From contig CAVZJB010000006.1 of assembly GCA_963775425.1 (NCBI GenBank), positions 32,001 to 96,000 of the forward strand: 64,000 nucleotides of DNA. The letters are read 5' to 3'. Of this stretch, positions 1 through 64,000 are shown piece after piece. Below the pieces are notes generated by a model, which made no database searches, was not told the origin of the DNA, and worked only from the letters and a program-made list of their open reading frames with translations. How positions within the stretch are numbered: position 1 is the stretch's first letter; each line of letters opens with the position of its first letter. The DNA is from an uncultured delta proteobacterium. GTDB lineage: Bacteria > Myxococcota > UBA727 > VGSZ01. A program made the translations under genes and the position numbers.

Positions 1-1199
1 TCGCGCAGCAGGGCCTCGTGCTCGTCCATCGCGGCGTTGGCGGCGGCGCGCGCCTGGGCCGCTTCGGAGCGCATGCGATCGAGCTCGGCGGACAGGCGCG
101 TCTTGGCCTCCTCGGCCGCGGCGGCGGCCTTCTGTGAGCGGGCGAGGTCGGAGCGCGTCCGCTCGAGGTCGGCCTGGGCGGCGCCGTGGGCACGGCGGAG
201 CTGGTCGACCTCCGCGTAGAGCTCCTCGAGCTGCTTGCGCGTCTCGCCCGTGCCGGCGCCCGCCGCGCCCGTCGCCTGCTCCGCGGCCTGCTGATCGACG
301 CGCGCCTGTTGGAGGGCGCGCACGGCCTCGTCGCGCGCCTCGAGCGCCGCCTTGAGGTCGGCGATCGCGCTGTCGACCTCGGCGCGCGCGGCCCGCGCTT
401 CGGCCCGCGCGGCGTTCGTCTGTCCGACGGCGCCGTCGCGCTCGAGCTCGCGCGCGACGAGCCGCTCCCGCAGCGCGCGGATCTCGCCATCGAGGGTGGC
501 GCGCGCCTCGCGCTCGTGGGCGAGCTCGCGCTCGACGTCGAGGGCGTGTCCCCCGGGGGCGTCGACGAGCGTACGCGGACCGCCGAGCGGTGCTTCGGCG
601 AACGCGACGGGGGCCACCGGTGCCGTGGGCGGCTCCGAGATCACGATGTCGGAGACGTCGAGGATGAGCGTCTGCTGCGGCGCCGCAGGGAACGCGGGCA
701 TGGCCGTGACGACGGCCTCGGCCGAGTGCCTGGCGCTCTTGCGCTTGCCGGCGTGCGGCGTGCGCGCCCTCGGCGGCGCGGGGGCCGCCGAGGCGGGAGG
801 CCGGACGTCGGGCGCCGCGCGGGCGCGGCGGGAGATGTACTCGGCGACGCTCGCGCTGCTCGTCTGCGGCGGGACGAGGACGAGGCGCCCGATCTGGGCG
901 TAGCCGTTGAGCTCGTCGTTGTCGATCCCGACGTCGTAGAGCAGCACGAAGGGATCGGGGAAGTGGCGCAGGAGCCCGAGGACGAAGTCCGCGCCGCGGC
1001 CCTCGGGGAGCGCGGACGGCGAGACGACGACGTCGAAGCGGGCGGAGCGAACGAGCGCGACCGCCGCCTGCGCGTCGGCGGCGGCGGTGCAGGCGAGGCC
1101 CGCGGCCTGAAAGTCGGAGCCGACGCGCGCACCGACGTCACCGACGAGCAGCACGCGGGCCGCCGGCGAAGCCAGTGGCGGTCCACCGACGTGGGGCAT
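1..1199 (-). CDS. Pseudo-receiver domain + Pro/Ala linker + long coiled-coil protein (FrzS/AglZ-like architecture); runs off the window edge
   Basis: Not in the ORF track; translated by hand from ATG 1199: MPHVGGPPLASPAARVLLVGDVGARV...ALVRSARFDVVVSAV (receiver-like fold without the acceptor Asp), then heptad-rich ERELAHEREARATLDGEIRALRERL...; the frame is open to position 1. Confidence 0.7.
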   Translation of the reverse strand, partial: MPHVGGPPLASPAARVLLVGDVGARVGSDFQAAGLACTAAADAQAAVALVRSARFDVVVSPSALPEGRGADFVLGLLRHFPDPFVLLYDVGIDNDELNGYAQIGRLVLVPPQTSSASVAEYISRRARAAPDVRPPASAAPAPPRARTPHAGKRKSARHSAEAVVTAMPAFPAAPQQTLILDVSDIVISEPPTAPVAPVAFAEAPLGGPRTLVDAPGGHALDVERELAHEREARATLDGEIRALRERLVARELERDGAVGQTNAARAEARAARAEVDSAIADLKAALEARDEAVRALQQARVDQQAAEQATGAAGAGTGETRKQLEELYAEVDQLRRAHGAAQADLERTRSDLARSQKAAAAAEEAKTRLSAELDRMRSEAAQARAAANAAMDEHEALLR

Positions 1200-1259
1200 A
1201 CGGGCCAACGTTACTGCACCCGCGGCCTTTCAGGGCGGGCCGTCTCCCGGCGGGGCGCG

Positions 1260-1469
1260 TCAGGCGTGCAACGTGCGACAGGTGCTCACGCCGAAGAGCC
1301 GATACAGCGGGCAAAAGCCGGCGATGCCGGTGGCGAGCCCGATGGCGGCGACGACGAACAGCACGACTTGCGCGGCGACGCCGATGGGGGCGAGCACGGC
1401 GACGAGAAGCGCGATGACACCGATGGTGGCGCGCAGCCACCAATCGACGACAGCTTCATTCTTCTGCAT
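1260..1469 (-). CDS. DUF2892/YgaP-family small membrane protein
   Basis: MQKNEAVVDWWLR...LATGIAGFCPLYRLFGVSTC is the typical DUF2892 signature; GGAGG RBS upstream of ATG 1469. Confidence 0.9.
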   Translation of the reverse strand: MQKNEAVVDWWLRATIGVIALLVAVLAPIGVAAQVVLFVVAAIGLATGIAGFCPLYRLFGVSTCRTLHA

Positions 1470-1716
1470 GACTCCTCCGCTGGCGCCTCGGTGGCGCCTT
1501 CCTCCAGGTCTGCGTGCCTCCGATGAGCACCCGCCGTGCCACGTCGACGCGGCCGGAGGCCGCGCCCGGCCGGGGGCCGGCCGCGTCGCCGTGGACGTCG
1601 GGGCGCTCGTGCGCACAGGAGGCGCGCCCACCGTGGGCAAGGGCGCCCGGCCGGCGTGCGCCGGCGCGGCGTGCGCCGTGGCGACGGCGCGCACCGGATT
1701 CTGCTAGCTGGGCCGC

Positions 1717-2577
1717 ATGGCCTCCGACTCGCGCGCCCTGCGCCGCATCGGCCGCTCCGGCGGCGACGCCGCCGCGCACGGCTTCGAGGAAAACGGCGTG
1801 TGCATCGGCCAAGGCGCGTTGCACGTGCTCGCGGGCCTCTGCGTGGTCGACAACCGTAATAACCTCGAGGCCGTGCTCGGCGCTCTCGAGCGCGCCGGCG
1901 TACAGACCACCCGCGCCGGCGTGTGGAAGCCCCGAACGAGCCCGTACGACTTCCAGGGCCACGGCGCCGAGATCCTGCCGTGGCTCTTCGAGGCCTGCGG
2001 CGCGCACGGCATCAAGCTCGTCGCCGTCGAGGTGCTCGCGCCCGAGCACATCGAGCAGATCGCGCGCGCGCTCGACGCGGCGGGCCGGCCCACGTCGGTG
2101 ATGATCCAGACGGGCACGCGCAACGCGCAGAACTTCGAGCTGTTGAAGGCCGCGGGGGCGCAGCGCGAGTTCCCCGTGCTCTACAAGCGGGGCAGGGGCA
2201 TCTCCCTCGAGGAGTCGCTGCACGCGGCCGAGTACGTCGCCGCCGGCGGCAACGCGCGCGTGGTCTTCTGCCTCCGGGGTGTCCAGACGCACCTCGGCGA
2301 GCCGCACCGGAACCTCGCGGACTTCGCGCTGGTGCCGGCGGTGAAGCGGTCGACGACGCTGCCGGTGTGCGTCGACCCCTCACACGCCGTCGGCCGCCGC
2401 GACGATGTGCCGGCGGCCGCGCTGCAGGGCGTGGTCGCGGGCGCGGACATGCTGCTCGTCGACGTGCACCCGGACCCGGCGCACGCGCTGTGTGACGGTC
2501 CCCAAGCGCTCTCGCTCGACGCGCTGCCGAAGTTCCTCGACGACGTCGCGCGCGTCCGCGCCGCCGTCGCCCGCTGA
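1717..2577 (+). CDS. aroF: 3-deoxy-7-phosphoheptulonate (DAHP) synthase, type I-beta, without N-terminal regulatory domain
   Basis: Motifs KPRTSPYDFQG, GTRNAQNFELLK, PVLYKRG, DPSHAVG, VHPDPAHALCDGPQAL. Confidence 0.9.
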   Translation: MASDSRALRRIGRSGGDAAAHGFEENGVCIGQGALHVLAGLCVVDNRNNLEAVLGALERAGVQTTRAGVWKPRTSPYDFQGHGAEILPWLFEACGAHGIKLVAVEVLAPEHIEQIARALDAAGRPTSVMIQTGTRNAQNFELLKAAGAQREFPVLYKRGRGISLEESLHAAEYVAAGGNARVVFCLRGVQTHLGEPHRNLADFALVPAVKRSTTLPVCVDPSHAVGRRDDVPAAALQGVVAGADMLLVDVHPDPAHALCDGPQALSLDALPKFLDDVARVRAAVAR

Positions 2578-2583
2578 GGGCGC

Positions 2584-3270
2584 TCAGCGGCGCAGGAGCG
2601 GCACGGGGACGGGAGCGCCCGACATCGAGCCCGTCGACGGCAACGACAACGACAACGGCGCGCGCGCGCGGTCGGCGAGCGCCGGCAACGCGGGCACGAG
2701 GACGTCGAGGACGGCGGCGAGGTGCTCTGCGTGGGTGCGGGCCTCGTCGAGGGTGAGCTCGTCGAGATCCGCGTCGCAGCGAATGACGTCGTCGCGCACG
2801 CTCAAGCTGCGGACGCGCGCGTCGTGGAAGAACGCGACGAGCGCGGTGCGCAGCTCGAGCTGCAGGAGCAGCTCGTGCACGGGCCCGGGCGCGCCGTGGA
2901 ACACGAGCCCTTCGAGCCCGTGGTCGACGACGTCGACCTCCGGCAAGCCGTCTGTGCCGTCGGCGTTCACGGCGCCGGTGCGGGTGACGGCCATGGGCGT
3001 GCGGCACGGGACGCGCTCGACCTGCAGGTGCCACGACTTCCGCTGCTCGTGGTGGATCTCGGGGACGATGACGATGGCCGGCGCAGATCGCGAGCGGGCG
3101 GCGAGCTGCTGTTGCGGGCCGCGCTTCACGAGGAGCGGCTCGAAGTCGTCGGAGCGCGCGACCTCCCGCCGGAACCGCGCGGCGTCGCTGCGGCGGCGGC
3201 GGCTCGCGCGGAACGTCGCGACACCCGCGGCGAGCACGATGAGGCCGAAGCCGAGCGCCAGGAAGAGCAC
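2584..3270 (-). CDS. Hypothetical protein with N-terminal membrane anchor
   Basis: Hydrophobic LFLALGFGLIVLAAGV followed by a globular region; start (GTG 3270) estimated. Confidence 0.55.
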   Translation of the reverse strand: MLFLALGFGLIVLAAGVATFRASRRRRSDAARFRREVARSDDFEPLLVKRGPQQQLAARSRSAPAIVIVPEIHHEQRKSWHLQVERVPCRTPMAVTRTGAVNADGTDGLPEVDVVDHGLEGLVFHGAPGPVHELLLQLELRTALVAFFHDARVRSLSVRDDVIRCDADLDELTLDEARTHAEHLAAVLDVLVPALPALADRARAPLSLSLPSTGSMSGAPVPVPLLRR

Positions 3271-3389
3271 GTCGAAACGGTAGCACGCGCCCTCGCGCCT
3301 CGCGGCGACGCGTCGCCCACGAGGGGCTCGAGACGCGACGTTGCTCCGGCCCACGACGGCGCGGAGCCCACGATCGGCGTGGGACGTCG

Positions 3390-4133
3390 TCAGGGCGCCG
3401 CAGCGATGGTGGCGCCGCCCGTGATCTTTCGCGCCGAAAAGACCGTGAGCGGATCGACGGCCACACGCCGCGCCTTCCCGCACGCGTCCCCGCGGTGCGC
3501 GCGTTGCGCGCGGGCGGGGCCGCAGTCGTCGACGACGCGCTCGACGCGGAAGTGCAGGTGCGGCCCCGTCACCGATCCCGAGATGCCGGTGAGGCCGAGC
3601 AGCTCCCCGCGCGCGACGCGCTGCCCCTCGAAGACCTCGGTGTGGGAGAGGTGCGCGAACGTGAGGACGTACGCGCCGTCGAGGGTGTCGCCGATGATGT
3701 AGCGGCCGGCGCGCTTCTGGTACGCGACGGTGCGGATGGCGAGGTCGGTGGGCGCCGCGACCTCGGTGCCCATGGGGGCGGCGATGTCGACGGCGTCGTG
3801 CATGGAGTCGTCGTCGCGCATGCCGAAGCGGGAGGTGATGCGCCCGACCACCGGAGGCAGCCAGCCGGCGACCGACGGATCCACGTCGGCCGCGTCGACG
3901 GACGGCGCGGTGTCGGACGGCGCGCTCTCGGGCTCCACGTCCTCGACGGCGGCGACGACGTCCTCGGCGCCGTCGTCAGCGGGCGCGCCCGGCGTGACGG
4001 CGGGGCGCTCGGGCCACGCGACGCCCGCGCGCGGCGCGACGTGCGCGGCCGCGGGCACCCGCCCGTGGCACCCGGCCGCCGCCGCGCACGCGCCGAACAG
4101 CAGGAGCAGGGGGGCGGTGTGCGAACAGGCCAC
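3390..4133 (-). CDS. M23 family metallopeptidase, probably secreted or a lipoprotein
   Basis: ITSRFGMR, HDAVD (HxxxD), FAHLS, TGPHLHF (HxH); start estimated. Confidence 0.88.
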   Translation of the reverse strand: MACSHTAPLLLLFGACAAAAGCHGRVPAAAHVAPRAGVAWPERPAVTPGAPADDGAEDVVAAVEDVEPESAPSDTAPSVDAADVDPSVAGWLPPVVGRITSRFGMRDDDSMHDAVDIAAPMGTEVAAPTDLAIRTVAYQKRAGRYIIGDTLDGAYVLTFAHLSHTEVFEGQRVARGELLGLTGISGSVTGPHLHFRVERVVDDCGPARAQRAHRGDACGKARRVAVDPLTVFSARKITGGATIAAAP

Positions 4134-4175
4134 GCAGGGAGATCCTAGCTCTGGAGAAGGAACGCGGAGGCAGAC

Positions 4176-4661
4176 ATGGACATGCCGGAGCCGTCGGCGG
4201 AGCACGGGAGGCTTCGTTCGCTCATCGGGCGGTTCACGGGACCCGAGCTCGTGTATCGATTGCCCTACACCAAGGCAGGCGTCGCCACCGGGAGCTGGGC
4301 CATCCGCAGCGCGTGCGACGGGTTCTTCCTGATCCTCGACTACCTGCAGGAGGTCGACGGCCACCCGACCATGCGCGGCCACGGCGTCATCGGCTACGAC
4401 GCGCGCGCGGGGATCTATACGCTGCACTGGTTCGACTCGTTCGGCCGGCCGCCGTCGCTGCCGGGGCGCGGCAGGTGGACCGGGAGCACGCTCGTGTTCG
4501 AGCACGGCGCCGACGGGAGCGAGAGCCGGACGCTGATCGGCGTCGACGCGGGCAACCTGGTGTTCCGCGCGGAGACCGACGCGGGCCACGGCGCGTACGA
4601 GCCGCTCCTCGAGGGCTCGTACGAGCGCCGCGAGGCGGCGCGCGCCGAGGCGCACCCGTAG
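4176..4661 (+). CDS. DUF1579-like protein
   Basis: P-x-x-EH-x-RL-x-x-LIG-x-F, GxGVIGYD, WFDSFG pattern; GGAGG RBS at 4166. Confidence 0.7.
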   Translation: MDMPEPSAEHGRLRSLIGRFTGPELVYRLPYTKAGVATGSWAIRSACDGFFLILDYLQEVDGHPTMRGHGVIGYDARAGIYTLHWFDSFGRPPSLPGRGRWTGSTLVFEHGADGSESRTLIGVDAGNLVFRAETDAGHGAYEPLLEGSYERREAARAEAHP

Positions 4662-4675
4662 GGCGCGATCGCCGG

Positions 4676-5659
4676 TCAGGGGAGCGCGCGCAGGAGCTCG
4701 GCGGCGTCGAGCGCGCCCGGGGCCGCGCCGCGGCGGGCGGCGTCGGCGGCGAGGCGGACGAGCAGCGCGTTCGCGGGCGTGGGCACGTCATGCAGGCGGC
4801 CGAGGAGGACGACCTCGCCGCTCAGCCAGTCCGTCTCGATGCTGTGCGCCCCGCGCGCGAGGCTCTGCCACGTGGAGCCGCCGGCGCGCGGCTCGCCGTC
4901 GATGGGCTGCACGCGCAACAGGCTCCCGCGGCGCGCCTTGTCCTCGGCGTCGGAGACGGCGTCGACGCCGGCGGCGCGCAGCGCGGCCTCTCCCTCCGCG
5001 CGCGCGCGGGCGACGAGCGCGTCGGCGGCGCTCGCTCGCTCGGGCGTGTCGCGCGCGCACAGCGCCTGCACGGCGTTGCCGAGGTTCATGATGAGCTTGC
5101 GCCACTTCCAACGCATGATGTCCGCGCGCGGCTCGGACACGAACGTCGACGCGGACAACGCCGCCGCCAGCGCCCGCGCCGTGTCGTCGACGCCGCGGGG
5201 GGCGCGCCCGACGTCGAGGATGCCCGTGACGGGCGCCGAGCACGCGTCGACCACGCCGGGCTTCAGGTGCGTCGTCGGGCACATGACGACGACGCCGTAG
5301 ACGCGCTCGAACAAGCGGAGCGCCGCGCGCTCGTTGGCGACGCCGTTTTGCAGGCACACCACCGCCGGCGCCGCGCCCGTGTCGCGCAGGGCGGAGAGCG
5401 CGGCCTGCGTGTGCTGGCTCTTCACCGCGAGGAGCACGACGTCGTCGTCGCGCGCGCCGGCCGCGGCGACGTCGGCGACGACGGGGATCTGCAGCGTGAC
5501 CGAGCCCGCCGGCGAGCGCAGGGTGAGCCCGTGGGCGGCGATGGCCTCGCGGTGCGCGCCGCGCGCCACCAACGTCACGTCGTGGCCGGCCTCGAACAAG
5601 CGCGCGCCGGCGACGCCGCCGACCGCACCCGCGCCGAAGACGATGAAGCGCGGAGCCAT
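4676..5659 (-). CDS. Ketopantoate reductase family (PanE/ApbA)
   Basis: GAGAVGG Rossmann motif, LAVKS, LQNGV, KWRKLIMNL, STWQSLARG, ETDWLSGEVV. Confidence 0.88.
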   Translation of the reverse strand: MAPRFIVFGAGAVGGVAGARLFEAGHDVTLVARGAHREAIAAHGLTLRSPAGSVTLQIPVVADVAAAGARDDDVVLLAVKSQHTQAALSALRDTGAAPAVVCLQNGVANERAALRLFERVYGVVVMCPTTHLKPGVVDACSAPVTGILDVGRAPRGVDDTARALAAALSASTFVSEPRADIMRWKWRKLIMNLGNAVQALCARDTPERASAADALVARARAEGEAALRAAGVDAVSDAEDKARRGSLLRVQPIDGEPRAGGSTWQSLARGAHSIETDWLSGEVVLLGRLHDVPTPANALLVRLAADAARRGAAPGALDAAELLRALP

Positions 5660-5716
5660 ACGAGGAGCACCCCACGCCCGCGTGCGGCGCGCGCCGCGAC
5701 CGCGGGCCGCTGAAGA

Positions 5717-6226
5717 TCAGCCCTTCAGGTCGAACTCGCCTCGGCGGTTCTTCGCCCGCGCTGCGTCGTCGTCGCCGGCGACCGCCGGGCGCTCTTCGCC
5801 GTAGGAGATGCTGTTGAGGCGCGTCGGGTCGACGCCGAGCTTCTTCAGGTACTTCACGGCTGCGCGGGCGCGGCGGTCGCCGAGGGCGAGGTTGTACTCC
5901 TCGCTGCCGAGCTCGTCGCAGTGGCCCTCGATGGTGAGCTTGGCGCCCGCGTGCGCGTTCAGGTACGTCGCCATCTGCTGCAGCTCGTTCTGTGCGTCGC
6001 TGGTGAGCTGGTCCGAGTCGAACTCGAAGTAGATGGGCGCGGTGGGCGCGTCGGGGCCGGCGCTCACCGTGGCGCCGGGCGACCTCGCGGGCGCGGCCTT
6101 GGCGACCTTGGCCGCCGCCGGCGCCGGCGCGGTGCCGGCGAGGGGCGCGCGGGCCTTCTGGTCGTGGGCGCACGCCGAGGCCAGCGTGAGGGAAACGGCG
6201 ACGGATGCGAGGGCGAGCGATCTCAT
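5717..6226 (-). CDS. pal: Peptidoglycan-associated lipoprotein (Pal/OmpA C-terminal domain)
   Basis: Lipobox LASAC; IYFEFDS, IEGHCDELGSEEYNLALGDRRA, SYGEERP, KNRR; RBS GGAGG. Confidence 0.88.
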   Translation of the reverse strand: MRSLALASVAVSLTLASACAHDQKARAPLAGTAPAPAAAKVAKAAPARSPGATVSAGPDAPTAPIYFEFDSDQLTSDAQNELQQMATYLNAHAGAKLTIEGHCDELGSEEYNLALGDRRARAAVKYLKKLGVDPTRLNSISYGEERPAVAGDDDAARAKNRRGEFDLKG

Positions 6227-6346
6227 GGGGCCTCCTGACTCTCGACGGTACGCCGAACGCAAAGAATTGCGACCGGAACGCGGTTCGACCCGGACAAACG
6301 TCGGCGCGCGCCGAAAGATTCGCAAAGGATGTGTAAGCTGCGATCG

Positions 6347-7042
6347 ATGCGCACCGCTCCTTCGTCCCTCGCCTGCGCCCTCGTCGCCGTCGCTGTCGTC
6401 GTCGTCGGCTGCAAAGATCACAAGACCCCCGCGGGCGACACCGCCGCGGCGGCGCCCGCGGCCGACGACAAGCTGCCGCCGGAGCCGGTCGTCACCGATG
6501 AAGCGACCGACCTGTTGTTCTCTTACGTGGATGCGACCGGACATGTGGTGGCCGCCTCCAAGATCGGAGACATCCCCGACGCGGTGAAGTCGCGCGTCCT
6601 CGTGGTCGATCTGGACAAGACGCCCGCGGAGCGACAGGCGCACCGCTACGCGTTCTTCGCCGATCTCACGGCCAAGGGCCCCGACGGCAAATACCCCGTG
6701 AGCATCGTCAGCCGCTACGACGCCGCCAAGGGCCAGGTCCAGGCGCCGATGGCGCCGGCGCCGCCGGGGAGCGTCATCGTCTACTCCGCCTCGTGGTGCG
6801 GCTTCTGCAAAAAGGCGAAGGCGTGGCTGCACGAAAACAACGTCCCCTTCATCGATCGCGACGTCGAGCGGACCGCGGGCGCGCAGCAGGAGCTCGACGA
6901 CAAGCTCAAGGCCGCCGGCGTCCCCGGCGGGGGCATCCCGGTCATCGACTGGGCCGGCAACCTCGTCATGGGCTTCGATCGGGCCGCCCTCGAGAAGCTC
7001 AAGAGCGCGCACCCCGTGGCCCCGGCGCCATCGGCCCCGTGA
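6347..7042 (+). CDS. Lipoprotein with C-terminal glutaredoxin (NrdH-like) domain
   Basis: Lipobox VVVGC; VIVYSASWCGFCKKAK, DVE, GIPVID. Confidence 0.82.
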   Translation: MRTAPSSLACALVAVAVVVVGCKDHKTPAGDTAAAAPAADDKLPPEPVVTDEATDLLFSYVDATGHVVAASKIGDIPDAVKSRVLVVDLDKTPAERQAHRYAFFADLTAKGPDGKYPVSIVSRYDAAKGQVQAPMAPAPPGSVIVYSASWCGFCKKAKAWLHENNVPFIDRDVERTAGAQQELDDKLKAAGVPGGGIPVIDWAGNLVMGFDRAALEKLKSAHPVAPAPSAP

Positions 7043-7091
7043 CCGGTCCCCCCGCGTTGACCCAGCGTGCCGTGAGGGACATGGTTCGCCC

Positions 7092-7664
7092 ATGACGCTG
7101 CCGCTCTTCCTCGCCGCCCACGTCATCTACGGCGTCGTCATGGCCCACGTCCTCATCCGCCGGATGCGCGCCGAGGGCGAGGTCATCGGCGTCCCGCTCG
7201 TGGTCACCGTGACCCCCATCGGCCTCGTCACGGCGCCGCTCGGCGCGGTGCTCCTGCGCTACGCCGGCGGGTGGTTCCTGCACGGTTGGTTCATCGGCGA
7301 CGGCAACATCGCCTACGAGCGCTTCCAGCTCGGGCTCATGCTGCTCGTGATGTTCCTCGCGGGCGCGTGCACCGTCGGCGGCATGTTCGCCGGGGTCGCG
7401 GCGCTGTCGCGCGGCAACCCCAAGCTCGCCGCGGCGCCCGCCGTGCTCGCGGGCGCCGCCGCCGTCGCCATCGCCGTCTTCGACGCCCCCGAGGTATTCC
7501 ACGTGCGCGGCGCCGACGAGCGCCTCTTGTTCCTCCACCCGGCCGGCCTCGTGTCGCTCGCCGTGATCGCCGCGCTCGTCGCCGTCGTCTTGTATACGCG
7601 CGCGCGCGTGGCCAACGTGATGCCGCGCCCGCTCGGGCCCACGTCGCCCATCGCCCTGCGGTGA
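7092..7664 (+). CDS. Hypothetical integral membrane protein, coupled to tsaD
   Basis: About five hydrophobic segments; the stop overlaps the tsaD start (GTGA). Confidence 0.7.
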   Translation: MTLPLFLAAHVIYGVVMAHVLIRRMRAEGEVIGVPLVVTVTPIGLVTAPLGAVLLRYAGGWFLHGWFIGDGNIAYERFQLGLMLLVMFLAGACTVGGMFAGVAALSRGNPKLAAAPAVLAGAAAVAIAVFDAPEVFHVRGADERLLFLHPAGLVSLAVIAALVAVVLYTRARVANVMPRPLGPTSPIALR

Positions 7665-8713
7665 CGGAGCTGTCCGGGCCGCTCTTGGCCCTCGAGTCGA
7701 GCTGCGACGAGACCGCCGCCGCCGTCGTCGACGCCGGCGGCCGCGTCCTCGCCAACGTCGTCCACACGCAGGTGGCGGTGCACGCGCCCTACGGCGGCGT
7801 CGTTCCCGAGATCGCGTCGCGCGAGCACCTCGCGCGCGTGGTGCCGGTGGTGCGGCGCGCCCTCGACGACGCCGGCGTGGCGCCGCGCGAGCTTCGCGCC
7901 GTGGCGGCGACGTACGGGCCGGGGCTCATCGGCGCGCTGCTCGTGGGGCTCCAGACCGCCAAGGGGCTCGCGCGCTCGCTCGAGGTGCCCTTCGTCGGCG
8001 TGCATCACATCGAGGGGCACCTGATGGCGGCGAGCGTCGATCCCGCCGCGCCGGCGCCGCCCTTCATCGGCCTCGTGGCGTCGGGGGGCCACTCGGCGCT
8101 CTACGTGTTCGAAGGGGTGGGCAGGAGCACGCTGCTCGGGCAGACGCGCGACGACGCCGCGGGCGAGGCGTTCGACAAGACGGCCAAGCTCCTCGGGCTC
8201 GGCTATCCCGGCGGCGTCGTCGTCGACCAGCTCGCCGCGTCGGGGGACCCCGCGCGCTTCCCGATGCCGGTGTCGTTGAAGGACCGGCGCACCTACGACT
8301 TTTCGTTCTCGGGCTTGAAGACCGCCGTGCGCGTGCTCGTCGACAAGGAGCGCGCCGCGGGCCGCGAGCTCGAGGGGCAGGCGCTCGCGGATCTGTGCGC
8401 GTCGGTGCGCAAGGCCATCGTCGACGCGCTGGTGCAAAAGGCCATGCTCGCCTGCAGGAGGAAGCAGGTGCACAAGCTCGTGCTCGGCGGCGGCGTCAGC
8501 GCCAACGCGCTGTTGCGCGCGGAGGTCGCGCGCGCCGGCGGCGAAAACGACGTCGAGGTCTACGTGCCGCCGAAGGCCTTGTGCACCGACAACGCCGTGA
8601 TGATCGCCGCGGCCGCGCGCGCGTGGCTGCTGCAGGGGCGGCACAGCGCGCTGTCCTTGATGGCCGACCCGAACGCCCTCGTCGAGGACAGCGCGCGCGC
8701 CCTCGAGCCTTGA
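7661..8713 (+). CDS. tsaD: tRNA N6-threonylcarbamoyladenosine transferase TsaD
   Basis: LALESSCDETAAA, GGVVPEIASREH, HHIEGH, SGGHS, TRDDAAGEAFDK, DFSFSGLKT, GGVSAN, CTDNAVMIA. Confidence 0.97.
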   Translation: MTELSGPLLALESSCDETAAAVVDAGGRVLANVVHTQVAVHAPYGGVVPEIASREHLARVVPVVRRALDDAGVAPRELRAVAATYGPGLIGALLVGLQTAKGLARSLEVPFVGVHHIEGHLMAASVDPAAPAPPFIGLVASGGHSALYVFEGVGRSTLLGQTRDDAAGEAFDKTAKLLGLGYPGGVVVDQLAASGDPARFPMPVSLKDRRTYDFSFSGLKTAVRVLVDKERAAGRELEGQALADLCASVRKAIVDALVQKAMLACRRKQVHKLVLGGGVSANALLRAEVARAGGENDVEVYVPPKALCTDNAVMIAAAARAWLLQGRHSALSLMADPNALVEDSARALEP

Positions 8714-8743
8714 CCGGCGCGCGCCGATGAAGCCGGCGCGGGA

Positions 8744-10330
8744 TCAGCGCGCTTGCATGACGTCGTAGAGGCGCTGGAGGTCCTCGGGCCCAGGCTCGCC
8801 GTCGACGGGCTCGCCGTCGACGGGCTCGCCGTCGACGGGCGCGCCGTCGTCAGGCGCGTCTTCGACGACGACGTCCTCTTCGGGCATGTCGCCGGCGCCG
8901 GCGGTCTCGAAGGCGACGGCGCAGACGGCGCCGTCGCCGCGGTCGACGCAGTCGAGGCCGAAGATGCAGTCGTCGGAGTCCATGCAGGCCGCTCCGGCGT
9001 GCAGCGGCGGCGTGCACGCGCGGTGGATGCACACGAGGTCGTCCTTGCACTCGTCGTGGATCAGGCAGGGATCGCCTTCGCCGAGCGCGGCCCCGCAGCG
9101 GCCGTCGATGCACGCGGCGATGCCGAGGCTGCCGCGGCAGATGTGGGTGGCGTCGCAGGCGTCGCCGTCATCGACGAGCTCGACGGGGACGCACTGCACG
9201 GAGTCGCCGTCGGGGCCGTCGACGCAGGCCATGCCGTCCTGGTACGGGTCGCAGGAGCAGCCGGGGGCGGCGTCGTCGACGGCGCCGACGTCGACGTCGA
9301 CGGCGGCGTCACCGACGTCGACGGCGGCGAGCGGCGCGTCGTCGTCAGCGAGGAGCGCCCGGATGGTGATGTGGTCGAGCCCGTCGAGCGCCGTGCGGCC
9401 GTCGACGTCGACGTCGGCCGGGCGCGCGCAGCGGCCGGTGACGCTGTCGAGCTCGATGACGTCGCGGTCGCCGGTGTCGCACTCGAGGTCCGCGGCGCAG
9501 GGCGCGGCCGGGCCGCAGGCCTCGCCGAGCCCGCGCGCGGCGACGCAGGTGTCGTCGAGGTTGCACACGAGCGCGCCGCCGCAGGACGGGTCGGTGCCGT
9601 CGTCGCCGTCGTCGTCGTCGAGCCAGGGCGTGAGGCAGGGGTCGCCTGCATGGGGCGCGTCCACGCAGGCGGTGGCGCCGACCGCGCCCACGGCGCACAG
9701 CGTGCCCGCGGGGCACGACGCCGACGACGCGCACCGGTTCGTCGGCGCGCACGCGCCGTCGACGCAACGGGTGGACGCGCACTGCTCGTTGGTCTCGCAG
9801 GCGTCGCCCTCCTCGAGCGTGCCGCGGAACGGCTCGGCGCAGTCGTCCCACGCCGTCCGCATGGCGTCGCAGTCGTCGCCGGCGAACGCCTCCTCGCACG
9901 CCGCCACGCGCGCGTCGTCGACGACGACGCCGTCCATGGCGAGCCACGCCTGCCAGCTCGGGCCGAGGTCGGGCTTGAGCACGCGCCAGTTCGACTGCAG
10001 GCGCCCGAGCAGATCGCGGTCGTAGCCGAAGACCTCGGGCGCGCAGCGCTCGACGCCGGCGCCCACCGTGCGATCGAGGACGGCGAGGCCCTCCGTCGCG
10101 CGGTCGCGCGGCGGGTCGCCGGCGCTGGCGGACGCGGCGCCGGCGAGGCGCCGGAGCCAGCCGAGTCGATCGCCCGCGCTCCTCGTCGTTGACGTCGCGT
10201 CGTCGTCGCGCGGGCCGGTGGCGCGCGCGACGCGCGCGTCGTCGTCGCCGCCGAACACGATGACGGGGACGCCGACGACGCAGGTGACGACCGCGGCGGC
10301 GAGGAGGAGCAGGAGGAGCGGGCGGGTCAC
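8744..10330 (-). CDS. Secreted or membrane-anchored cysteine-rich repeat protein (myxobacterial type)
   Basis: N-terminal hydrophobic segment, many C-x4/5-C repeats (GDACETNEQCASTRCVDGAC...), acidic tail; start estimated. Confidence 0.7.
   Translation of the reverse strand: MTRPLLLLLLAAAVVTCVVGVPVIVFGGDDDARVARATGPRDDDATSTTRSAGDRLGWLRRLAGAASASAGDPPRDRATEGLAVLDRTVGAGVERCAPEVFGYDRDLLGRLQSNWRVLKPDLGPSWQAWLAMDGVVVDDARVAACEEAFAGDDCDAMRTAWDDCAEPFRGTLEEGDACETNEQCASTRCVDGACAPTNRCASSASCPAGTLCAVGAVGATACVDAPHAGDPCLTPWLDDDDGDDGTDPSCGGALVCNLDDTCVAARGLGEACGPAAPCAADLECDTGDRDVIELDSVTGRCARPADVDVDGRTALDGLDHITIRALLADDDAPLAAVDVGDAAVDVDVGAVDDAAPGCSCDPYQDGMACVDGPDGDSVQCVPVELVDDGDACDATHICRGSLGIAACIDGRCGAALGEGDPCLIHDECKDDLVCIHRACTPPLHAGAACMDSDDCIFGLDCVDRGDGAVCAVAFETAGAGDMPEEDVVVEDAPDDGAPVDGEPVDGEPVDGEPGPEDLQRLYDVMQAR
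8793..8852. repeat. 15-bp tandem repeat GGCTCGCCGTCGACG x3 plus one degenerate copy (encodes PVDGE)
   Basis: Direct reading of the sequence; lies inside the 3' end of the Cys-rich CDS. Confidence 0.85.
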
Positions 10331-10395
10331 AGCGAGGGCGCCGGGGACGATGGTGCCACGTTCGCTCGACACCCTGCGACTGTGCGCGGTTCCGC

Positions 10396-13533
<3,138 letters not shown>

Positions 13534-13625
13534 CTGGCGCCCAACGTTCCCCGCGCGCGGCGTCACAAGTCAAGCAAACGGCCCCCCGTTGTGAATGCGA
13601 CCACCGACGGACACGTCCCTGCGCC

Positions 13626-14261
13626 ATGACCCCTGCCGCCTTCCTCACCCTCCTCGCCCTCCAGGCGCCGGCCCACGACGGGGACCGGGATCGCGGGCGC
13701 CCCACCGAGACCTGCCCCGCCGACGTCGTCGCCCGCTTCGATCGCCTCGATGATGCGCTGCGTCATCTGGGCGACGAGCTCGAGGACACCCACGGCCGCC
13801 GCCACCGCCGTGGCGAGCATGTCCGCGAGGACCTCGCCCTGGCCATGCGCCGCTCGCAGGAGGCCCGCGTCGAGGCCTGCCGCGCCGCCCGCCGGGAGGT
13901 GGTGGTGGCGCCGCGACCGCCGCCGCCGCCGCCGCCGCCGGTGCTCGACGAGGGCCACGCGCGCGAGCTCGTCCGCGCCGTGCGCAAGGAGGCCTTCGAC
14001 GACAGCCGCCTGTCGGTGCTGGCGCTCGGCGTGAACGGCGTGTGCGTGACGGCGCCGCAAGCGGACACCCTGGTGCGCCTGATGACCTTCTCCAAGGCGC
14101 GCATCGACGCGCTGCGCACGCTCACCCCGCGCATCGTCGACCGCCAGGACGCGCTGCGGCTGCTCGACGCTTTCACCTTCGACAGCGACAAGCGGGCGGC
14201 CCGGGAGATCCTCGGCACGGCGCCGCCGGCTCCGGAGTGCGTCCCGCCGCGCCGCCTGTAG
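13626..14261 (+). CDS. DUF4476-domain secreted protein
   Basis: KEAFDDSRL...MTFSKARIDALRTLTPRIVD...AFTFDSDKRAAREIL. Confidence 0.78.
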   Translation: MTPAAFLTLLALQAPAHDGDRDRGRPTETCPADVVARFDRLDDALRHLGDELEDTHGRRHRRGEHVREDLALAMRRSQEARVEACRAARREVVVAPRPPPPPPPPVLDEGHARELVRAVRKEAFDDSRLSVLALGVNGVCVTAPQADTLVRLMTFSKARIDALRTLTPRIVDRQDALRLLDAFTFDSDKRAAREILGTAPPAPECVPPRRL

Positions 14262-14285
14262 CGCTGCCGTCGACCGGATCGATGT

Positions 14286-15620
14286 CTACGGGTGCGCGGC
14301 CGCGGGCGCGGGCGCGTCGGCCTTGCCCGTCTCGCCCGCGCGGTCGAGCCCGAGCTTGGCGAGGATGGCGCCGACGAAGGTGTTCACGCTCACGATGGCG
14401 ATGACCAGCGACGCGAAGGGCCGCCCGATGGACGGCAGCGTGTCGGCGACGATGGTGGCGAGGCCGATGGTGACGCCCGCCTGCGCGATCAGGGTCATCC
14501 ACGCGCTCTTGCGCACCGCGGGCGGGTCCTTCGCAAGACGGTGCGCCACCTGCGTGGACGCGATGATGACGACGAGGCGCACCGCGCAGAACGCCAGCGC
14601 CAGCGGCCACAGGTGCACCAGCGACTGCAGGTCGATCCGCGCCCCCGCCGTGGCGAAGAACACCGTCATCACGCCCGACGCCGTCTTCTCCGACGTGTGC
14701 ACCAGGGTGGGCCCGAGCCTGGTGAGGTTGGTGACGACGAAGCCCGCCACCACGAACACGAGCAGCGTGTCGTAGCGCAGGTACGTACACAGCGCCGTCA
14801 TCGCGTAGCCGAACACCACGACGGCCAGGATGCGCTCCTTGGTGATGCGCAGCGCGAGCGCCAACACCAGCCCCACCGTGATCCCCGCCAGCGCCGACGT
14901 CAAAAGCTCCTGTCCGAGCTCCTGGAACGCGCGCAGCTCGAACGGCTCGCCGAGCACGGCGCCGCGCGCGAGCGCCAACGCGGCGGCGAACAGCGGGAGC
15001 GCGAGCACGTCGAGGAGCACCACGACGCCCAGCGCGTGCTCCGACAGCGGGCCCTTGGCGTGGGCCTCGGACACCACGGCCATCGTGACGCTCGGCGAGC
15101 GCGGCAACATGAACACGCCCCACAACAGGGCGAGCGCGATGACGGCGCCTTTGTCGACGGACGCCATGAACGGCACGATGGGCACGGCGACCATGAACGC
15201 CGCCCCCATGGCGAGCACGACGAGGAACGTCTGCACCCACGCCGACCACAGCACGCTCTTGTAGATGCGCACCAGCGACGGGAGCGTGATCTCGGCGCCC
15301 GCCTGCAGCGCGATGAGCGCGAGCGCGAGCACGTTGGCGAGCGCGATGTCCTCGAGGTCCGCGGTGCGCACGATGCCGAGCACCTGCGGCCCGGCGACCA
15401 CGCCCGCGACGAGCGCGCCGATGATGCGCGGCATGCGGAGCAGGGCCGACAACGAGCCGGCGGCGGCGCCGGCGACGACGAGGAAGCCGAGGGCGAACAG
15501 CGCCTGCCCGTCGCGCGGCAACATCCCGAAGCGCTTCAACAGCAGGTACGCCACGGCCACGAGCACCACGGCGACGACGCCCTCGATCACGGCGAGCGGC
15601 TTGGGGCGGTTGGCGCTCAC
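14286..15620 (-). CDS. Cation:proton antiporter (Na+/H+ exchanger / Kef-type CPA family)
   Basis: About 12 TM segments; LRMPRIIGALVAGVVAGP, IALQAGAEI, SPSVTMAV, VVLLDV, FFATAGA, AQAGVTIGLA; GTG 15620 overlaps the upstream stop. Confidence 0.85.
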   Translation of the reverse strand: MSANRPKPLAVIEGVVAVVLVAVAYLLLKRFGMLPRDGQALFALGFLVVAGAAAGSLSALLRMPRIIGALVAGVVAGPQVLGIVRTADLEDIALANVLALALIALQAGAEITLPSLVRIYKSVLWSAWVQTFLVVLAMGAAFMVAVPIVPFMASVDKGAVIALALLWGVFMLPRSPSVTMAVVSEAHAKGPLSEHALGVVVLLDVLALPLFAAALALARGAVLGEPFELRAFQELGQELLTSALAGITVGLVLALALRITKERILAVVVFGYAMTALCTYLRYDTLLVFVVAGFVVTNLTRLGPTLVHTSEKTASGVMTVFFATAGARIDLQSLVHLWPLALAFCAVRLVVIIASTQVAHRLAKDPPAVRKSAWMTLIAQAGVTIGLATIVADTLPSIGRPFASLVIAIVSVNTFVGAILAKLGLDRAGETGKADAPAPAAAHP

Positions 15621-16831
15621 GGGTGATCCCTCACCGAGCCGCCCGAGTGCACGTCGCCGCCGCTCACGTGCGCGGACGACGGGTGCCCCATGGGCGGCGC
15701 CTGCTTGTGGGCCGCGAGCGAGAACGTGAACGCCACGGCGTCGGCGACGGCGACGGCGATGATGACGGAGGGCAACAGGCTGGCGGCGTCGTCGACGTGG
15801 GCCTCGGCGAAGGCGGCGACGGCGACCAGCGGCGTGGTGGACGTGGCCACGGTGGCCGCGAGGCGCTCGAGGAGCGAGCGCCCGTCCACGAGCGCGAGGC
15901 TGACACCGAGCTGCACGAGGACGGCGCCCACGCCGAGGATGATGCCGGCGACGAGGTCGGCGAGGTCGAAGGTGGTGGACGCCGCGAGCAGCACCGTGAT
16001 CACGATGCGCACCGGCCGCTCCGTGAGCAGCAGCTTGTCGACGACGTCGGAGCCGCGGAAGGGGCCGGACACGGCGCCGAGCACGAAGCCGGCGACGGCG
16101 CCGGGCACGGCGGCGAGGCGCGCGAGGCCGGCGACGAGCGTGGCGACGGAGAGGTAGGCGACGGCGGCGGGGACCTTGGCGGGATCGCCCGGCGCGAGCA
16201 GGAGCTGCACGACGACGGCGCCGAGCACGCCGAAGCCCACGAGGACGAGCGTCTCCTGTGCGCCGCTCCACGCGGCGAACGCGCCGAGGGCGGCGGCCAG
16301 CACCACGAGCTCGGCGGTGGCGGCGAAGGCGGTGCGCGCGCGCGTGCCGTGGCGCTCGCCGGGCATGCCCGCGAGGCTGGCGCCGACGAGGACGGCGGCA
16401 GGGGCGACGCTGCCGGCGCTGACGAAGGGGTGGCCGGTGGCCGCCGCCGAAAGGAGCACGAGCGCGGCGATGCCGGACGCGACGACGGCGGCGGCGAAGG
16501 CGAGCGCGACGGCGCGGGCGACGCTGCGCGGCGGCCCCTTGTGCACGGGCCCGGAGACGTCGGCGGGGCGCGGCGCGGACGAGCGCTTGAGCGCCGCGGA
16601 CGCGCGAAGGCCCGCGAGGAGCGCGAGCCAGCAGATCCCGACGACGAGCGCGGTGCCGAGGCTCTCGAGCGTGCTGGGGGTGAGGAAGTCCAGCCCCGCC
16701 GGAGAGATGGCGAGGCCGAAGAGCACGAGCACCGGGGTGGTGGCGCGCGCGATCACCTCGTCGAGCGCGCCCTGCCGCGAGGCGAGCATGGCGAGCGACA
16801 GGAGCCCGAGGAGGACGAGCAGCGACGTCAT
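15617..16831 (-). CDS. Divergent cation:proton antiporter-like membrane protein
   Basis: Multi-TM; LFGLAISPAGLDFL, WLALLAGL, ERPVRIVITVLLA resemble the CPA fold; sits upstream of the canonical CPA gene. Confidence 0.6.
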   Translation of the reverse strand: MTSLLVLLGLLSLAMLASRQGALDEVIARATTPVLVLFGLAISPAGLDFLTPSTLESLGTALVVGICWLALLAGLRASAALKRSSAPRPADVSGPVHKGPPRSVARAVALAFAAAVVASGIAALVLLSAAATGHPFVSAGSVAPAAVLVGASLAGMPGERHGTRARTAFAATAELVVLAAALGAFAAWSGAQETLVLVGFGVLGAVVVQLLLAPGDPAKVPAAVAYLSVATLVAGLARLAAVPGAVAGFVLGAVSGPFRGSDVVDKLLLTERPVRIVITVLLAASTTFDLADLVAGIILGVGAVLVQLGVSLALVDGRSLLERLAATVATSTTPLVAVAAFAEAHVDDAASLLPSVIIAVAVADAVAFTFSLAAHKQAPPMGHPSSAHVSGGDVHSGGSVRDHP

Positions 16832-16838
16832 GTCGCCG

Positions 16839-18458
16839 TCACGACTCCCCGTCGGCGAGGGCGAGGTCGCCACGCTCGACGGCCTCGACCAGGGCGCGCA
16901 CGAGGGCCTCGCGGGCCCCGGGCTTGGCCATCGGGACGAAGAGGCAGCAGTGCAGCGAGGTGCCGCGCGCGTCGAGCAGCTCGACGCCGCCGTCGGCGCC
17001 CGCGCGCTTGGCGACGGCGCGGAGCGCGGCGTCGAGCTTGTCCATGGCGCGGTCGCGGCGCACGACGACGTCGAGCTCGGCGCGCGGCGCCTTGAGCTGC
17101 TTGACGGGCATGAACATGAACGACAGGTGCGGCACGTGGATGGTGCCGCCGTGGTCGGGCACCAGGAGCACGTCGATGAGGTTCACCGCGGCGACCTCGC
17201 CGCGCGCGGTGCCGACCTCCACCCAGTCGCCGGGCTTGACGGTGCCCCGCCACAAAAGGACGACGCCGGCGGCGGCGGACGCGAGCACGGGCACCGACGA
17301 CAGCAGCGCGCACCCGCCGGCGGCGAGGGCGAGGGTCTCGAGCGGTGTTCCGAAGCGACCGAACGCGGCGGCGATGACGAGCGGCGCGGCGAGCAACGCC
17401 ACGCCGGCGCCGACGGCGACGCGCACGGGGAACACGCGTCCGGGCCCGATGACGCGCGAAGGGACGCGGCCCTGGGCGACGCCGTCGAGGAGGAGCTGGA
17501 CGAAGCGCAGGCCGGCGCGGACGGCGACGAGGAGGATGGCCGCGAGGACGAGGCCGGGGACGGCGCCGACGAGGCCGTTGATGCCGTGGACGAGCGGCGC
17601 GGCGGCCCAGCCGCCGAGGCTCTTGAGCACCGGGCGGGTGGCTTCGAACTGGCCGAGGACGGCGCCCACGACGACGCCGGCGACGACGACGTACGCGAGC
17701 AAGCGCGCGCCGAGGAGGCCGGCGGCGAGGAGGCCGCGGAAGGCGTCCGACGACAGGACGGGCTGGCCGAAGATGCGCAGCGGGGAGGTGGGGACGCGCT
17801 CCTCGAGGCGGGTCTCCCACGCGGTGAACGCCTTGCGGAGCGTGCGCAGGGTGACGAGGCCGAGGACGCAGACGAGGACGGAAAAGAAGATGCGCAAGGC
17901 GAGGGCCTGGAGCGACGAGCGGCGCTCCTCCTCCTTGACGAAGGAGGCCATGCGCGTGTCGAGCTCGGCGGCGTAGCGCTCGAGGGTGGCGCCCTCGGCG
18001 GCGGCGTCGGCCTCGGTGAGGGTGGCGACGGATCGGCCGTGGACGTCGACCACGGCGACGTCGTCGACGACGCGCACCTCGGCCGCGGGCGCGCCCTCGA
18101 CGGCGTCGGCCTCGAGCGCGGCGGCGAGCGCGGCCCCGGCGTCGCGCGCGCGGGCGCGGGCGCTCTTGCCGAGCCGCGGCACGCGGAACGACAGCGGCGT
18201 CGGCCGCTCGTGGACGGAGACGACGACGGCCTCGGGCCGTGTGACGCCGGCGTCCTCGGTGGCGCGCTCCACGCTCGGCGCGCCCCCGTCCACGACGACG
18301 CGCCCCGCCGGGGCGGGCACGCCGCCGTCGTCCTTGACCGCGCCGCCCGCCGAAGCCGGCACGCCGGCGTCAAGGGCGGCGCGCCCCTCCGAAGCCGGCA
18401 CGCCGCCGTCGGGGACCTGGGCGATCCCGAGGGCCAGCACGAACAGGAGAGAGGTCAT
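16839..18458 (-). CDS. Mechanosensitive ion channel (MscS family) with N-terminal periplasmic domain
   Basis: Signal peptide, several TMs, ASAAAGVVLLWRGTVKPGDWVEVGTARGEVAAVNL...GGTIHVPH (MscS beta-domain). Confidence 0.82.
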   Translation of the reverse strand: MTSLLFVLALGIAQVPDGGVPASEGRAALDAGVPASAGGAVKDDGGVPAPAGRVVVDGGAPSVERATEDAGVTRPEAVVVSVHERPTPLSFRVPRLGKSARARARDAGAALAAALEADAVEGAPAAEVRVVDDVAVVDVHGRSVATLTEADAAAEGATLERYAAELDTRMASFVKEEERRSSLQALALRIFFSVLVCVLGLVTLRTLRKAFTAWETRLEERVPTSPLRIFGQPVLSSDAFRGLLAAGLLGARLLAYVVVAGVVVGAVLGQFEATRPVLKSLGGWAAAPLVHGINGLVGAVPGLVLAAILLVAVRAGLRFVQLLLDGVAQGRVPSRVIGPGRVFPVRVAVGAGVALLAAPLVIAAAFGRFGTPLETLALAAGGCALLSSVPVLASAAAGVVLLWRGTVKPGDWVEVGTARGEVAAVNLIDVLLVPDHGGTIHVPHLSFMFMPVKQLKAPRAELDVVVRRDRAMDKLDAALRAVAKRAGADGGVELLDARGTSLHCCLFVPMAKPGAREALVRALVEAVERGDLALADGES

Positions 18459-19723
18459 CGGTCGATCTCCGTGCCGACGAGGCCGAGGCCGGTGATCACC
18501 GGGATGACGTCGTCGATGCGGTCACCGACGAGGATCTCGTCGAGCGCCGCCGCCAGCGCCGCCGACGGGCCCCGGATGCGCACGCGCGACGGCCGCGGGC
18601 CGCCGTCCGCGGCGACGAGGATCGACAGCTCACCGGACGGCAACTCCAACGACGCCGTCGCCATTCCGGCCGGCGGCGCCGCCGGCAGCTCCAGGCGCGT
18701 CTCCGCCGGCGCCGACGCCAGCTTGGTCAGCGCCAGCGCGCACAGCTCACCCGCGGCGATGGTCTCGCGCAGCCGCACGCGCGCCCGCGCCCGCGTACAG
18801 CCACCGTCGACGACGACGGGGACGACGGGGACGTCGTCGTAGGCGAACACCGGCTCGTGTTTCCTCAGGTCGTCGCCGACGCCGCACGCGCGCAGCGCCG
18901 GGCCGGTGAGCCCGAGGTCGGCGGCCTCGGTCCGGGAGATGCGCCCGAGGCCCTCGAGGTGCGCGTCGAGGGCCGGCGTCTCCTCCACCGCCTGCGCCAC
19001 CTCGCGCACCGACGAGAGCAACCGCGGCAGCTCCCGCTGGATGCGCGCGGCCTCGTCGTCGTGGATGGGGCGCAGCAGGCCGCCGAAGGCGCGAAAAGCG
19101 TCCCCGGTGAGCACGCCGTCGAGGAGCCCGCGCATGGTGCGGGCGCTCTCGAGCAACGTCCGGCGCGCGCGCGACGTCGCGGGCGACAGCGGCGGCGTGC
19201 TCAGCAGCCGCAGGTGCTCCGCCATGCGAGACAGCTCGAGCGCCACCACCCGCCAGAGCTGGGCGCGGCGCGGCACGTTTTCGTCGACGCCGTGCAAGCG
19301 CTCGACGACGAGCGCCCACGCGAGCTCGTGCCCCACCGGGGACAGCGGGTTCACGCGCGCGAGCACCTCGAACACGTCGGCCCACGCCATCCCCTCGGCC
19401 GCCTTCTCGAGGCCCTGGTGCAGGAAGCCCACCTCGGGGTCGACGGTGACGAGGCGGTCGCCGTCGAGCTCGACGCGGACCTGCAAAGGGAACGGCATGG
19501 CCCGGTGTACGGGCCCGAAGGTCCACACGAGGTGCTTGGCGAGCGTCGTCGTCGACGCACCCACGAGCGTCCCGCGCGCGCCGACGCGAAACAGCTCCTC
19601 CTCGATGGCGGGCCGGAGCAGATCGTCGTCGTCGGGCGGCGACAGCGGCGCACCCGGCGCGTCGGACTCCGCGACGGGGTCGGGCAGGAGGGCGCCGGGG
19701 AGCACCTCGAGGATCTGCCTCAT
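18455..19723 (-). CDS. nuoD: NADH-quinone oxidoreductase subunit D homologue, degenerate quinone site
   Basis: TFGPVH, VELDGD, GFLHQGLEKAAE, VPRRAQ, ELSRMAEHL, GLTGPALRACGV, DLRK, ELPSGEL, C-terminal TEIDR. Confidence 0.85.
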   Translation of the reverse strand: MRQILEVLPGALLPDPVAESDAPGAPLSPPDDDDLLRPAIEEELFRVGARGTLVGASTTTLAKHLVWTFGPVHRAMPFPLQVRVELDGDRLVTVDPEVGFLHQGLEKAAEGMAWADVFEVLARVNPLSPVGHELAWALVVERLHGVDENVPRRAQLWRVVALELSRMAEHLRLLSTPPLSPATSRARRTLLESARTMRGLLDGVLTGDAFRAFGGLLRPIHDDEAARIQRELPRLLSSVREVAQAVEETPALDAHLEGLGRISRTEAADLGLTGPALRACGVGDDLRKHEPVFAYDDVPVVPVVVDGGCTRARARVRLRETIAAGELCALALTKLASAPAETRLELPAAPPAGMATASLELPSGELSILVAADGGPRPSRVRIRGPSAALAAALDEILVGDRIDDVIPVITGLGLVGTEIDR

Positions 19724-20271
19724 GGCGCATCCCGCGACGCCGGCGCGGCGTCCTCGATGATCACGGGCGGCGGCACCTCGTCGTCGAGGAGCGCCACCAG
19801 CGGCTGCTGCTTGGTGGCGCGGTAGTCCTTCCGCAGCGGGTGCCCCGCGAAGCCCGGGTAGAGCAGCAGCGGTCGCAGGTGCGGGTGGCCGTCGGGGTAG
19901 ATGCCGAACATCTCGTGCAGCTCGCGCTCGAGGGAGTCGGCGGCGGTGAACAGCGAGGTGAGGCTCGGGACGGTGGGGTCGTCGTCGGTGGCGTGCGTGA
20001 CGATGTGCGCGCGGTAGCCGAGCCGCGGGCTGCGCAGGCGCACGTGCACCTCGAAGCGAGGCTCGGCGCCGGGGCCGAGGTCCACGCCGGCGACGTCGAC
20101 GAGCAGCGACAGATCGGCGTCGGGATCGCGCTGGAGGAACGCGCACAGCTCGAGGAGCCGCTCGCGCTTGACGATGAAGCGGTCGCCGTCCTTGTGCGCG
20201 GCGCCGCTGTCGACGACGTGGGCGCCGATGCGGTTGCGTACGAGCCGTACGAGGTGTCCCGGGCGGCTCAC
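19720..20271 (-). CDS. nuoC: NADH-quinone oxidoreductase subunit C homologue
   Basis: DVAGVD, RFEV, PSLTSLF, ERELHEMFGI, GHPHLRPLL, GHPLRKDY. Confidence 0.92.
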   Translation of the reverse strand: MSRPGHLVRLVRNRIGAHVVDSGAAHKDGDRFIVKRERLLELCAFLQRDPDADLSLLVDVAGVDLGPGAEPRFEVHVRLRSPRLGYRAHIVTHATDDDPTVPSLTSLFTAADSLERELHEMFGIYPDGHPHLRPLLLYPGFAGHPLRKDYRATKQQPLVALLDDEVPPPVIIEDAAPASRDAP

Positions 20272-20702
20272 GGCGCGAGCCCCGGCAGCCGCGCGTCGAG
20301 CGCGTCGAGCGCGCGCTGCATCATGGCCGCGCTCGGCGGGTGTCCGCGCACGACGACGTCGATGGGCACGATCTGCGAGATGTCGGCGACCCCGGCGTAC
20401 AGGTGCGGGACCAGGATCCCCTCGGCCGGCTCGAGCTCCACGACCATCGCCGTCGCGGGCCGCGACATGGCCGCGTGCGTGCGCACCACGAACGGCGCGA
20501 GCTTGTGGCTGATGCGCCCGACGATGACGAGCAGATCCGCCTGGCGCGCCGCCGGCGCGTCGGTGGGCACGCCGATGGGCAGCAGGCGCGGCTGCGCCCA
20601 GGCCTCGGCGTCGCGGCCCGGGAGCGCGCCGACGACGGCGACGCCGACGCGGCTCTTGCGGCGCGCCCAGCGCATGATGGGGCCGAGCACGGCGTCAAGC
20701 AC
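20268..20702 (-). CDS. nuoB: NADH-quinone oxidoreductase subunit B homologue lacking all Fe-S cysteine ligands
   Basis: WARRKS, RQADLLVIVGRISHKLAP, IVPIDVVVRGHPP (canonical GCPP); no Cys in the protein; position between nuoA-like and nuoC. Confidence 0.8.
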   Translation of the reverse strand: MLDAVLGPIMRWARRKSRVGVAVVGALPGRDAEAWAQPRLLPIGVPTDAPAARQADLLVIVGRISHKLAPFVVRTHAAMSRPATAMVVELEPAEGILVPHLYAGVADISQIVPIDVVVRGHPPSAAMMQRALDALDARLPGLAP

Positions 20703-21069
20703 GCGGCGACCCCGCCGGCGGCTCGGCCTCGACGGCGCGCAGGGTGCCGCGCCGCCACGCCCACCACACCGCGGTGAGGAGCGCGCCGCCGCCGACGAGG
20801 ACGGGGAGCGCGGCGTCGTCGGCGGGGCCGGCGGCGAACACCAGGAGCACGCCGAGCCCGGCGGTGCCGGCGCAGGCGAGCGCGATGACCTCGAAGAGGT
20901 GCACGTGGAAGCGGTGCCGCCCGCCGCGCGGCTCGAGCTCGCGCAGCGCCGTCGCGGAGCGCGCGTTCATCTCCTTGGGACGCAACAGGACGTGCAGCCC
21001 CGTCACCGCCAGGCCTGCGGCGACGACGAACGCGGCGACGAACGCGACCGAGGCGAGCGCGGTGGCCAT
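20695..21069 (-). CDS. nuoA: NADH-quinone oxidoreductase subunit A homologue, divergent
   Basis: 124 aa, three TMs, LLRPK, RFHVHLF, C-terminal WWAWRRGTL (canonical YAWRKGAL); first gene of the nuoBCD-like run. Confidence 0.7.
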   Translation of the reverse strand: MATALASVAFVAAFVVAAGLAVTGLHVLLRPKEMNARSATALRELEPRGGRHRFHVHLFEVIALACAGTAGLGVLLVFAAGPADDAALPVLVGGGALLTAVWWAWRRGTLRAVEAEPPAGSPRA

Positions 21070-21264
21070 GCGCCCCTTGTTATCCGCAACGCCGCGCGGT
21101 GCCAACGAAGACCGGTCGGGCGCCCGTGTCACCGAGCCCCCGCCCGTCGCCGGCGGCGGCACCCGGCCGTTCGCCGTCGTCGCCCCGTGGTGGACGTGGT
21201 CGGCGCCGTGCGGCTTTGACGTCCGCTCGAGGACGGCACATCGTCGCCGCGCGGAGGCGAACAC

Positions 21265-22470
21265 ATGGTCACGGCGCAGGACATCCACGACGCCAGGGCG
21301 CGGCTCGGCGACTCCATCAAGGTCACGCCGATGTTCGCGTCGGCCGCGCTCTCCGACGCCACCGGTGGGCGCGTCTCCCTCAAGCTCGAGAACCTTCAGG
21401 TCACCGGCTCGTTCAAGGCCCGCGGCGCCGGGAACAAGCTCCTCGGCCTCACCCCCGAGGAGCGCCACAGGGGCGTCGTCGCCGCGTCGGCGGGAAACCA
21501 CGCGCAGGGCGTCGCCTACCACGCGCAGCGCCTCGGCATCCCCGCCACCATCGTGATGCCGGTGTTCACCCCGCTCATCAAGGTCACGCGTACGCAGTCC
21601 TACGGGGCCCACGTCGTGCTCTTCGGCGACAACTACGACGAGAGCTTCGACGAGGCGGCGCGGCTCGCTCGAGACAAAGGCTACGTCTACGTCCACGCCT
21701 ACGACGACGACGACGTCATCGCGGGGCAGGGCACGGTGGGCTTCGAGATCGTCGAGCAGATGCCCGACGTCGACGTCGTGCTCATCCCCATCGGCGGCGG
21801 CGGCCTCGCCGCGGGCGCCGCCGTCGCCCTCAAGTCGGCCCGGCCCCAGGTGAAGATCGTGGGCGTCGAGACCGCCGTGCTGCCTTCGATGAAGCGCGCC
21901 ATCGAGGCAGGCGAGCCCGTGCGCCTCCCCGCGGCCCGCACCCTCGCCGAGGGCATCGCCGTGCGGCTCGTCGGTGAGCGCACGCTGCCCCTGTGCAGGG
22001 ACCTCCTCGACGACATCGTCCTCGTCGAGGACGACGAGATCGCCCGCGCCATCCTGCTCCTCCTCGAGCGCGACAAGACCGTCGCCGAGGGCGCCGGCGC
22101 CGCCGGCGTCGCGGCCCTCATCGGCAAGAAGCTCGACGTGCGCGGCAAGAACGTGTGCGTGCTGCTCTGCGGCGGCAACATCGACGTCAACGTGCTCTCG
22201 CGCATCATCGAGCGCGGGCTCGTGGAGACCGGCCGGCTGACGCGCCTCGAGGTGCGCATCCCCGACCGCCCCGGCGCCCTCGCCGAGATGCTCGCCGAGG
22301 TCGCCCGGTGCCGGGCCAACGTCGTCAAGGTCCACCACGAGCGCGCCTTCGTGCGCGGCGGCCTTGGGCAGGTGGGCGTGCAGCTCGTCCTGGAGACCCG
22401 CGGGCCCGCCCACGCCGCGGAGCTCATCGAGGCGCTGCGCGCGCTGGGCCACGTGCCGGAGCCCCTGTAG
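21265..22470 (+). CDS. ilvA: Threonine ammonia-lyase (short form with C-terminal ACT domain)
   Basis: KLENLQVTGSFKARGA, ASAGNHAQGVA, GQGTVG, PIGGGGL, CGGNID, ACT domain DRPGALA. Confidence 0.95.
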   Translation: MVTAQDIHDARARLGDSIKVTPMFASAALSDATGGRVSLKLENLQVTGSFKARGAGNKLLGLTPEERHRGVVAASAGNHAQGVAYHAQRLGIPATIVMPVFTPLIKVTRTQSYGAHVVLFGDNYDESFDEAARLARDKGYVYVHAYDDDDVIAGQGTVGFEIVEQMPDVDVVLIPIGGGGLAAGAAVALKSARPQVKIVGVETAVLPSMKRAIEAGEPVRLPAARTLAEGIAVRLVGERTLPLCRDLLDDIVLVEDDEIARAILLLLERDKTVAEGAGAAGVAALIGKKLDVRGKNVCVLLCGGNIDVNVLSRIIERGLVETGRLTRLEVRIPDRPGALAEMLAEVARCRANVVKVHHERAFVRGGLGQVGVQLVLETRGPAHAAELIEALRALGHVPEPL

Positions 22471-22524
22471 CCGTATGCCCGCACGCGGGCTTGTTTTTTC
22501 CCCTGGGGTCACTAGCGTTCGTCC

Positions 22525-23631
22525 ATGACCCGAACCCTCCTGTTCGCCGCGCCGGCTTTGGCCGCTGCGGCTCTCGCCGTCGCCGGCTGCCAGACCTCCG
22601 AGAAGGCCGCCGCCGTCAGCCCCGTCGCCGCCGCCGGCCACGCCGTCGACTGCAACGGCGCCTCCCTCGCCCTCGCCGACGACGCCGTCGTCGGCAAGCT
22701 CGACGGCAAGGCCATCACCTTCAAGGACCTCGGGGACGAGGCCAAGAACGCGGAGAAGAAGGCGCTGTACGAGTACTGCGACGCCGTCTCCTCGTCGCGC
22801 AACACGGCGCTCGACAACTACGTGACGCAAAAGCTCATCGACAAGGCCGCCGCCGCCGCCGGCAAGGACAGCGACGACTGGATGCGCGCCGAGGTGCAAA
22901 AGCGGGTCCCCACGCCGTCCGATGATCAGATGCGCGCGTTTTACGAGGAGAACAAGCGCGAGGGCATGCCGCCGTTCGAACAGATCGACGACAAGCTGAA
23001 GAGCCAGGTCTCCATGGTCATGCAGCGCGACAAGACCCAGGACGCCATGCGCGACATCCTCGAGAGCTTGAACAAGGGCGTGAACGTCGAGCGCACGCTG
23101 CCCGACGTCCGCTCGCCGCCGCGCGACGTCGACATCACCACCCACACCGCCACCAAGGGCACGGGCAAGGTCAAGGTCGTCGAGTTCGCCGACTTCCAGT
23201 GCCCCTACTGCAGCCGCGCGGCCAAGGAGGTGCACAAGCTCACCGAGAAGTACGGCGACAAGATCGAGTTCGCGTACCGGAACTTCCCGCTGCGCTCCAT
23301 CCATCCGTTCGCGCAGCACGCCGCCGAGGTCGGCCAGTGCGCGTTCGCGCAAGGCAAGTTCTGGGAGATGTCGGACAAGATGTACGGCGACCAGGACAAG
23401 CTCGACGACGACTCGCTGCACGCGGCTGCCAAGGACATCGGCCTCGACGTCGCCAAGCTCGACGCGTGCCTGAGCTCGGGCCAGGGCGCCAAGGAGGTCC
23501 AGGACGACGTGCAGAAGGCCGAGGACCTCGGCGTCGAGGGCACGCCCACCTTCTTCGTCAACGGCCGACAGCACCTGGGTGCTCCCACCGCCGAGGGCTT
23601 GTCCGCGGCCATCGACGCCGAGCTCAAGTGA
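22525..23631 (+). CDS. DsbA/thioredoxin-fold lipoprotein with SurA-like N-terminal helical region
   Basis: Lipobox AVAGC; VEFADFQCPYC, RNFPL, QGKFWEM, GVEGTPTFFVNG. Confidence 0.9.
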   Translation: MTRTLLFAAPALAAAALAVAGCQTSEKAAAVSPVAAAGHAVDCNGASLALADDAVVGKLDGKAITFKDLGDEAKNAEKKALYEYCDAVSSSRNTALDNYVTQKLIDKAAAAAGKDSDDWMRAEVQKRVPTPSDDQMRAFYEENKREGMPPFEQIDDKLKSQVSMVMQRDKTQDAMRDILESLNKGVNVERTLPDVRSPPRDVDITTHTATKGTGKVKVVEFADFQCPYCSRAAKEVHKLTEKYGDKIEFAYRNFPLRSIHPFAQHAAEVGQCAFAQGKFWEMSDKMYGDQDKLDDDSLHAAAKDIGLDVAKLDACLSSGQGAKEVQDDVQKAEDLGVEGTPTFFVNGRQHLGAPTAEGLSAAIDAELK

Positions 23632-23635
23632 GCGG

Positions 23636-25702
23636 ATGAGCGACGCCGGCCGCGCCGCCGACGACGCCTCCGCCGACGCTCCCGTGCGCCGGCGGGTCTC
23701 CCGTCGCCTGGCTTTCATCGCCGGTTGCGCCGCGCTGTTCATCGGGGCGCTCGCGTTCGTGCTCCTCGCGCCGCTCGAGAAGGCCACGGTGGAGCGCGTG
23801 GCCTCCGAGCAGATCGGCCTGCTCGCCGAGGGCGTCGCCGCGACGTACCAGGTCACCCAAGCGCCGGCGTCGACGGCGCCGGGCGACGATGTGACGAACC
23901 AGGAGGAGCCGCACGCCGAGCGCGAGCGCAAGGACGCCGGACATCGGGCCGCCGAGATCCTCGAGCAGCTCAAGCACGCCGAGAGCGTCGCCTGGATCGA
24001 CGTGCTCGACCACGACGGCGTCGTCCGCCAGACCACGCAGCCCGATCACCTCGGGCAGAAGCGCCCCGTGCCCCAGACGCTGCGGAGCGCGTCGCTCGTC
24101 CACGACGAGCTCGTCGTCAGCTACGCCATGCCCTTCACCCGGGCCTGCGTGCGCTGTCACGAGGCCAAGGACGATCCGCTCGGCGTGGTGCAGGTCGCGG
24201 TCAACCGCGACGTCGCCTTCCGGAGCCTCCAGCGCTTCCACCTGTTCTACGCGGCGGCGGTCTTCTTCGCGTTCGCCGTCCTCGTCGTCCTCGTCGCCGT
24301 CATCGCCAACCGCATGGTGGCCCGGCCCGTGTTCAAGCTCGCGCGGCTGATGAAGAAGGCGGAGCACGGCGACTTCCTCGTGCGCGCGCGCGTCGAGGGC
24401 GACGACGAGCTCGGCCAGCTCGCGCGCGCCTTCAACTCCATGCTGCGGGCCATCACCACGTTGAAGGCGAGCGAGATCGAGCGCGAGCTTGCGCTCAAGA
24501 GCGCCGAGGCGGAGCTGACGATGAAGTCGCAGCTCCAGGACGTCGCCGAGAGGCTCCAGCAATCGAACGCGGCGTTGCAGCGGCGCGTGCAGGCCCAGGG
24601 CCTCCTGATGGAGGCCGCGCACCGCCTGGGCAGCACCCTCGACAAGAGCGCCCTCGTCGAGCGCCTCGCGCGCGTGGTCGCCGACAACCTCGGCCGCCCG
24701 GACTTCGCCGTGTACCTCGTGAAGGAAGACGAGGACGGCGAGGCCGTGCTCGAGGTGCAAAACGCCGCCGGCGCCCTCGACGTCGCCGAGGTGCGGGCCG
24801 CGCGCTTCAAGGTCGGCGACGGCGTCGCGGGCCTCGTCGCCGACACCGGCGCCCCCGTCCTCGTCGGCGACCTCACGGACCCGCCGCCGAACCTGGTGCG
24901 CCTGCGGGAGCACAAGGAGCCGTTTCCGCGCGAGGGCTCGCTGCTCGTGGTCCCCATGCTGCACAAGGGGCGCGTGGTGGGCGTGCTCGCGTTCTATGCG
25001 CCGACGGCCAAGGCGTTCGACGCCGACGACACCGCGCTGTTGCAGGCGCTCGGGGCGCAGGCGGCCATGGCCGTGGTGAACGCCGACCTCTACCAGACCA
25101 CCCTCGAGCTCTCGGTCACCGACACGCTCACCGAGCTCATGAACCGGCGCGCGCTGAACCGCATCCTCGACGCGGAGCTCGTCCGGGCGCAGCGCTTCGG
25201 GACGCCGCTCGTGGTGCTCATGCTCGATGTCGATCACTTCAAGCAATACAACGATCGCATGGGCCACCTCCTCGGCGACGAGGCGCTGCGGGCGGTGGCG
25301 TTCGCGCTGGCGTCGTCGGTGCGCAAGGTGGACGCGGTGGCGCGCTTCGGCGGCGAGGAGTTCTGCGTGGTGCTCCCGCGCACCGAAGAGCAGTCGGGGC
25401 TCGACGTCGCCGACAAGCTGCTCAAGGCCGTGCGCGCCCTGACCGTGCCGGGGGCGGACAACCAGCCCCTTGGCTGCATGAGCATCAGCGTGGGCGTGGC
25501 TGTGTACCCGGTGGACATGCCCCCGGCAATCGACGGCTCCCCCGTCGACGTCATCCTCGACGCCGCCGACAAGGCCGCCTACGAGGCCAAGCGCCGCGGC
25601 CGAAACCGCGTGGTGACGGCCGGGGACGTCTCGGGGCGGCCGCGCAAGCCCAAGCTGGACGAGCCGGCGCTCGGCGAAAAGACGACCAAGCTCCTGTCGT
25701 GA
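23636..25702 (+). CDS. Membrane diguanylate cyclase: periplasmic CxxCH sensor + HAMP + GAF + GGDEF
   Basis: Two TMs flanking CVRCH; HAMP DDELGQLARAFNSM; GAF; DVDHFKQYND, RKVD I-site, ARFGGEEF. Confidence 0.92.
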   Translation: MSDAGRAADDASADAPVRRRVSRRLAFIAGCAALFIGALAFVLLAPLEKATVERVASEQIGLLAEGVAATYQVTQAPASTAPGDDVTNQEEPHAERERKDAGHRAAEILEQLKHAESVAWIDVLDHDGVVRQTTQPDHLGQKRPVPQTLRSASLVHDELVVSYAMPFTRACVRCHEAKDDPLGVVQVAVNRDVAFRSLQRFHLFYAAAVFFAFAVLVVLVAVIANRMVARPVFKLARLMKKAEHGDFLVRARVEGDDELGQLARAFNSMLRAITTLKASEIERELALKSAEAELTMKSQLQDVAERLQQSNAALQRRVQAQGLLMEAAHRLGSTLDKSALVERLARVVADNLGRPDFAVYLVKEDEDGEAVLEVQNAAGALDVAEVRAARFKVGDGVAGLVADTGAPVLVGDLTDPPPNLVRLREHKEPFPREGSLLVVPMLHKGRVVGVLAFYAPTAKAFDADDTALLQALGAQAAMAVVNADLYQTTLELSVTDTLTELMNRRALNRILDAELVRAQRFGTPLVVLMLDVDHFKQYNDRMGHLLGDEALRAVAFALASSVRKVDAVARFGGEEFCVVLPRTEEQSGLDVADKLLKAVRALTVPGADNQPLGCMSISVGVAVYPVDMPPAIDGSPVDVILDAADKAAYEAKRRGRNRVVTAGDVSGRPRKPKLDEPALGEKTTKLLS

Positions 25703-25711
25703 CGTTTCGAG

Positions 25712-25889
25712 GCGTAGGGCGGGGGCTTGTCCCCCGCTTGCACGCGCCCTTGGCTCCGCTCTGGCCGGCACGAGGGACGCACGAGGCTGCCTCGCTCAAC
25801 CGGGGCAAGCCGGGAGCGAAAGCGTAGGGCGGGGGCTTGTCCCCCGCTTGCACGCGCCCTGGCTCCGCTCTGGCCGGCACGAGGGACGC
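25712..25889 (+). repeat. Two direct copies (69 and 68 bp) of a GTAG-type REP-like repeat separated by a 41-bp spacer
   Basis: GCGTAGGGCGGGGGCTTGTCCCCCGCTTGCACGCGCCCT(T)GGCTCCGCTCTGGCCGGCACGAGGGACGC at 25712-25780 and 25822-25889; degenerate cores near 25896 and 26080. Confidence 0.9.
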
Positions 25890-26131
25890 CTCGAAGCGTA
25901 GGCGGGCTTGACCGCCTCGGCGGCACGAAGACCCGCGCCAGGTCCGCGCCACGCCGTCACAACGCCACCACGGCCCGGCCGGGCGCACCAGCGCCGCGCC
26001 GTCAGAACGCCACGCCGGCCCGGGGCGCGGGGCCGCACCGTTCCGCGTCGGCGCCCGCTGACGGGCGCGGCAGCCCGCCGGGGGCTTGTTCCCCCGCGTC
26101 GGAACGACCCGGCGCCGTGACGTCCGCTCCG

Positions 26132-26171
26132 GTCCTCGTGTCCTCGTGTCCTCGTGTCCTCGTGTCCTCGT
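26132..26171. repeat. 8-bp tandem repeat (GTCCTCGT)x5
   Basis: Five perfect copies read directly, downstream of the four-helix-bundle gene. Confidence 0.95.
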
Positions 26172-26268
26172 TCTGGTCGGGCGTTCGGTCTCTCCCGCAG
26201 CTCTCCCATCGCCGCTCCCGGATCGATCGCGCGGCGAAGCTCCGAAGAGCTCCGCCGCCCAGCGGCCA

Positions 26269-26566
26269 TCAGCGGTACAGCCGCAGCATCGCGCACAGGT
26301 GATTGCAGTGCTCCTTGATGGCCGCCTGCTGCTCAGGCGCGATGACGCCGAAGTCCTCGGCGACGTCCGCGATGGCGCTGACCTCGGCGGCGCTCCCGGA
26401 AGCAATGCGGAAGTAGCGCGCGCCCTCGCAGAAGCTCAAGGTCACCGACGACGAAGCGCGGCGAAGCTGGTCCTTCAGGTTGCTGAACGGCATGCGCCGG
26501 ATGAGCGAGGCAGCCTCGCGGTTGAGCGCGCGCGAGGTGACGTAGATGCGGGAGGCTCGTGCTCAT
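26269..26566 (-). pseudogene. Four helix bundle protein (23S rRNA IVP/bAvd-like), frameshifted near the start and internally shortened
   Basis: RIYVTSRALNREAASLIRRMPFSNLKDQLRRASSSVTLSFCEGARYFRIASGSAAEV; ATG 26566 is out of frame with this body; the usual short segment between EG and RYF appears to be missing. Confidence 0.75.
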
Positions 26567-26619
26567 GGCCTGATCTCGCAGAAAGCACGAAGCGCTTGAG
26601 GGCCCCACGTCGGTCCGTC

Positions 26620-26738
26620 CCGGCCAGAGCGGAGCCAAGGGCGCGTGGAAGCGGGGGACAAGCCCCCGCCCTGCGCTTCGCGGCGTCCCTCCCGGCCAGA
26701 GCGGAGCCAGGGCGCGTGGAAGCGGGGGACAAGCCCCC
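26620..26738 (-). repeat. Two inverted copies of the same REP-like repeat
   Basis: CCGGCCAGAGCGGAGCCA(A)GGGCGCGTGGAAGCGGGGGACAAGCCCCC at 26620-26676 and 26683-26738, the reverse complement of the 25712 unit with few mismatches. Confidence 0.9.
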
Positions 26739-26903
26739 AAAAAGGGGGAGCGGCGGCGGAGCCGGCCGCCGCAGTCCGCTTCGGGCCGCGCCACCCTGGC
26801 CCGACCCGATGCTCGCGGCCCCGCGCGAAGCGCGCAACGCATACAGCCTGCGCGGGCGCTCGATTGCGCTACAGTGTCTTTGTCCCCTGGAGAACGTCCT
26901 CGC

Positions 26904-27764
26904 ATGGATCCCGTGATCGCGGTGGTGATGGTCGTGGTGGCAGGCACGGTCGCCGTGTACGGGCCCATCGCGGCAGGCAGTTGGTTGATGCGCAAGGGCA
27001 AGCTGCGCGAGGCCTGGCGCGTGGAGCCCAACCAATTGCCGCCGCGCAAGCGGATGCAGTTCGCGCGCTTGCTCTTCCAGGAGGCCGTGCGCGCGCACCA
27101 GGCGGGCGATCACAACCGCGCGGCCGAGACCTGCCGCCGCGTGCTGCGCTTCGAGAGCGACGACCCGCAGGCCTCGCGCCTGCTCGTCGCCAGCCTCTTC
27201 GCCGGCGGCCGCTTCGACGAGGCGCGCGACGCCCTGGAGCGGCACCTGCAAGCCAACCCCGCCGACGAGGCGGCCAAGCTCGTGCCCGCCGCCATCTACT
27301 GCGAGAAGGGCGACCTCGTCAGCGCGCGCGAGGCCCTGGACGCCATCGACCCGCAGAAGCTCCCCACCGCCGACCGCGCGTTGTGGTTCAACAACTACGC
27401 GTTCACGTTGTCGGGGCTCAAGATCGACCTCGACCTCGCCAAGGAGTACGGCGAGAAGGCCCTGCAGCTCGCGTCGCAGGCGGACCGGCAGTTCGCGCTG
27501 CGCACCCTCGGCGTCGTCCACCTCGCGAGGAAGGAGCCCGAGATGGCCATCGAGCGCCTCGACACGGCGCTGCGCGAGCGGCAGCACCTGCGGCCCGGCG
27601 ACATCGAGTTCACCCGCTACCACCTCGCGCGCGCCTACATCGACCTCGGCAAGGACCGCGAGGCGCGCAGCCAGCTCGCGCTCATCGAGAGCGGGAAGAC
27701 GCTGTACGCCGACAAGGCGCGCAAGCTGATGCGCGAGCTCTCCGTCGGCCAGGCGGCCGCGTAG
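26904..27764 (+). CDS. Membrane-anchored tetratricopeptide-repeat protein
   Basis: N-terminal TM; TPR-like helices (NNYAFTL, RTLGVVHL, YHLARAYIDLG). Confidence 0.85.
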   Translation: MDPVIAVVMVVVAGTVAVYGPIAAGSWLMRKGKLREAWRVEPNQLPPRKRMQFARLLFQEAVRAHQAGDHNRAAETCRRVLRFESDDPQASRLLVASLFAGGRFDEARDALERHLQANPADEAAKLVPAAIYCEKGDLVSAREALDAIDPQKLPTADRALWFNNYAFTLSGLKIDLDLAKEYGEKALQLASQADRQFALRTLGVVHLARKEPEMAIERLDTALRERQHLRPGDIEFTRYHLARAYIDLGKDREARSQLALIESGKTLYADKARKLMRELSVGQAAA

Positions 27765-27770
27765 CTCGGG

Positions 27771-28236
27771 TCACGGGCGCAGCGACGTGATGCGCGCCCG
27801 GCATCGCAGGGTCAGCCGGGCGCGGCGTGGCACGTCTTCGCCGGCGGCGTACCAGGTGATGTCGTCGTCGAGGGCCAGTTGCGCGTGCTCGTCGTCGACG
27901 CTCTCGACGGCGAGCTGCAACGTGTGCTCGGGCGCGAGATCGTCGCCGTAGGTGAGGTACCCATCTTTGCCGTCGAGGAAGAACGTGGCCTCGTCTCCCT
28001 CGACGTCAGGCATCACGGCGAGCCGCCTGCCCACGAGAATCGCTCGCGTGTCTCGGCGCAGGTGTCACCGTGCCGTGCACCTCAATCCCGTAGAGCGCGA
28101 GCCCCGGTGGCCCGTGCGACTCCGTGGTCTTACCGACGAGCTCGAAGCCGGCCGTGGCCGAAGCGCAACGAAAGAACCCGAGCTCGAGGTCGGAGAGCGT
28201 CCACTGGTGCGTCCCGATGGTGAGCGTCCCGCGCAT
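27771..28236 (-). pseudogene. Hypothetical protein split by an apparent 1-nt frameshift near 28040
   Basis: MRGTLTIGTHQW...HASD continues as LVGRRLAVMPDVEGDE...ITSLRP if one base is removed. Confidence 0.5.
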
Positions 28237-28293
28237 GGGCGGAGCCTACGCTGCCTACGCGCCGAGCCGTCGGACGGATCGCGCCATGCGCAG

Positions 28294-29466
28294 TCAAAGG
28301 CGCGTCGCGCGACGACGGAACCAGAGCGCGCCGAGCAGCAGCGCCAGCGACGCCGTCGACGACGGGGCGGCGCCGCAGGCGGCGGTGATGCTCGTGACAG
28401 AGAAGCGCTCGCCTTCGATGGAGGCGGCGGCCTGCTGGCCGGCGAGGCGCGCGACGACGTCGTGCGGCGGCGGCAGCTCCCGCGGGTTCGGCGGCGGCGG
28501 CGCGACGTCGAACTGGAGCACGTCGCCTTGACGCGGCGGCTGGGGGTCGAGATCGCTGGCCGTGTCGACGAGGACGGCGCCGTCGACGCTCCACGTCACG
28601 GGCGCGCCGAAGACCGGCTCCGTCCCCAGGAGCACGTGCGCCACCACCGAACCGGTGCCGTCGACCGCGTCGCCCTCGTCCAGCACGAGGTCCGTCACCT
28701 CGTCCTCCGCCACCGGCACCACGTGCACGCTCAGCTCCGCCGAGCCCGCGGCGAGCGTGACGTCGGTGGGCGCGTCGCCGCCCGGGCCCGTGCCGCCCGG
28801 CGCGAGCGCGAGCTCCACCGCGTTCCTCACGGCGTCGCAGGTGTCGGCGGCGCAACCGACGCCGCTCCTCGTCGACAGCAGCGCGTCGGCGGCCGCCGTG
28901 GCGGTCACCGCCTGCAGGCCGACAATCTCGTGGTGGTCGCGCTCGAGCGTGGTGCGGAACGCCGCCTTGCTTTCCTCGACGATGCGCACGTTCGCGAGGT
29001 CCACGGCGGGCAGCTCGATCTGCGGCGTGTCCGGCGCCGTCACCGACAGCGTCATGGCGTCGGCGTCGACGACGGTGAGCGCGCGCGTGGCGAGGGCGCC
29101 GCCGTCCTTGGTCGTGAAGGTGAGCGTGCCGTCGCCGGCGTCGCCGGTGAGCACCGCGAACGAGAGCACGCCGTCCTTGCGCTCGACGTCGGTGTCGGGA
29201 TCGATGCGGAGCGCGCCGTCCGCCGCGGGGTCGGCGATGGCGTCGACGCCCGAAAAGGCGCTGGTGGACCGCACGCGCAGCGGGACCTGCGCGTGCGAGG
29301 CGTACGTGTGCAGCGCGTCGGCCGTGGGCGCGTCGTCGGGCTGAAAGACGTCGTAGACGACGACGGGGTCGCCGCAGCCGGCGCCCGCGGCGACGGCGCA
29401 CACCGCGGCGAGCGCGCGTGCCGCCGACGGGGCGCGGACGGGAGCGCGGCGGCGCTCGGTGGGCAT
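28294..29466 (-). CDS. Surface protein with lipoprotein-like N-terminus and MYXO-CTERM-like C-terminal tail
   Basis: Strong RBS AGGAGG; AVAAGAGC; beta-rich body; tail ACGAAPSSTASLALLLGALWFRRR. Confidence 0.75.
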   Translation of the reverse strand: MPTERRRAPVRAPSAARALAAVCAVAAGAGCGDPVVVYDVFQPDDAPTADALHTYASHAQVPLRVRSTSAFSGVDAIADPAADGALRIDPDTDVERKDGVLSFAVLTGDAGDGTLTFTTKDGGALATRALTVVDADAMTLSVTAPDTPQIELPAVDLANVRIVEESKAAFRTTLERDHHEIVGLQAVTATAAADALLSTRSGVGCAADTCDAVRNAVELALAPGGTGPGGDAPTDVTLAAGSAELSVHVVPVAEDEVTDLVLDEGDAVDGTGSVVAHVLLGTEPVFGAPVTWSVDGAVLVDTASDLDPQPPRQGDVLQFDVAPPPPNPRELPPPHDVVARLAGQQAAASIEGERFSVTSITAACGAAPSSTASLALLLGALWFRRRATRL

Positions 29467-29599
29467 GGCTCTCCTCCTGGTTTGGCTATAAGGGCGCATG
29501 GTCTCCGGCTCCTCGATTCTCCCAGAAACAGACACGCCCGGCGCGGGCGGGCGCAGCGCCGTGTCGCCTCCGGCCTTCAGCATCGCACGGGCCGGGAGG

Positions 29600-31759
29600 A
29601 TGACGCGGCTGGTGCTCGGCGCCGAGACGCCGCCGATGCCGGTGTTCTTCGCGCCCGACGCCCCCGCCTTCACGCGTGACGCGGACGCCTTGGGCCCCGG
29701 CGCGGACGGCGCCTTCGACCTCGCCGGCGTCTCCGTGCGCGTGGGGCACGAGCCGCTGCGCGTCGACGTCGACGTCGGCGGGGCCGACATCTACGGCTTC
29801 GGCGCCGCCACGGGCGCCCCCACGAGGAACGGCGCGCGCTTTCGCATCATGACGCTCGACACGCTCTTTTACGGCGTGGAGGGCGCGAGCTACACGGCCA
29901 TCCCGTTCTTCATCGCGCGCGACAAGAGCGGCCGCACGTTCGGCGTGATGATCGCGACGACCTATCCCCTCGACGTCTCGGTGAGAGACGGCGCCGTCAC
30001 CGCGCGCGCGCACGTCGACACGGAAGGTGCGCCCGCGGACGTCATCGTCTTCACGGGCGCGCCGCGGGAGATCGTCACGGACCTCGCGTCGCTCGTGGGA
30101 AAGACGTTCCTGCCCCCCGCGTGGGCGCTCGGCTTTCACCAGAGCCGTTGGTCGTACAAGACCAGCGACGTCGTCCTCGACGTGGCCAAACGGTTTCGCG
30201 CCGAGGAGCTCCCCGCCGACGTCATCCACCTCGACATCCACTACATGGACGCCTACCGCGTCTTCACGTTCTCGCCCGAGCGCTTCCCGCAGCCGAAGAA
30301 GATGCACGAGGAGCTGCGCGCGCTCGGCTTTCGGACGATGGCCATCATCGACCCGGGCGTGAGCGTCGCGCCGTACCCCGTGTTCGAGGAGCTGCGCTCG
30401 AGCGACATGCTCCTGAAGCGCCGGGACGGCAGCGCCTTCGAGGGCAAGGTGTGGCCGGGCGCCACGGTGTTCCCCGACTTCTCCCATCAGCGCGTGCGCG
30501 AAGCGTGGGGCGCCTTCCACGCGCCTCTCGTCGAGGCCGGCGTCTCCGGCTTCTGGAACGACATGAACGACCCGGTCTTCCACGTCGGCCGCCGCTACGA
30601 CCCGATGGCCGAGGACGTGCGCGACCACAAGAAGAACCGCAACGTCTACGCCAACGGCATGGCCCAGGGGACGGTGGCCGGCCTCGACAAGCTCCGCCCC
30701 GGCGTTCGCTCCATGGTGCTGACGCGTTCGGGCTTCCTCGGCATCCAACGCCACAGCGCGGTGTGGACCGGCGACAACCACAGCACCTGGGAGCACCTGC
30801 GCGAGAACGTGAACATGGCGCTGAACCTCGGCGTGTGCGGCGTGTCCGTCGTCGGCGCCGACGTCGGCGGCTTCGGCCGCGGGCCCGGCAAATACGGTGC
30901 GCTGAAGCCGTTTCGCCCGAGCGCGGAGCTGTTCGTGCGCTGGATGGAGCTCGGCGCGCTCATGCCGTTCTTTCGCGTGCACTGCACGCTGTACGCGCGG
31001 CGACAGGAGCCGTGGAGCTTCGGCAAGAAGGCGCTCGAGCTGTCGCGCCGCATCCTGCGCCGGCGCTACGCGATGCTGCCGCTCCTGTATCGCGCGGCGC
31101 TCGAGGCGCACGAGACGGGGCTGCCGTTGGTGCGCCCGCTGTGGTTGTCGTTCGACGACGTCCCCGCGGGCGCCGGCGACAGCCAATTCCTCGTCGGCGA
31201 CGCGCTGCTCGCGGCGCCGGTGCTCGAGGCGGGGCAGACGAGGCGCGAGGTGTGGCTGCCGCCGGGCACGTGGGTGGACTGGAGCACCGGCGATGTTCAC
31301 GCGGGCGGGCGCACCGTCGTCGTCGACGCTCCGCTCGGCGCCACGCCGCTGTTCGTTCGCGGGGGCGCGGCGCTGTTCCTCGCGGAGCCGCGCAGGAACG
31401 CCGAGGAGACCCTGCGCGCGCCGCTGTCGCTCGAGGTCAGCGCGCCGCCGCCGGGAGAGCGCGGCACCGGCTCGCTGTTCCTCGACGACGGCGAGAGCGC
31501 GGCGCGTGGCCGCTTCGTCCTCGACGCCGGCGTCGAGGATCTCGGCGGCCGGCTGCGTGTCTCGTTCGAGCGGCGCGACACGTCGTTCACGCCGTCGCAG
31601 GCGGACCTCGAGCTGCGCGCGCCGCGGGCGTTCACGGCGGCGGTGGTCGACGGCGTCCGCGTGCCGCTGACCGAGCGCCGCCTCGACGACGCGCAGCGCG
31701 CGTGCACCGTCCAGGCGGCGCGGGTCTCGCTCGGCGCGCGCGAGATCGTCCTCGAGTGA
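29600..31759 (+). CDS. Glycoside hydrolase family 31 (alpha-glucosidase-like)
   Basis: LPPAWALGFHQSRWSY, LDIHYMD, IIDPG, GFWNDMNDP, VWTGDN, GADVGGF, PFFRVH; RBS GGAGG. Confidence 0.95.
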   Translation: MTRLVLGAETPPMPVFFAPDAPAFTRDADALGPGADGAFDLAGVSVRVGHEPLRVDVDVGGADIYGFGAATGAPTRNGARFRIMTLDTLFYGVEGASYTAIPFFIARDKSGRTFGVMIATTYPLDVSVRDGAVTARAHVDTEGAPADVIVFTGAPREIVTDLASLVGKTFLPPAWALGFHQSRWSYKTSDVVLDVAKRFRAEELPADVIHLDIHYMDAYRVFTFSPERFPQPKKMHEELRALGFRTMAIIDPGVSVAPYPVFEELRSSDMLLKRRDGSAFEGKVWPGATVFPDFSHQRVREAWGAFHAPLVEAGVSGFWNDMNDPVFHVGRRYDPMAEDVRDHKKNRNVYANGMAQGTVAGLDKLRPGVRSMVLTRSGFLGIQRHSAVWTGDNHSTWEHLRENVNMALNLGVCGVSVVGADVGGFGRGPGKYGALKPFRPSAELFVRWMELGALMPFFRVHCTLYARRQEPWSFGKKALELSRRILRRRYAMLPLLYRAALEAHETGLPLVRPLWLSFDDVPAGAGDSQFLVGDALLAAPVLEAGQTRREVWLPPGTWVDWSTGDVHAGGRTVVVDAPLGATPLFVRGGAALFLAEPRRNAEETLRAPLSLEVSAPPPGERGTGSLFLDDGESAARGRFVLDAGVEDLGGRLRVSFERRDTSFTPSQADLELRAPRAFTAAVVDGVRVPLTERRLDDAQRACTVQAARVSLGAREIVLE

Positions 31760-31781
31760 CGCCTGCTCCGGCGCGCGGCCC

Positions 31782-33530
31782 TCACGGGGCGTGAACGACG
31801 TTGTCGGCGCCCGGCGCGAGCGTGGCCGAGAGGCGGCGCCCGCCGGCCCGTATCCACACGGGACCGCACGGGGCGCCGTCGACGCGGGGGCCCGCGCCGA
31901 CCACCCAGGCCTCGCCGTCGTCGACGGCGCCGACGGCGACGCGGCCCGTCTCGTCCGCGCTCGCCGGGCCCGCGGCGGACGGGGCGCTGTCGTCGACGGC
32001 GCCGGCACCGTCGACGCGCACGCTGCAGCCGGCGAAGTGCGCGATCAGCAGCCGGTCGGTGGACTGCTCGGCGACGTAGCCGAGGGAGCGGAACAGCGCG
32101 ATGTCCTCGGGGCGGCCGTAGACGAGGAGCACGGGGCGATGCGCGAGCGCGCGCGCGGCGCGCTCGACGCCGCGTCGGCGGGCGTCGCCCTCGAGCCGCC
32201 CGGCCCTCATCCACGACGCGGGGTCGACGTAGCGGAGCCCGCGGTAGCGCGCCGGATCGGCGGCGATCGGGTGCAGGCGCGCGCTGGTGGCCTGCGCGAA
32301 CTCGCTGAGGGTGCGCCGCGGCACGGCATACAGCGACGCGAGATAGATGGTGGGCGTGACGTTGGGCGCCGCCTCGGGCAGCCCGCAGGTGAGATCGAGG
32401 ATGACCTCGCTCAACAGGCGCGGGTCCGGGCGCTGGGCGTCGAGGAGCGCGAGCGCCGGCGCGCACGCCTCGCGCCGGCGCGCGTTGTCGGCGGCGGCCA
32501 GCGCGAGGCCGCCGCACACGCACAGCGCGACGACGACGGTGGCGACGGTCCGCGCTCTCCGCGCCAGCGCGTCGAAGGGGAACGCGGCGGCGCAGAACAT
32601 GAACCCGTAGGGCGCGACGCGCACGCCGGCGAGCTGCCAGCCGGCGACGTCGCGCGGGAGCGACCAGGCCACGACGACGAGGAGCGCGCCGAGCAGGGCG
32701 ACGGCGCGGCGGGCGCCGCGATCGAAGGCGACGGCGGCGGCGCACGCTACGACGGCGACGACGACGGCGACGGCGCCGCGCACGGAGCCTCCGGGCAGGA
32801 AGCTGCGCAGCGCGCGGTCGGCGAAGGGCCACCAGACGAGCGTGGCGGCTTCATGCGCGAGCGGATCGTGCGCCGTCTGCCACGCCACCGCCGCCGCCGG
32901 CAGCCCCGCCGCCACGACCTCGGCGACGCGGAGCGCGCGGGCGCGCACGTCGTCACCGCGCGCGAGGGCGAGGGCGACGAGCGCCACGCCCGCGAGCGCC
33001 GCCGGCAGCACGTGCACGCGCGCGGTGGCGTACAGCAACACCGCCGTGGCGATGACGCGAAGCGGGAGCGCGCGCAGCCGCAGGTGCGCGGCGAGCGTCA
33101 GAAAGCCGAGGCCGAGCGCCAGCGAGAACGGCAACACGCCCAGCGCCCAGGGCAGGTGGAACGCCGTCGGAAACCCGAGGAAGCCCGCGGCCCTCGGTGC
33201 GCGCTCCCCGGCGAGCGCGGCGGCGAAGGCATAGAAGCCGAGCGCCCACACCTCGCAGATGACGACGAGGACGACGCGGTACGCGGTGCGCCAATCGAGC
33301 GCGGGCCAAAGCAGCGAGAACAGCTCGTCGACGCCGCGGTCGGTGGGCGTGTCGACGACGCCGATGACGTGGCTGAAGCGCGTGGCGGGATCGGAGAAGC
33401 TCGCCCAGGCGGCCGCGCTCAACAGGTGCTGCGGGCCGTCGTTGCTGAGCACCAGGCCGCCCGCCCACGCACTCAGCGCCAGCGCCACCGCGCACACCGC
33501 GAGCGCGGCGAGCTCGAGCTTCTTCGACAC
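31782..33530 (-). CDS. Multi-pass membrane protein, possible GT-C-type glycosyltransferase
   Basis: TM1 followed by SNDGPQHL, more than 10 TMs, C-terminal soluble domain; adjacent to GT4/GT2/asnB; start estimated. Confidence 0.6.
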   Translation of the reverse strand: MSKKLELAALAVCAVALALSAWAGGLVLSNDGPQHLLSAAAWASFSDPATRFSHVIGVVDTPTDRGVDELFSLLWPALDWRTAYRVVLVVICEVWALGFYAFAAALAGERAPRAAGFLGFPTAFHLPWALGVLPFSLALGLGFLTLAAHLRLRALPLRVIATAVLLYATARVHVLPAALAGVALVALALARGDDVRARALRVAEVVAAGLPAAAVAWQTAHDPLAHEAATLVWWPFADRALRSFLPGGSVRGAVAVVVAVVACAAAVAFDRGARRAVALLGALLVVVAWSLPRDVAGWQLAGVRVAPYGFMFCAAAFPFDALARRARTVATVVVALCVCGGLALAAADNARRREACAPALALLDAQRPDPRLLSEVILDLTCGLPEAAPNVTPTIYLASLYAVPRRTLSEFAQATSARLHPIAADPARYRGLRYVDPASWMRAGRLEGDARRRGVERAARALAHRPVLLVYGRPEDIALFRSLGYVAEQSTDRLLIAHFAGCSVRVDGAGAVDDSAPSAAGPASADETGRVAVGAVDDGEAWVVGAGPRVDGAPCGPVWIRAGGRRLSATLAPGADNVVHAP

Positions 33531-33693
33531 GAGCGGAGCGTAACGCGGGCGGGCCGTCGGCCGCGGGCTGCGTAACGCGCTGCGCACCGTGTGCCCGGTG
33601 CGTCGACGTCGACGCACCGCGCCACACGCTCCCCACCCGTCGACAACTGGCACGCCGCCTGCGAACAAACGATGCGTTCGTCCCAGGAGACCT

Positions 33694-34950
33694 ATGCGCA
33701 TCGCGATGTTCGAGGACACCTACTGGCCCAAGATCGACGGCATCAACACGTCCGTCCAGCTCTTCAGCAAGGAGCTGCGCCGGCGGGGCCACGAGGTGCT
33801 GATCATTGCTCCCAAGCACCCGCACGCGGACTACGGCGCGTGCCCCGTGGGCGACGAGGACACCATCCTGCTGCCGTCGGTGGCCACCGAGTGGCTCTAC
33901 CCGGGCACGGCGCTGGGCAAGTTCTGGCACGGCATGGCCAAGGGCCCCGTGGCCGAGCGCTTCGCCCGCTGGACCCCGGACATCCTCCACAGCCACACGG
34001 AGTTCACGATCGGCTTGTGGATGGCCTCCTACTGGCGCACGCGGCTCGCGAAAGAGGGGGCGCGGACACGGCGCGTTCACACATTTCACACACTCTGGAC
34101 CGAGTACCTCTTCTACCTCCCGCTCCCCGAGGCGGTGTCGCAGCCGTTGGTGCGCTACCTCGCGCCGCGCACCACCGCCAAGCGCTTCGACGGCGTCATC
34201 GCGCCGACGGAGAAGATGCGCGACGCGCTCATCAGCGACTGGGGCATCACGCCGGAGTGGTCGCACGTCGATGTGGTGCCGACGGGCATCGACGTCGGTC
34301 GCATGCAGCACGGCGACAACGCCCGCTTCCGCGCCAGGTACGGCATCGCCGACGACGAGAGCGTCCTGCTCTACCTCGGCCGCATCGGCACCGAGAAGAA
34401 CGTCGAGCTCGTCATCAAGACCTTCGCCGAGCTCAAGCGGCGGGGTGAGGAGAAGGTGCGCTTCGTCGTCGCCGGCGGCGGCCCCGAGTCGTACGTCGCC
34501 AAGCTCAAGCAGCAGGCGGCGGCGATGGGCGTCGGCGACATCGTGTGGACGGGCTTCGTGCGCGGCCAGGATTGGCTGGACACGTACGCGGCCGCCGACG
34601 TCGTGCTGTTCCCGTCGGTGACGGAGACCCAGGGCCTCGTCGTCGTCGAGGCGCTCGCCGCGGGCGTGCCCCTGGTGAGCGTCGAGGCCATGGGCCCGGC
34701 TTCGACCATGAAGGGCGAGCGCGGCTGTCTCTTCGCCGACAACGACCCTGGCGTCTTCGCCAGCGCCACCCAGCGCCTGCTGCACGACGACGTGCTCTAC
34801 GAGCGCAAGCGCAGAGAAGCCCTCGAGATCGCGCGCAATTCCAGTGTGGAGAAGCGCACCGACGAGCTGTTGGGCGTGTACGAGCGCGTCCTCGGCGCCG
34901 GCCGCACCGCGGTCCCGCGCCGTCGCGCGCGCGTGCGCGTCGCCGGCTGA
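33694..34950 (+). CDS. Glycosyltransferase family 4 (diacylglycerol glucosyltransferase-like)
   Basis: MRIAMFEDTYWPKIDGI, HTFHT, VPTGID, YLGRIGTEKN, SVTETQGLVVVEALAAG. Confidence 0.93.
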   Translation: MRIAMFEDTYWPKIDGINTSVQLFSKELRRRGHEVLIIAPKHPHADYGACPVGDEDTILLPSVATEWLYPGTALGKFWHGMAKGPVAERFARWTPDILHSHTEFTIGLWMASYWRTRLAKEGARTRRVHTFHTLWTEYLFYLPLPEAVSQPLVRYLAPRTTAKRFDGVIAPTEKMRDALISDWGITPEWSHVDVVPTGIDVGRMQHGDNARFRARYGIADDESVLLYLGRIGTEKNVELVIKTFAELKRRGEEKVRFVVAGGGPESYVAKLKQQAAAMGVGDIVWTGFVRGQDWLDTYAAADVVLFPSVTETQGLVVVEALAAGVPLVSVEAMGPASTMKGERGCLFADNDPGVFASATQRLLHDDVLYERKRREALEIARNSSVEKRTDELLGVYERVLGAGRTAVPRRRARVRVAG

Positions 34951-34997
34951 CCCACACACGCCTTTCACACGGCCGGCCTTGCGCGGCGGCGCGGTGC

Positions 34998-35741
34998 TCA
35001 GGCCACGACGGCCGCGAGCGCCTCGCCGAGGCTCGCGGGATGCGCGGGCGGCGCCGGCGCGCCCCGCGCCGCGGCGTCGAGGGCCTCGATGGCGTCGTGG
35101 AGGCGCGCGGCGCTCGTCGCGCCGTCGTGCAGGAGGTCGAGGGCGCGCGACGCGGTCGTGTCGGCGGCGCGCGCGCGCGCGAAGGCGGCGCTCTCGGCGG
35201 CGAGCACCAGGGCGCGCGCGGCTTGCTCGCTGCCCGCGGCGGGCCCGGACGAGAGCGCCTCGAGCCGGCGGCCCGCGCGCGCGGCGATCTCGGCGAGCGC
35301 GCCGGCGGCGCCCGCGGGGAACATGCGCGGCGCCGTCGCCGCGACGCCGAGCGCACCCACGGGACGCCCGCCCACGTGCACCGGCGCCCCGAGATACGCG
35401 CGCAGCTTGAAGCGGCGCACGAGGGCCTGCGGCACGCGCAGGTCGTCGGCGGTGTCGCGGATCTCGACGATGCCGTCGCCGCGCATGGGGAGCTGGCAGA
35501 AAGAGACGTCGCGGTCGACGGCGCCGAGCACGGCGAGGTCTTTGGGGAGGCCGGTGTGCGCGCGCAGCAGCGTGATGCCGGCGAGGGGCAGCCCGAGGAA
35601 GGCGATGGAGGTCCGCGTCTCTCGCGCCGCCTGCGCTGCCAGCGCCTGCAGCTCGGCGTCGGGCTCGACGTCGAGGATGCGCCCGGTGAGGAGCAGGAAG
35701 CGTGCGGCGGGGGCGTCGGCGAGCCAGTCGATCCGTTGCAT
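34998..35741 (-). CDS. GAF-domain protein
   Basis: [38 protein letters not shown]. Confidence 0.75.
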
Positions 35742-35842
35742 GCCCCTGCATCGGCGCGGCCACCGCCGAACTGAAACCCGGATCGCCCGACGACGTCGAC
35801 GGCGCGTTGACGCTGGCGCGCATCGTTGGTAGCCGAAACGCG

Positions 35843-36889
35843 ATGAACGACGTCGAGGGCACCCCGGCGGACGCGCCCGCCGCCGCCGTCGGCGCGAGCA
35901 GCTCCCCCCAGTCCGCCGCGGCGAGCAGCGCCCCGCAGTCCGCCACCGCGCCGCGCGCCGGCGCGGCGTCCGGCGTTCCGGCCGACGACCTCACCATCCT
36001 CATCCCCGCCTACAACGAGGAGGAGGGCCTGCCGCCCACGCTCGAGGCCCTGCTCGCCGAGGAGCGGCTGCGCGGCGCTCAGGTGCTCGTCATCGACGAC
36101 GGCTCCAGCGATCGCACCGCGGAGGTGGCCGCGCGCTTCGCCCCGCGCGTGCGCGTCGTCCGCCACAAGAACAACCAGGGCTACGGCGCCGGCATCAAGA
36201 CGGGCACGCGCGCGGCGCACACGCACTGGGTGGCGTGGTTCGACGCCGACGGCCAGCATCGCCCCCAGGACCTCGGCGACATGTTCGTCGCCACCGTCGA
36301 CAACCACTACGACGCCATGTTCGGCAACCGCAGCGCCGACTCCAACGTCGTCAAGAGCCGCGTGGTGGGCAAGAAGGTGCTCGGCATCGTGGCCAACTCG
36401 GTGGCGCAGCAGCGCATCCCCGACCTCAACTGCGGCTTGCGCGTGTTTCGCCGCGACCTGCTCGAGGCGTACCTGCCGCTCCTCCCCGACGGCTTCTCGG
36501 CGTCCACCACCACCACGCTCTTGTTCATCAAGCGCAACCGCCACTTCGCCTTCCACCCCATCAAGGCGGAGGCGCGCGTCGGCAAGAGTTCGGTGAAGCA
36601 GATCAGGGACGGCCTGCGCACCATCCACCTGATGATGCGCATCCTCTTCCTGTTCCAGGCGTTCCGCACCTTCGCCACGGCGGCGGCGGTGCTGCTGCTG
36701 CTCGGCGTCGGCTACGGCACCACCATCGCCGTGCTGCACGGCCAGGGCTTCCCGGTGCTCGCCGAGCTGGTCACGCTTGCCGGCGTCATCATGCTCGGCT
36801 TCGGGATCATCAGCGACCAGATCAGCGCGCTCCGCATCGACCTGCTCGAGCGCAGCGACACGCACGCGCGCACCCGGGAAGATTCGTGA
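35843..36889 (+). CDS. Glycosyltransferase family 2 (Dol-P-Man synthase/GtrB-like) with C-terminal TMs
   Basis: [45 protein letters not shown]. Confidence 0.93.
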
Positions 36890-36920
36890 CGCCCGCGGCG
36901 ACCGGGAGCTGAGCGGCGCG

Positions 36921-38810
36921 ATGTGCGGCATCGCCGGCGTCGTCGATCTCCGCGGGAGCGGGCGCCTCCCCGAGCCCGCCGTCGTCGACGCCATGACCGA
37001 CGCGCTCGCGCGCCGCGGCCCCGACGGGCGCGGCGTGTGGCGCAGCGAGCACGCCGCGCTCGGGCACCGGCGGCTCGCCATCCTCGATCCCACGCCGGCG
37101 GGCGCGCAGCCGATGGTGTCGCGGGACAAGCCCGACCTCGCCGTCACGTTCAACGGCGAGATCTACAACTTCCGCACGCTGCGCAAGGAGCTCGAGGACA
37201 AGGGCCACGTCTTCGTCACGCGCAGCGACACCGAGGTGCTGCTCGCCGCGTGGCGCCAGTGGGGGCCTGCGTGCGTCGAGCGGCTCAACGGCATCTTCGC
37301 CTTCTGCATCATCGACGGGCGCCGCGTGTTCCTCGCGCGCGACCACGCCGGCATCAAGCCGCTGTTCTACGCCGTCCACGACGACGTCCTGCGCTTCGGC
37401 AGTGAGCTCAAGGCCATCCTCGCCGACCCCGCGGTGCCGCGCGCGCCGTCGCGCGAGGCGCTCGACTGCTTCCTCACGCTCGCGTACGTGCCGCACCCGC
37501 TGTCGCCGTTTCAGGGCATCGCGCAGCTGTCGCCCGCCGGCGCGCTCGAAGCCCACATCGGCGACGGCGCCGGCGGCGTGAAGGAGCGGATCTACTGGCG
37601 CCCGACGGTGGGCGAGCGCCGCATCTCCGAGGCCGCGGCCCTCGAGGAGCTGCAGGCGCGCCTCGCGGAGGTGGTGCGCGGGCAGATGGTCTCCGACGTG
37701 CCGCTCGGCGCCTTCCTCTCCGGCGGCCTCGACTCCGCGAGCATCGTCGCCGAGATGGTGCACGCGGCGCGCGACGTGCGCACCTTCAGCATCGGCTTTT
37801 CGCAGGCCTCGTTCGACGAGCGCGAAGGCGCGGCCGACACGGCGCGCATCCTCGGCACGCGCCACCGCGCCGACGAGATCAAGCTCGACCTGCGCGACGC
37901 CGTCCTCGACCTCGCCGACACCAACGACGACCTCCTCGCCGACAGCTCCATGCTCGCCGTCGATCGCCTCTGCAAGATGACGCGCCAGGAGGTGACGGTG
38001 GCCCTGTCGGGGGACGGCGCCGACGAGATCCTCGCGGGTTATCCGACGTACGTCGCCACGTACCTCGCGCGCGCGTGGCGCCTCGTCCCCGCGCGCGTCC
38101 GCAGCGGGGCGCTGCGGGCCGCGGCGCTGCTGCCCGTGTCCACCGAGCGCTACAACCTGCGCGACTTTGCGCTGCGCTTCTTGCGCGGCGCGGAGCGGGG
38201 CGCCGCGCGCGACTTCGCCTCATGGCGCATCTACCTCGAAGACGACGACAAGGCGCGGCTCGCGAGGCCCGGCGCGCTCGCCGACGCCGACCCCGTGGGG
38301 CGCTACGCGGCGGCGTTCGATGCGGCGCCGGCGCGCACGCTCCTCAAGCACATGCTCGTGGCCGACTTCTCCTTCTACCTGCCGAACGACATGCTCGTGA
38401 AGGTCGACCGCGCGAGCATGCGCCACGGCCTCGAGGTGCGCGTGCCGTTCCTCGATCGGGAGCTCGTCGACTTCGCGCTGTCGCTGCCGTCCACGCTCCT
38501 GTTGTCGCCGCGCGGGGAGAAGAAGCGCATCCTGCGGCGGCACGTCGCGGAGCGGGTCTCGCACGCGGCCGCGCACAGGAAGAAGCGCGGCTTCAACGTC
38601 CCGGTCGCCGAGAGCTTCAAGGGGCCGCTGTACGACCTGCTGCTCGACGCCGTGCGCAGCGAGCCGTTCCTCGGCGACGGCCCGCTGTCCCCGTCGGCGG
38701 TCGAGTCCCTCGCGCGCGATCACAGAGACGGCCGCGTGGACGCCGGCTTCCGGCTCTACGCGGTGCTCGTGCTGGCGCTGTGGTGGAACCGCTTCACGCG
38801 CGCCGCTTAG
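36921..38810 (+). CDS. asnB: Asparagine synthase (glutamine-hydrolysing) family amidotransferase
   Basis: MCGIAG, RRGPDG, HRRLAILD, FNGEIYN, SDTEV, LSGGLDS, SGDGADE, KVDRASM, EVRVPFLD. Confidence 0.95.
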   Translation: MCGIAGVVDLRGSGRLPEPAVVDAMTDALARRGPDGRGVWRSEHAALGHRRLAILDPTPAGAQPMVSRDKPDLAVTFNGEIYNFRTLRKELEDKGHVFVTRSDTEVLLAAWRQWGPACVERLNGIFAFCIIDGRRVFLARDHAGIKPLFYAVHDDVLRFGSELKAILADPAVPRAPSREALDCFLTLAYVPHPLSPFQGIAQLSPAGALEAHIGDGAGGVKERIYWRPTVGERRISEAAALEELQARLAEVVRGQMVSDVPLGAFLSGGLDSASIVAEMVHAARDVRTFSIGFSQASFDEREGAADTARILGTRHRADEIKLDLRDAVLDLADTNDDLLADSSMLAVDRLCKMTRQEVTVALSGDGADEILAGYPTYVATYLARAWRLVPARVRSGALRAAALLPVSTERYNLRDFALRFLRGAERGAARDFASWRIYLEDDDKARLARPGALADADPVGRYAAAFDAAPARTLLKHMLVADFSFYLPNDMLVKVDRASMRHGLEVRVPFLDRELVDFALSLPSTLLLSPRGEKKRILRRHVAERVSHAAAHRKKRGFNVPVAESFKGPLYDLLLDAVRSEPFLGDGPLSPSAVESLARDHRDGRVDAGFRLYAVLVLALWWNRFTRAA

Positions 38811-40412
38811 CGCGCGCGACGCCGCCGGCGCAGCGGGACGAGCGCGAGGAGCGCGGCGAAGGCGACGGCGGGGGCGTCGCCGGAGGTGGAGGCGCAGCCG
38901 CCGCCGTCGGCCGCGTCGACGGTGTGGTTGATGCTGGCGTCGGCGGCGTTGCCGGCGGCGTCGACGGCCGTGAGCGTCAACGTGAACGGCTTGCCGAGCA
39001 CGCGGCCGAGGCCCTTGGTGTCGATGCGGAGCACGGTCGCGCCGTCGGCGCGGGCCGACGGAACGAGGGAGCGGCCGAGCGCGAGGGCGGGGCCGCCGTT
39101 CACGGAGATGACGGCGTCGTAGCGCAGGTCGAGCGGGCCGCTGACGTCGTCGCTGCCCGGGTCGAGCACGGCGACGAGCGCGGGGCGGTCCGGGTGGCAG
39201 GCCTCGGCGACGGACAGCGCCGGATTCTGGGTCCTCGCGCAGGTCGCGCACCACCGGCGCCGCCGGCGGCGTGTCGTCGACGACGTCGCCGACGGTGAAC
39301 GGCGCGCCGATGGCGTCGCCTGCGGCGAGCTTGCAGCCCGCGCACACACAGTGCGGGCAGTCGAGCGCGATCACCTGGTAGCTGCCGGCGTCCAGGGGGA
39401 CGGCGGTGTCGTAGACGTGGCCGTCGTCGGTGTTCTCGACGGGGATGAGCGGTGTCACGTCGCCGCGCGCGCCGCGCAGGGCCACGGGGATCTCCTCGAA
39501 CGGGAACGCCACCTGGATGCGCCCGTTCCTCGGCACCTCGGCCGCCGCCGTCACCTGCGGCCGCGCCGGCAGCTCGCACCACAGCGGCGCGAGCGCGTCG
39601 CGCGGCTCGTTCTCGTCGAGGAACGAGCGCGCGCGTGTGCGCACGATACGCGCCGGGCCGATGTTGCCGGCGAGGTCGCGCGCGGTGAACGCGACGAGGA
39701 ACTCGTCGCCGAGGGCCACCGGCAGCGTGGTGCCGAGGTCGCCGGTGATCGTGAAGGGGACGCCGGTGTTGAACAGCTCGCCGAGGTTCTTGATATCGCC
39801 GCGGCCGGGGCGCGCTGCGACGCCGACCCACGTGTCGCTCGGGAGCTGCGGGCCGAAGTCGACGAACACCTGGTGCGTCTGCCCGAAGGACTGGCCGCAC
39901 TGTCCGGACTGCGGCAGCACGAAGACGTTCACGCCCGGATCGGCCTCACCGAGCACGGGCGCCGTGTGGTCGATCTCGTCGCTCGTGGTGAAGCTCTGCT
40001 CCGCGACGCCCTGGCAATCGGGGCAGGGGTTGGCGTCGGTGGGCTCGAGGTGGATGAGGTACGACGCGTTCGCGTCGAGCGGCGTCACCGGGTGGAAGTT
40101 GGCGCCGCTGCGCTCGAGGGGCAGCCGGGCGCCGGTGTCGTCGAGGAGCTGGAGGGAGAACACCGGCGGGTCGGCGCCGAGGCTGCCGACGTCGCCGCCG
40201 AGGCGGATCTCGACGTTGCGCGGCACGCCGAACGCGTTCGCCGGCGGGCTCAGCACCTGCACGAAGCCCACGTTCGGCGCGATGGCCACGTCCGGCACCG
40301 GCGGGGGCGAGGCGCCCGTGTCGAACCCCGTGCAGTCGGGGGGCGCCGGCACCGCCTGCCCGAGGGCGGCGGTGCTGGTGAGGGAGGCGAGGACGAGCAG
40401 GCGGCGCAGCAT
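38807..40412 (-). CDS. Ig-like-domain surface protein with MYXO-CTERM-like tail, interrupted by a 1-nt frameshift near 39230
   Basis: Signal peptide MLRRLLVLASL; SPPANAFGVPRN and ARDLAGN Ig-like motifs; second frame continues NPALSVAEAC...AVDAAGN...GGGCASTSGDAPAVAFAALLALVPLRRRRR. Confidence 0.75.
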
Positions 40413-40580
40413 GGGGTTCCCCGGGGACGGAAGGGTGCCGCCCGCACGACGCACATCGTATGCCAGCGGGCGGGCACGGAAGCCCGGGGGCCTGGCCGCC
40501 GCAGATCCTCGAAAATGCGCGACCGGTGCGAGGTCGAGCGAGCACCCATTCGCCCGGACGTCTGGTAGCTTTCTGCGCCC

Positions 40581-41732
40581 ATGGAGATGCCCTCGATCAC
40601 CGGCCTGCGCGCGGAGCGGGCCCTCTCGCGCAAAGGCGACCGTGGCACCTGGCTCGCCCGCGACGCCGCCGGCGGCCGCGTCGTGGTGCGCGCCGTACAG
40701 GCCACAGGCGGGGCGAGCGCCGGGCTGCTGCCGGTGTTCACGTCGCGGGCGCTGGCGGCGACGGCGCTCCGGCTCCCGCAGCTCGTCCCCGTCACGCAGC
40801 GGGGCAAGGCCGACGGCGCGCTGTTCGTGGTGCGCGCCTACGTCGAGGGGGACGCGCTGCGCGCGGCGGGACCGGCGCTGCCGCTCGACGACAAGCTCCG
40901 CGTCTGCGTGGTGCTCGGCCGGGCGCTCGAGGCGGCGCACCGCCGCGGCTTCGTCCACGGTGGGGTGAAGCCCGAAAACGTGTTCCTCCGCGCGGGGCGG
41001 CGGACGGAGGGGGCGGCCGCGCTCGACGAGGTGCTCCTCACCGACGCCGCGCTGACCGCCGCCCACGCCGACGACCCGGAGGCGCGCGCGTTCGTCGCGC
41101 CCGAGCTCCGCGGCGCGGCGCGGGCGGGCGCGCTCGACGCCCGCATGGATCAGTTCTCGCTCGCGGCGCTGTGCTCGTGGCTCGTCGCCGGCGACGCCGA
41201 GCGCGGGGCGCTGCCGCCCGAGCTCGCGTCGTCGTCGCGCTTGGCGGACGCGCTCGCGCGGGCGCGCTCGGGCGAGATGCGAGCGCGCGCGAACCGCATC
41301 GGCGACCTCGTCGACGCCATCGAGGACGCGCGGGCCGCGCTCGGCGCGCCGGCGGCGGCGCAGGAGGGGGCGGACGCGGTGCGCGCCGACGTCAGCGGCC
41401 GGCGCCTGTCGATCACCATCAACGGCGTGTGGTCCCTGCGCACCATCGTGGCGTGCGTCGAGGAGGTCGACCGCGCGCTGGCGGCGGCGGGGCCGTGGGC
41501 GGTCGGGTACGTCGTGAACGCCACGGGCGGATCCATGTCGACGGCGGTGCTGGCGCTGCAGGATCTCCACAGGCGCCTGCGCGGGAAGCTCTCGCGCGTG
41601 GCCACCTGCGCGACCTCTCCGGAGGCGCGGGGCTTCGGTCTCCTCGTGGGCAAGGGCGTCGAGGGCGTGCCGTGGCGCGACTTCACGGACCCGACGGCGA
41701 TGAACGCGTGGCTCGCGGAGGGCGCGCGATGA
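40581..41732 (+). CDS. Ser/Thr protein pseudokinase with C-terminal STAS/SEC14-like domain
   Basis: AHRRGFVHGGVKPENV (HRD replaced by HGG), LTDAA (DFG degenerate), FVAPE, DQFSL; C-terminal alpha/beta domain ending AMNAWL. Confidence 0.72.
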   Translation: MEMPSITGLRAERALSRKGDRGTWLARDAAGGRVVVRAVQATGGASAGLLPVFTSRALAATALRLPQLVPVTQRGKADGALFVVRAYVEGDALRAAGPALPLDDKLRVCVVLGRALEAAHRRGFVHGGVKPENVFLRAGRRTEGAAALDEVLLTDAALTAAHADDPEARAFVAPELRGAARAGALDARMDQFSLAALCSWLVAGDAERGALPPELASSSRLADALARARSGEMRARANRIGDLVDAIEDARAALGAPAAAQEGADAVRADVSGRRLSITINGVWSLRTIVACVEEVDRALAAAGPWAVGYVVNATGGSMSTAVLALQDLHRRLRGKLSRVATCATSPEARGFGLLVGKGVEGVPWRDFTDPTAMNAWLAEGAR

Positions 41733-42346
41733 CGACGCTGACGGAGCGCGCCGCCACCGGGGTCCTGCGCGTCCTCACCGGGCGGCTGTGGGGCTTTCAC
41801 CCGAACCTGATGCCCGAGATCGTGCAGCGGCTCGGCGCCGGCGGCGCGCTCGCCTGGTTCGCGAAGAACATGCCTCGCTACGAAAAGACCATGAAGCTCC
41901 TCGGGCCCAGGCGCACGCACCTGCTGTGCCTCGAGACGTCGCTTCTGAACGGCTGCGGCTACTGCGTGTTCGGGCACGCGTACGCGTTTCAGCTCTACTA
42001 CTTCAAGGAGCGCGAGGCGCTCTTTCCCCTCGACGAGCACCAGATCGTCGGCCTGCGCCGGCTGCCCGACGTCGAGGTGCGCGCGGCGCTCGAGAGCGCG
42101 TTCGCGCAGGCGGGCATGCCCGAGGAGACGGCGGCGCTGGCCAAGCTCTGGGCGCTGCGCCTCGACGGCGCCGTCGCCGACGATGACGAGGGCCGCCGCA
42201 TGCTGCACCTCATCGAGATGTTCAACGTCTTGAACTACTGCGGCGTGGACTCGGCGTCGTCGGCGGACGAGGCGCACGATCCCATCAACAAGGACGAGGA
42301 GCTGCGCGCGCGCTACGCCGAGGCCCGCCTCACGGCTTCGCCCTGA
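41729..42346 (+). CDS. AhpD/carboxymuconolactone-decarboxylase-like protein
   Basis: TSLLNGCGYCVFGH (AhpD-type CxxC..H); ATGA overlap with the pseudokinase. Confidence 0.65.
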   Translation: MTTLTERAATGVLRVLTGRLWGFHPNLMPEIVQRLGAGGALAWFAKNMPRYEKTMKLLGPRRTHLLCLETSLLNGCGYCVFGHAYAFQLYYFKEREALFPLDEHQIVGLRRLPDVEVRAALESAFAQAGMPEETAALAKLWALRLDGAVADDDEGRRMLHLIEMFNVLNYCGVDSASSADEAHDPINKDEELRARYAEARLTASP

Positions 42347-43319
42347 GCAGGTCGCGGGCGGCGCGGGCGGGGCTCAGCGTGCCGTCGCGGACGGCGGCGA
42401 CGGCGGCGGCGGCGCGCGGGTCGGCGCGGAGGTCGCGCAGGAGCGCGGCTTCGACCGCGCGCCACAGCGCGTGCTCGGCCTGTTCGGCGCGGCGGGCGTC
42501 GAGGGCGCCGGCGGCCTCGAGGGCGCGGCGGTGGTCGGTCACGGCGCGCCAGACCTCGTCGACGCCGGCGCCCGCCCTGGCGCTCGCGAGCAGGACGGGC
42601 ACCCGCCAGCCGGCGAGGGGGCGGAGGAACATGCGCGAGCCCACGTCGTAGTCGTCGCGTGTGCGCCGCGCGGCCTCTTCGAAGTCGCCGTCGGCTTTGT
42701 TGACGACGATGACGTCGACGAGCTCGAGGACGCCGCGCTTGACGCCCTGCAGCTCGTCACCGCCGGCGGGCGCCACGAGGAGCACGAAGGTGTCGACGAC
42801 GTCGCGCACGGCGGCCTCGCTCTGGCCGACACCGACGGTCTCGACGACGACGACGTCGAAGCCGGCGGCCTCGCACAGCAGGAGCGCGTCGCGCGTGGCC
42901 GGCGCCGTGCCGCCGAGCGCCCCCGCCGACGGCTGCGGCCGCACGAAGGCGCGCGGGCTCTGCGCGAGGGACTCCATGCGGGTCTTGTCGCCGAGGAGGG
43001 AGCCCCTGCTCACCGTCGACGACGGATCGACCGCGAGCACGGCGACGCCGCCCCCGCCGGCCCGCGCTGCCACGGCCGGGTCGGGGGGGGCGCCGAGGAG
43101 GTGGCGGCCGAGGGTCTCGATGAACGTCGACTTGCCGACCCCCGGCGTGCCCGAGACCCCCACGCGCAGCGCGTTGCCCGTGAGCGGCAAGGCGCGCTCG
43201 AGGAGGCGCTCGGCGGCGTCACGGTCGTCGTCCCGGGTGCTCTCGACGAGCGTGATGGCGCGCGCGAGGGCGCGGCGGTCGCCGGCGCGGAGCTTGTCGA
43301 AGAGGTCGTCGGCGTTCAC
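42330..43319 (-). CDS. meaB: Methylmalonyl-CoA mutase-associated GTPase MeaB
   Basis: LARAITLVES, GTPGVGKST, AVDPSS, LGDKTRM, ETVGVGQSE, GDELQGVKRG, NKADG. Confidence 0.96.
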   Translation of the reverse strand: MNADDLFDKLRAGDRRALARAITLVESTRDDDRDAAERLLERALPLTGNALRVGVSGTPGVGKSTFIETLGRHLLGAPPDPAVAARAGGGGVAVLAVDPSSTVSRGSLLGDKTRMESLAQSPRAFVRPQPSAGALGGTAPATRDALLLCEAAGFDVVVVETVGVGQSEAAVRDVVDTFVLLVAPAGGDELQGVKRGVLELVDVIVVNKADGDFEEAARRTRDDYDVGSRMFLRPLAGWRVPVLLASARAGAGVDEVWRAVTDHRRALEAAGALDARRAEQAEHALWRAVEAALLRDLRADPRAAAAVAAVRDGTLSPARAARDLLRAKP

Positions 43320-43891
43320 GGGCGCCTCCGGGCCGGCGCGGGCGAGCCCCGAACGAGCTGCGCGAGGCGGGCGCGGGCGCCGCGGTCGCGGACGTCGTCG
43401 AGGAGCTCGCCGACCTTCTCGGCGTCGATGAGCCCGCGCGCGCGCAGCTCGCTCAGGTCGCCCGCGTCCTTGGCGGCGCGATCGGGGTCGACGGCGGGAT
43501 CGGTGACGAGCTTGTGCGCGACGAGGTGCGCGAGCGGCCACACCGGGAGCAGCTTGCCGAAGAGCTCCTTGCGCGTGGCCGCCATCAGCGCCAACGACTC
43601 GACGCCGAGCGCGGGGAACAGCAGGTCGACGCGCGCCTCCGGGTTCTTCACGTCCGGCACCACGGTGTAGTGGAACGGCTCCATGGCCGCGAGGGGGACC
43701 ATGCCGCGCCGGGTGAGCCTCTCGAGGAGCTCCTCGCGCACGTCGTCGGCGATGAACACGTCGACGTCGGCGGTGGCGCGCTCGTAGCCGTGGACACCCA
43801 TGGCCACCGCGCCGCCGACGGCCCAATCGGCGCCGAGCGCGTCGAGCTCACGCGCGCACTGCAGCACGGCGCGGCGCACCTTCGGGGTCAC
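43316..43891 (-). CDS. Pol-beta superfamily nucleotidyltransferase (AbiEii/DUF6036-like)
   Basis: WAVGGAVAMGVHGYERATADVDVF, RVDLL, HKL...RAAKDAGDL; GTGA overlaps at both ends. Confidence 0.82.
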   Translation of the reverse strand: MTPKVRRAVLQCARELDALGADWAVGGAVAMGVHGYERATADVDVFIADDVREELLERLTRRGMVPLAAMEPFHYTVVPDVKNPEARVDLLFPALGVESLALMAATRKELFGKLLPVWPLAHLVAHKLVTDPAVDPDRAAKDAGDLSELRARGLIDAEKVGELLDDVRDRGARARLAQLVRGSPAPARRRP

Positions 43892-44715
43892 GCGCGCTCC
43901 CGCAGCCGTCGCTCGGCCGTCGCGCGGTCGAGCGCGGGCGCCTCGAGCGGGACGGCGGCGATCATGTCGCGCACGGCGTCGGCGTCGACGGCGCCCGAGG
44001 CGAGCAGCGCGCGCGCGTCGGCCTCGTCGTGGGCGCCACGGCCGGCGAGCTTCGCGGCGCAGAGGTCGACGGCGTCGAGGAAGGGGAGCGTGGCGCCGTC
44101 GAGGGCGCGGCGCACCGGGCGCTCGACCGCGGAGCAGAGCGGCTCGAAGAGCGGGAACACCACGTCGACGTGGTCGAGCGGCGAGCGCGCGCCCTCGGGG
44201 AACACCAGGAACGACGTCGACGACAGCTTGCCCACCGCCGCGCCCGCCTCACGAAAGAGCTCGAGCGCGCGCCGGTCGGCGTCGGCGATGAACAAATCGA
44301 CGTCGACGGTGGGCCGGCGCACACCGTGCGCGGCGAGCGCCATGGCGCCGCCGATGGCCCAGCGCACGCCGGCGTCGTCGAGGCCTCCGGCGAGCGAGCG
44401 CACGAGCTCCCACGCGCGTCGATCGCCGTCTCCCGCGGGGCGCCGTCGTCGATCGGCGCGCGCGGGGGCCGCCGCGGCCCGGCGACGCCGGCTGCTCGAC
44501 GCACGCAAGCCGAGCTCGGCGGCGAGCGTGGGGTGGCGCGCCAGGAGGCCGAGGAGGATCTCGAGCTGCGCCCCGGGCTTCACCGCGCCGTGCCGCACCT
44601 TGCTGAGGTAGCCGGCGGACAAGCCGAGGGCGCGCTCGAGGTCGGCGGCGGTGACGCCGCGCCTGGTGATGCGCGCGATGTCTCGCGGCGGGCTCGAGCG
44701 CGGCTTGCGGGGCAC
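43888..44715 (-). CDS. XRE/MqsA-like HTH fused to a nucleotidyltransferase domain
   Basis: TAADLERALGLSAGYLSKVRHG..KPGAQLEILLGLLARHPTLAAEL (HTH); WAIGGAMALAAHGVRRPTVDVDLF, HVDVV, AAKLAGRGAHDEAD. Confidence 0.8.
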   Translation of the reverse strand: MPRKPRSSPPRDIARITRRGVTAADLERALGLSAGYLSKVRHGAVKPGAQLEILLGLLARHPTLAAELGLRASSSRRRRAAAAPARADRRRRPAGDGDRRAWELVRSLAGGLDDAGVRWAIGGAMALAAHGVRRPTVDVDLFIADADRRALELFREAGAAVGKLSSTSFLVFPEGARSPLDHVDVVFPLFEPLCSAVERPVRRALDGATLPFLDAVDLCAAKLAGRGAHDEADARALLASGAVDADAVRDMIAAVPLEAPALDRATAERRLRERA

Positions 44716-44732
44716 TTTGGAAAGATTCCAAA
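44716..44732. promoter_or_regulatory. Perfect 7-3-7 palindrome TTTGGAA-AGA-TTCCAAA, candidate operator
   Basis: AT-rich inverted repeat directly abutting the GTG start of the HTH-NTase gene. Confidence 0.6.
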
Positions 44733-44818
44733 TCCCCGTCGAGGCCGCAACCGGATCAGCGACCGGAGGGCGCGGCCGCGCTTGATCGGGGGTGCGGGCC
44801 GCCGGGAGGGGCTCACAG

Positions 44819-45238
44819 AGGCTGACGCGTAACGTGATCCATCGGGATCCGCGTCATCGAGAGCGCCGCGAGTGGCGACGAGGGAGCCACCCGGAAGGGG
44901 ACGGTGCTACGGCCACACGGCGGAGCGGAAAGGAGCTCCGAGCTCGGCGACGAAGACGCGCGCCGAGTTGAGCGCCGGGGCGCCGAGCTCTCCGCTCCTT
45001 TCCGCTCCGGCGGTGGCGACGTTGTCTAGCCTTCGCTAATTCCGAGCGCCCAAGCACTCGCAACTACGTACGGGGCTAGCGAAGGTGACGACGGTCGCCC
45101 TGATGGCAGCCGTGGCGTTTCCTCACAACCTGCCGCGGTTCTTGCGCGCCGACGTGCCTCGCCACGTACTCCGCGCGGCGAGCCACCTTGTGGGCGGCTT
45201 CGCCGAGTGCTGCTACGAGCCATATCTTTCGTCAGCCT
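44819..45238. ncRNA. Candidate ~420-nt structured non-coding element (ncRNA or MITE-like), family unknown
   Basis: Terminal IR AGGCTGACG/CGTCAGCCT; nested stems 44864-70/45174-80, 44872-78/45159-65, 44906-13/45109-16, 44921-36/44994-45009 (16 bp perfect), 44940-49/44981-90, 45015-20/45094-99, 45030-38/45077-85; no convincing ORF. Confidence 0.5.
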
Positions 45239-45239
45239 T

Positions 45240-47297
<2,058 letters not shown>

Positions 47298-47438
47298 GCG
47301 CCGGTCATGCCTCGGCCGCCGGCCAAGTAAACCCGGGCCGACGGCGGCAGGACCGGTCACGGCCGCTTCGCGGCGCGGCGCGCCACGGCCGGGGCGCGCG
47401 CCGTCTCTATGGCGCGTCCTCCCGCCGGCGAGGAAGCG

Positions 47439-47906
47439 TCACTCGTCCAGCAGCGCCTTCGCGGCGGCGACGTCGTCGCGGTCGAGCGCCGCGCGCGCTT
47501 GGCGCATGCGGCGCCGCAGCGATCGCACCGCGGCGTACGTGCGCGCGCGCGACAGGATCTCGTCGGCGCGGAACGGCTTTGTCACGTAGTCGTCGCCGCC
47601 GGCAGCGAAGCCGCGGATGCGATCGGCGCTCTCTTCGAGCGCCGTGACGAACAGGATGGGCACGTCGCCGTGGGTCCGGCGCAGGCGCCGGCAGGTCTCG
47701 AAGCCGTCGATGCCGGGGAGCACCACGTCGAGCAGGATGACGTCGGGGTCCACCCGCGCGGCGGTGCTCAGCGCGTCCTCGCCGTCCTCGGCCACCAACA
47801 CGCGGAAGCCGGCGCGCCCGAGCACCTCGACGAGCACGTCGAGGTTGTCGGGGCGGTCATCGACGATGAGCGCCGTCAGCGGCGCCTTGTTCGCCGCGGC
47901 GTTCAT
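47439..47906 (-). CDS. Response regulator (receiver + short helical tail)
   Basis: LIVDD, DVILLDVVLPGIDGFE, FVTA, DDYVTKPF. Confidence 0.92.
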   Translation of the reverse strand: MNAAANKAPLTALIVDDRPDNLDVLVEVLGRAGFRVLVAEDGEDALSTAARVDPDVILLDVVLPGIDGFETCRRLRRTHGDVPILFVTALEESADRIRGFAAGGDDYVTKPFRADEILSRARTYAAVRSLRRRMRQARAALDRDDVAAAKALLDE

Positions 47907-50026
47907 GACTCGTCCCCGAGCAGGCTGCGGATGGCGCGCACCTGAAACCGCGAGGCCAACCGCGCGAGGCGCTCGGCGAAGGCGGCGGTGGCGTCGTCCC
48001 CCGCGAGGTCGCGCGCCTTGGCCTGGAGCGCTGCGACGTCGCCGTCGCGGGCGAGGGCGAGCAGCTCGTCACGCAGCGGCCCCGTGAGCGTCGTCGCCAC
48101 GGGCGCCGGCGCGGCGCGGCCGGGCGCGGCGGGCGCGGGGGCGTCGACCACCGGCGCAGGGACGTCGACGACGAACGCCGCCCCCGTCAACGGTGGGGAA
48201 GCGTCGCCGAGCGAGAGCGTGCCGGCCATCGCCTCCACGAGCTGACGCGCGATGGCGAGCCCGAGGCCGGCGCCGTCGGTGGGCGCGAGTTGGAAGAACG
48301 GCTCGAAGATGCGCGCGCGCGCCTCCTCGGGGACGCCGGGGCCGCCGTCTTCGACGACGATGCGCGCGCGCGCGCCTTCCTGGCGAACGCGGATGGCCAC
48401 GCGGCCCGCGCCGTACTTGGCGGCGTTGCCGACGAGGTTGGCGAGGACCTGGCGCAGCACGCGGCGGTCGACGAGCACGGTGGTGTGCGCGTCGCATTCG
48501 ACGGTGGCGGTGATGCCGCGCCGGTCGAGATCGGCGCGGTGGAAGAGCAGGACGTCGTCGATGAGCGTCGCCAGGCTCGCCGGCTCCCGCACGAGCGCCG
48601 CCGCCAACGACGGCGCCGCCTGCGCCCCTTCGGCGCCGTCGTGCCGCGCCGCGACGAGGAGGGACTCGATGAGCGCCAAGAGGTGCTCGCCCGCGACCGC
48701 GATGACGTCGGCGCGTCGCGCTACGTCGTCGCGCGCGCCGACGTGCTCTTTGTCCGCGAGCACGCGGGCGTGGTGGAGGATGGCGTTCAGCGGCGTCTTG
48801 AGCTCGTGGCTCATGGCGGCGAGGAAGACGCTCTTGGCGCGGCTGTCGGCGTCGGCGCGCTCGAGCCTCTGCAGCGGGCGCAGCGCGCTCACCTCGGCGA
48901 GCCGCGGCACCGCGACGAGGACCAGCAGCGTCGTGATCACCATGACCACGGCGGCGAGCCACGCGACCTCGTCGACCGCGACGCGCGCCTCGAGGTACGA
49001 GAAGCCCGCGGCGACGCGGCGGCCGGCGGCGTCGGTGGCGAGGGCGATCACGGCGGCGTTCGCGGGCGTCACCTCGTCCGCGCCGTCGGCGGCGACGACG
49101 GCGCCGTCGGCCTCGCCCCGGGCCGCGCGGGTGAACACGAGGCCACGCGGGTGCTCCCCGTTCGCGGCGAGGGCGGCGTCCGCGGCGCGGCCGGCGGCGG
49201 CGCTCCCCTCGATGCGCGCCACGGCGCCCTCGGCGACGGCCGCGGTGGAGCCGAGCACGACGACGAGGACGAGGGCGGCGACGCGATCGGGGAAGCCCGT
49301 GAGCGCGTCGGTCTGTCGCACGAACACGAGCAACGCCGCCAGCGTCACCCACAACATGTACGCGGTGTACGTGCCCGCCGGCAGGCCGTGGGCCTGTGCC
49401 TCCGCACGATTGACGACGACGCCGGCGATGGCGGCGATCACGACGCACGCGAACGCGAGCGCGCTCATGCGCGGACCGCCGGAGAGCGCGCGCGCCTTGC
49501 GAAGCAGGACGAACAGCGCGGTGCCGTACGAGCCCACGAGCACCGCCGGGATGAGCGGGATGAGCGGGTCGAACGCACGCGTCGAACGCTGGGCGTGCTC
49601 GGCGACGAAGTTGTAGTGGACCTCGCCCGCCCCGGTGCCGATGAGATCCATGACGATGGCCGCCGCGGCCAGCGAGGACACCGCCAGCGTCACGCGCACG
49701 GCGACGCGCTCTTCACGCGGGAACCTGTGCCCGAGGAAGGCGTAGCTGAACGCGACCAGCGGCGGCGCCGACAACAAGACCGAGACCGACTGGATGCCGT
49801 AGTTGCACAGGTACGACAGCCGCTTGTCGAGGAGCGACATCATCAGCGTCTGCCCGAGCGCGAGGACGCCGAGGGCGGCGAAGAACAGCGCGAGCGGGAG
49901 GGCGGCGAAGGGGTCGCCTGCGCCGCGACGCCACACGCGCAGCACGTACACCATGCAGACCAGGTCGATGAGGGCGACGGGGACGGCGCCGAGGGCCCCG
50001 GCCCCGACGAGGAACGACGGCGTCAC
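47903..50026 (-). CDS. Multi-TM sensor histidine kinase
   Basis: About seven N-terminal TMs; FLAAMSHELKTPLN (H box), NLVGNAAKY, VEDGGPGV, IFEPF, GAGLGLAI. Confidence 0.92.
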   Translation of the reverse strand: MTPSFLVGAGALGAVPVALIDLVCMVYVLRVWRRGAGDPFAALPLALFFAALGVLALGQTLMMSLLDKRLSYLCNYGIQSVSVLLSAPPLVAFSYAFLGHRFPREERVAVRVTLAVSSLAAAAIVMDLIGTGAGEVHYNFVAEHAQRSTRAFDPLIPLIPAVLVGSYGTALFVLLRKARALSGGPRMSALAFACVVIAAIAGVVVNRAEAQAHGLPAGTYTAYMLWVTLAALLVFVRQTDALTGFPDRVAALVLVVVLGSTAAVAEGAVARIEGSAAAGRAADAALAANGEHPRGLVFTRAARGEADGAVVAADGADEVTPANAAVIALATDAAGRRVAAGFSYLEARVAVDEVAWLAAVVMVITTLLVLVAVPRLAEVSALRPLQRLERADADSRAKSVFLAAMSHELKTPLNAILHHARVLADKEHVGARDDVARRADVIAVAGEHLLALIESLLVAARHDGAEGAQAAPSLAAALVREPASLATLIDDVLLFHRADLDRRGITATVECDAHTTVLVDRRVLRQVLANLVGNAAKYGAGRVAIRVRQEGARARIVVEDGGPGVPEEARARIFEPFFQLAPTDGAGLGLAIARQLVEAMAGTLSLGDASPPLTGAAFVVDVPAPVVDAPAPAAPGRAAPAPVATTLTGPLRDELLALARDGDVAALQAKARDLAGDDATAAFAERLARLASRFQVRAIRSLLGDES

Positions 50027-50634
50027 CGTTTGATCCCGGGGGCGGGCGCCGCCGTGCGTTGCACGAGCACCCGCGCCACGAGCGCGGCGCGGCTCTGCAC
50101 GCGGAAGTGCCGGTACACGGCCTTGACGTAGTCGTGCACGGTGTGCGGGCTGAGGCCGAGGCGCGCCGCGATCTCCTTTTCGGCGAGGCCTTCGCAGAGC
50201 CCCTCGAGCGTCTGGCGCAGCCGGGGCGACAGCCCGGCCTCGCCGTCGCCGCCGGCCGCGGGACCGGCCGCGCCCGGTGCGGCCCCGCCGCCGTCGTCGT
50301 CGCGCACGTCGCCGTCACCGGCCTCGCTCGGGAGCCGCACCACGAGCATCGCCTGCAGGCCGTGCGCGCTGTCGGCGCCGGCCAGCGGCACGACGTCGAC
50401 GCTGGCGTCCACGGCGCCGGCCCTTCCCCGGAGGTGCTGGACGGCGCCGGCGGGCGCGTCGCGCACGACGCCCAGGAGCTCGGCGGCGGCGGCGCCGTAG
50501 GCGTCCTCCTCGGCGTAGCCGAAGGTGACGGCGGCGGCGGCGTTCCAGGCGCGGATGCGCCCCTCGCCGTCGACGCCGAGCACGGGATCCGGCAGCGCGT
50601 GGATCATGGCGAGGAGGAACGCGTCGTCGCGCAC
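50023..50634 (-). CDS. PAS + LuxR-type HTH transcriptional regulator
   Basis: GRIRAWNAAAAVTFGY (PAS); LSPRLRQTL..GLAEKEIAARLGLSPHTVHDYVKAVYRHFRVQSR. Confidence 0.88.
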   Translation of the reverse strand: MRDDAFLLAMIHALPDPVLGVDGEGRIRAWNAAAAVTFGYAEEDAYGAAAAELLGVVRDAPAGAVQHLRGRAGAVDASVDVVPLAGADSAHGLQAMLVVRLPSEAGDGDVRDDDGGGAAPGAAGPAAGGDGEAGLSPRLRQTLEGLCEGLAEKEIAARLGLSPHTVHDYVKAVYRHFRVQSRAALVARVLVQRTAAPAPGIKR

Positions 50635-50736
50635 GGGCCGAGGATAGCCGTGAAGGCGCTCGGGCGCCCGGGGTCCGGGCAAACGGCGGGAGCCCCTCCC
50701 CGGGGCTCCCGCCCGGCGGCCGCGGCCCCGACGGCG

Positions 50737-52641
50737 TCACCGCGTCTTGAGCTTCCAGGACTGCCGGAAGGACTCGCCCGGCTTCAGGCGCACCGTGCGC
50801 GTCTCGTCGACGCCGGCGCCCTCCTGCACGAGGTGGATCTTGTGCGCGCCGGGGACGAGCTGGAGCTTGGAGACCGGCGTGGAGTCGACGTATTTGCCGT
50901 CGACGTAGAGCTTGGCCCACGGCTTGGTGTCGAGCGTGAACGAGGCGGGCTTGGGTGTGTCGGCGCCGGCGGCCGTCGTCGGCGTCGGCGTCGGCGCGCG
51001 CCGGTGCTCGACCTTCTCCAGCTTGAGCGCGCGGGCCGCGTCTTGTCCGCGCGCGAGCGTGACCGAGAGCTCGGCGAGGTAGGTGGCACGGCCGCGGACC
51101 GCCGTGGCGCGGAGCGTGTGCGCGCCGGGCGCGAGGTCCTTGAGCTGCAGCGGCGCCTTGCCGGCGTGCTTTCCGTCGACGAGCAGCTCGGCGCCCGCGA
51201 TGCTCGTGGTCACCGAGAGCGTCGCGCGCTTCTCCGTGAGCGCCCACAGGAGCGGCTTCATCTGCCCGGCAGAGAGCGTGACCTTCTCGCTGCGCGTCTC
51301 GTAGCCCTCCGCCTCCGCCTCGACCTCGTGCTCCACGCCCGGCGCGACGTCGACGGTGACGGGGGTCTTGCCGACCTCTTTGCCGTCGATGCGGACCACC
51401 GCGCCGGTCGGCTGCGTGTCGATGGCGACCTTGGGCGACACGGTCCTCACCGGCGCGGGTGCCGCCGCCGCCGCGGCCTCCGGCGCGGGCGGCTGCGGCC
51501 ACAGGATCACCGCCGCGGCGACGACGGCGAGCAGGAGGGCGAGCCCTGCCCCGGCCGCGATGCCCAGGCGCGCGCGCGACGCCGGCACCTCGCGGCGCGC
51601 GGCCCCGGTGGGCCCCGTCGGCGGCGGGTGCTGCTGCGCGAGGTTGATGACGAAGTTGTTGGCGCCCGTCGGCGTGAGGTCGACGGTCTTGGCCTCGATC
51701 TCTTCGCCGAGCGTCTCCTTGACGAACGTGGCGGTGCGCGCCTGCGCGTTCTTCATGCCGCCCGATTCCAGGAAGCCCTTGAGGTCGGCGGCGCACTCCG
51801 CGAGCGACGGGTAGCGCTGCTCGCGGTCGCGCGCGAGCATGCGCGCCACGCAGCGCTCGAGGCGGGGAGGGACGCCCGCGGTCTGCGTCGACAACAGCGG
51901 GATGGGGCGGTTGATCACCGAGCGCAGGATGTCGATCTCGCTCTGGCCGGTGAACAGCTTCTGCCGCGCCAACAGCTCCCAGAGCACCACGCCGAGGGCG
52001 AACTGATCGGCGCGGCCGTCGAGCTCCGCGCCCTGCACCTGCTCGGGCGACATGTACTGCACCTTGCCCTTGAGCAGGCCGGTGGCGGTGCGGGAGGTGC
52101 GGTTGGCGGCCTTGGCGATCCCGAAGTCGACGACCTTGGTGACGCCGTCGGTGCGCACCATGATGTTCTGCGGGCTGATGTCCCGGTGCACGATGTTCTG
52201 GGGCTTGCCGTGGATATCCTCGGCCTTGTGCGCGTGGTCGAGCGCGTGGGCGGCGTCGTGCACGATGAAGGCGGCGACGTCGACGGGGACGCCCGTCTTC
52301 ATGCGGCCGGCGGCGCGCTGCAGGCGGGAGAGGTTGTCACCGCGGATGTACTCCATGGCGATGAAGTACGTGCCGTTCCACGAGCCGACCTCGTAGATGC
52401 TCACGATGTTCGGGTGGTTGAGCGTGGCCGCGACCTTGGCCTCGTCGAGGAATTGCTCGACGAACTCCGGCTGCTGCGCGAGGTCGGGCAGGAGGGACTT
52501 GAGGATCACGAGGCGGTCAAAGCCGGCCACCGCCGACTGGCGGGCGAGGAACACCTCGCCCATGCCACCCACGGCCAGGCGACGGATGATCTGGTAGCGG
52601 CCGAAGACCAGCTCGCTCGTCGGCGTCGTCGTCGTGACCAC
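50737..52641 (-). CDS. Ser/Thr protein kinase with TM and PEGA domains
   Basis: LAVGGMGEV, ILK, HRDISPQN, DFGIAK, YMSPEQ; TM; PEGA repeats (DTQPTGAVVRIDGKEVGKTP). Confidence 0.94.
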   Translation of the reverse strand: MVTTTTPTSELVFGRYQIIRRLAVGGMGEVFLARQSAVAGFDRLVILKSLLPDLAQQPEFVEQFLDEAKVAATLNHPNIVSIYEVGSWNGTYFIAMEYIRGDNLSRLQRAAGRMKTGVPVDVAAFIVHDAAHALDHAHKAEDIHGKPQNIVHRDISPQNIMVRTDGVTKVVDFGIAKAANRTSRTATGLLKGKVQYMSPEQVQGAELDGRADQFALGVVLWELLARQKLFTGQSEIDILRSVINRPIPLLSTQTAGVPPRLERCVARMLARDREQRYPSLAECAADLKGFLESGGMKNAQARTATFVKETLGEEIEAKTVDLTPTGANNFVINLAQQHPPPTGPTGAARREVPASRARLGIAAGAGLALLLAVVAAAVILWPQPPAPEAAAAAAPAPVRTVSPKVAIDTQPTGAVVRIDGKEVGKTPVTVDVAPGVEHEVEAEAEGYETRSEKVTLSAGQMKPLLWALTEKRATLSVTTSIAGAELLVDGKHAGKAPLQLKDLAPGAHTLRATAVRGRATYLAELSVTLARGQDAARALKLEKVEHRRAPTPTPTTAAGADTPKPASFTLDTKPWAKLYVDGKYVDSTPVSKLQLVPGAHKIHLVQEGAGVDETRTVRLKPGESFRQSWKLKTR

Positions 52642-52725
52642 GGATGGAGTGTAGGCGCATCGCGCGGCGGCTGTCGCGCGGCGGACGCTCCGCCTCGCTG
52701 CGACGGCCGCGGTAGCATCAGCGCG

Positions 52726-53829
52726 ATGAACGTCGCCCTCGCCGTCGCGCTCGCTGTTGTCGTCGTCGCAGGTGGGCGCGCGAAGAAGCACACACCGCCT
52801 CCGCCCGCGCCCGCGCCCGCGGCGCACGACGCGGACGCGCCGCCGCCGCGGGACCCGGCGCTCGCCTCGGTGTCGACGGCGGAGCTGATGCAGCGCGCCA
52901 AGGAGCTCCACGATCAGCTCGAGTACGACAAGGTGCTTCCTCTGGTCACCGAGATCCTGACGCGGGGCGACGCCGTGCCCATCGACACGCAGCTCGACGC
53001 GTACGTGCTCGAGGGGAGCTGCCTGGCCATCACGGGCAAGCCCATCGACGCCGAGGGGCCTTTTCGTCGCCTGCTGCGCGGCCGCCCCGACTTCGATCTG
53101 CCGAACGACACACCGCCGAAGATCCTCTCGGTGTTCCGCAAGGTGCAGGCGGAGGAGCAGGCCATCGCGCGCCAGATGGAAGAGCTGACGCGCAAGCGCA
53201 TCATCAAGGGCATGCAGCTCATCGGTGACGTCCCCGACACGCTCAAGGGCGGCCGCCCCATCGTGTTCGACTACCTGCTCAAGGATCCGGCGCTGGCGGT
53301 GACCACCGTGCGCGTGCAGTACAGGAAGAAGGGCGAGACCGCGTACTCGTCGCTGGCGCTCAAGAGCGCCGAAGGGCGCTGGCGCGGTCGGATCCCCGGC
53401 GAGTGGACCGCGAACGAGGGAGGCGCGCAGCTCCAGATGTACGTCGAGACGCTCGACGCCACGGGCCCGCTGCTCACCGTCGGCGCCGCGGGCGCGCCCG
53501 TGGTTCGTGACATCGCGCCCGGTGAGGTGGACCACAGCGCGCCGCCGCCGCTTCCGCCGTGGAGCGTGTGGGTCGGCGCCGGCACAACCGCGGCGCTCGC
53601 GCTCGCCGGCGGGGGCTTCGCCGCCGGCTTCGTCGTCGAGCAGCAGGCGTACAAGGACCAGGCGGAGCGCGCCACGCGCGTGGCGCAGCCGGGCGCGGAG
53701 CTGCGCGACAAGCGGGAGCTCGGCGAGGCCTTCGGCTTGTCGGCCAACGGGCTGTTCATCGCTTCGGGCGTCGCCGCGTTGAGCACCACGGCGGCGGCGC
53801 TCTTGTTCACCGACTGGGTCAGCCCTTGA
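52726..53829 (+). CDS. Secreted or membrane protein with TPR-like N-terminus and C-terminal TM hairpin (myxobacterial type)
   Basis: Signal peptide, helical repeat ending PPKILSVF, Ig-like middle, two C-terminal hydrophobic segments. Confidence 0.72.
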   Translation: MNVALAVALAVVVVAGGRAKKHTPPPPAPAPAAHDADAPPPRDPALASVSTAELMQRAKELHDQLEYDKVLPLVTEILTRGDAVPIDTQLDAYVLEGSCLAITGKPIDAEGPFRRLLRGRPDFDLPNDTPPKILSVFRKVQAEEQAIARQMEELTRKRIIKGMQLIGDVPDTLKGGRPIVFDYLLKDPALAVTTVRVQYRKKGETAYSSLALKSAEGRWRGRIPGEWTANEGGAQLQMYVETLDATGPLLTVGAAGAPVVRDIAPGEVDHSAPPPLPPWSVWVGAGTTAALALAGGGFAAGFVVEQQAYKDQAERATRVAQPGAELRDKRELGEAFGLSANGLFIASGVAALSTTAAALLFTDWVSP

Positions 53830-55507
53830 GCGCCTGGGCGACGAGCCCGGGGAACTTGAGCATCGACGGCGCGGCTTCGAAGCGCGTGAGCTTCTCGCCG
53901 AGGGCGCGGAGGTTCCGGTGGTCCGCGAACCACACCGGCGTGGGCTTGATGCGGAAGGGCAGGTAGATGATCGACTTCTGCGGGTAGTCGAACAGGAAGG
54001 TGTTGTGCACGACGCCGCGCCCGGACTGGATGTCCTCGAGGGTGTGGCCGGGGAACGCGCCCCACGTGGTCTGACACAGGCCGTAGATGGCGCCGGCCCA
54101 GCCGTTGACCGCGATGCCGCCGTAGCGCAGCTCGGAGAGGAGCTTGTCGAAGGCGGCCGCGTGCTGCTTCTGCGTCTCCGGGTGGATGAGCACCATGCAC
54201 GACAGCGTGCCCCAGAGCTCCTCGTTGGCGAACGCCGTGACCTTGGCCATGAAGTCCGGCGCGTCCTTGGCGTCGAGCGATGTCTCGGCGAGCACGCCGC
54301 AGAAGGCCTCGTTGCTGAGCGCGTACTCCCCCTTTTGCGCGGGCACGTCCGGCAGTACCGTCCACGGGACAATCTGCGGGCCCTGCTGCCCGAGCACCTT
54401 CGCCTTCGGGTACTTCTCGACGAACTGCGCGTAGCGCTGTTCGGCGCCCGGGTAGTACGCCTTCCTCGGCGGCGCCTTGCCGAGCGCCGTCTCGAGCTTG
54501 GCGAGGAAGCGCTCGCGCAGCTCCCAGCCCTTGGCGGTGACCACGACCTTGGCGGCGTTGCAGTTGAAGCTGCCGTTTTGCGCGACCATGCCGGCGACGT
54601 GGCGCGCCTGGAACTCGAGGTCGCCGTCGCTCCACGGGCCCGGCACCACCATGACCGGCGTGACGCAGCCGAGCTCGGACGAGATGGGCTTGTCGATGCG
54701 CGGCTTGCCCGCCTTCTTGGCGTTTTCGGCGTCGGGGCCCCAGATGATGGCGTCGTGGGTGCGGTCGGAGCCGGTGATGTGGATGCTGCCGACCTGCGGG
54801 TGGTCGGTGAGGTGCTTGCCGACCTCGGCGCCGCCGTAGACGACGGCGAGGAAGCCGCCGTCGACGAGGGCGGCGAAGATCTTCTCGATGAACGGCCCGC
54901 CGACCTCGTTGACCGGGTTCATCTTGAGGATGCAGACCTCGTTTTCGACGAACAGCTTGTAGAGCACGTCCATGGGGGCGATGGACGTGACGTTGCCCGC
55001 GCCGAGCACGAGCGCGACGCGCCCCTCGGTCTGCTTCTCGCGATAGATGCGCCCCTGGCTCGGGGGCTTGCCCGGCTCAATCCACACCTCGCCGCGCCAG
55101 CCGGTGTACGCGAGCCGCTCCTCGAGCGACGTCGGGAACACCTCCGCCACCCACTGCCCGCCCGGCCGCTGCTTGAGCGCGGGAGGCTTGGGCTGGCCGC
55201 CGGCCTTGAGCGCGTCGATGAGCAGGCGGATGTTGCGCGCCGTGGTCATCGGGCCCGCGAGCCAGTCCTCGCCGGCGAGGACGTCGTCGGGGGAGATGCC
55301 CTTGAGCTGCGAGATGGCCCGCGCCCACGCCTCCGCCTCCCGCTGCAGGTTCTTCTGCGCGTCCTCGAGGTAGGCGACGCGCTGCGGGATCGACAGCTTG
55401 GCCCACGCGTCCTTCTTGTCGTGGAGCCGCGCGAGCAGCTCGTCGATGCGCGCGACGGGCGTGGCCGGGACGGACGGGGGCGGCTCGGGGAATCGGGGGC
55501 TCGTCAT
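53819..55507 (-). CDS. Aldehyde dehydrogenase family protein
   Basis: LVLGAGN, LKMNP, HITGS, SELGCVTP, FNCNA (catalytic Cys), EAFC. Confidence 0.9.
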   Translation of the reverse strand: MTSPRFPEPPPSVPATPVARIDELLARLHDKKDAWAKLSIPQRVAYLEDAQKNLQREAEAWARAISQLKGISPDDVLAGEDWLAGPMTTARNIRLLIDALKAGGQPKPPALKQRPGGQWVAEVFPTSLEERLAYTGWRGEVWIEPGKPPSQGRIYREKQTEGRVALVLGAGNVTSIAPMDVLYKLFVENEVCILKMNPVNEVGGPFIEKIFAALVDGGFLAVVYGGAEVGKHLTDHPQVGSIHITGSDRTHDAIIWGPDAENAKKAGKPRIDKPISSELGCVTPVMVVPGPWSDGDLEFQARHVAGMVAQNGSFNCNAAKVVVTAKGWELRERFLAKLETALGKAPPRKAYYPGAEQRYAQFVEKYPKAKVLGQQGPQIVPWTVLPDVPAQKGEYALSNEAFCGVLAETSLDAKDAPDFMAKVTAFANEELWGTLSCMVLIHPETQKQHAAAFDKLLSELRYGGIAVNGWAGAIYGLCQTTWGAFPGHTLEDIQSGRGVVHNTFLFDYPQKSIIYLPFRIKPTPVWFADHRNLRALGEKLTRFEAAPSMLKFPGLVAQALKG

Positions 55508-55553
55508 GCGAGGACCATGCGCTCCTCGACGTGGTCTATCAACTGCCGTCCGG

Positions 55554-56522
<969 letters not shown>

Positions 56523-56532
56523 GCCCCGGGCG

Positions 56533-57411
56533 TTACGGGTTCAACAGCGGCGGCGGCGCGTCCGACGGATCCGTCGGCCCCGGCGGCGGCTTCGTCGTCG
56601 TCGCCGGCGGCTGCGGCGGCGCAGGCGGCGGGGTCGGCTTGGGGGCCGGGTGCGCCGCGGCCTTGCGGATGTCGGCGGCGTGCTGTTGCAGCGCGCCTGC
56701 GTACAGGTTGGACCAGCGTGTCTCTTCGTTGGCGGCGACGAAGTACTGGCCCACCGACTGGCCCACCGACAAGAGGATGCCGCCGATGAGCGCGCCTATG
56801 GCGACGAACCCGAGCGTGGGGTTCGACGTGCCCGTGAAGAAGAACAGGATGATGGCGATGGTGCCGGTGGCGTTCAGCACCGTGCCGCCGACGCTGGCCG
56901 CGGTCATCAAGCCGTACTCGAGCGGATCGTCGATGTTGCCGATGACGGGCTTGCTCTTCACCACGGTGCCGTCCGGCAGCGTGGTGGTGAGCGTGATGGT
57001 CATCTCCTTCCACGTGCCGATCTGGATGACCGAGGGGCTCGCCATGTCGAAGCTGACGACGGTGTGGGCGGCCGGCGCTTCGTCCTTGGTCCGCAGGATC
57101 GTGTTCAGCGACGTGGCCGTGTAGTTGGACACCTCGCGCTGCCACGATCGCGACGGCGACAGCGGCATCCCCGGCTCGCGCAGGATGGTCTCCTCGCCGT
57201 CGAAGCGCGCGCCGGCGAGGGGCGTGCCCGCGGCGGCGAGCGGCGTGTCCGGCTTGGTGGGCCGGATGATGGTCGAGCAGCCGCTGCCGGCGGCGACGGC
57301 GACGGCGATGACGAAGACGCCCGCGAGCGCCGCCGGGGAGCAGGCGCGCACGCCGCGGCCCGCCGTGTCGTCGCCTCTCGTCGTCGTCGCGTGCGTCGCC
57401 GTCGTCGTCAT
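56533..57411 (-). CDS. Hypothetical lipoprotein or membrane protein
   Basis: AAGSGC lipobox-like motif, two TMs, Pro-rich tail; ATGA overlap with the upstream regulator. Confidence 0.7.
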   Translation of the reverse strand: MTTTATHATTTRGDDTAGRGVRACSPAALAGVFVIAVAVAAGSGCSTIIRPTKPDTPLAAAGTPLAGARFDGEETILREPGMPLSPSRSWQREVSNYTATSLNTILRTKDEAPAAHTVVSFDMASPSVIQIGTWKEMTITLTTTLPDGTVVKSKPVIGNIDDPLEYGLMTAASVGGTVLNATGTIAIILFFFTGTSNPTLGFVAIGALIGGILLSVGQSVGQYFVAANEETRWSNLYAGALQQHAADIRKAAAHPAPKPTPPPAPPQPPATTTKPPPGPTDPSDAPPPLLNP

Positions 57412-58799
57412 CCCGGGAACCCGTCCTCGCGCGTCAGGCCGTGGCGTTGGGCGCGCCGGTAGAACGTAGCGCGTCCGATGCCCAGGCGCCGGGCCGCCTC
57501 CGACACGTTGCCTTCCGTCTCGCGCAGCGCGGCGATCATCATCTCCCGCTCCACCTCGTGGAGCGGCCGTACGGACGCAGACGCGTCGTCGAGGCCGGGC
57601 AGGAGCGTCCGGTCGTCGGCGCGCGCGGCGCTGGACTCGCGGATGTCCTCGGGCAGATCCGTCAGCCGCATGATCCCGCCCGACGCCGTGAGCGCCATGC
57701 GCTCCATGGTGTTGAACAGCTCGCGGACGTTCCCCGGCCAGTCGTAGCGCAGGAGCACGTCGAGCACGTCGTCGGGCAGGGTCGGCGGCGGCTGGTTCTC
57801 CCGGGCGGCGAAGCGGGCGAGGGCGTAGCGGGCGAGCGCCGCGATGTCATCCTTGCGGTCGCGCAGCGGGGGCACGGTGATGGAGAAGACGTTCAGCCGA
57901 TAGAAGAGGTCGGCCCGGAAGGTGCCCCGCGACACCTCGGAGGGCAGGTGGCGCACGGTGGCCGCGACGACCCGGACGTCGTTGTCGGTGTTCTGGGTGC
58001 GCCAATCCTGGAGCTGCGCTTCGTGCATGGTGCGCTGCAGCCGCGCCTGCAGATCCGGCGACAGCTCGCCCACCTCGTCGAGGAAGAGCGTGCCCGCCCG
58101 CGCCTCTTCGAAGCGGCCGCGGCTGCCGTTCTGGTTGCCGAACAGGAGCAGCTCGAGGCTGTCGGCCGGCTTGGTGGCGCAATTGACCGGGACGAACGGG
58201 CCGTCGCGCCGCCGGGAGCGCGCGTGGATTCGATGCGCCACGAGCTCCTTGCCGGTGCCGGGCTCCCCGTAGATGAGGACAGGGACCCTGGAGGCGGCGA
58301 CGCGCTCGACGAGCGAGATCACCTCGGTCATGGCCTGGCTGCCGCAGATCAGGTGGGGCCCGCCGTCCCCCCGGATCATGGCCGCGCGCAGGCCGTCGCT
58401 CTCGAGGCGCAGGCGGGTGTGCTCCGCGGCGTTTCGCACCACGATGGCGAGGCGCTGCAGGTCGAGGGGCTTGGTGAGGTAGTCGAACGCCCCCCGGCGC
58501 ATGGCGTCGACGATGTTGTCGACCCCCACGGCCGCGGTCATCATCACCACCGCGAGCTCCTTGTGCTCCCGCGACAGCCGGTCGAGCAGCGCGAGGCCGT
58601 CGATGCCGGGCAGGCCCATGTCGAGCAAGACCACGTCGAACGGAGACTGGAGGATGCGCTCCATGTCCCTCCCGTCGTGGATCACTTCGACGGCGTGGCC
58701 GTGGTGCTGCAGATATTTCGAGACCAGCCCGCAGATGGCCTCGTCATCGTCGACGAGGAGAACGCGCGCCGCCTGGTTGATCTTCGCCGTCGCCGCCAT
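57408..58799 (-). CDS. NtrC/AtoC-family response regulator (REC-AAA+-Fis HTH) lacking the GAFTGA loop
   Basis: LLVDDD, LLD, DYLTKP; GEPGTGKE, FLDEVGEL, FRADLFYRLNV, WPGNVREL; NVSEAARRLGIGRATFYRR; LFGNQNGSRGRFE replaces LFGHxxGAFTGA. Confidence 0.92.
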   Translation of the reverse strand: MAATAKINQAARVLLVDDDEAICGLVSKYLQHHGHAVEVIHDGRDMERILQSPFDVVLLDMGLPGIDGLALLDRLSREHKELAVVMMTAAVGVDNIVDAMRRGAFDYLTKPLDLQRLAIVVRNAAEHTRLRLESDGLRAAMIRGDGGPHLICGSQAMTEVISLVERVAASRVPVLIYGEPGTGKELVAHRIHARSRRRDGPFVPVNCATKPADSLELLLFGNQNGSRGRFEEARAGTLFLDEVGELSPDLQARLQRTMHEAQLQDWRTQNTDNDVRVVAATVRHLPSEVSRGTFRADLFYRLNVFSITVPPLRDRKDDIAALARYALARFAARENQPPPTLPDDVLDVLLRYDWPGNVRELFNTMERMALTASGGIMRLTDLPEDIRESSAARADDRTLLPGLDDASASVRPLHEVEREMMIAALRETEGNVSEAARRLGIGRATFYRRAQRHGLTREDGFPG

Positions 58800-58974
58800 G
58801 AGACACCTTGCGCCCGACGTTGGGCGCCGGCACGTCCCGAGTTGATACAGGCAGCGGCGACTCGCTTGCAAGTCCGCAGCGTGCCGCGGTGGGTCAGCGG
58901 GCGCGGCCTCACGCACCACATCGTGCCGCCGACGCCTGCGAGCGGCCGACGGTTCCGCGTCCTGCGGCCGACGC

Positions 58975-60078
58975 TCAGCCGTGCAGGGCGTCGTCGAGGC
59001 GGGCGCGCTCGCCGGCGGCGACGAGGACCAGCTCGTCGAGCGCGTCGAAGGTGCCCTGCAGCTCGTAGGCGGCGAGGCCGCTCGAGGAGGGCCCGATGGG
59101 CAGGCGCGGCAGGCGGAACATGTGATCGCCGGGGCGGGCCACCCCGGGCTCGGCGGTGAACGCGGCGCGGTAGCCGGCGCGGCGGGCGGCGTGGACGACG
59201 CGGTCGTCGACGTAGGGCGGGCGGCCGAACGGGAAGCTCATGACGTCGACGAACGACGCGCCCGCGATCTCGAGCAGGAGCGCGCGGGGGCGCGTGAGCT
59301 CCTCCTCGAGCGCCTCGTCGGAAGCGTTGGCGAGCGAGAGGTGCCGGTGGCCGTGGGCGCCGAAGGTCACGAGCGGATCGCGCGCGAGCTCGAGCAGCTC
59401 GCTGGTGGTGATCATGCGGTCGAGCGGATCCACCGGCGGCCGCCCGCCCACGCGCGTGAACAGCTCCTCGAGGCGCGCCTGCAGCCGCTGCTCGTCGAGC
59501 GCCGCCAGCGACAAGAGCAGCCGGCGCACCGCCGACGCGCGCTTCTTGGGCGTGTCGGTGCGCAGGACCCGGTCAATCCAGGGCACGGCCAGGGGGCTCG
59601 GCGCGATGCGCGCGACGCAGCCGCGCACCTCCTCGTCCCAGAGGGTGTGCGCGCCGTCGAGGTGGCCGGTGGTGATGAAGAACGTGGCAGGCACGCCGAG
59701 GGCGCGGCACACGGGCAGCGCGAGCTCGGCGGTGGCGGCGAAGCTCTCGTCGAAGGTGAGCACCGCGCAGCCGTGCTCGAGGCGGTCGCCCGCGGCGAGC
59801 GCGGCGATGGCCTCGGACATGTGCACGAAGCGCAGCGTACCGAGCGCGTCCTCGAGCTCGCGCCGGAGCTCGTGCGGCGTCATGGCGTGGCCCGCCCGGT
59901 GGTCGGGGTGGCGCTTGCCGCGCTGCGTGCCGGGGACGATGCGCCGCGCGCGCAGGACGGCGACGCCCGCGCCGCGCGAGGCCACGCTCAACGTGTGGAG
60001 CGCCTTGCGCGTGACGGGCACGCGGCCGACCTGTCGCAGGACGCCCCGCAGCGCCGCGCGCGATGCCTCGCGGATCAC
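58975..60078 (-). CDS. Polysaccharide deacetylase (CE4/NodB) family protein
   Basis: VLTFDES, VPATFFI, GAHGHRHLSL, SFPFG, LPRL; GTG start overlaps the upstream stop. Confidence 0.82.
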   Translation of the reverse strand: MIREASRAALRGVLRQVGRVPVTRKALHTLSVASRGAGVAVLRARRIVPGTQRGKRHPDHRAGHAMTPHELRRELEDALGTLRFVHMSEAIAALAAGDRLEHGCAVLTFDESFAATAELALPVCRALGVPATFFITTGHLDGAHTLWDEEVRGCVARIAPSPLAVPWIDRVLRTDTPKKRASAVRRLLLSLAALDEQRLQARLEELFTRVGGRPPVDPLDRMITTSELLELARDPLVTFGAHGHRHLSLANASDEALEEELTRPRALLLEIAGASFVDVMSFPFGRPPYVDDRVVHAARRAGYRAAFTAEPGVARPGDHMFRLPRLPIGPSSSGLAAYELQGTFDALDELVLVAAGERARLDDALHG

Positions 60079-61091
60079 GCCGGGACGCCGCGCGCGTCGG
60101 CGATGGCGCGCTTGACGAACACCGGCACCATCTCCTTTCGCCACGCGGGGTCGTCGGCGATGTTGGTGGTGGGCGTGCAGCGCTTGTGCGCGAGCGCGGC
60201 GAGCTCTTCGATGCAGGCCTTGTCGAGGCTGCGGCCGCGGAAGGCGCCGGTGCTCAACAGGTGCGGTCGCGCCTGCAGCGCGCTCACCACGAGCTTCATG
60301 TCGTCGATGCCGCCGGCGGGGTCGATGTCGAAGCGGACGCCGACGGACAACAGCGGGAAGTCGATGGATGCGCGGTGGCGCAGCTTGGCGTAGCCGGTGA
60401 GCCGCTGGAAGGTGAACGCGCCCGCCGGGTCCCTGTGCGGCTCCTTCTTGGGCACGCGCACGGTGGTGAGGATGTCCGCGGGGCCGAGCACCGTGTTGTG
60501 GATGCCGTCGGCGACGTAGAAGTCCTCGAGCTTCACCGTGCGCGTGCCCTCGGGCGAGCGGATGTCGACGACGGCGTCGAGGCACAACAGCATGGTGGCG
60601 GTGTCGTTGGAGGCGGCGGCCACGCACTTCTTTCCGCCGGCGACGACGTGGCAGGCGGTGCCGTCCTTCTTCAGGCAGAAGCCGAGCGCCTCGCGCCAGA
60701 AGTAGGTCTGGTTGTAGTAGAGGCAGCGCGTGTCGAGGCAGAGGTTGCCGCCGAGCGTTCCCATACGCCGCAGCTGCGGCCCCGCCACGAGCCCCGCGGC
60801 CCGGGCGAGCGCCGGGGCGTGCGCCTGCACGAGCGGGTGGTTCTCGACGTCGTGGAGCGTGGTGAGCGCGCCTATCTCGAGCGCGTCGCCGGCGTCGTGG
60901 ATCCCCTTCAACGACGCGATGCGGCCGATGCTGACGACGACGTCGGGCTCGTGCAGGCCGTGTTTGATGTTGGGCACCACGTCGGTGCCGCCGGCGAGGA
61001 TCTTGGCCTTGTCGCCGTGCTCGGCGAGGAGCTTGACGGCGTCGTCGACGCTGTCGGGGGTCTCGAGCCGGAAGGGATCCATGCGCAACAC
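60075..61091 (-). CDS. Xanthine dehydrogenase family FAD subunit with [4Fe-4S] insert (4-hydroxybenzoyl-CoA reductase beta / HcrB-like)
   Basis: ILAGGTD, IGALTTL, GTLGGNLCLDTRCLYYNQTYFWR...CLKKDG..CHV...KKCVA, KLRHRASIDF. Confidence 0.88.
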   Translation of the reverse strand: MLRMDPFRLETPDSVDDAVKLLAEHGDKAKILAGGTDVVPNIKHGLHEPDVVVSIGRIASLKGIHDAGDALEIGALTTLHDVENHPLVQAHAPALARAAGLVAGPQLRRMGTLGGNLCLDTRCLYYNQTYFWREALGFCLKKDGTACHVVAGGKKCVAAASNDTATMLLCLDAVVDIRSPEGTRTVKLEDFYVADGIHNTVLGPADILTTVRVPKKEPHRDPAGAFTFQRLTGYAKLRHRASIDFPLLSVGVRFDIDPAGGIDDMKLVVSALQARPHLLSTGAFRGRSLDKACIEELAALAHKRCTPTTNIADDPAWRKEMVPVFVKRAIADARGVPA

Positions 61092-61098
61092 GACGCGC

Positions 61099-61653
61099 CT
61101 ACTCCGTGACGACGGGGACGTGGGCCACGAGGCCGAACGAGCGCAGCATCTGCGCGAGCTCGGTGCGCGTGGCCCGGGTGGGGGCGCGGCCGCCGACGTT
61201 GTTGCACTCGAGGGAGATGTCGACGGCGCGCTTGCCCCGCGTGGTGGACAACACGATGGCCTGGCGCGGCACCGCGCACGACGTATGCGCCGTGGGCTCG
61301 TAGTGGAGCGGATCGTTGACCAGCGCGAGCGCGCGAACGACCTCGCTTTGCTTGAGCTCGTAGTGCCGCCCCGCGGTCGGGCAGATCGCGTCTCCCTCGA
61401 GGATGGAGTGGCACGTGGGCGCGCCGGTGTTGAGCTCGTAGATCACCGCGCTCTGGACGGTGCGCGCGTCGATGAACCCGAACTTGCCGTGCGCCGGCGC
61501 CGCCGCAAACGCCGTCCCGCTGAGCGCCCCGGCGACGGCGAGCGCGAGCAGGAGCGCGCCGCGCGGGGAGCGCGCCACGAGCGCCACCTGGATGTCGGGC
61601 GCCGGCTTTCCCGGCGCGGCGCCGCGTGACGCACGATGTCTCGCGGTGATCAT
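61099..61653 (-). CDS. Hypothetical secreted protein inside the molybdoenzyme operon
   Basis: Signal-peptide-like LLLALAVAGALSGTAFA, four Cys; overlaps the stop of the Mo subunit. Confidence 0.55.
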   Translation of the reverse strand: MITARHRASRGAAPGKPAPDIQVALVARSPRGALLLALAVAGALSGTAFAAAPAHGKFGFIDARTVQSAVIYELNTGAPTCHSILEGDAICPTAGRHYELKQSEVVRALALVNDPLHYEPTAHTSCAVPRQAIVLSTTRGKRAVDISLECNNVGGRAPTRATRTELAQMLRSFGLVAHVPVVTE

Positions 61654-64000
61654 TCGGCGGCTCCCTTCATCGCCGGGCGCTGCGCGCGCAGGGCCGCGAG
61701 CACCCTGGCCGGGGAGAACGGCAGCTCGAAGAGCCGGACGCCGACGGCGTCGTAGAGGGCGTTGGCGACGGCCGGGATGGTCGAGTGCAGCGGGCCCTCG
61801 CCGGCCTCCTTGGCGCCGTAGGGGCCGTTTTGGTCGGGGCGCTCGACGATGAGCGCCTCGATGGGCGGCGTGTCGAGCGAGGTGGGGATGCGGTAGTCGA
61901 GGAGCGACGGCCCGACGAGCATGCCCGCGCGCACCGCCTTGGACGGCGCAGGCACGCCGAGCGCGTCGTGGCCGTAGAGCATGTTCTCCATGAAGACCTC
62001 GGCCATGCCCATGTACGTGGAGCCCTCAATCTGTCCCTCCACGAGCACCGGCTGCAGCGCGGTGCCGCAGTCGTGCGCGACCCAGATCTTCTTCACGTCG
62101 ATGCGCCCGGTCTCCTCGTCCACCTCGACCTCGGCGACGTGCGCCGTGGCCGAGTACGCCGGCGACGCCCCGATGGTGCCGCCGCGGTAGTCGCCGCCGC
62201 GCTCGGAGGTGCGGTAGCCGCCGGTGGCGCCGAGCGTGCCGTACCTGGCCTCGGCGAGCCGGAACGCCTCCGCGCACGACATCGCCCTGGCGGTGTCGCC
62301 GCGCAGCCACGCGCGCCCGTGGCCGAGCAGCACGTCCTCCGCCGCGACGCCGTGGGGTGGCGCGGCGGCTTGTCCGCCGCCGTCGCCACTCTTGGCCCAG
62401 TGCTCGGCGACGGCGCTCTGCACTTGCTCCCGCAGCGTGCGGCACGCCTCGAGCGCGGCGTGGCCCATCATCAAGGTCACGCGCGACGAGTACGCCCCGA
62501 GGTCCACCGGCGTGAGGTCCGTGTCCGACGACACCACGCGCACGTCCTCGAGCTCGACGCCGAGCTCTTCGCAGGCGATGACGGCGAGGACGCTGTCGCT
62601 GCCCTGGCCGATGTCGCTCGCGCCCGAAAACACCGTCACCCGGCCGCTTCTGTCGAGCTTCACCTGCACGCCCGACTGCGGCATCTGGTTCGGGTAGATG
62701 GGGTAGTTGGTGCCGGAGATGTACATCGACGACGCGACGCCGAGCCCCCGCCCGCGCGGCAGCTTCCCGCGCCAATCGCGCCACGCGGAGGCGCGCTCGA
62801 CCGCGTCGAGGCACGCGAGGAGCCCCGAGGACCCGAGGTGCTGCCCGTTCACCAGCGTGGAGTTTTCGCCGGCGAAGTTCCTGCGGCGCAGCTCGACCGG
62901 GTCGAGGCCGAGCTTCTCGGCGAGCATGTCGAGGTGGATCTCGAGGGCGAAGCGCGGCTGCACCGAGCCGTGGCCGCGCTTGGGGCCGCACGCGGGCTTG
63001 TTGGTGTAGTAGCGGGTGGCGTCGAAGGCGTAGGCCTCGAAGCCCACCGGCCCCGTGAGGAGCTGGCCCGCGTAGTACGCCGTGATCATGCCGAAGCTCG
63101 CGTAGGCGCCGCCGTCGATGTCGATCTTGCTCTTCACCGCCTTGATGCGCCCCTGGGCGTCGGCGGCCGTGGTGTAGCGCATGCGCATCGGGTGGCGGCC
63201 GCGGTGGGCGTAGAAGACCTCTTCGCGCGTGTAGAGGCACTTCACCGGGCGCCCGGTGACCATGGCGAGCTTGGCGACGACGAACTCGAGCGTGAAGGGC
63301 TCGCTCTTGCCGCCGAACGCGCCGCCCACCGCGGGCTGGATCACGCGCACGCGCGCCTGCTCGAGGCCGAGGACCTCCGCGAGGTCCCGGTGCAGGTAGT
63401 GCGGCACCTGCGTCGACGACGTCACCGTGAGCACGCCGCGCTCGTCGACCTGGCCGATGGCGCAGTGCGGCTCGATGGGCGCGTGGGTGGTGCCGACGAA
63501 GAAGAACGTGTCTTCGACCACGGCGCCGGAGGAACGGCACGCGGCGATGTTGCCGTCGACGTCGCCGAAGGACAGCTCCACGCGCTTGGTGATGTTGCCC
63601 TTCTTGGCGTGCTCGTTGACCTTGCTCTGCGCGTCGTTGCCGGTGGCGGCGGCGGTGTCGACGTCGAGGACGGGCGTGAGGTCTTCGTATTCGACGCGGA
63701 TGGCCTTCACGGCGGCGTTGGCCGTCTCCTCGTCGACGGCGGCGACGGCGGCGACGGCGTCGCCGATGTAGCGGACCTTGTCGACCGCGAGCGCGGTCTC
63801 GTCGCGCGTCCACGGGATGATGCCGTACTTCCTGGGCAGGTCCTTGCCGGTGACGACGGCGTACACCCCGGGCATCGCCACCGCGGCGTCGACGTCGATG
63901 CGGGCGATCTTCGCGTGCACCCTCGTGGACCGCTTGATCTTGGCGTGGAGCATGCCGGGGAGCTGGATGTCGTCGGCGTAGAGCACGCGGCCGGCGGCCT
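61650..64000 (-). CDS. Xanthine dehydrogenase family molybdopterin-binding subunit (HcrA-like); start lies beyond the window
   Basis: YADDI, HAPIEPH, STQVPH, VGGAFGGK, RGHG, DIGQGS, AYSSRVT, VEGQIEG, GAKEAGEG, ANALYDAVG. Confidence 0.93.
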   Translation of the reverse strand, partial: AAGRVLYADDIQLPGMLHAKIKRSTRVHAKIARIDVDAAVAMPGVYAVVTGKDLPRKYGIIPWTRDETALAVDKVRYIGDAVAAVAAVDEETANAAVKAIRVEYEDLTPVLDVDTAAATGNDAQSKVNEHAKKGNITKRVELSFGDVDGNIAACRSSGAVVEDTFFFVGTTHAPIEPHCAIGQVDERGVLTVTSSTQVPHYLHRDLAEVLGLEQARVRVIQPAVGGAFGGKSEPFTLEFVVAKLAMVTGRPVKCLYTREEVFYAHRGRHPMRMRYTTAADAQGRIKAVKSKIDIDGGAYASFGMITAYYAGQLLTGPVGFEAYAFDATRYYTNKPACGPKRGHGSVQPRFALEIHLDMLAEKLGLDPVELRRRNFAGENSTLVNGQHLGSSGLLACLDAVERASAWRDWRGKLPRGRGLGVASSMYISGTNYPIYPNQMPQSGVQVKLDRSGRVTVFSGASDIGQGSDSVLAVIACEELGVELEDVRVVSSDTDLTPVDLGAYSSRVTLMMGHAALEACRTLREQVQSAVAEHWAKSGDGGGQAAAPPHGVAAEDVLLGHGRAWLRGDTARAMSCAEAFRLAEARYGTLGATGGYRTSERGGDYRGGTIGASPAYSATAHVAEVEVDEETGRIDVKKIWVAHDCGTALQPVLVEGQIEGSTYMGMAEVFMENMLYGHDALGVPAPSKAVRAGMLVGPSLLDYRIPTSLDTPPIEALIVERPDQNGPYGAKEAGEGPLHSTIPAVANALYDAVGVRLFELPFSPARVLAALRAQRPAMKGAAE

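What the first reader, a model, noticed from the sequence alone, without database searches (positions are those of the whole stretch)
14286..21069. Intact but redox-dead NuoABCD module in one operon with an MscS channel and two cation:proton antiporters
Seen: seven minus-strand ORFs joined by overlapping or near-abutting start/stop codons (20695-20702, 20268-20271, 19720-19723, 18455-18458, a 7-nt gap at 16832-16838, 15617-15620). The order is nuoA-like, nuoB-like, nuoC, nuoD-like, MscS, CPA-like, CPA. None has an internal stop or frameshift, and no nuoH/I/J-N or NADH-input genes follow. Known: complex I needs cluster N2 in NuoB, a His/Tyr quinone site in NuoD, and NuoH/L/M/N for pumping. Inference: the Q-module scaffold may have been repurposed as a non-catalytic regulatory or scaffold partner of an osmotic/ion-homeostasis system, or as a modulator of the real complex I. 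I do not know of a described system with this architecture.
Basis: partly seen in the sequence, partly recalled or inferred. Interest (0 to 1): 0.85.

Follow-up and report, generated by a model that had tools for sequence, protein, structure and literature searches.

The report
Ghost complex I beside ion channels
These genes encode the head of a complete but enzymatically dead copy of respiratory complex I, kept by selection in one group of uncultured bacteria and sitting in one operon with a pressure-release channel and two ion exchangers, which hints at a non-respiratory job for this ancient machine.

Summary
Seven minus-strand genes (14286-21069) abut or overlap: NuoA-like, Cys-less NuoB-like, NuoC, NuoD-like lacking the quinone His/Tyr, an MscS-fold channel, a CPA-fold protein with no Pfam match, and a CPA antiporter.

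The interpretation needs changing. The genome does hold matching partners elsewhere: a divergent orphan NuoH' on another contig and a NuoJ'K'L'M'N' cluster on a third. These co-occur with the NuoD' family across one small class.

All parts have lost the canonical functional residues: the N2 cysteines, the Q-site His/Tyr, the NuoH and NuoK glutamates, and the Lys/Glu relay of L/M/N. Yet dN/dS matches that of ordinary neighbouring genes.

So this is the peripheral part of a dispersed "ghost" complex I. Four-base start/stop overlaps join it to an MscS-CPA-like-CPA triad. That triad also occurs alone in other genomes, and a Cys-retaining nuoA'B'C'D' occurs without the triad.

Function is inferred: a non-redox structural or regulatory complex tied to ion homeostasis. 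My literature searches found no description of it.

The parts
20695..21069 (-). A': 124-aa three-helix membrane protein, weakly NuoA-like
   Evidence: Translation; no Pfam or NCBIfam hit. It is the first gene of the cluster in 8 loci. hhalign against the genome's two canonical NuoA is colinear (25-111 vs 24-115) but weak: E 0.0015, probability 16%. It shares the C-terminal W-x-W-[RK]-[RK]-G-x-L motif. In the complex model, residues 3-31 touch H'.
20268..20702 (-). B': 144-aa NuoB-like protein without any cysteine (no N2 cluster ligands)
   Evidence: Aligned with the genome's two canonical NuoB, the tandem CC, the third Cys and the CPP Cys are all replaced. The same holds in 36 of 44 family proteins.
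19720..20271 (-). C': 183-aa NuoC (30 kDa subunit) homologue
   Evidence: PF00329 at 111.9 bits; TIGR01961 at 95.6 bits, below its cut-off of 122.45. It is one of exactly three PF00329 matches in the genome.
18455..19723 (-). D': 422-aa NuoD-like protein with Pro at the His38 and Tyr87 positions and a family-specific acidic N-terminal extension (PPDDDD)
   Evidence: The family has 49 full-length proteins at 35-100% identity, then a sharp drop. The sequence has no CxxC motif.
16839..18458 (-). MscS': 539-aa MscS-family channel with a long N-terminal, probably periplasmic, region
   Evidence: PF00924 at 27.2 bits; 9 of 11 family members match. AF2 model pLDDT 74.3. All 50 listed Foldseek PDB matches are MscS-family channels, best E 1.3e-10. 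A 4-nt overlap with D' is conserved in all four loci where the two genes adjoin: the window, L007, L029 and L030.
15617..16831 (-). X404: 404-aa polytopic membrane protein with a cation:proton-antiporter (CPA/NhaP/NapA) fold and no recognisable CPA sequence motifs
   Evidence: No Pfam or NCBIfam hit. AF2 pLDDT 81.6, pTM 0.81. Foldseek top matches are MjNhaP1, PaNhaP, NapA and NHA2, E 5e-5, TM 0.5-0.6. hhalign against the neighbouring CPA family aligns only 47 N-terminal columns, E 0.038. Atlas look-alikes: 18 of 30 hits are clusters carrying PF00999, in 25% of members for the listed row.
14286..15620 (-). CPA: 444-aa Na_H_Exchanger-family antiporter, probably active
   Evidence: PF00999 at 73.3 bits; TIGR00932 (CPA2) at 28.8 bits, far below its cut-off. 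An Asp in the TM5-like motif (D204 in LLDVL) is invariant in 8 of 8 family members.
21070..21264 (.). 195-bp intergenic region between A' and a divergent PALP+ACT (threonine-dehydratase-like) gene; presumed promoter region of the operon
   Evidence: Sequence; neighbour identified. The same divergent neighbour occurs in L007. No sigma-70-like site was found, so the promoter is inferred from position only.

Best explanation
The four nuo-like genes are the peripheral-arm and NuoA part of a third, lineage-specific copy of respiratory complex I. It is complete except for NuoI and the NADH module, and it is scattered over three loci:
- A'B'C'D' in this window.
- An orphan H' on contig C16 at 1035922-1036932, near lolA.
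- J'K'L'M'N' on contig C11 at 401943-408251.

Shown:
- Every part has lost the residues that make complex I an enzyme and a pump: the four N2 cysteines of NuoB (in this clade), His38/Tyr87 of NuoD, the aligned NuoH and NuoK glutamates, and the TM5-Glu/TM7-Lys/TM8-Lys/TM12-Lys-Glu relay of L/M/N.
- All ten genes stay open, co-occur across genomes, and evolve under the same purifying selection as ordinary neighbouring genes.

Inferred: they still assemble into a complex-I-shaped membrane complex (supported only by a docking model for H') that works as a pseudoenzyme, a structural assembly with no redox chemistry and no canonical proton relay.

Shown: in this genome and in genomes of three families, A'B'C'D' adjoins or lies just upstream of a three-gene ion module, on the same strand. 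The module is an MscS-fold channel, a degenerate CPA-fold protein and a CPA antiporter. Where the two blocks adjoin, 4-nt start/stop overlaps join them.

Inferred, weakest step: the ghost complex serves ion or osmotic homeostasis, most likely as a non-catalytic regulatory or scaffolding platform. It is less likely to be an obligate subunit of the channel or antiporters, because each module also occurs alone.
For: Anatomy and identities.

Book-keeping in the genome: exactly three copies each of B, C, D, H, J and K homologues, and three groups of L/M/N homologues. They fall into one split canonical set (C12/C13), one 11-subunit operon (C16:758-770 kb), and the divergent set C6 + C16:1036 kb + C11.

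Co-occurrence in the class of 38 genomes:
- D' in 13.
- H' at 186 bits or more in 9, all D' holders, plus a contig-end fragment in a tenth. Canonical NuoH scores 92 bits or less, and no H' occurs in the 25 genomes without D'.
- N' at 109 bits or more in 10, of which 9 are D' holders.
- J'K'L'M'N' order is conserved in 4 further genomes.

Docking model of A'(1-115)+B'+D' with H' as partner: ipSAE 0.74 in three runs, against a best control of 0.49 (other controls 0.00, 0.00). That mark was reached by 58 of 80 solved complexes and 2 of 110 mismatched pairs. Runs agree in at least 85% of contacts, and partner pLDDT is 75-76. The D' 73-77 loop touches H' 204-210, as in complex I.

Residue losses: B'; D'; H'; K' and N' in 7 of 7 sequences, L' and M' in this genome.

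Selection (NG86 dN/dS):
- Genus g3 pairs: B' 0.31, C' 0.33, D' 0.22, MscS' 0.34, X404 0.31, H' 0.21, J' 0.42, K' 0.26, L' 0.30, M' 0.23, N' 0.19. Control LolA: 0.20.
- Window vs L007: D' 0.52 against the PALP neighbour at 0.49.

Operon link: A'-B'-C'-D'-MscS'-X404(-CPA) in G000, G002, G006 and G013. In G013 all seven genes have 4-nt overlaps. In G017 the two blocks lie 8.2 kb apart on the same strand.

The CPA keeps an invariant TM5-like Asp.
Against: - The two modules are separable. MscS'-X404-CPA stands without nuoA'B'C'D' next to it in G007, G009, G032, G033 and G024, where D' was not found at E<=1e-40. A'B'C'D' stands without the triad in genus g12 (G018, G035) and genus g4. G006 lacks the last CPA.
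- No expression data exist; no sequencing run was listed.
- Assigning H' and J'-N' to A'-D' rests on counting, co-occurrence among related genomes (not independent), and one model. That model may pass through likeness to solved complex I structures.
- The H' profile was built from three of the genomes it then scored highest.
- N' scores are less cleanly bimodal. One N' holder (G034, 73% complete) showed no D'.
- A' is only weakly NuoA-like.
- No NuoI' was found, so the complex may be differently built.
- The functional meaning of the lost residues is recalled from the complex I literature, not tested here.
- One canonical NuoL of this genome also lacks the aligned TM5 Glu in my alignment, so column assignments carry some error.
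- All genomes are metagenome bins (this one 94.55% complete, 2.79% contaminated).
Confidence: 0.55

Rival explanations
1. The ghost complex has a new transport or sensing activity of its own rather than being a passive scaffold. It might conduct or sense a different ion, or bind a hydrophobic ligand such as quinone or lipid in the former Q tunnel. In that case it acts in parallel with the MscS-like channel and CPA antiporters in one ion-homeostasis regulon.
For: - Purifying selection acts on all ten genes.
- Lost lysines are replaced by conserved arginines rather than random residues: TM12 Arg in N' in 7 of 7 sequences, and TM7 Arg in L' and M'.
- D' has 58 invariant columns among 21 sequences, including the remodelled loop GP-x-H-R-A-[LM]-P-F.
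- Genus g12 keeps the four N2 cysteines in B' while already lacking the Q-site and relay residues. This suggests a stepwise change of function, not simple decay.
Against: No ligand, ion site or activity can be named from sequence. The NuoH and NuoK acidic residues are replaced by hydrophobic ones, which argues against an ion path of the known kind. Nothing here tests it.
Confidence: 0.2
2. One reading: the cofactor-less NuoA'B'C'D' module docks directly on the MscS-like channel and/or the CPA-fold proteins, as their cytoplasmic regulatory cap, in one physical complex.
For: - The 4-nt overlap between D' and mscS' is conserved in all four loci where the two genes adjoin, across two families.
- D' in the clade with the triad carries a conserved acidic N-terminal extension (PPDDDD), which the triad-less g12 D' lacks.
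- There is an analogy in oxidoreductase-fold ancillary subunits of CPA2 antiporters, KefF with KefC (recalled, not tested).
Against: - The triad occurs without the module, and the module without the triad.
- A dedicated H' and J'-N' co-occur with the module, and H' models onto the surface that would otherwise be free.
- An MscS heptamer, a CPA dimer and a single Q-module have no obvious common stoichiometry (inference).
Confidence: 0.12
3. The module is an alternative Q-module, assembly factor or decoy that acts on the genome's canonical complex I.
For: This genome holds two other complex I gene sets. G018 also has a canonical NuoD and NuoH.
Against: - G013 (96% complete) holds the full operon, H' and J'-N', but gave no canonical NuoD match and no canonical-strength NuoH match.
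- The module has its own co-occurring membrane subunits.
Confidence: 0.05
4. The genes are decaying remnants of a duplicated complex I with no present function.
For: Every canonical functional residue examined is gone. In genus g4 the D' genes are more divergent, with dN/dS of 0.51 for D' and 0.44 for C'. There, no H' was found, and no triad follows D' in the two g4 loci examined.
Against: - Outside g4 all genes are intact in every genome examined.
- dN/dS of 0.1-0.4 equals that of the control genes.
- The D' family spans 35-100% identity with 58 invariant columns.
- Start/stop overlaps are conserved.
Confidence: 0.04

Closest known systems
Respiratory complex I (NuoA-N / NDH-1), 11-subunit form
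   Same: Homologues of A (weak), B, C, D, H, J, K, L, M and N are all present. D', H' and N' find NuoD, NuoH and NuoN of solved complex I structures as best PDB sequence matches: 131, 122 and 73 bits. H' models against A'/B'/D' with complex-I-like contacts.
   Different: No N2 ligands, Q-site His/Tyr, aligned NuoH/NuoK glutamates, L/M/N Lys/Glu relay, NuoI or NuoEFG. The genes are split over three loci. All scores fall below NCBIfam's curated cut-offs. The peripheral-arm genes sit in one operon with channel and antiporter genes.
[quoted passage not shown]
   Same: Members of the complex I / group 4 hydrogenase superfamily whose large subunit lacks the metal-site ligands and whose function is unknown (passages of PMC6349859 and PMC4758237).
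   Different: As described in those passages, Ehr complexes are hydrogenase-related, carry Mrp-type antiporter-like subunits in the cluster, and are thought to be redox-coupled with a partner dehydrogenase. Here the subunits are closest to Nuo: NuoD 131 bits, against HycE 84.6 and MbhL 67.5. The small subunit has no Fe-S ligands, the relay residues are gone, and no redox partner is adjacent. The original Ehr paper (Marreiros 2013) and the supplements with Ehr subunit tables were not available to me.
Mrp cation:proton antiporter
   Same: A complex-I-related multisubunit membrane assembly that works without redox chemistry, in ion homeostasis (recalled; a common Mrp ancestor is mentioned in a passage of PMC8165549).
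   Different: Mrp has no NuoB/C/D/H homologues, and it depends on the conserved Lys/Glu of its MrpA/D subunits (recalled). Here these residues are replaced. MrpE/F/G-like genes were not looked for.
KefF/KefG ancillary subunits of the KefC/KefB CPA2 antiporters
   Same: An oxidoreductase-fold protein encoded next to a CPA antiporter and acting as its regulator. This is the nearest functional precedent for an enzyme-derived partner of an ion exporter (recalled, no call).
   Different: Unrelated fold, a single small soluble protein, and it still binds its flavin. No homology to anything here. The comparison is an analogy only.

Membership tests
Respiratory complex I (Nuo/NDH-1) | NuoB binds cluster N2 through four cysteines (tandem CC, one central Cys, Cys of CPP) | tested here: not met
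   B' has no cysteine. All four columns are replaced when aligned with the genome's two canonical NuoB. 36 of 44 family proteins lack Cys at all these columns, 7 keep them, and 1 is partial. Which columns are ligands is recalled.
Respiratory complex I (Nuo/NDH-1) | NuoD quinone-site His38 and Tyr87 (T. thermophilus numbering) | tested here: not met
   Pro77 and Pro126 in the ungapped alignment to 2fug_4. P77 is invariant and P126 nearly invariant in 21 family sequences. The same holds in g12 and g4 members, while both canonical NuoD of the genome keep His and Tyr.
Respiratory complex I (Nuo/NDH-1) | NuoH with E-channel glutamates and the conserved TM5-6 loop | tested here: not met
   The orphan H' aligns full-length to E. 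coli NuoH and Nqo8. However, the positions of Nqo8 Glu163 and Glu213 and the PFD...EAE loop are replaced in 7 of 7 H' sequences. The role of these residues is recalled.
Respiratory complex I (Nuo/NDH-1) | Antiporter-like L/M/N subunits with TM5 Glu, TM7 Lys, TM8 Lys/His, TM12 Lys/Glu | tested here: not met
   L', M' and N' of this genome lack them: TM7 Lys becomes Arg, Arg, Met, and TM12 becomes Val, Leu, Arg. N' lacks them in 7 of 7 sequences. Alignment error is possible at single columns.
Respiratory complex I (Nuo/NDH-1) | Full set of core membrane and Q-module subunits encoded in the genome | tested here: inconclusive
   A'(weak), B', C', D', H', J', K', L', M' and N' were found. No third NuoI was found: only two matches of 92 bits or more, both in the other two gene sets. 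A Cys-less NuoI' might escape the model.
Respiratory complex I (Nuo/NDH-1) | Scores above NCBIfam curated cut-offs for NuoB/NuoC/NuoD | tested here: not met
   B' 48.3 against 116; C' 95.6 against 122.45; D' 201.1 against 360.
Group 4 [NiFe]-hydrogenase | N- and C-terminal CxxC metal-binding motifs in the large subunit | tested here: not met
   D' has three isolated cysteines and no CxxC anywhere (sequence). Its best PDB matches are NuoD, not hydrogenase large subunits. The motif definition is recalled.
Ehr complexes | Hydrogenase-related large subunit without Ni-Fe ligands, together with Mrp-type antiporter-like subunits and a presumed redox partner | tested here: inconclusive
   Metal ligands are absent. 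Antiporter-like subunits exist but at another locus and without relay residues. No redox partner sits next to any of the three loci examined. The affinity is to Nuo rather than to hydrogenases. The definition was taken from passages only.
MscS channel family (for MscS') | MscS beta-domain and overall MscS protomer fold | tested here: met
   PF00924 at 27.2 bits, above the cut-off of 20.2; 9 of 11 relatives match. All 50 listed Foldseek matches are MscS-family channels. Heptamer formation and gating are not testable here.
CPA (Na_H_Exchanger) superfamily (for the last gene) | Pfam PF00999 above cut-off and the TM5 carboxylate | tested here: met
   73.3 bits against 26.2. Asp204 is invariant in 8 of 8 sequences. 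That this Asp is the TM5 ion-site residue is inferred from the motif (recalled).
CPA superfamily (for X404) | Sequence family match and ion-binding motif | tested here: not met
   No Pfam or NCBIfam hit. hhalign to the neighbouring CPA family finds only 47 N-terminal columns. The fold alone is CPA-like. Presence of an ion-site Asp could not be mapped.

The most novel reading that the evidence does not exclude
The ghost complex I is not a mere relic scaffold. Its conformational-coupling machinery (Q-module loops, NuoH', the L'/M'/N' arm) has been re-used without redox chemistry as a transducer. It physically gates or organises the MscS-like channel and the CPA-fold proteins encoded in the same operon. 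A respiratory complex would thus have become the regulatory gearbox of an ion-release system.
Probability: 0.12. Interest if true: 0.9.

Novelty: new variant of a known kind. Interest (0 to 1): 0.72.

Why it matters
Complex I and its relatives (NDH-1, Fpo, MBH, MBS, FHL, Mrp) are all described as energy converters. A ten-subunit paralogue would be a rare multisubunit membrane pseudoenzyme in bacteria if it has lost, together, its Fe-S ligands, quinone site, E-channel carboxylates and antiporter relay, yet stays under ordinary purifying selection.

It offers three things:
- A natural experiment on which parts of the complex I architecture are kept for structure alone.
- An evolutionary series: genus g12 keeps the N2 cysteines but lacks the Q-site and relay residues, the main clade has lost all of them, and genus g4 looks to be decaying.
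- A concrete hypothesis, through its operon with an MscS channel and CPA antiporters, for a non-respiratory role in ion or osmotic homeostasis.

It also warns annotators. These genes are labelled 'NADH-quinone oxidoreductase subunit B/D' in public records, and metabolic reconstructions should not count them as a respiratory complex.

Tried and rejected
- Recent pseudogenisation: rejected on conservation and dN/dS.
- X404 as a NuoH-like anchor: rejected. Its predicted fold is CPA, not NuoH.
- Sequence link between X404 and the neighbouring CPA: BLASTP found nothing. hhalign found only 47 N-terminal columns.
- A' as clear NuoA: the A' HMM finds no canonical NuoA in the genome, PF00507 does not match A', and hhalign is weak. 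Kept as 'weakly NuoA-like'.
- PDB sequence searches for MscS' and CPA gave 0 hits. I used fold search for MscS' instead.
- Promoter/terminator scan: 0 promoter-like sites. The 4 terminator-like sites all lie inside genes and are not above the shuffles. Uninformative in 75% GC DNA.
- Sequencing runs: none was listed and no RNA holder was listed.
- Quick tree of D': the careful search did not finish. In the quick tree, the 51 main-clade D' (g4 included) form one side of a branch (SH-aLRT 98), and canonical NuoD form another (99). The g12 D' sit on a long branch (1.9) between them. Composition differs strongly between rows and the root is unknown, so I draw no order of events from it.
- The 8.2-kb insert between D' and mscS' in G017, and the genes after D' in g4 and g12, were only listed as ORFs and not identified.
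- G097, outside the class (31% identity, 145 bits), was not followed up. It may be a canonical NuoD.
Binding of the module to MscS'/X404/CPA was therefore not modelled, and nothing can be said on it.
- Literature: searches gave no description of a Cys-less NuoB with NuoCD next to mscS/CPA, nor of a residue-dead complex I paralogue. I read passages (find mode) of PMC6349859, PMC4758237, PMC8165549, PMC4453560 and 10.64898/2026.05.29.728830. I saw only listings of the others. Marreiros et al. 2013 (Ehr) and Coppi 2005 are cited from those passages and from recall; I did not see them.
- Supplements were not opened. Supplementary Fig. 3 and Note 4 of PMC6349859 (Ehr subunit composition) and supplementary Fig. 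S2 of PMC4758237 (deltaproteobacterial nuo clusters) could bear on novelty.

Full report
**1. The observation**

The window is about 75% G+C, so long spurious ORFs abound.

Translations and family scans give the following.

| Gene | Coordinates | Length | Identity |
|---|---|---|---|
| A' | 20695-21069 | 124 aa | three hydrophobic helices, no family |
| B' | 20268-20702 | 144 aa | NuoB-like, below every curated cut-off, no cysteine at all |
| C' | 19720-20271 | 183 aa | PF00329, 111.9 bits |
| D' | 18455-19723 | 422 aa | PF00346, 113.1 bits; NCBIfam NuoD 201 bits against a cut-off of 360 |
| MscS' | 16839-18458 | 539 aa | PF00924, 27.2 bits |
| X404 | 15617-16831 | 404 aa | no family |
| CPA | 14286-15620 | 444 aa | PF00999, 73.3 bits |

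In an ungapped alignment to T. thermophilus Nqo4, His38 and Tyr87 fall on Pro77 and Pro126.

X404 is CPA-like only by predicted fold. Its AF2 model has pLDDT 81.6, and the top Foldseek matches are MjNhaP1, PaNhaP and NapA at E 5e-5 and TM 0.5-0.6. MscS' has an MscS protomer fold: all 50 listed Foldseek matches are MscS-family channels. The CPA keeps an invariant Asp in its TM5-like motif.

**2. A conserved family, not decay**

D' belongs to a sharply bounded family. There are 49 full-length proteins at 35-100% identity, all from Myxococcota or 'Deltaproteobacteria' metagenome bins. Scores then drop to 30% identity or less. Among 21 aligned members, 58 columns are invariant, including P77; P126 is nearly invariant.

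Of 44 database B' proteins, 36 have no Cys at any N2 column, 7 keep the tandem CC plus two Cys, and one is partial. The Cys-keeping group includes two small, 42% G+C genomes of genus g12. Their D' nevertheless also has Pro at both quinone-site positions.

dN/dS within genus g3 is 0.22-0.34 for B', C', D', MscS' and X404. Between the window and L007 it is 0.52 for D', against 0.49 for the neighbouring threonine-dehydratase-like gene. NG86 overestimates the ratio at a GC3 of 0.87 or more, so the comparison with controls is what counts. In genus g4 the ratios are higher (D' 0.51, C' 0.44) and the proteins more eroded.

**3. Synteny**

A'-B'-C'-D'-MscS'-X404 recurs in G002, G006 and G013. In G017 the two blocks are separated by 8.2 kb on the same strand. 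The last CPA is present in the window, G013 and G017, and in G012 on a separate contig. In G006 an exosortase/Rce1-like gene follows X404 instead. In G013 all seven genes overlap by 4 nt. The D'/mscS' overlap is present in all four loci where the two genes adjoin.

The modules are also separable:
- MscS'-X404-CPA stands alone in G007, G009, G032, G033 and G024. By tblastn, X404 was hit in only two of these five.
- A'B'C'D' ends its operon in g12 and g4.

**4. The missing subunits exist elsewhere**

Whole-genome scans show exactly three homologues each of NuoB, C, D, H, J and K, and three groups of L/M/N. They sort into three sets:
- A canonical set split over C12 and C13.
- An 11-subunit operon at C16:758-770 kb.
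- A leftover set of equally low scores: D' and its partners here; an orphan NuoH' at C16:1035922-1036932 (PF00146, 100 bits), a few kb from lolA; and J'-K'-L'-M'-N' at C11:401943-408251 (42, 52, 34, 41 and 74 bits).

In the class that holds this genome (38 species genomes), the distribution is as follows:
- D' is in 13 genomes.
- H' scores 186 bits or more in 9 of them, plus a contig-end fragment in a tenth. Every other NuoH match is 92 bits or less. None of the 25 D'-less genomes has H'. A caveat: the profile came from three of the holders.
- N' scores 109 bits or more in 10 genomes. Nine are D' holders. The tenth (G034, 73% complete) showed no D'.
- The J'K'L'M'N' order is kept in G002, G006, G013 and G017.
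- Outside the class, 1 of 113 sampled genomes of the phylum matched D', weakly.
- No third NuoI was found.

**5. Do they assemble?**

I ran one complex job: A'(1-115), B' and D', with H' as the partner, each supplied with its family alignment.
- ipSAE was 0.74 in all three runs.
- The two controls that replaced the partner scored 0.00 and 0.00. The control that replaced D' scored 0.49.
- That mark was reached by 58 of 80 solved complexes and 2 of 110 mismatched pairs.
- The runs agree in at least 85% of contacts, and partner pLDDT is 75-76.
- The remodelled D' loop (73-77) touches H' 204-210.

Complex I structures are solved, so the pass may reflect likeness. It supports binding and does not show it.

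**6. Everything functional is gone**

- H' aligns end to end with E. coli NuoH and Nqo8. It has hydrophobic residues at the positions of Nqo8 Glu163 and Glu213, and a rewritten TM5-6 loop, in 7 of 7 sequences.
- K' of this genome has Ala and Trp where canonical NuoK has its two glutamates. Among the 7 K' sequences, only G017's keeps the first Glu, and none keeps the second.
- L', M' and N' lack the TM5 Glu.
- The TM7 Lys is Arg in L' and M', and Met in N'.
- The TM8 Lys is lost in M' and N'.
- TM12 is Val in L', Leu in M' and Arg in N'.
- In N' these losses hold in 7 of 7 sequences, with the TM12 Arg conserved.
- dN/dS for J'-N' between G006 and G002 is 0.19-0.42, against 0.20 for LolA.

The roles of these residues are recalled from the complex I literature. 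The columns were set by the genome's own canonical paralogues.

**7. Reading**

The most economical account is that the window holds the head of a ten-subunit, dispersed, residue-dead paralogue of complex I. It is a pseudoenzyme complex retained for a structural or regulatory role.

Its co-directional position and start/stop overlaps with a channel, a degenerate CPA-fold protein and a probably active CPA antiporter point to ion or osmotic homeostasis. The separate occurrence of each module argues against an obligate physical unit.

The rivals are set out above: a new activity of its own, direct docking on the channel or antiporters, action on canonical complex I, and decay. G013, which has the whole system but no canonical NuoD match, speaks against action on canonical complex I.

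**8. Comparison and novelty**

By homology the system belongs to the complex I superfamily and is closest to Nuo, not to hydrogenases. By the defining residues it is not a complex I, not a [NiFe]-hydrogenase, and not clearly an Ehr complex as described in the passages I could read.

Six full-text searches found no description of it. Unseen supplements and the original Ehr paper could qualify that.

I rate it a new variant of a known kind, and of real interest to bioenergetics. All evidence is computational and comes from metagenome bins.

Noticed in passing
outside the window: own genome contig C16:1035922-1036932 (+), locus L032:4998-5936: The orphan divergent NuoH' lies next to or within a few kb of lolA in 6 genomes from four families. 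It is directly adjacent in G018 and G012. Whether this is only inherited gene order or a functional link is unknown.
   Followed up: partly
outside the window: own genome contig C11:401943-408251 (+), locus L049:5944-12252: A divergent nuoJ'K'L'M'N' cluster. Just upstream on the other strand (L049:4571-5902) is a 443-aa putative lipoprotein with a long Gly-Glu dipeptide repeat.
   Followed up: partly
outside the window: own genome contigs C12, C13, C16: The canonical complex I genes are split over several loci: nuoH at C12:114.7 kb, nuoF at 144.7 kb, nuoI at 151.6 kb, nuoABCD at 161.2-164.6 kb, and nuoJ-N on C13:31-35 kb. A second, 11-subunit-type operon sits at C16:758-770 kb with four PF00361 genes.
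   Followed up: partly
L007:14385-16010 (G006): Where the window has the last CPA gene, this relative has a 541-aa fusion of exosortase (EpsH) and Rce1-like CAAX-protease domains.
   Followed up: no
L043:3293-11513 (G017): An 8.2-kb insert between D' and mscS' holds ORFs of 1452 and 690 aa on the operon strand and one of 406 aa on the other strand. None was identified.
   Followed up: no
window 21265-25702 and 10396-13566: Neighbours of the operon:
- a divergent PALP+ACT threonine-dehydratase-like gene (21265-22470, +);
- a SurA_N/DsbA-like thioredoxin protein (22525-23631, +);
- a HAMP-GAF-GGDEF diguanylate cyclase (23579-25702, +);
- downstream, a 1056-aa response-regulator/DUF4388/TPR protein (10396-13566, -).

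The PALP gene (in G006) and a DsbA-like gene (in G013) are also neighbours in relatives.
   Followed up: partly
genomes G018, G035 and family f6 of the same order: The same order holds 8-Mb, 75% G+C genomes alongside genomes of 0.3-3.4 Mb; the two examined (G018, G035) are about 42% G+C. The small g12 genomes keep A'B'C'D' with intact N2 cysteines, H' and N', beside a canonical complex I in G018.
   Followed up: partly
loci L038, L040, L041 (G032, G024, G012): In three different bins the contig ends 700-770 bases upstream of the mscS' start. This suggests a hard-to-assemble or repeated stretch in front of the triad.
   Followed up: no
window 18455-19723, residues 1-60 of D': D' of the main clade carries a conserved acidic N-terminal extension: invariant P30 D31 D32, then R37 P38 and E41. 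It has no counterpart in canonical NuoD, and the triad-less g12 D' lacks it. Its role is unexplained.
   Followed up: no

Follow-up and report, generated by a model that had tools for sequence, protein, structure and literature searches.

Here we present a NuoB-like gene whose product has lost all four cysteine ligands of the N2 iron-sulfur cluster, encoded on the minus strand at 20268..20702 of the 64,000-nucleotide stretch of Myxococcota DNA that was analysed (the window). From its sequence and those of its operon partners, the 144-residue protein is very probably one subunit of a complex I quinone module, paralogous and free of cofactors, in which NuoA-, NuoB-, NuoC- and NuoD-like proteins would form a membrane-tethered complex, shaped like the complex I junction, that performs no electron transfer. 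Selection has probably preserved these genes for a structural role and not for catalysis.

The usual view of complex I and the related hydrogenases is that of machines that move ions by means of redox chemistry where NuoB meets NuoD. A junction with neither cluster nor substrate site, long under selection beside working copies, lets nature itself show what the fold of the quinone module can do beyond electron transfer, for example in assembly, conformational signalling or docking.

A NuoB homologue without cluster ligands

The reading frame opens with a GTG codon, and its translation contains no cysteine, as an initial sequence-only reading had reported; all of the motif strings given in that reading (WARRKS, RQADLLVIVGRISHKLAP, IVPIDV, GALPGRDA, ELEPA and GHPP) are found in the protein. 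A cysteine count of zero in 144 residues is not rare on its own. The key point, as judged by alignment, is that all four homologous ligand positions are replaced, and that this holds throughout the NuoB-like family. The window protein was aligned with 50 relatives and with seven canonical NuoB sequences, including two from its own genome. Columns that hold Cys in 7/7 canonical rows are occupied in the window protein by L27, P28, E91 and H121, which are the sites originally named as lost ligands. Over the 51 family rows, the first column holds L or V and the second mostly P; the third is E (26 rows), D (7) or mixed, and the fourth is mixed (L 15, H 6, A 6, D 5, and others). Only one row of the 51 has Cys at one canonical ligand column. 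Cysteine is missing altogether from 27 of the 30 closest relatives; the other three have one or two, at places other than the ligand sites. The same ligand losses are seen in 50 independent relatives, 30 close and about 20 more distant, from independent assemblies.

Homology to NuoB is significant by sequence comparison, despite scores that fall under the curated cut-offs. A phmmer search of PDB chains gave the mycobacterial NuoB 8e9g_B as best match (E 3.2e-9), along with 41 more rows of the NuoB/NDUFS7/NdhK type and two hydrogenase small-subunit rows. Against Pfam Oxidored_q6 (PF01058), the comparison suggested at the outset, the protein reached E 2.6e-4 and 21.2 bits with a curated cut-off of 27, which upholds the homology and leaves the protein below the threshold for family membership. 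Likewise, the cut-offs of the NCBIfam models NF005012 (48.3 bits versus 116) and TIGR01957 (45.9 versus 142.7) were not reached, with a best E of 7.5e-13 among the NCBIfam NuoB models. An AlphaFold2 prediction, also suggested at the outset, gave a confident NuoB-type alpha/beta fold (mean pLDDT 91.3, pTM 0.85). With this model, Foldseek returned a best E of 3.6e-9 at probability 1.00 and TM scores of 0.61-0.71 against NuoB/NDUFS7 chains, and 50/50 of its top matches were NuoB/NDUFS7/NdhK chains. The assignment had been made to depend on significant NuoB matches by profile or structure, and these were obtained by NCBIfam, PDB and Foldseek searches alike. On the predicted model, the Cys-less protein keeps the NuoB fold.

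The codon-position GC of the gene (0.81/0.51/0.97) has the pattern that fits a genome of 73.6% GC, and we therefore regard the reading frame as a real gene. Over the A-, B-, C- and D-like genes GC3 ranges from 0.95 to 0.97, and the frames of the operon genes are intact. With dN/dS estimates of 0.13-0.51, below 1 in 10/10 pairs, purifying selection acts on the gene by this measure.

An operon of NuoA-, NuoB-, NuoC- and NuoD-like genes

As read from the sequence, the four genes form one translationally coupled operon on the minus strand, part of a layout that extends over 14286-21264. Start and stop codons overlap at the A/B, B/C and C/D junctions and again at the junction of the D-like gene with a following MscS-like gene (GTGCTTGA, GTGA, ATGA and ATGA, respectively). 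NuoE, F, G, H and I were sought in the operon and none was found.

The first gene (20695..21069, minus strand, GC3 0.96) encodes a NuoA-like membrane anchor of 124 aa with three predicted TM helices and a loop helix, and its stop overlaps the NuoB-like start by 8 nt. A homologue precedes the B-like gene in 10/10 loci from which it was extracted, with R30, R51, R53, E60, W103, R107 and G108 invariant across the ten. Neither Pfam (E up to 1) nor NCBIfam gave a match to the protein, Oxidored_q4 (PF00507) included, and a whole-genome NuoA search returned two canonical NuoA genes only and did not recover the anchor. Profile-profile comparison with canonical NuoA by hhalign gave E 0.0019 at a probability of only 14.6%. 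The AF2 model (pLDDT 72) places helices at 2-29, 36-45, 54-80 and 87-106; Foldseek found no match to it, and VIA-align returned helical background at Z <8, with two complex I chains at Z 6.5-6.7 over about 60 residues. An ESM Atlas look-up yielded unnamed clusters only, with scores <0.9. Operon position, size and three-TM topology fit an assignment as NuoA, which by sequence and fold is putative.

The NuoC-like subunit (19720..20271, minus strand, 183 aa) clearly exceeds the Pfam cut-off for PF00329, Complex1_30kDa (E 3.7e-32; 111.9 bits versus 22.5), and its synteny is conserved. The NuoD-like subunit (18455..19723, minus strand, 422 aa) does the same for PF00346, Complex1_49kDa (E 1.6e-32; 113.1 bits versus 24), and stays under the NCBIfam NuoD equivalog cut-offs (201 versus 360). 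At its N-terminus lies a conserved acidic extension of about 60 residues. In an alignment with Thermus Nqo4 (2fug_4), His38 corresponds to P77 and Tyr87 to P126; in the family, Pro stands at the His38 site in 47/49 sequences and at the Tyr87 site in 45/49. The role of these two Nqo4 residues as quinone head-group ligands, and that of the tandem Cys of NuoB, are treated in passages of PMC4758237. A NiFe cysteine motif and an invariant Cys were both sought in the NuoD-like family, and neither was found. The idea that the module is an inhibitor decoy, conferring self-resistance to myxobacterial quinone-site inhibitors, was considered and rejected because the pocket residues are gone and biosynthetic genes do not flank the operon.

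Three further genes follow on the same strand. An MscS-like channel protein of 539 aa (16839..18458) matches Pfam MS_channel_2nd above the cut-off (E 4.3e-6). Seven nucleotides after its stop begins the gene for a 404-aa polytopic membrane protein of no known family (15617..16831; GC3 0.97), for which Pfam and NCBIfam gave no match. The last, a CPA2-like Na+/H+ exchanger (14286..15600, start codon not fixed), matches PF00999 (E 7e-20) and lies under the cut-off of the NCBIfam CPA2 model (E 7.7e-7). At the other end, the intergenic region at 21070..21264, presumably the operon promoter, separates the operon from a divergent threonine dehydratase gene (PALP+ACT; 21265-22470), which is a conserved neighbour.

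Distribution

In 14/14 large genomes, namely the genome of the window and 13 others, the four-gene module was present, and its B-like gene did not show the canonical Cys pattern; these genomes belong to families f1, f2 and f6 of one uncultured Myxococcota class. In a phylum-wide search, distant Cys-less copies and canonical NuoB could not be separated by score; the top 12 matches, at 120 bits or above, clearly belong to the family, and all are confined to f1, f2 and f6. The A-B-C-D order recurs beside the same neighbours (threonine dehydratase, a DsbA-like protein and a GGDEF sensor) in loci L005-L010, L015, L017, L043, L046 and L066-L068, with the threonine dehydratase gene as the conserved neighbour in L005, L006, L008, L009, L010, L017, L043, L046, L066 and L068.

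Related genes in the same genome

The genome holds two canonical complex I sets, in which NuoB has all four Cys and the His and Tyr of NuoD are intact. The respiratory enzyme has a NuoB other than the Cys-less copy, which belongs to the separate NuoA/B/C/D-like operon. The genome's NuoH and antiporter-like genes are on contigs other than that of the operon. A third Oxidored_q6 match, on contig C11, proved to be part of a NiFe hydrogenase locus and unrelated.

Contig C11 of this genome (G000) also carries a NuoJ-K-L-M-N-like cluster with weak Pfam scores. In its three antiporter-like genes the TM5 Glu is lost in 3/3, the TM7 Lys is replaced by R, R and M, and the TM8 Lys is lost in 2/3, the L-like protein keeping the His seen there in canonical NuoL-type rows. 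Both NuoK Glu positions look lost from the NuoK-like protein when it is aligned by eye. The M-like gene is present in 13/401 sampled genomes of the phylum, all of them in f1, f2 and f6. There is, in addition, an orphan NuoH-like gene. It is always preceded by a pair of M16 peptidase genes, and it was not found in six genomes of genus g4, which keep A-B-C-D; on these two grounds it was down-weighted as the missing partner of the module.

A proposed redox-dead structural module and its possible partners

The sequence-only reading had taken the protein for a pseudoenzyme subunit kept for structure or binding. That view is supported by the kept fold, the family-wide loss of ligands, the purifying selection and the presence of the gene in 14/14 genomes. 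We would extend it to the whole module, since the NuoD-like subunit has also lost its quinone ligands, so that subunit B would not be alone in being redox-dead. In complex I, electrons pass from the donor module to NuoI, then to NuoB and on to quinone; here the subunits, N2 and the quinone ligands of that path are all absent. With no N2 ligands, no His/Tyr for quinone in the NuoD-like protein and no NuoI, E, F or G to feed it, the module should be unable to carry electrons.

In the mechanism that we propose, the four coupled genes would build a membrane-tethered complex with the shape of the complex I junction, the NuoA-like protein would anchor the B-, C- and D-like subunits to the membrane, and the module would be retained as a structural piece. 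It may then join the degenerate J-K-L-M-N-like subunits, plus the orphan NuoH-like protein in most genomes, in a third complex-I-like assembly without redox chemistry. This full explanation, a cofactor-free quinone-module paralogue kept as a structural piece and partnered with degenerate membrane subunits, is put forward tentatively, at somewhat less than even odds. Taken separately, the choice of the degenerate NuoJ-K-L-M-N-like (and NuoH-like) subunits of the same genomes is a more tentative step still, although we see no likelier partner. The inventory is suggestive: with A, B, C, D plus H plus J, K, L, M, N, every core subunit that has no cofactor is represented once, and the four cofactor-only subunits not at all. 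Several observations count against this explanation, among them the behaviour of the orphan NuoH-like gene and the putative status of the NuoA assignment. The shared distribution is that of one clade and may reflect common descent only, and a different partner is suggested by the downstream genes of the operon, which encode ion channels and transporters from other families. No NuoH-like or NuoJ-N-like genes lie beside A-B-C-D in the 13 genome and three metagenome loci with a Cys-less B-like gene.

The strongest form of the idea, a complete and catalytically dead complex I in three families, with divergent A, B, C, D, (H), J, K, L, M and N spread over three loci and turned to a non-respiratory job, is doubtful. 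Such a complex would lack all Fe-S and flavin subunits, the cysteines for N2 and the ligands for quinone, and its proton channels would be without most of their charged residues. If it exists, it might serve as a scaffold in the membrane or as a gated path for ions.

Among the alternatives, the one that survives best is that the A-D module caps or regulates ion flux from the cytoplasmic side, working with the products of its co-transcribed neighbours (MscS-like channel, 404-aa protein and CPA2-like exchanger). This would reuse the coupling of the quinone module to membrane subunits in complex I. The ATGA overlap and the 7-nt spacing described above favour it, as does the repetition of the order D-like, MscS-like, 404-aa gene and exchanger in a genome of another family (G027, locus L043). 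The MscS-like gene also directly follows the D-like gene in G028 (L005/L064), and the three-gene block occurs in G001 (L062), on the same strand and 8 kb downstream, as well as in G002 (L063), on a separate contig. The 404-aa protein's N-terminal portion is conserved after the MscS-like gene in L005/L064, L043, L062 and L063, and the exchanger follows in L043, L062 and L063 at 43-48% identity. However, A-B-C-D is also kept without the block: other genes come directly after the D-like gene in L006 (G031) and L068, an MscS-like match was sought and not found in G031, G032 and G033, and the exchanger is absent from the G028 locus. Action of a NuoB/D module on MscS or CPA proteins is, moreover, without known precedent. 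We consider an ion-flux role unlikely.

Less probable again is that the module replaces the active quinone module on the membrane arm of one of the two canonical complex I enzymes, to regulate it, to cap it for parking or hibernation, or to mimic an assembly intermediate. Interfaces of the canonical type may persist, given the motifs that the family shares with canonical NuoB (W-A-R-x-x-S near the N-terminus, RQADL and PVDV) and the many fold-defining NuoD residues kept in the NuoD-like family, and in genus g4 the sole NuoH-type gene found is a canonical-scoring one. Against this, the module subunits are only about 25-37% identical to the canonical subunits, and a swap-in cap would have no need of the NuoA-like anchor that the module possesses.

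That the NuoB-like protein is still redox-active, with ligands other than cysteine holding a metal centre or some other cofactor, is very improbable. While E91 and H121 do occupy two of the four ligand positions, these are not conserved across the 51 rows, columns 1 and 2 being L/V and P, and a search of that alignment for a conserved replacement ligand set found none. In the wide family alignment D56 is the only invariant residue among His, Cys, Glu and Asp, with D115 nearly invariant; both are shared with canonical NuoB, and the D-like partner has no substrate ligands either. Finally, a pseudogene in decay, or an artefact of assembly or sequencing, to which the Pfam and NCBIfam scores under the curated cut-offs might point, is scarcely credible against intact frames, gene-like GC3, dN/dS below 1 in every pair, a confident model, some 50 close and distant relatives from independent assemblies, and the presence of the gene in 14/14 genomes of three families. 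A cofactor-free module with a structural role is the reading that we prefer.

Comparison with known systems

Our literature search for a Cys-less NuoB, or for a module of A-B-C-D only, in Myxococcota found no description of either. Public records name these proteins "NADH-quinone oxidoreductase subunit B/D", names of which annotators should be wary, since they would make respiratory complexes in Myxococcota genomes seem more numerous than they are. If the scattered degenerate membrane subunits are indeed partners, the assembly would be a rare case of a whole-complex pseudoenzyme.

The Ehr complexes, as portrayed in sections of PMC6349859, are related to complex I and to group 4 hydrogenases but have lost the catalytic metal ligands of the large subunit; their clusters are defined by the presence of Mrp antiporter-like subunits, and the complexes are thought to be still redox-coupled. 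Like these and the Mbx/MBS-type relatives of complex I, the D-like protein described here is without NiFe cysteine motifs. Unlike Ehr, the operon contains neither a NuoH gene nor an antiporter-like one, and cluster loss extends to the small subunit; Ehr-type antiporter-like or NuoH-like subunits were found in the operon or flanks of none of the 16 loci.

The closest known system is the quinone module of complex I (NuoA/Nqo7, NuoB/Nqo6/PSST/NDUFS7, NuoC/Nqo5 and NuoD/Nqo4/49-kDa). The A-B-C-D gene order is the same, the C- and D-like proteins pass their Pfam cut-offs, and the B-like protein matches NuoB in sequence (E 3e-9) and predicted fold (TM <=0.71). In contrast to that module, the one in the window has no N2 Cys, no quinone His/Tyr and no NuoH, I, E, F or G in its operon; it is a paralogue that stands beside two complete canonical sets, and its NuoD-like subunit bears an acidic extension.

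A NuoB homologue without cysteines

The B-like gene (20268-20702, minus strand) is a 144-codon reading frame with a GTG start in a window of 73.6% G+C, and its G+C content at codon positions 1, 2 and 3 (0.81, 0.51 and 0.97) is typical of a genuine gene in this genome. The sequence-only reading had described a NuoB homologue devoid of cysteine, and the translation indeed holds every string that it quoted and has no Cys. Aligned to Pfam Oxidored_q6, the protein matches at E 2.6e-4 and 21.2 bits, under the cut-off of 27; eleven NCBIfam NuoB models also match (E 7.5e-13 to 3e-7), all far under their cut-offs. Among PDB chains, phmmer gave 44 rows with E no higher than 1, made up of 41 chains of the NuoB/NDUFS7/NdhK type, two hydrogenase small subunits and one unrelated chain (E 0.29), with mycobacterial NuoB at the top (8e9g_B, E 3.2e-9). 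An AlphaFold2 model, for which 48 family sequences formed the input alignment, reached a mean pLDDT of 91.3 and a pTM of 0.85, and its best 50 Foldseek matches in the PDB were all the NuoB-type chain of complex I/NDH-1 (E from 3.6e-9, probability 1.00, TM 0.61-0.71). The profile, phmmer and structural matches together identify the product as a NuoB homologue with a predicted NuoB fold. By its scores it is too divergent for the name NuoB under curated thresholds; public records call family proteins "NADH-quinone oxidoreductase subunit B/D" or "hypothetical protein".

Canonical NuoB binds the N2 [4Fe-4S] cluster through four Cys. When 51 members of the family were aligned with seven canonical NuoB proteins, two of them from this genome, the columns that are Cys in every canonical row are occupied by L27, P28, E91 and H121 in the B-like protein, which confirms the loss of all four ligands. 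Across the 51 family rows, the first column is mostly Leu (41; Val 6) and the second mostly Pro (36; one row has Cys), while the third holds Glu (26), Asp (7) and a mixture of others, and the fourth Leu (15), His (6), Ala (6), Asp (5) and others. These rows are the 54 best-scoring database proteins minus P0048 (533 aa), P0050 (canonical CC..C..C spacing) and P0054 (three Cys at other places); as P0050 shows, the exhaustive search reaches canonical proteins from about E 1e-10. Cys is absent altogether from 27 of the 30 closest relatives (44-76% identity); the remaining three have one or two each, at unrelated positions. The 48-row family alignment contains no conserved alternative ligand set, its only invariant residues being A55, D56, G62 and L135, with D56 also found in canonical NuoB.

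Nei-Gojobori dN/dS was 0.13-0.51 in all ten pairwise comparisons among the B-like gene and four of its orthologues, and the closest pairs gave the lowest values (0.13 and 0.19). If anything these values are too high, since dS is compressed at a GC3 near 0.97.

The operon and its A-, C- and D-like members

The B-like gene is the second of four genes, A-B-C-D, joined by overlapping start and stop codons. The NuoC-like gene (19720-20271, minus strand; PF00329, E 3.7e-32) follows it with a GTGA overlap, and the NuoD-like gene (18455-19723, minus strand; PF00346, E 1.6e-32) comes next with an ATGA overlap. In Thermus Nqo4, His38 and Tyr87 hold the quinone head group (PMC4758237). A HMMER alignment of the D-like protein with that chain (2fug_4) places P77 at His38 and P126 at Tyr87. 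Database searching recovered 49 D-like family members (35-81% identity) before a sharp drop to canonical sequences; among them the His38 column is Pro in 47 and Ser in 2, and the Tyr87 column is Pro in 45, Val in 3 and Ala in 1. The family has no invariant Cys, and therefore no NiFe site either. Its N-terminal extension of roughly 60 residues is family-specific, with invariant P9, D31, D32, R37, P38, E41 and L44.

The first gene (20695-21069, minus strand) encodes a 124-aa three-helix membrane protein, and its stop codon overlaps the B-like start within GTGCTTGA. No Pfam or NCBIfam family matched this protein. Homologues were extracted from ten loci, and in every one they lie upstream of the B-like gene. 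R30, R51, R53, E60, W103, R107 and G108 are invariant among the homologues from these ten loci. Against a profile of six canonical NuoA proteins, the loop, TM2 and TM3 fall in register at E 0.0019 and a probability of just 14.6%, and the predicted structure (pLDDT 72) has a NuoA-like layout of TM1, loop helix, TM2 and TM3. We call the gene NuoA-like only by position and predicted topology. The extension of the D-like protein (residues 1-65) carries an invariant acidic motif and the A-like protein invariant arginines (R30, R51, R53, R107); a charge-complementary contact between the two is conceivable.

Distribution and inheritance

In the reference-genome collection, nine of the 27 confirmed loci carry the Cys-less gene, all from metagenome-assembled genomes of Myxococcota or "Deltaproteobacteria", and A-B-C-D synteny is kept wherever the contig permits. 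Other myxobacterial loci (L011-L014, L016 and L018) are canonical, with CC..C..C; in the three whose downstream genes were scanned (L011, L012, L016), NuoG-, NuoH- and NuoI-type genes come next. In these three Polyangia loci NuoA-B-C-D is followed directly by NuoG-like, NuoH and a NuoI-like ferredoxin gene, with no NuoE/F between.

Among the 38 species genomes of the window's class, full-length matches occurred in the window's own genome and throughout three families, f1 (10/10), f2 (2/2) and f6 (1/1). The matched stretches of the other 13 genomes all lack the canonical Cys pattern, three of them being partial through contig ends or short matches. No full-length matches were found in families f3, f4 and f5, mostly small genomes (0.3-4.6 Mb). 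The 21 genomes of f4 are very small (0.3-3.4 Mb), lack the module and in some cases have no NuoB match at all.

Seven loci (L005, L008, L009, L010, L017, L043 and L046) share as flanks a divergent threonine dehydratase, a DsbA-like protein, a GGDEF sensor and one other conserved gene; in L006 only the threonine dehydratase is visible. Three metagenome contigs show the same pattern of A-B-C-D and flanks. Together, the shared flanks and these contigs indicate that the module was inherited vertically from one ancestor of f1, f2 and f6.

A membrane-protein block downstream

An MscS-like gene (16839-18458, minus strand; 539 aa) overlaps the D-like stop with its start. Between it and a CPA2-like exchanger (roughly 14286-15600, minus strand; PF00999, E 7e-20) lies a gene for a 404-aa polytopic membrane protein (15617-16831, minus strand) with no Pfam or NCBIfam match, whose recognisable conservation in relatives is limited to the first 80 or so residues. 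The three follow the D-like gene directly and in the same order in genome G027; in G028 the D-like gene is followed by the MscS-like gene and the beginning of the 404-aa gene, with the exchanger absent; in G001 the block sits on the same strand 8 kb farther along, beyond an inserted DUF4215 gene; and in G002 it is on a separate contig. The block is absent from loci L006 and L068, and no MscS-like match was found in G031, G032 or G033. From this pattern of presence and absence, its link to A-B-C-D is old but dispensable. At its far end stand two conserved neighbours, a DUF4476 protein (13626-14261, plus strand) and a response-regulator/DUF4388/TPR protein (10396-13569, minus strand), and in L068 these genes come directly after the D-like gene.

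Other complex I genes in the genome

Whole-genome searches found two canonical NuoH genes and two canonical NuoA-B-C-D sets (contigs C12 and C16) that retain all four NuoB cysteines, both the tandem pair and the other two, as well as the His/Tyr pair. The third Oxidored_q6 match of the genome belongs to a NiFe hydrogenase locus on contig C11. The B-like gene thus belongs to a third, paralogous module and does not encode the respiratory subunit. The canonical nuo cluster on C16 (764084-770239) has four antiporter-like genes against the usual three, and in it NuoH follows A-B-C-D with no NuoE/F separating them.

When the genome was scanned for antiporter-like genes, three weak matches fell on C11, within a divergent NuoJ-K-L-M-N-like cluster (L065:4944-11252, equivalent to C11:401943-408251) with no peripheral-arm genes adjoining. 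Its first gene is NuoJ-like (PF00499, E 8e-11), its second encodes a NuoK-sized three-helix protein of roughly 105 aa, and the last three are antiporter-like with poor Pfam scores (E 2e-8, 1e-10 and 2e-20). Functional roles are attached to the TM5 Glu, TM7 Lys and TM8 Lys of antiporter-like subunits and to the Glu pair of NuoK. When the L-, M- and N-like proteins were aligned with the six canonical antiporter-like genes of the genome, the TM5 Glu (canonical in 5/6) was replaced by A, I/S and V, respectively, and the TM7 Lys (5/6) by R, R and M; at TM8 (Lys in NuoM/N-type, His in NuoL-type) the M- and N-like proteins have lost the Lys and the L-like protein keeps the NuoL-type His. Alignment by eye with the canonical NuoK of C16 suggests that both conserved Glu positions are non-acidic in the NuoK-sized protein. 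Of 401 genomes sampled from the phylum, 13 carry the M-like gene (E 1e-25 or better), namely the window's genome, nine of ten in f1, both in f2 and the one in f6, which are the families of the Cys-less NuoB; the sole f1 genome that lacks the M-like gene has a completeness of 76%.

An orphan, divergent NuoH-like gene (L032:9866-10936, equivalent to C16:1035865-1036932; PF00146, E 1.6e-28) stands directly after two M16 peptidase genes in the window's genome and in G028, G029, G031 and G001. The locus was read in six genomes, of which these five show the arrangement; in the sixth, G030, it begins within the gene. The NuoH-like gene is also present in G027 and G002, and it was not found in genus g4, profile search included.

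A probable redox-dead junction module

The combined degenerate set, A, B, C and D with H and J, K, L, M and N, represents exactly once every core subunit that either bears no cofactor itself or has been stripped of its cofactor, and none of E, F, G and I, the cofactor-only subunits, is in it. The preferred partner of A-B-C-D, on this complementarity and the identical distribution, is the set of degenerate membrane subunits, which the module would cap; as the evidence comes from one clade and the genes are not adjacent, this step is one we infer. The proposal that the B-like protein is a pseudoenzyme subunit is supported. It applies more broadly than the sequence-only reading had it, as the whole junction module of four subunits appears redox-dead and is conserved.

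Comparison with known systems

A literature search, mostly without full texts, found no description of the A-B-C-D module. Ehr complexes resemble it in the loss of catalytic ligands from the large subunit; their definition, however, includes antiporter-like subunits within the cluster, which A-B-C-D lacks, and they are presumed to be redox-coupled (PMC6349859). Measured against respiratory complex I as an enzyme, A-B-C-D fails in the defining features, i.e. the N2 ligands, the quinone ligands and the electron path. Among known systems, the quinone module of complex I comes closest.
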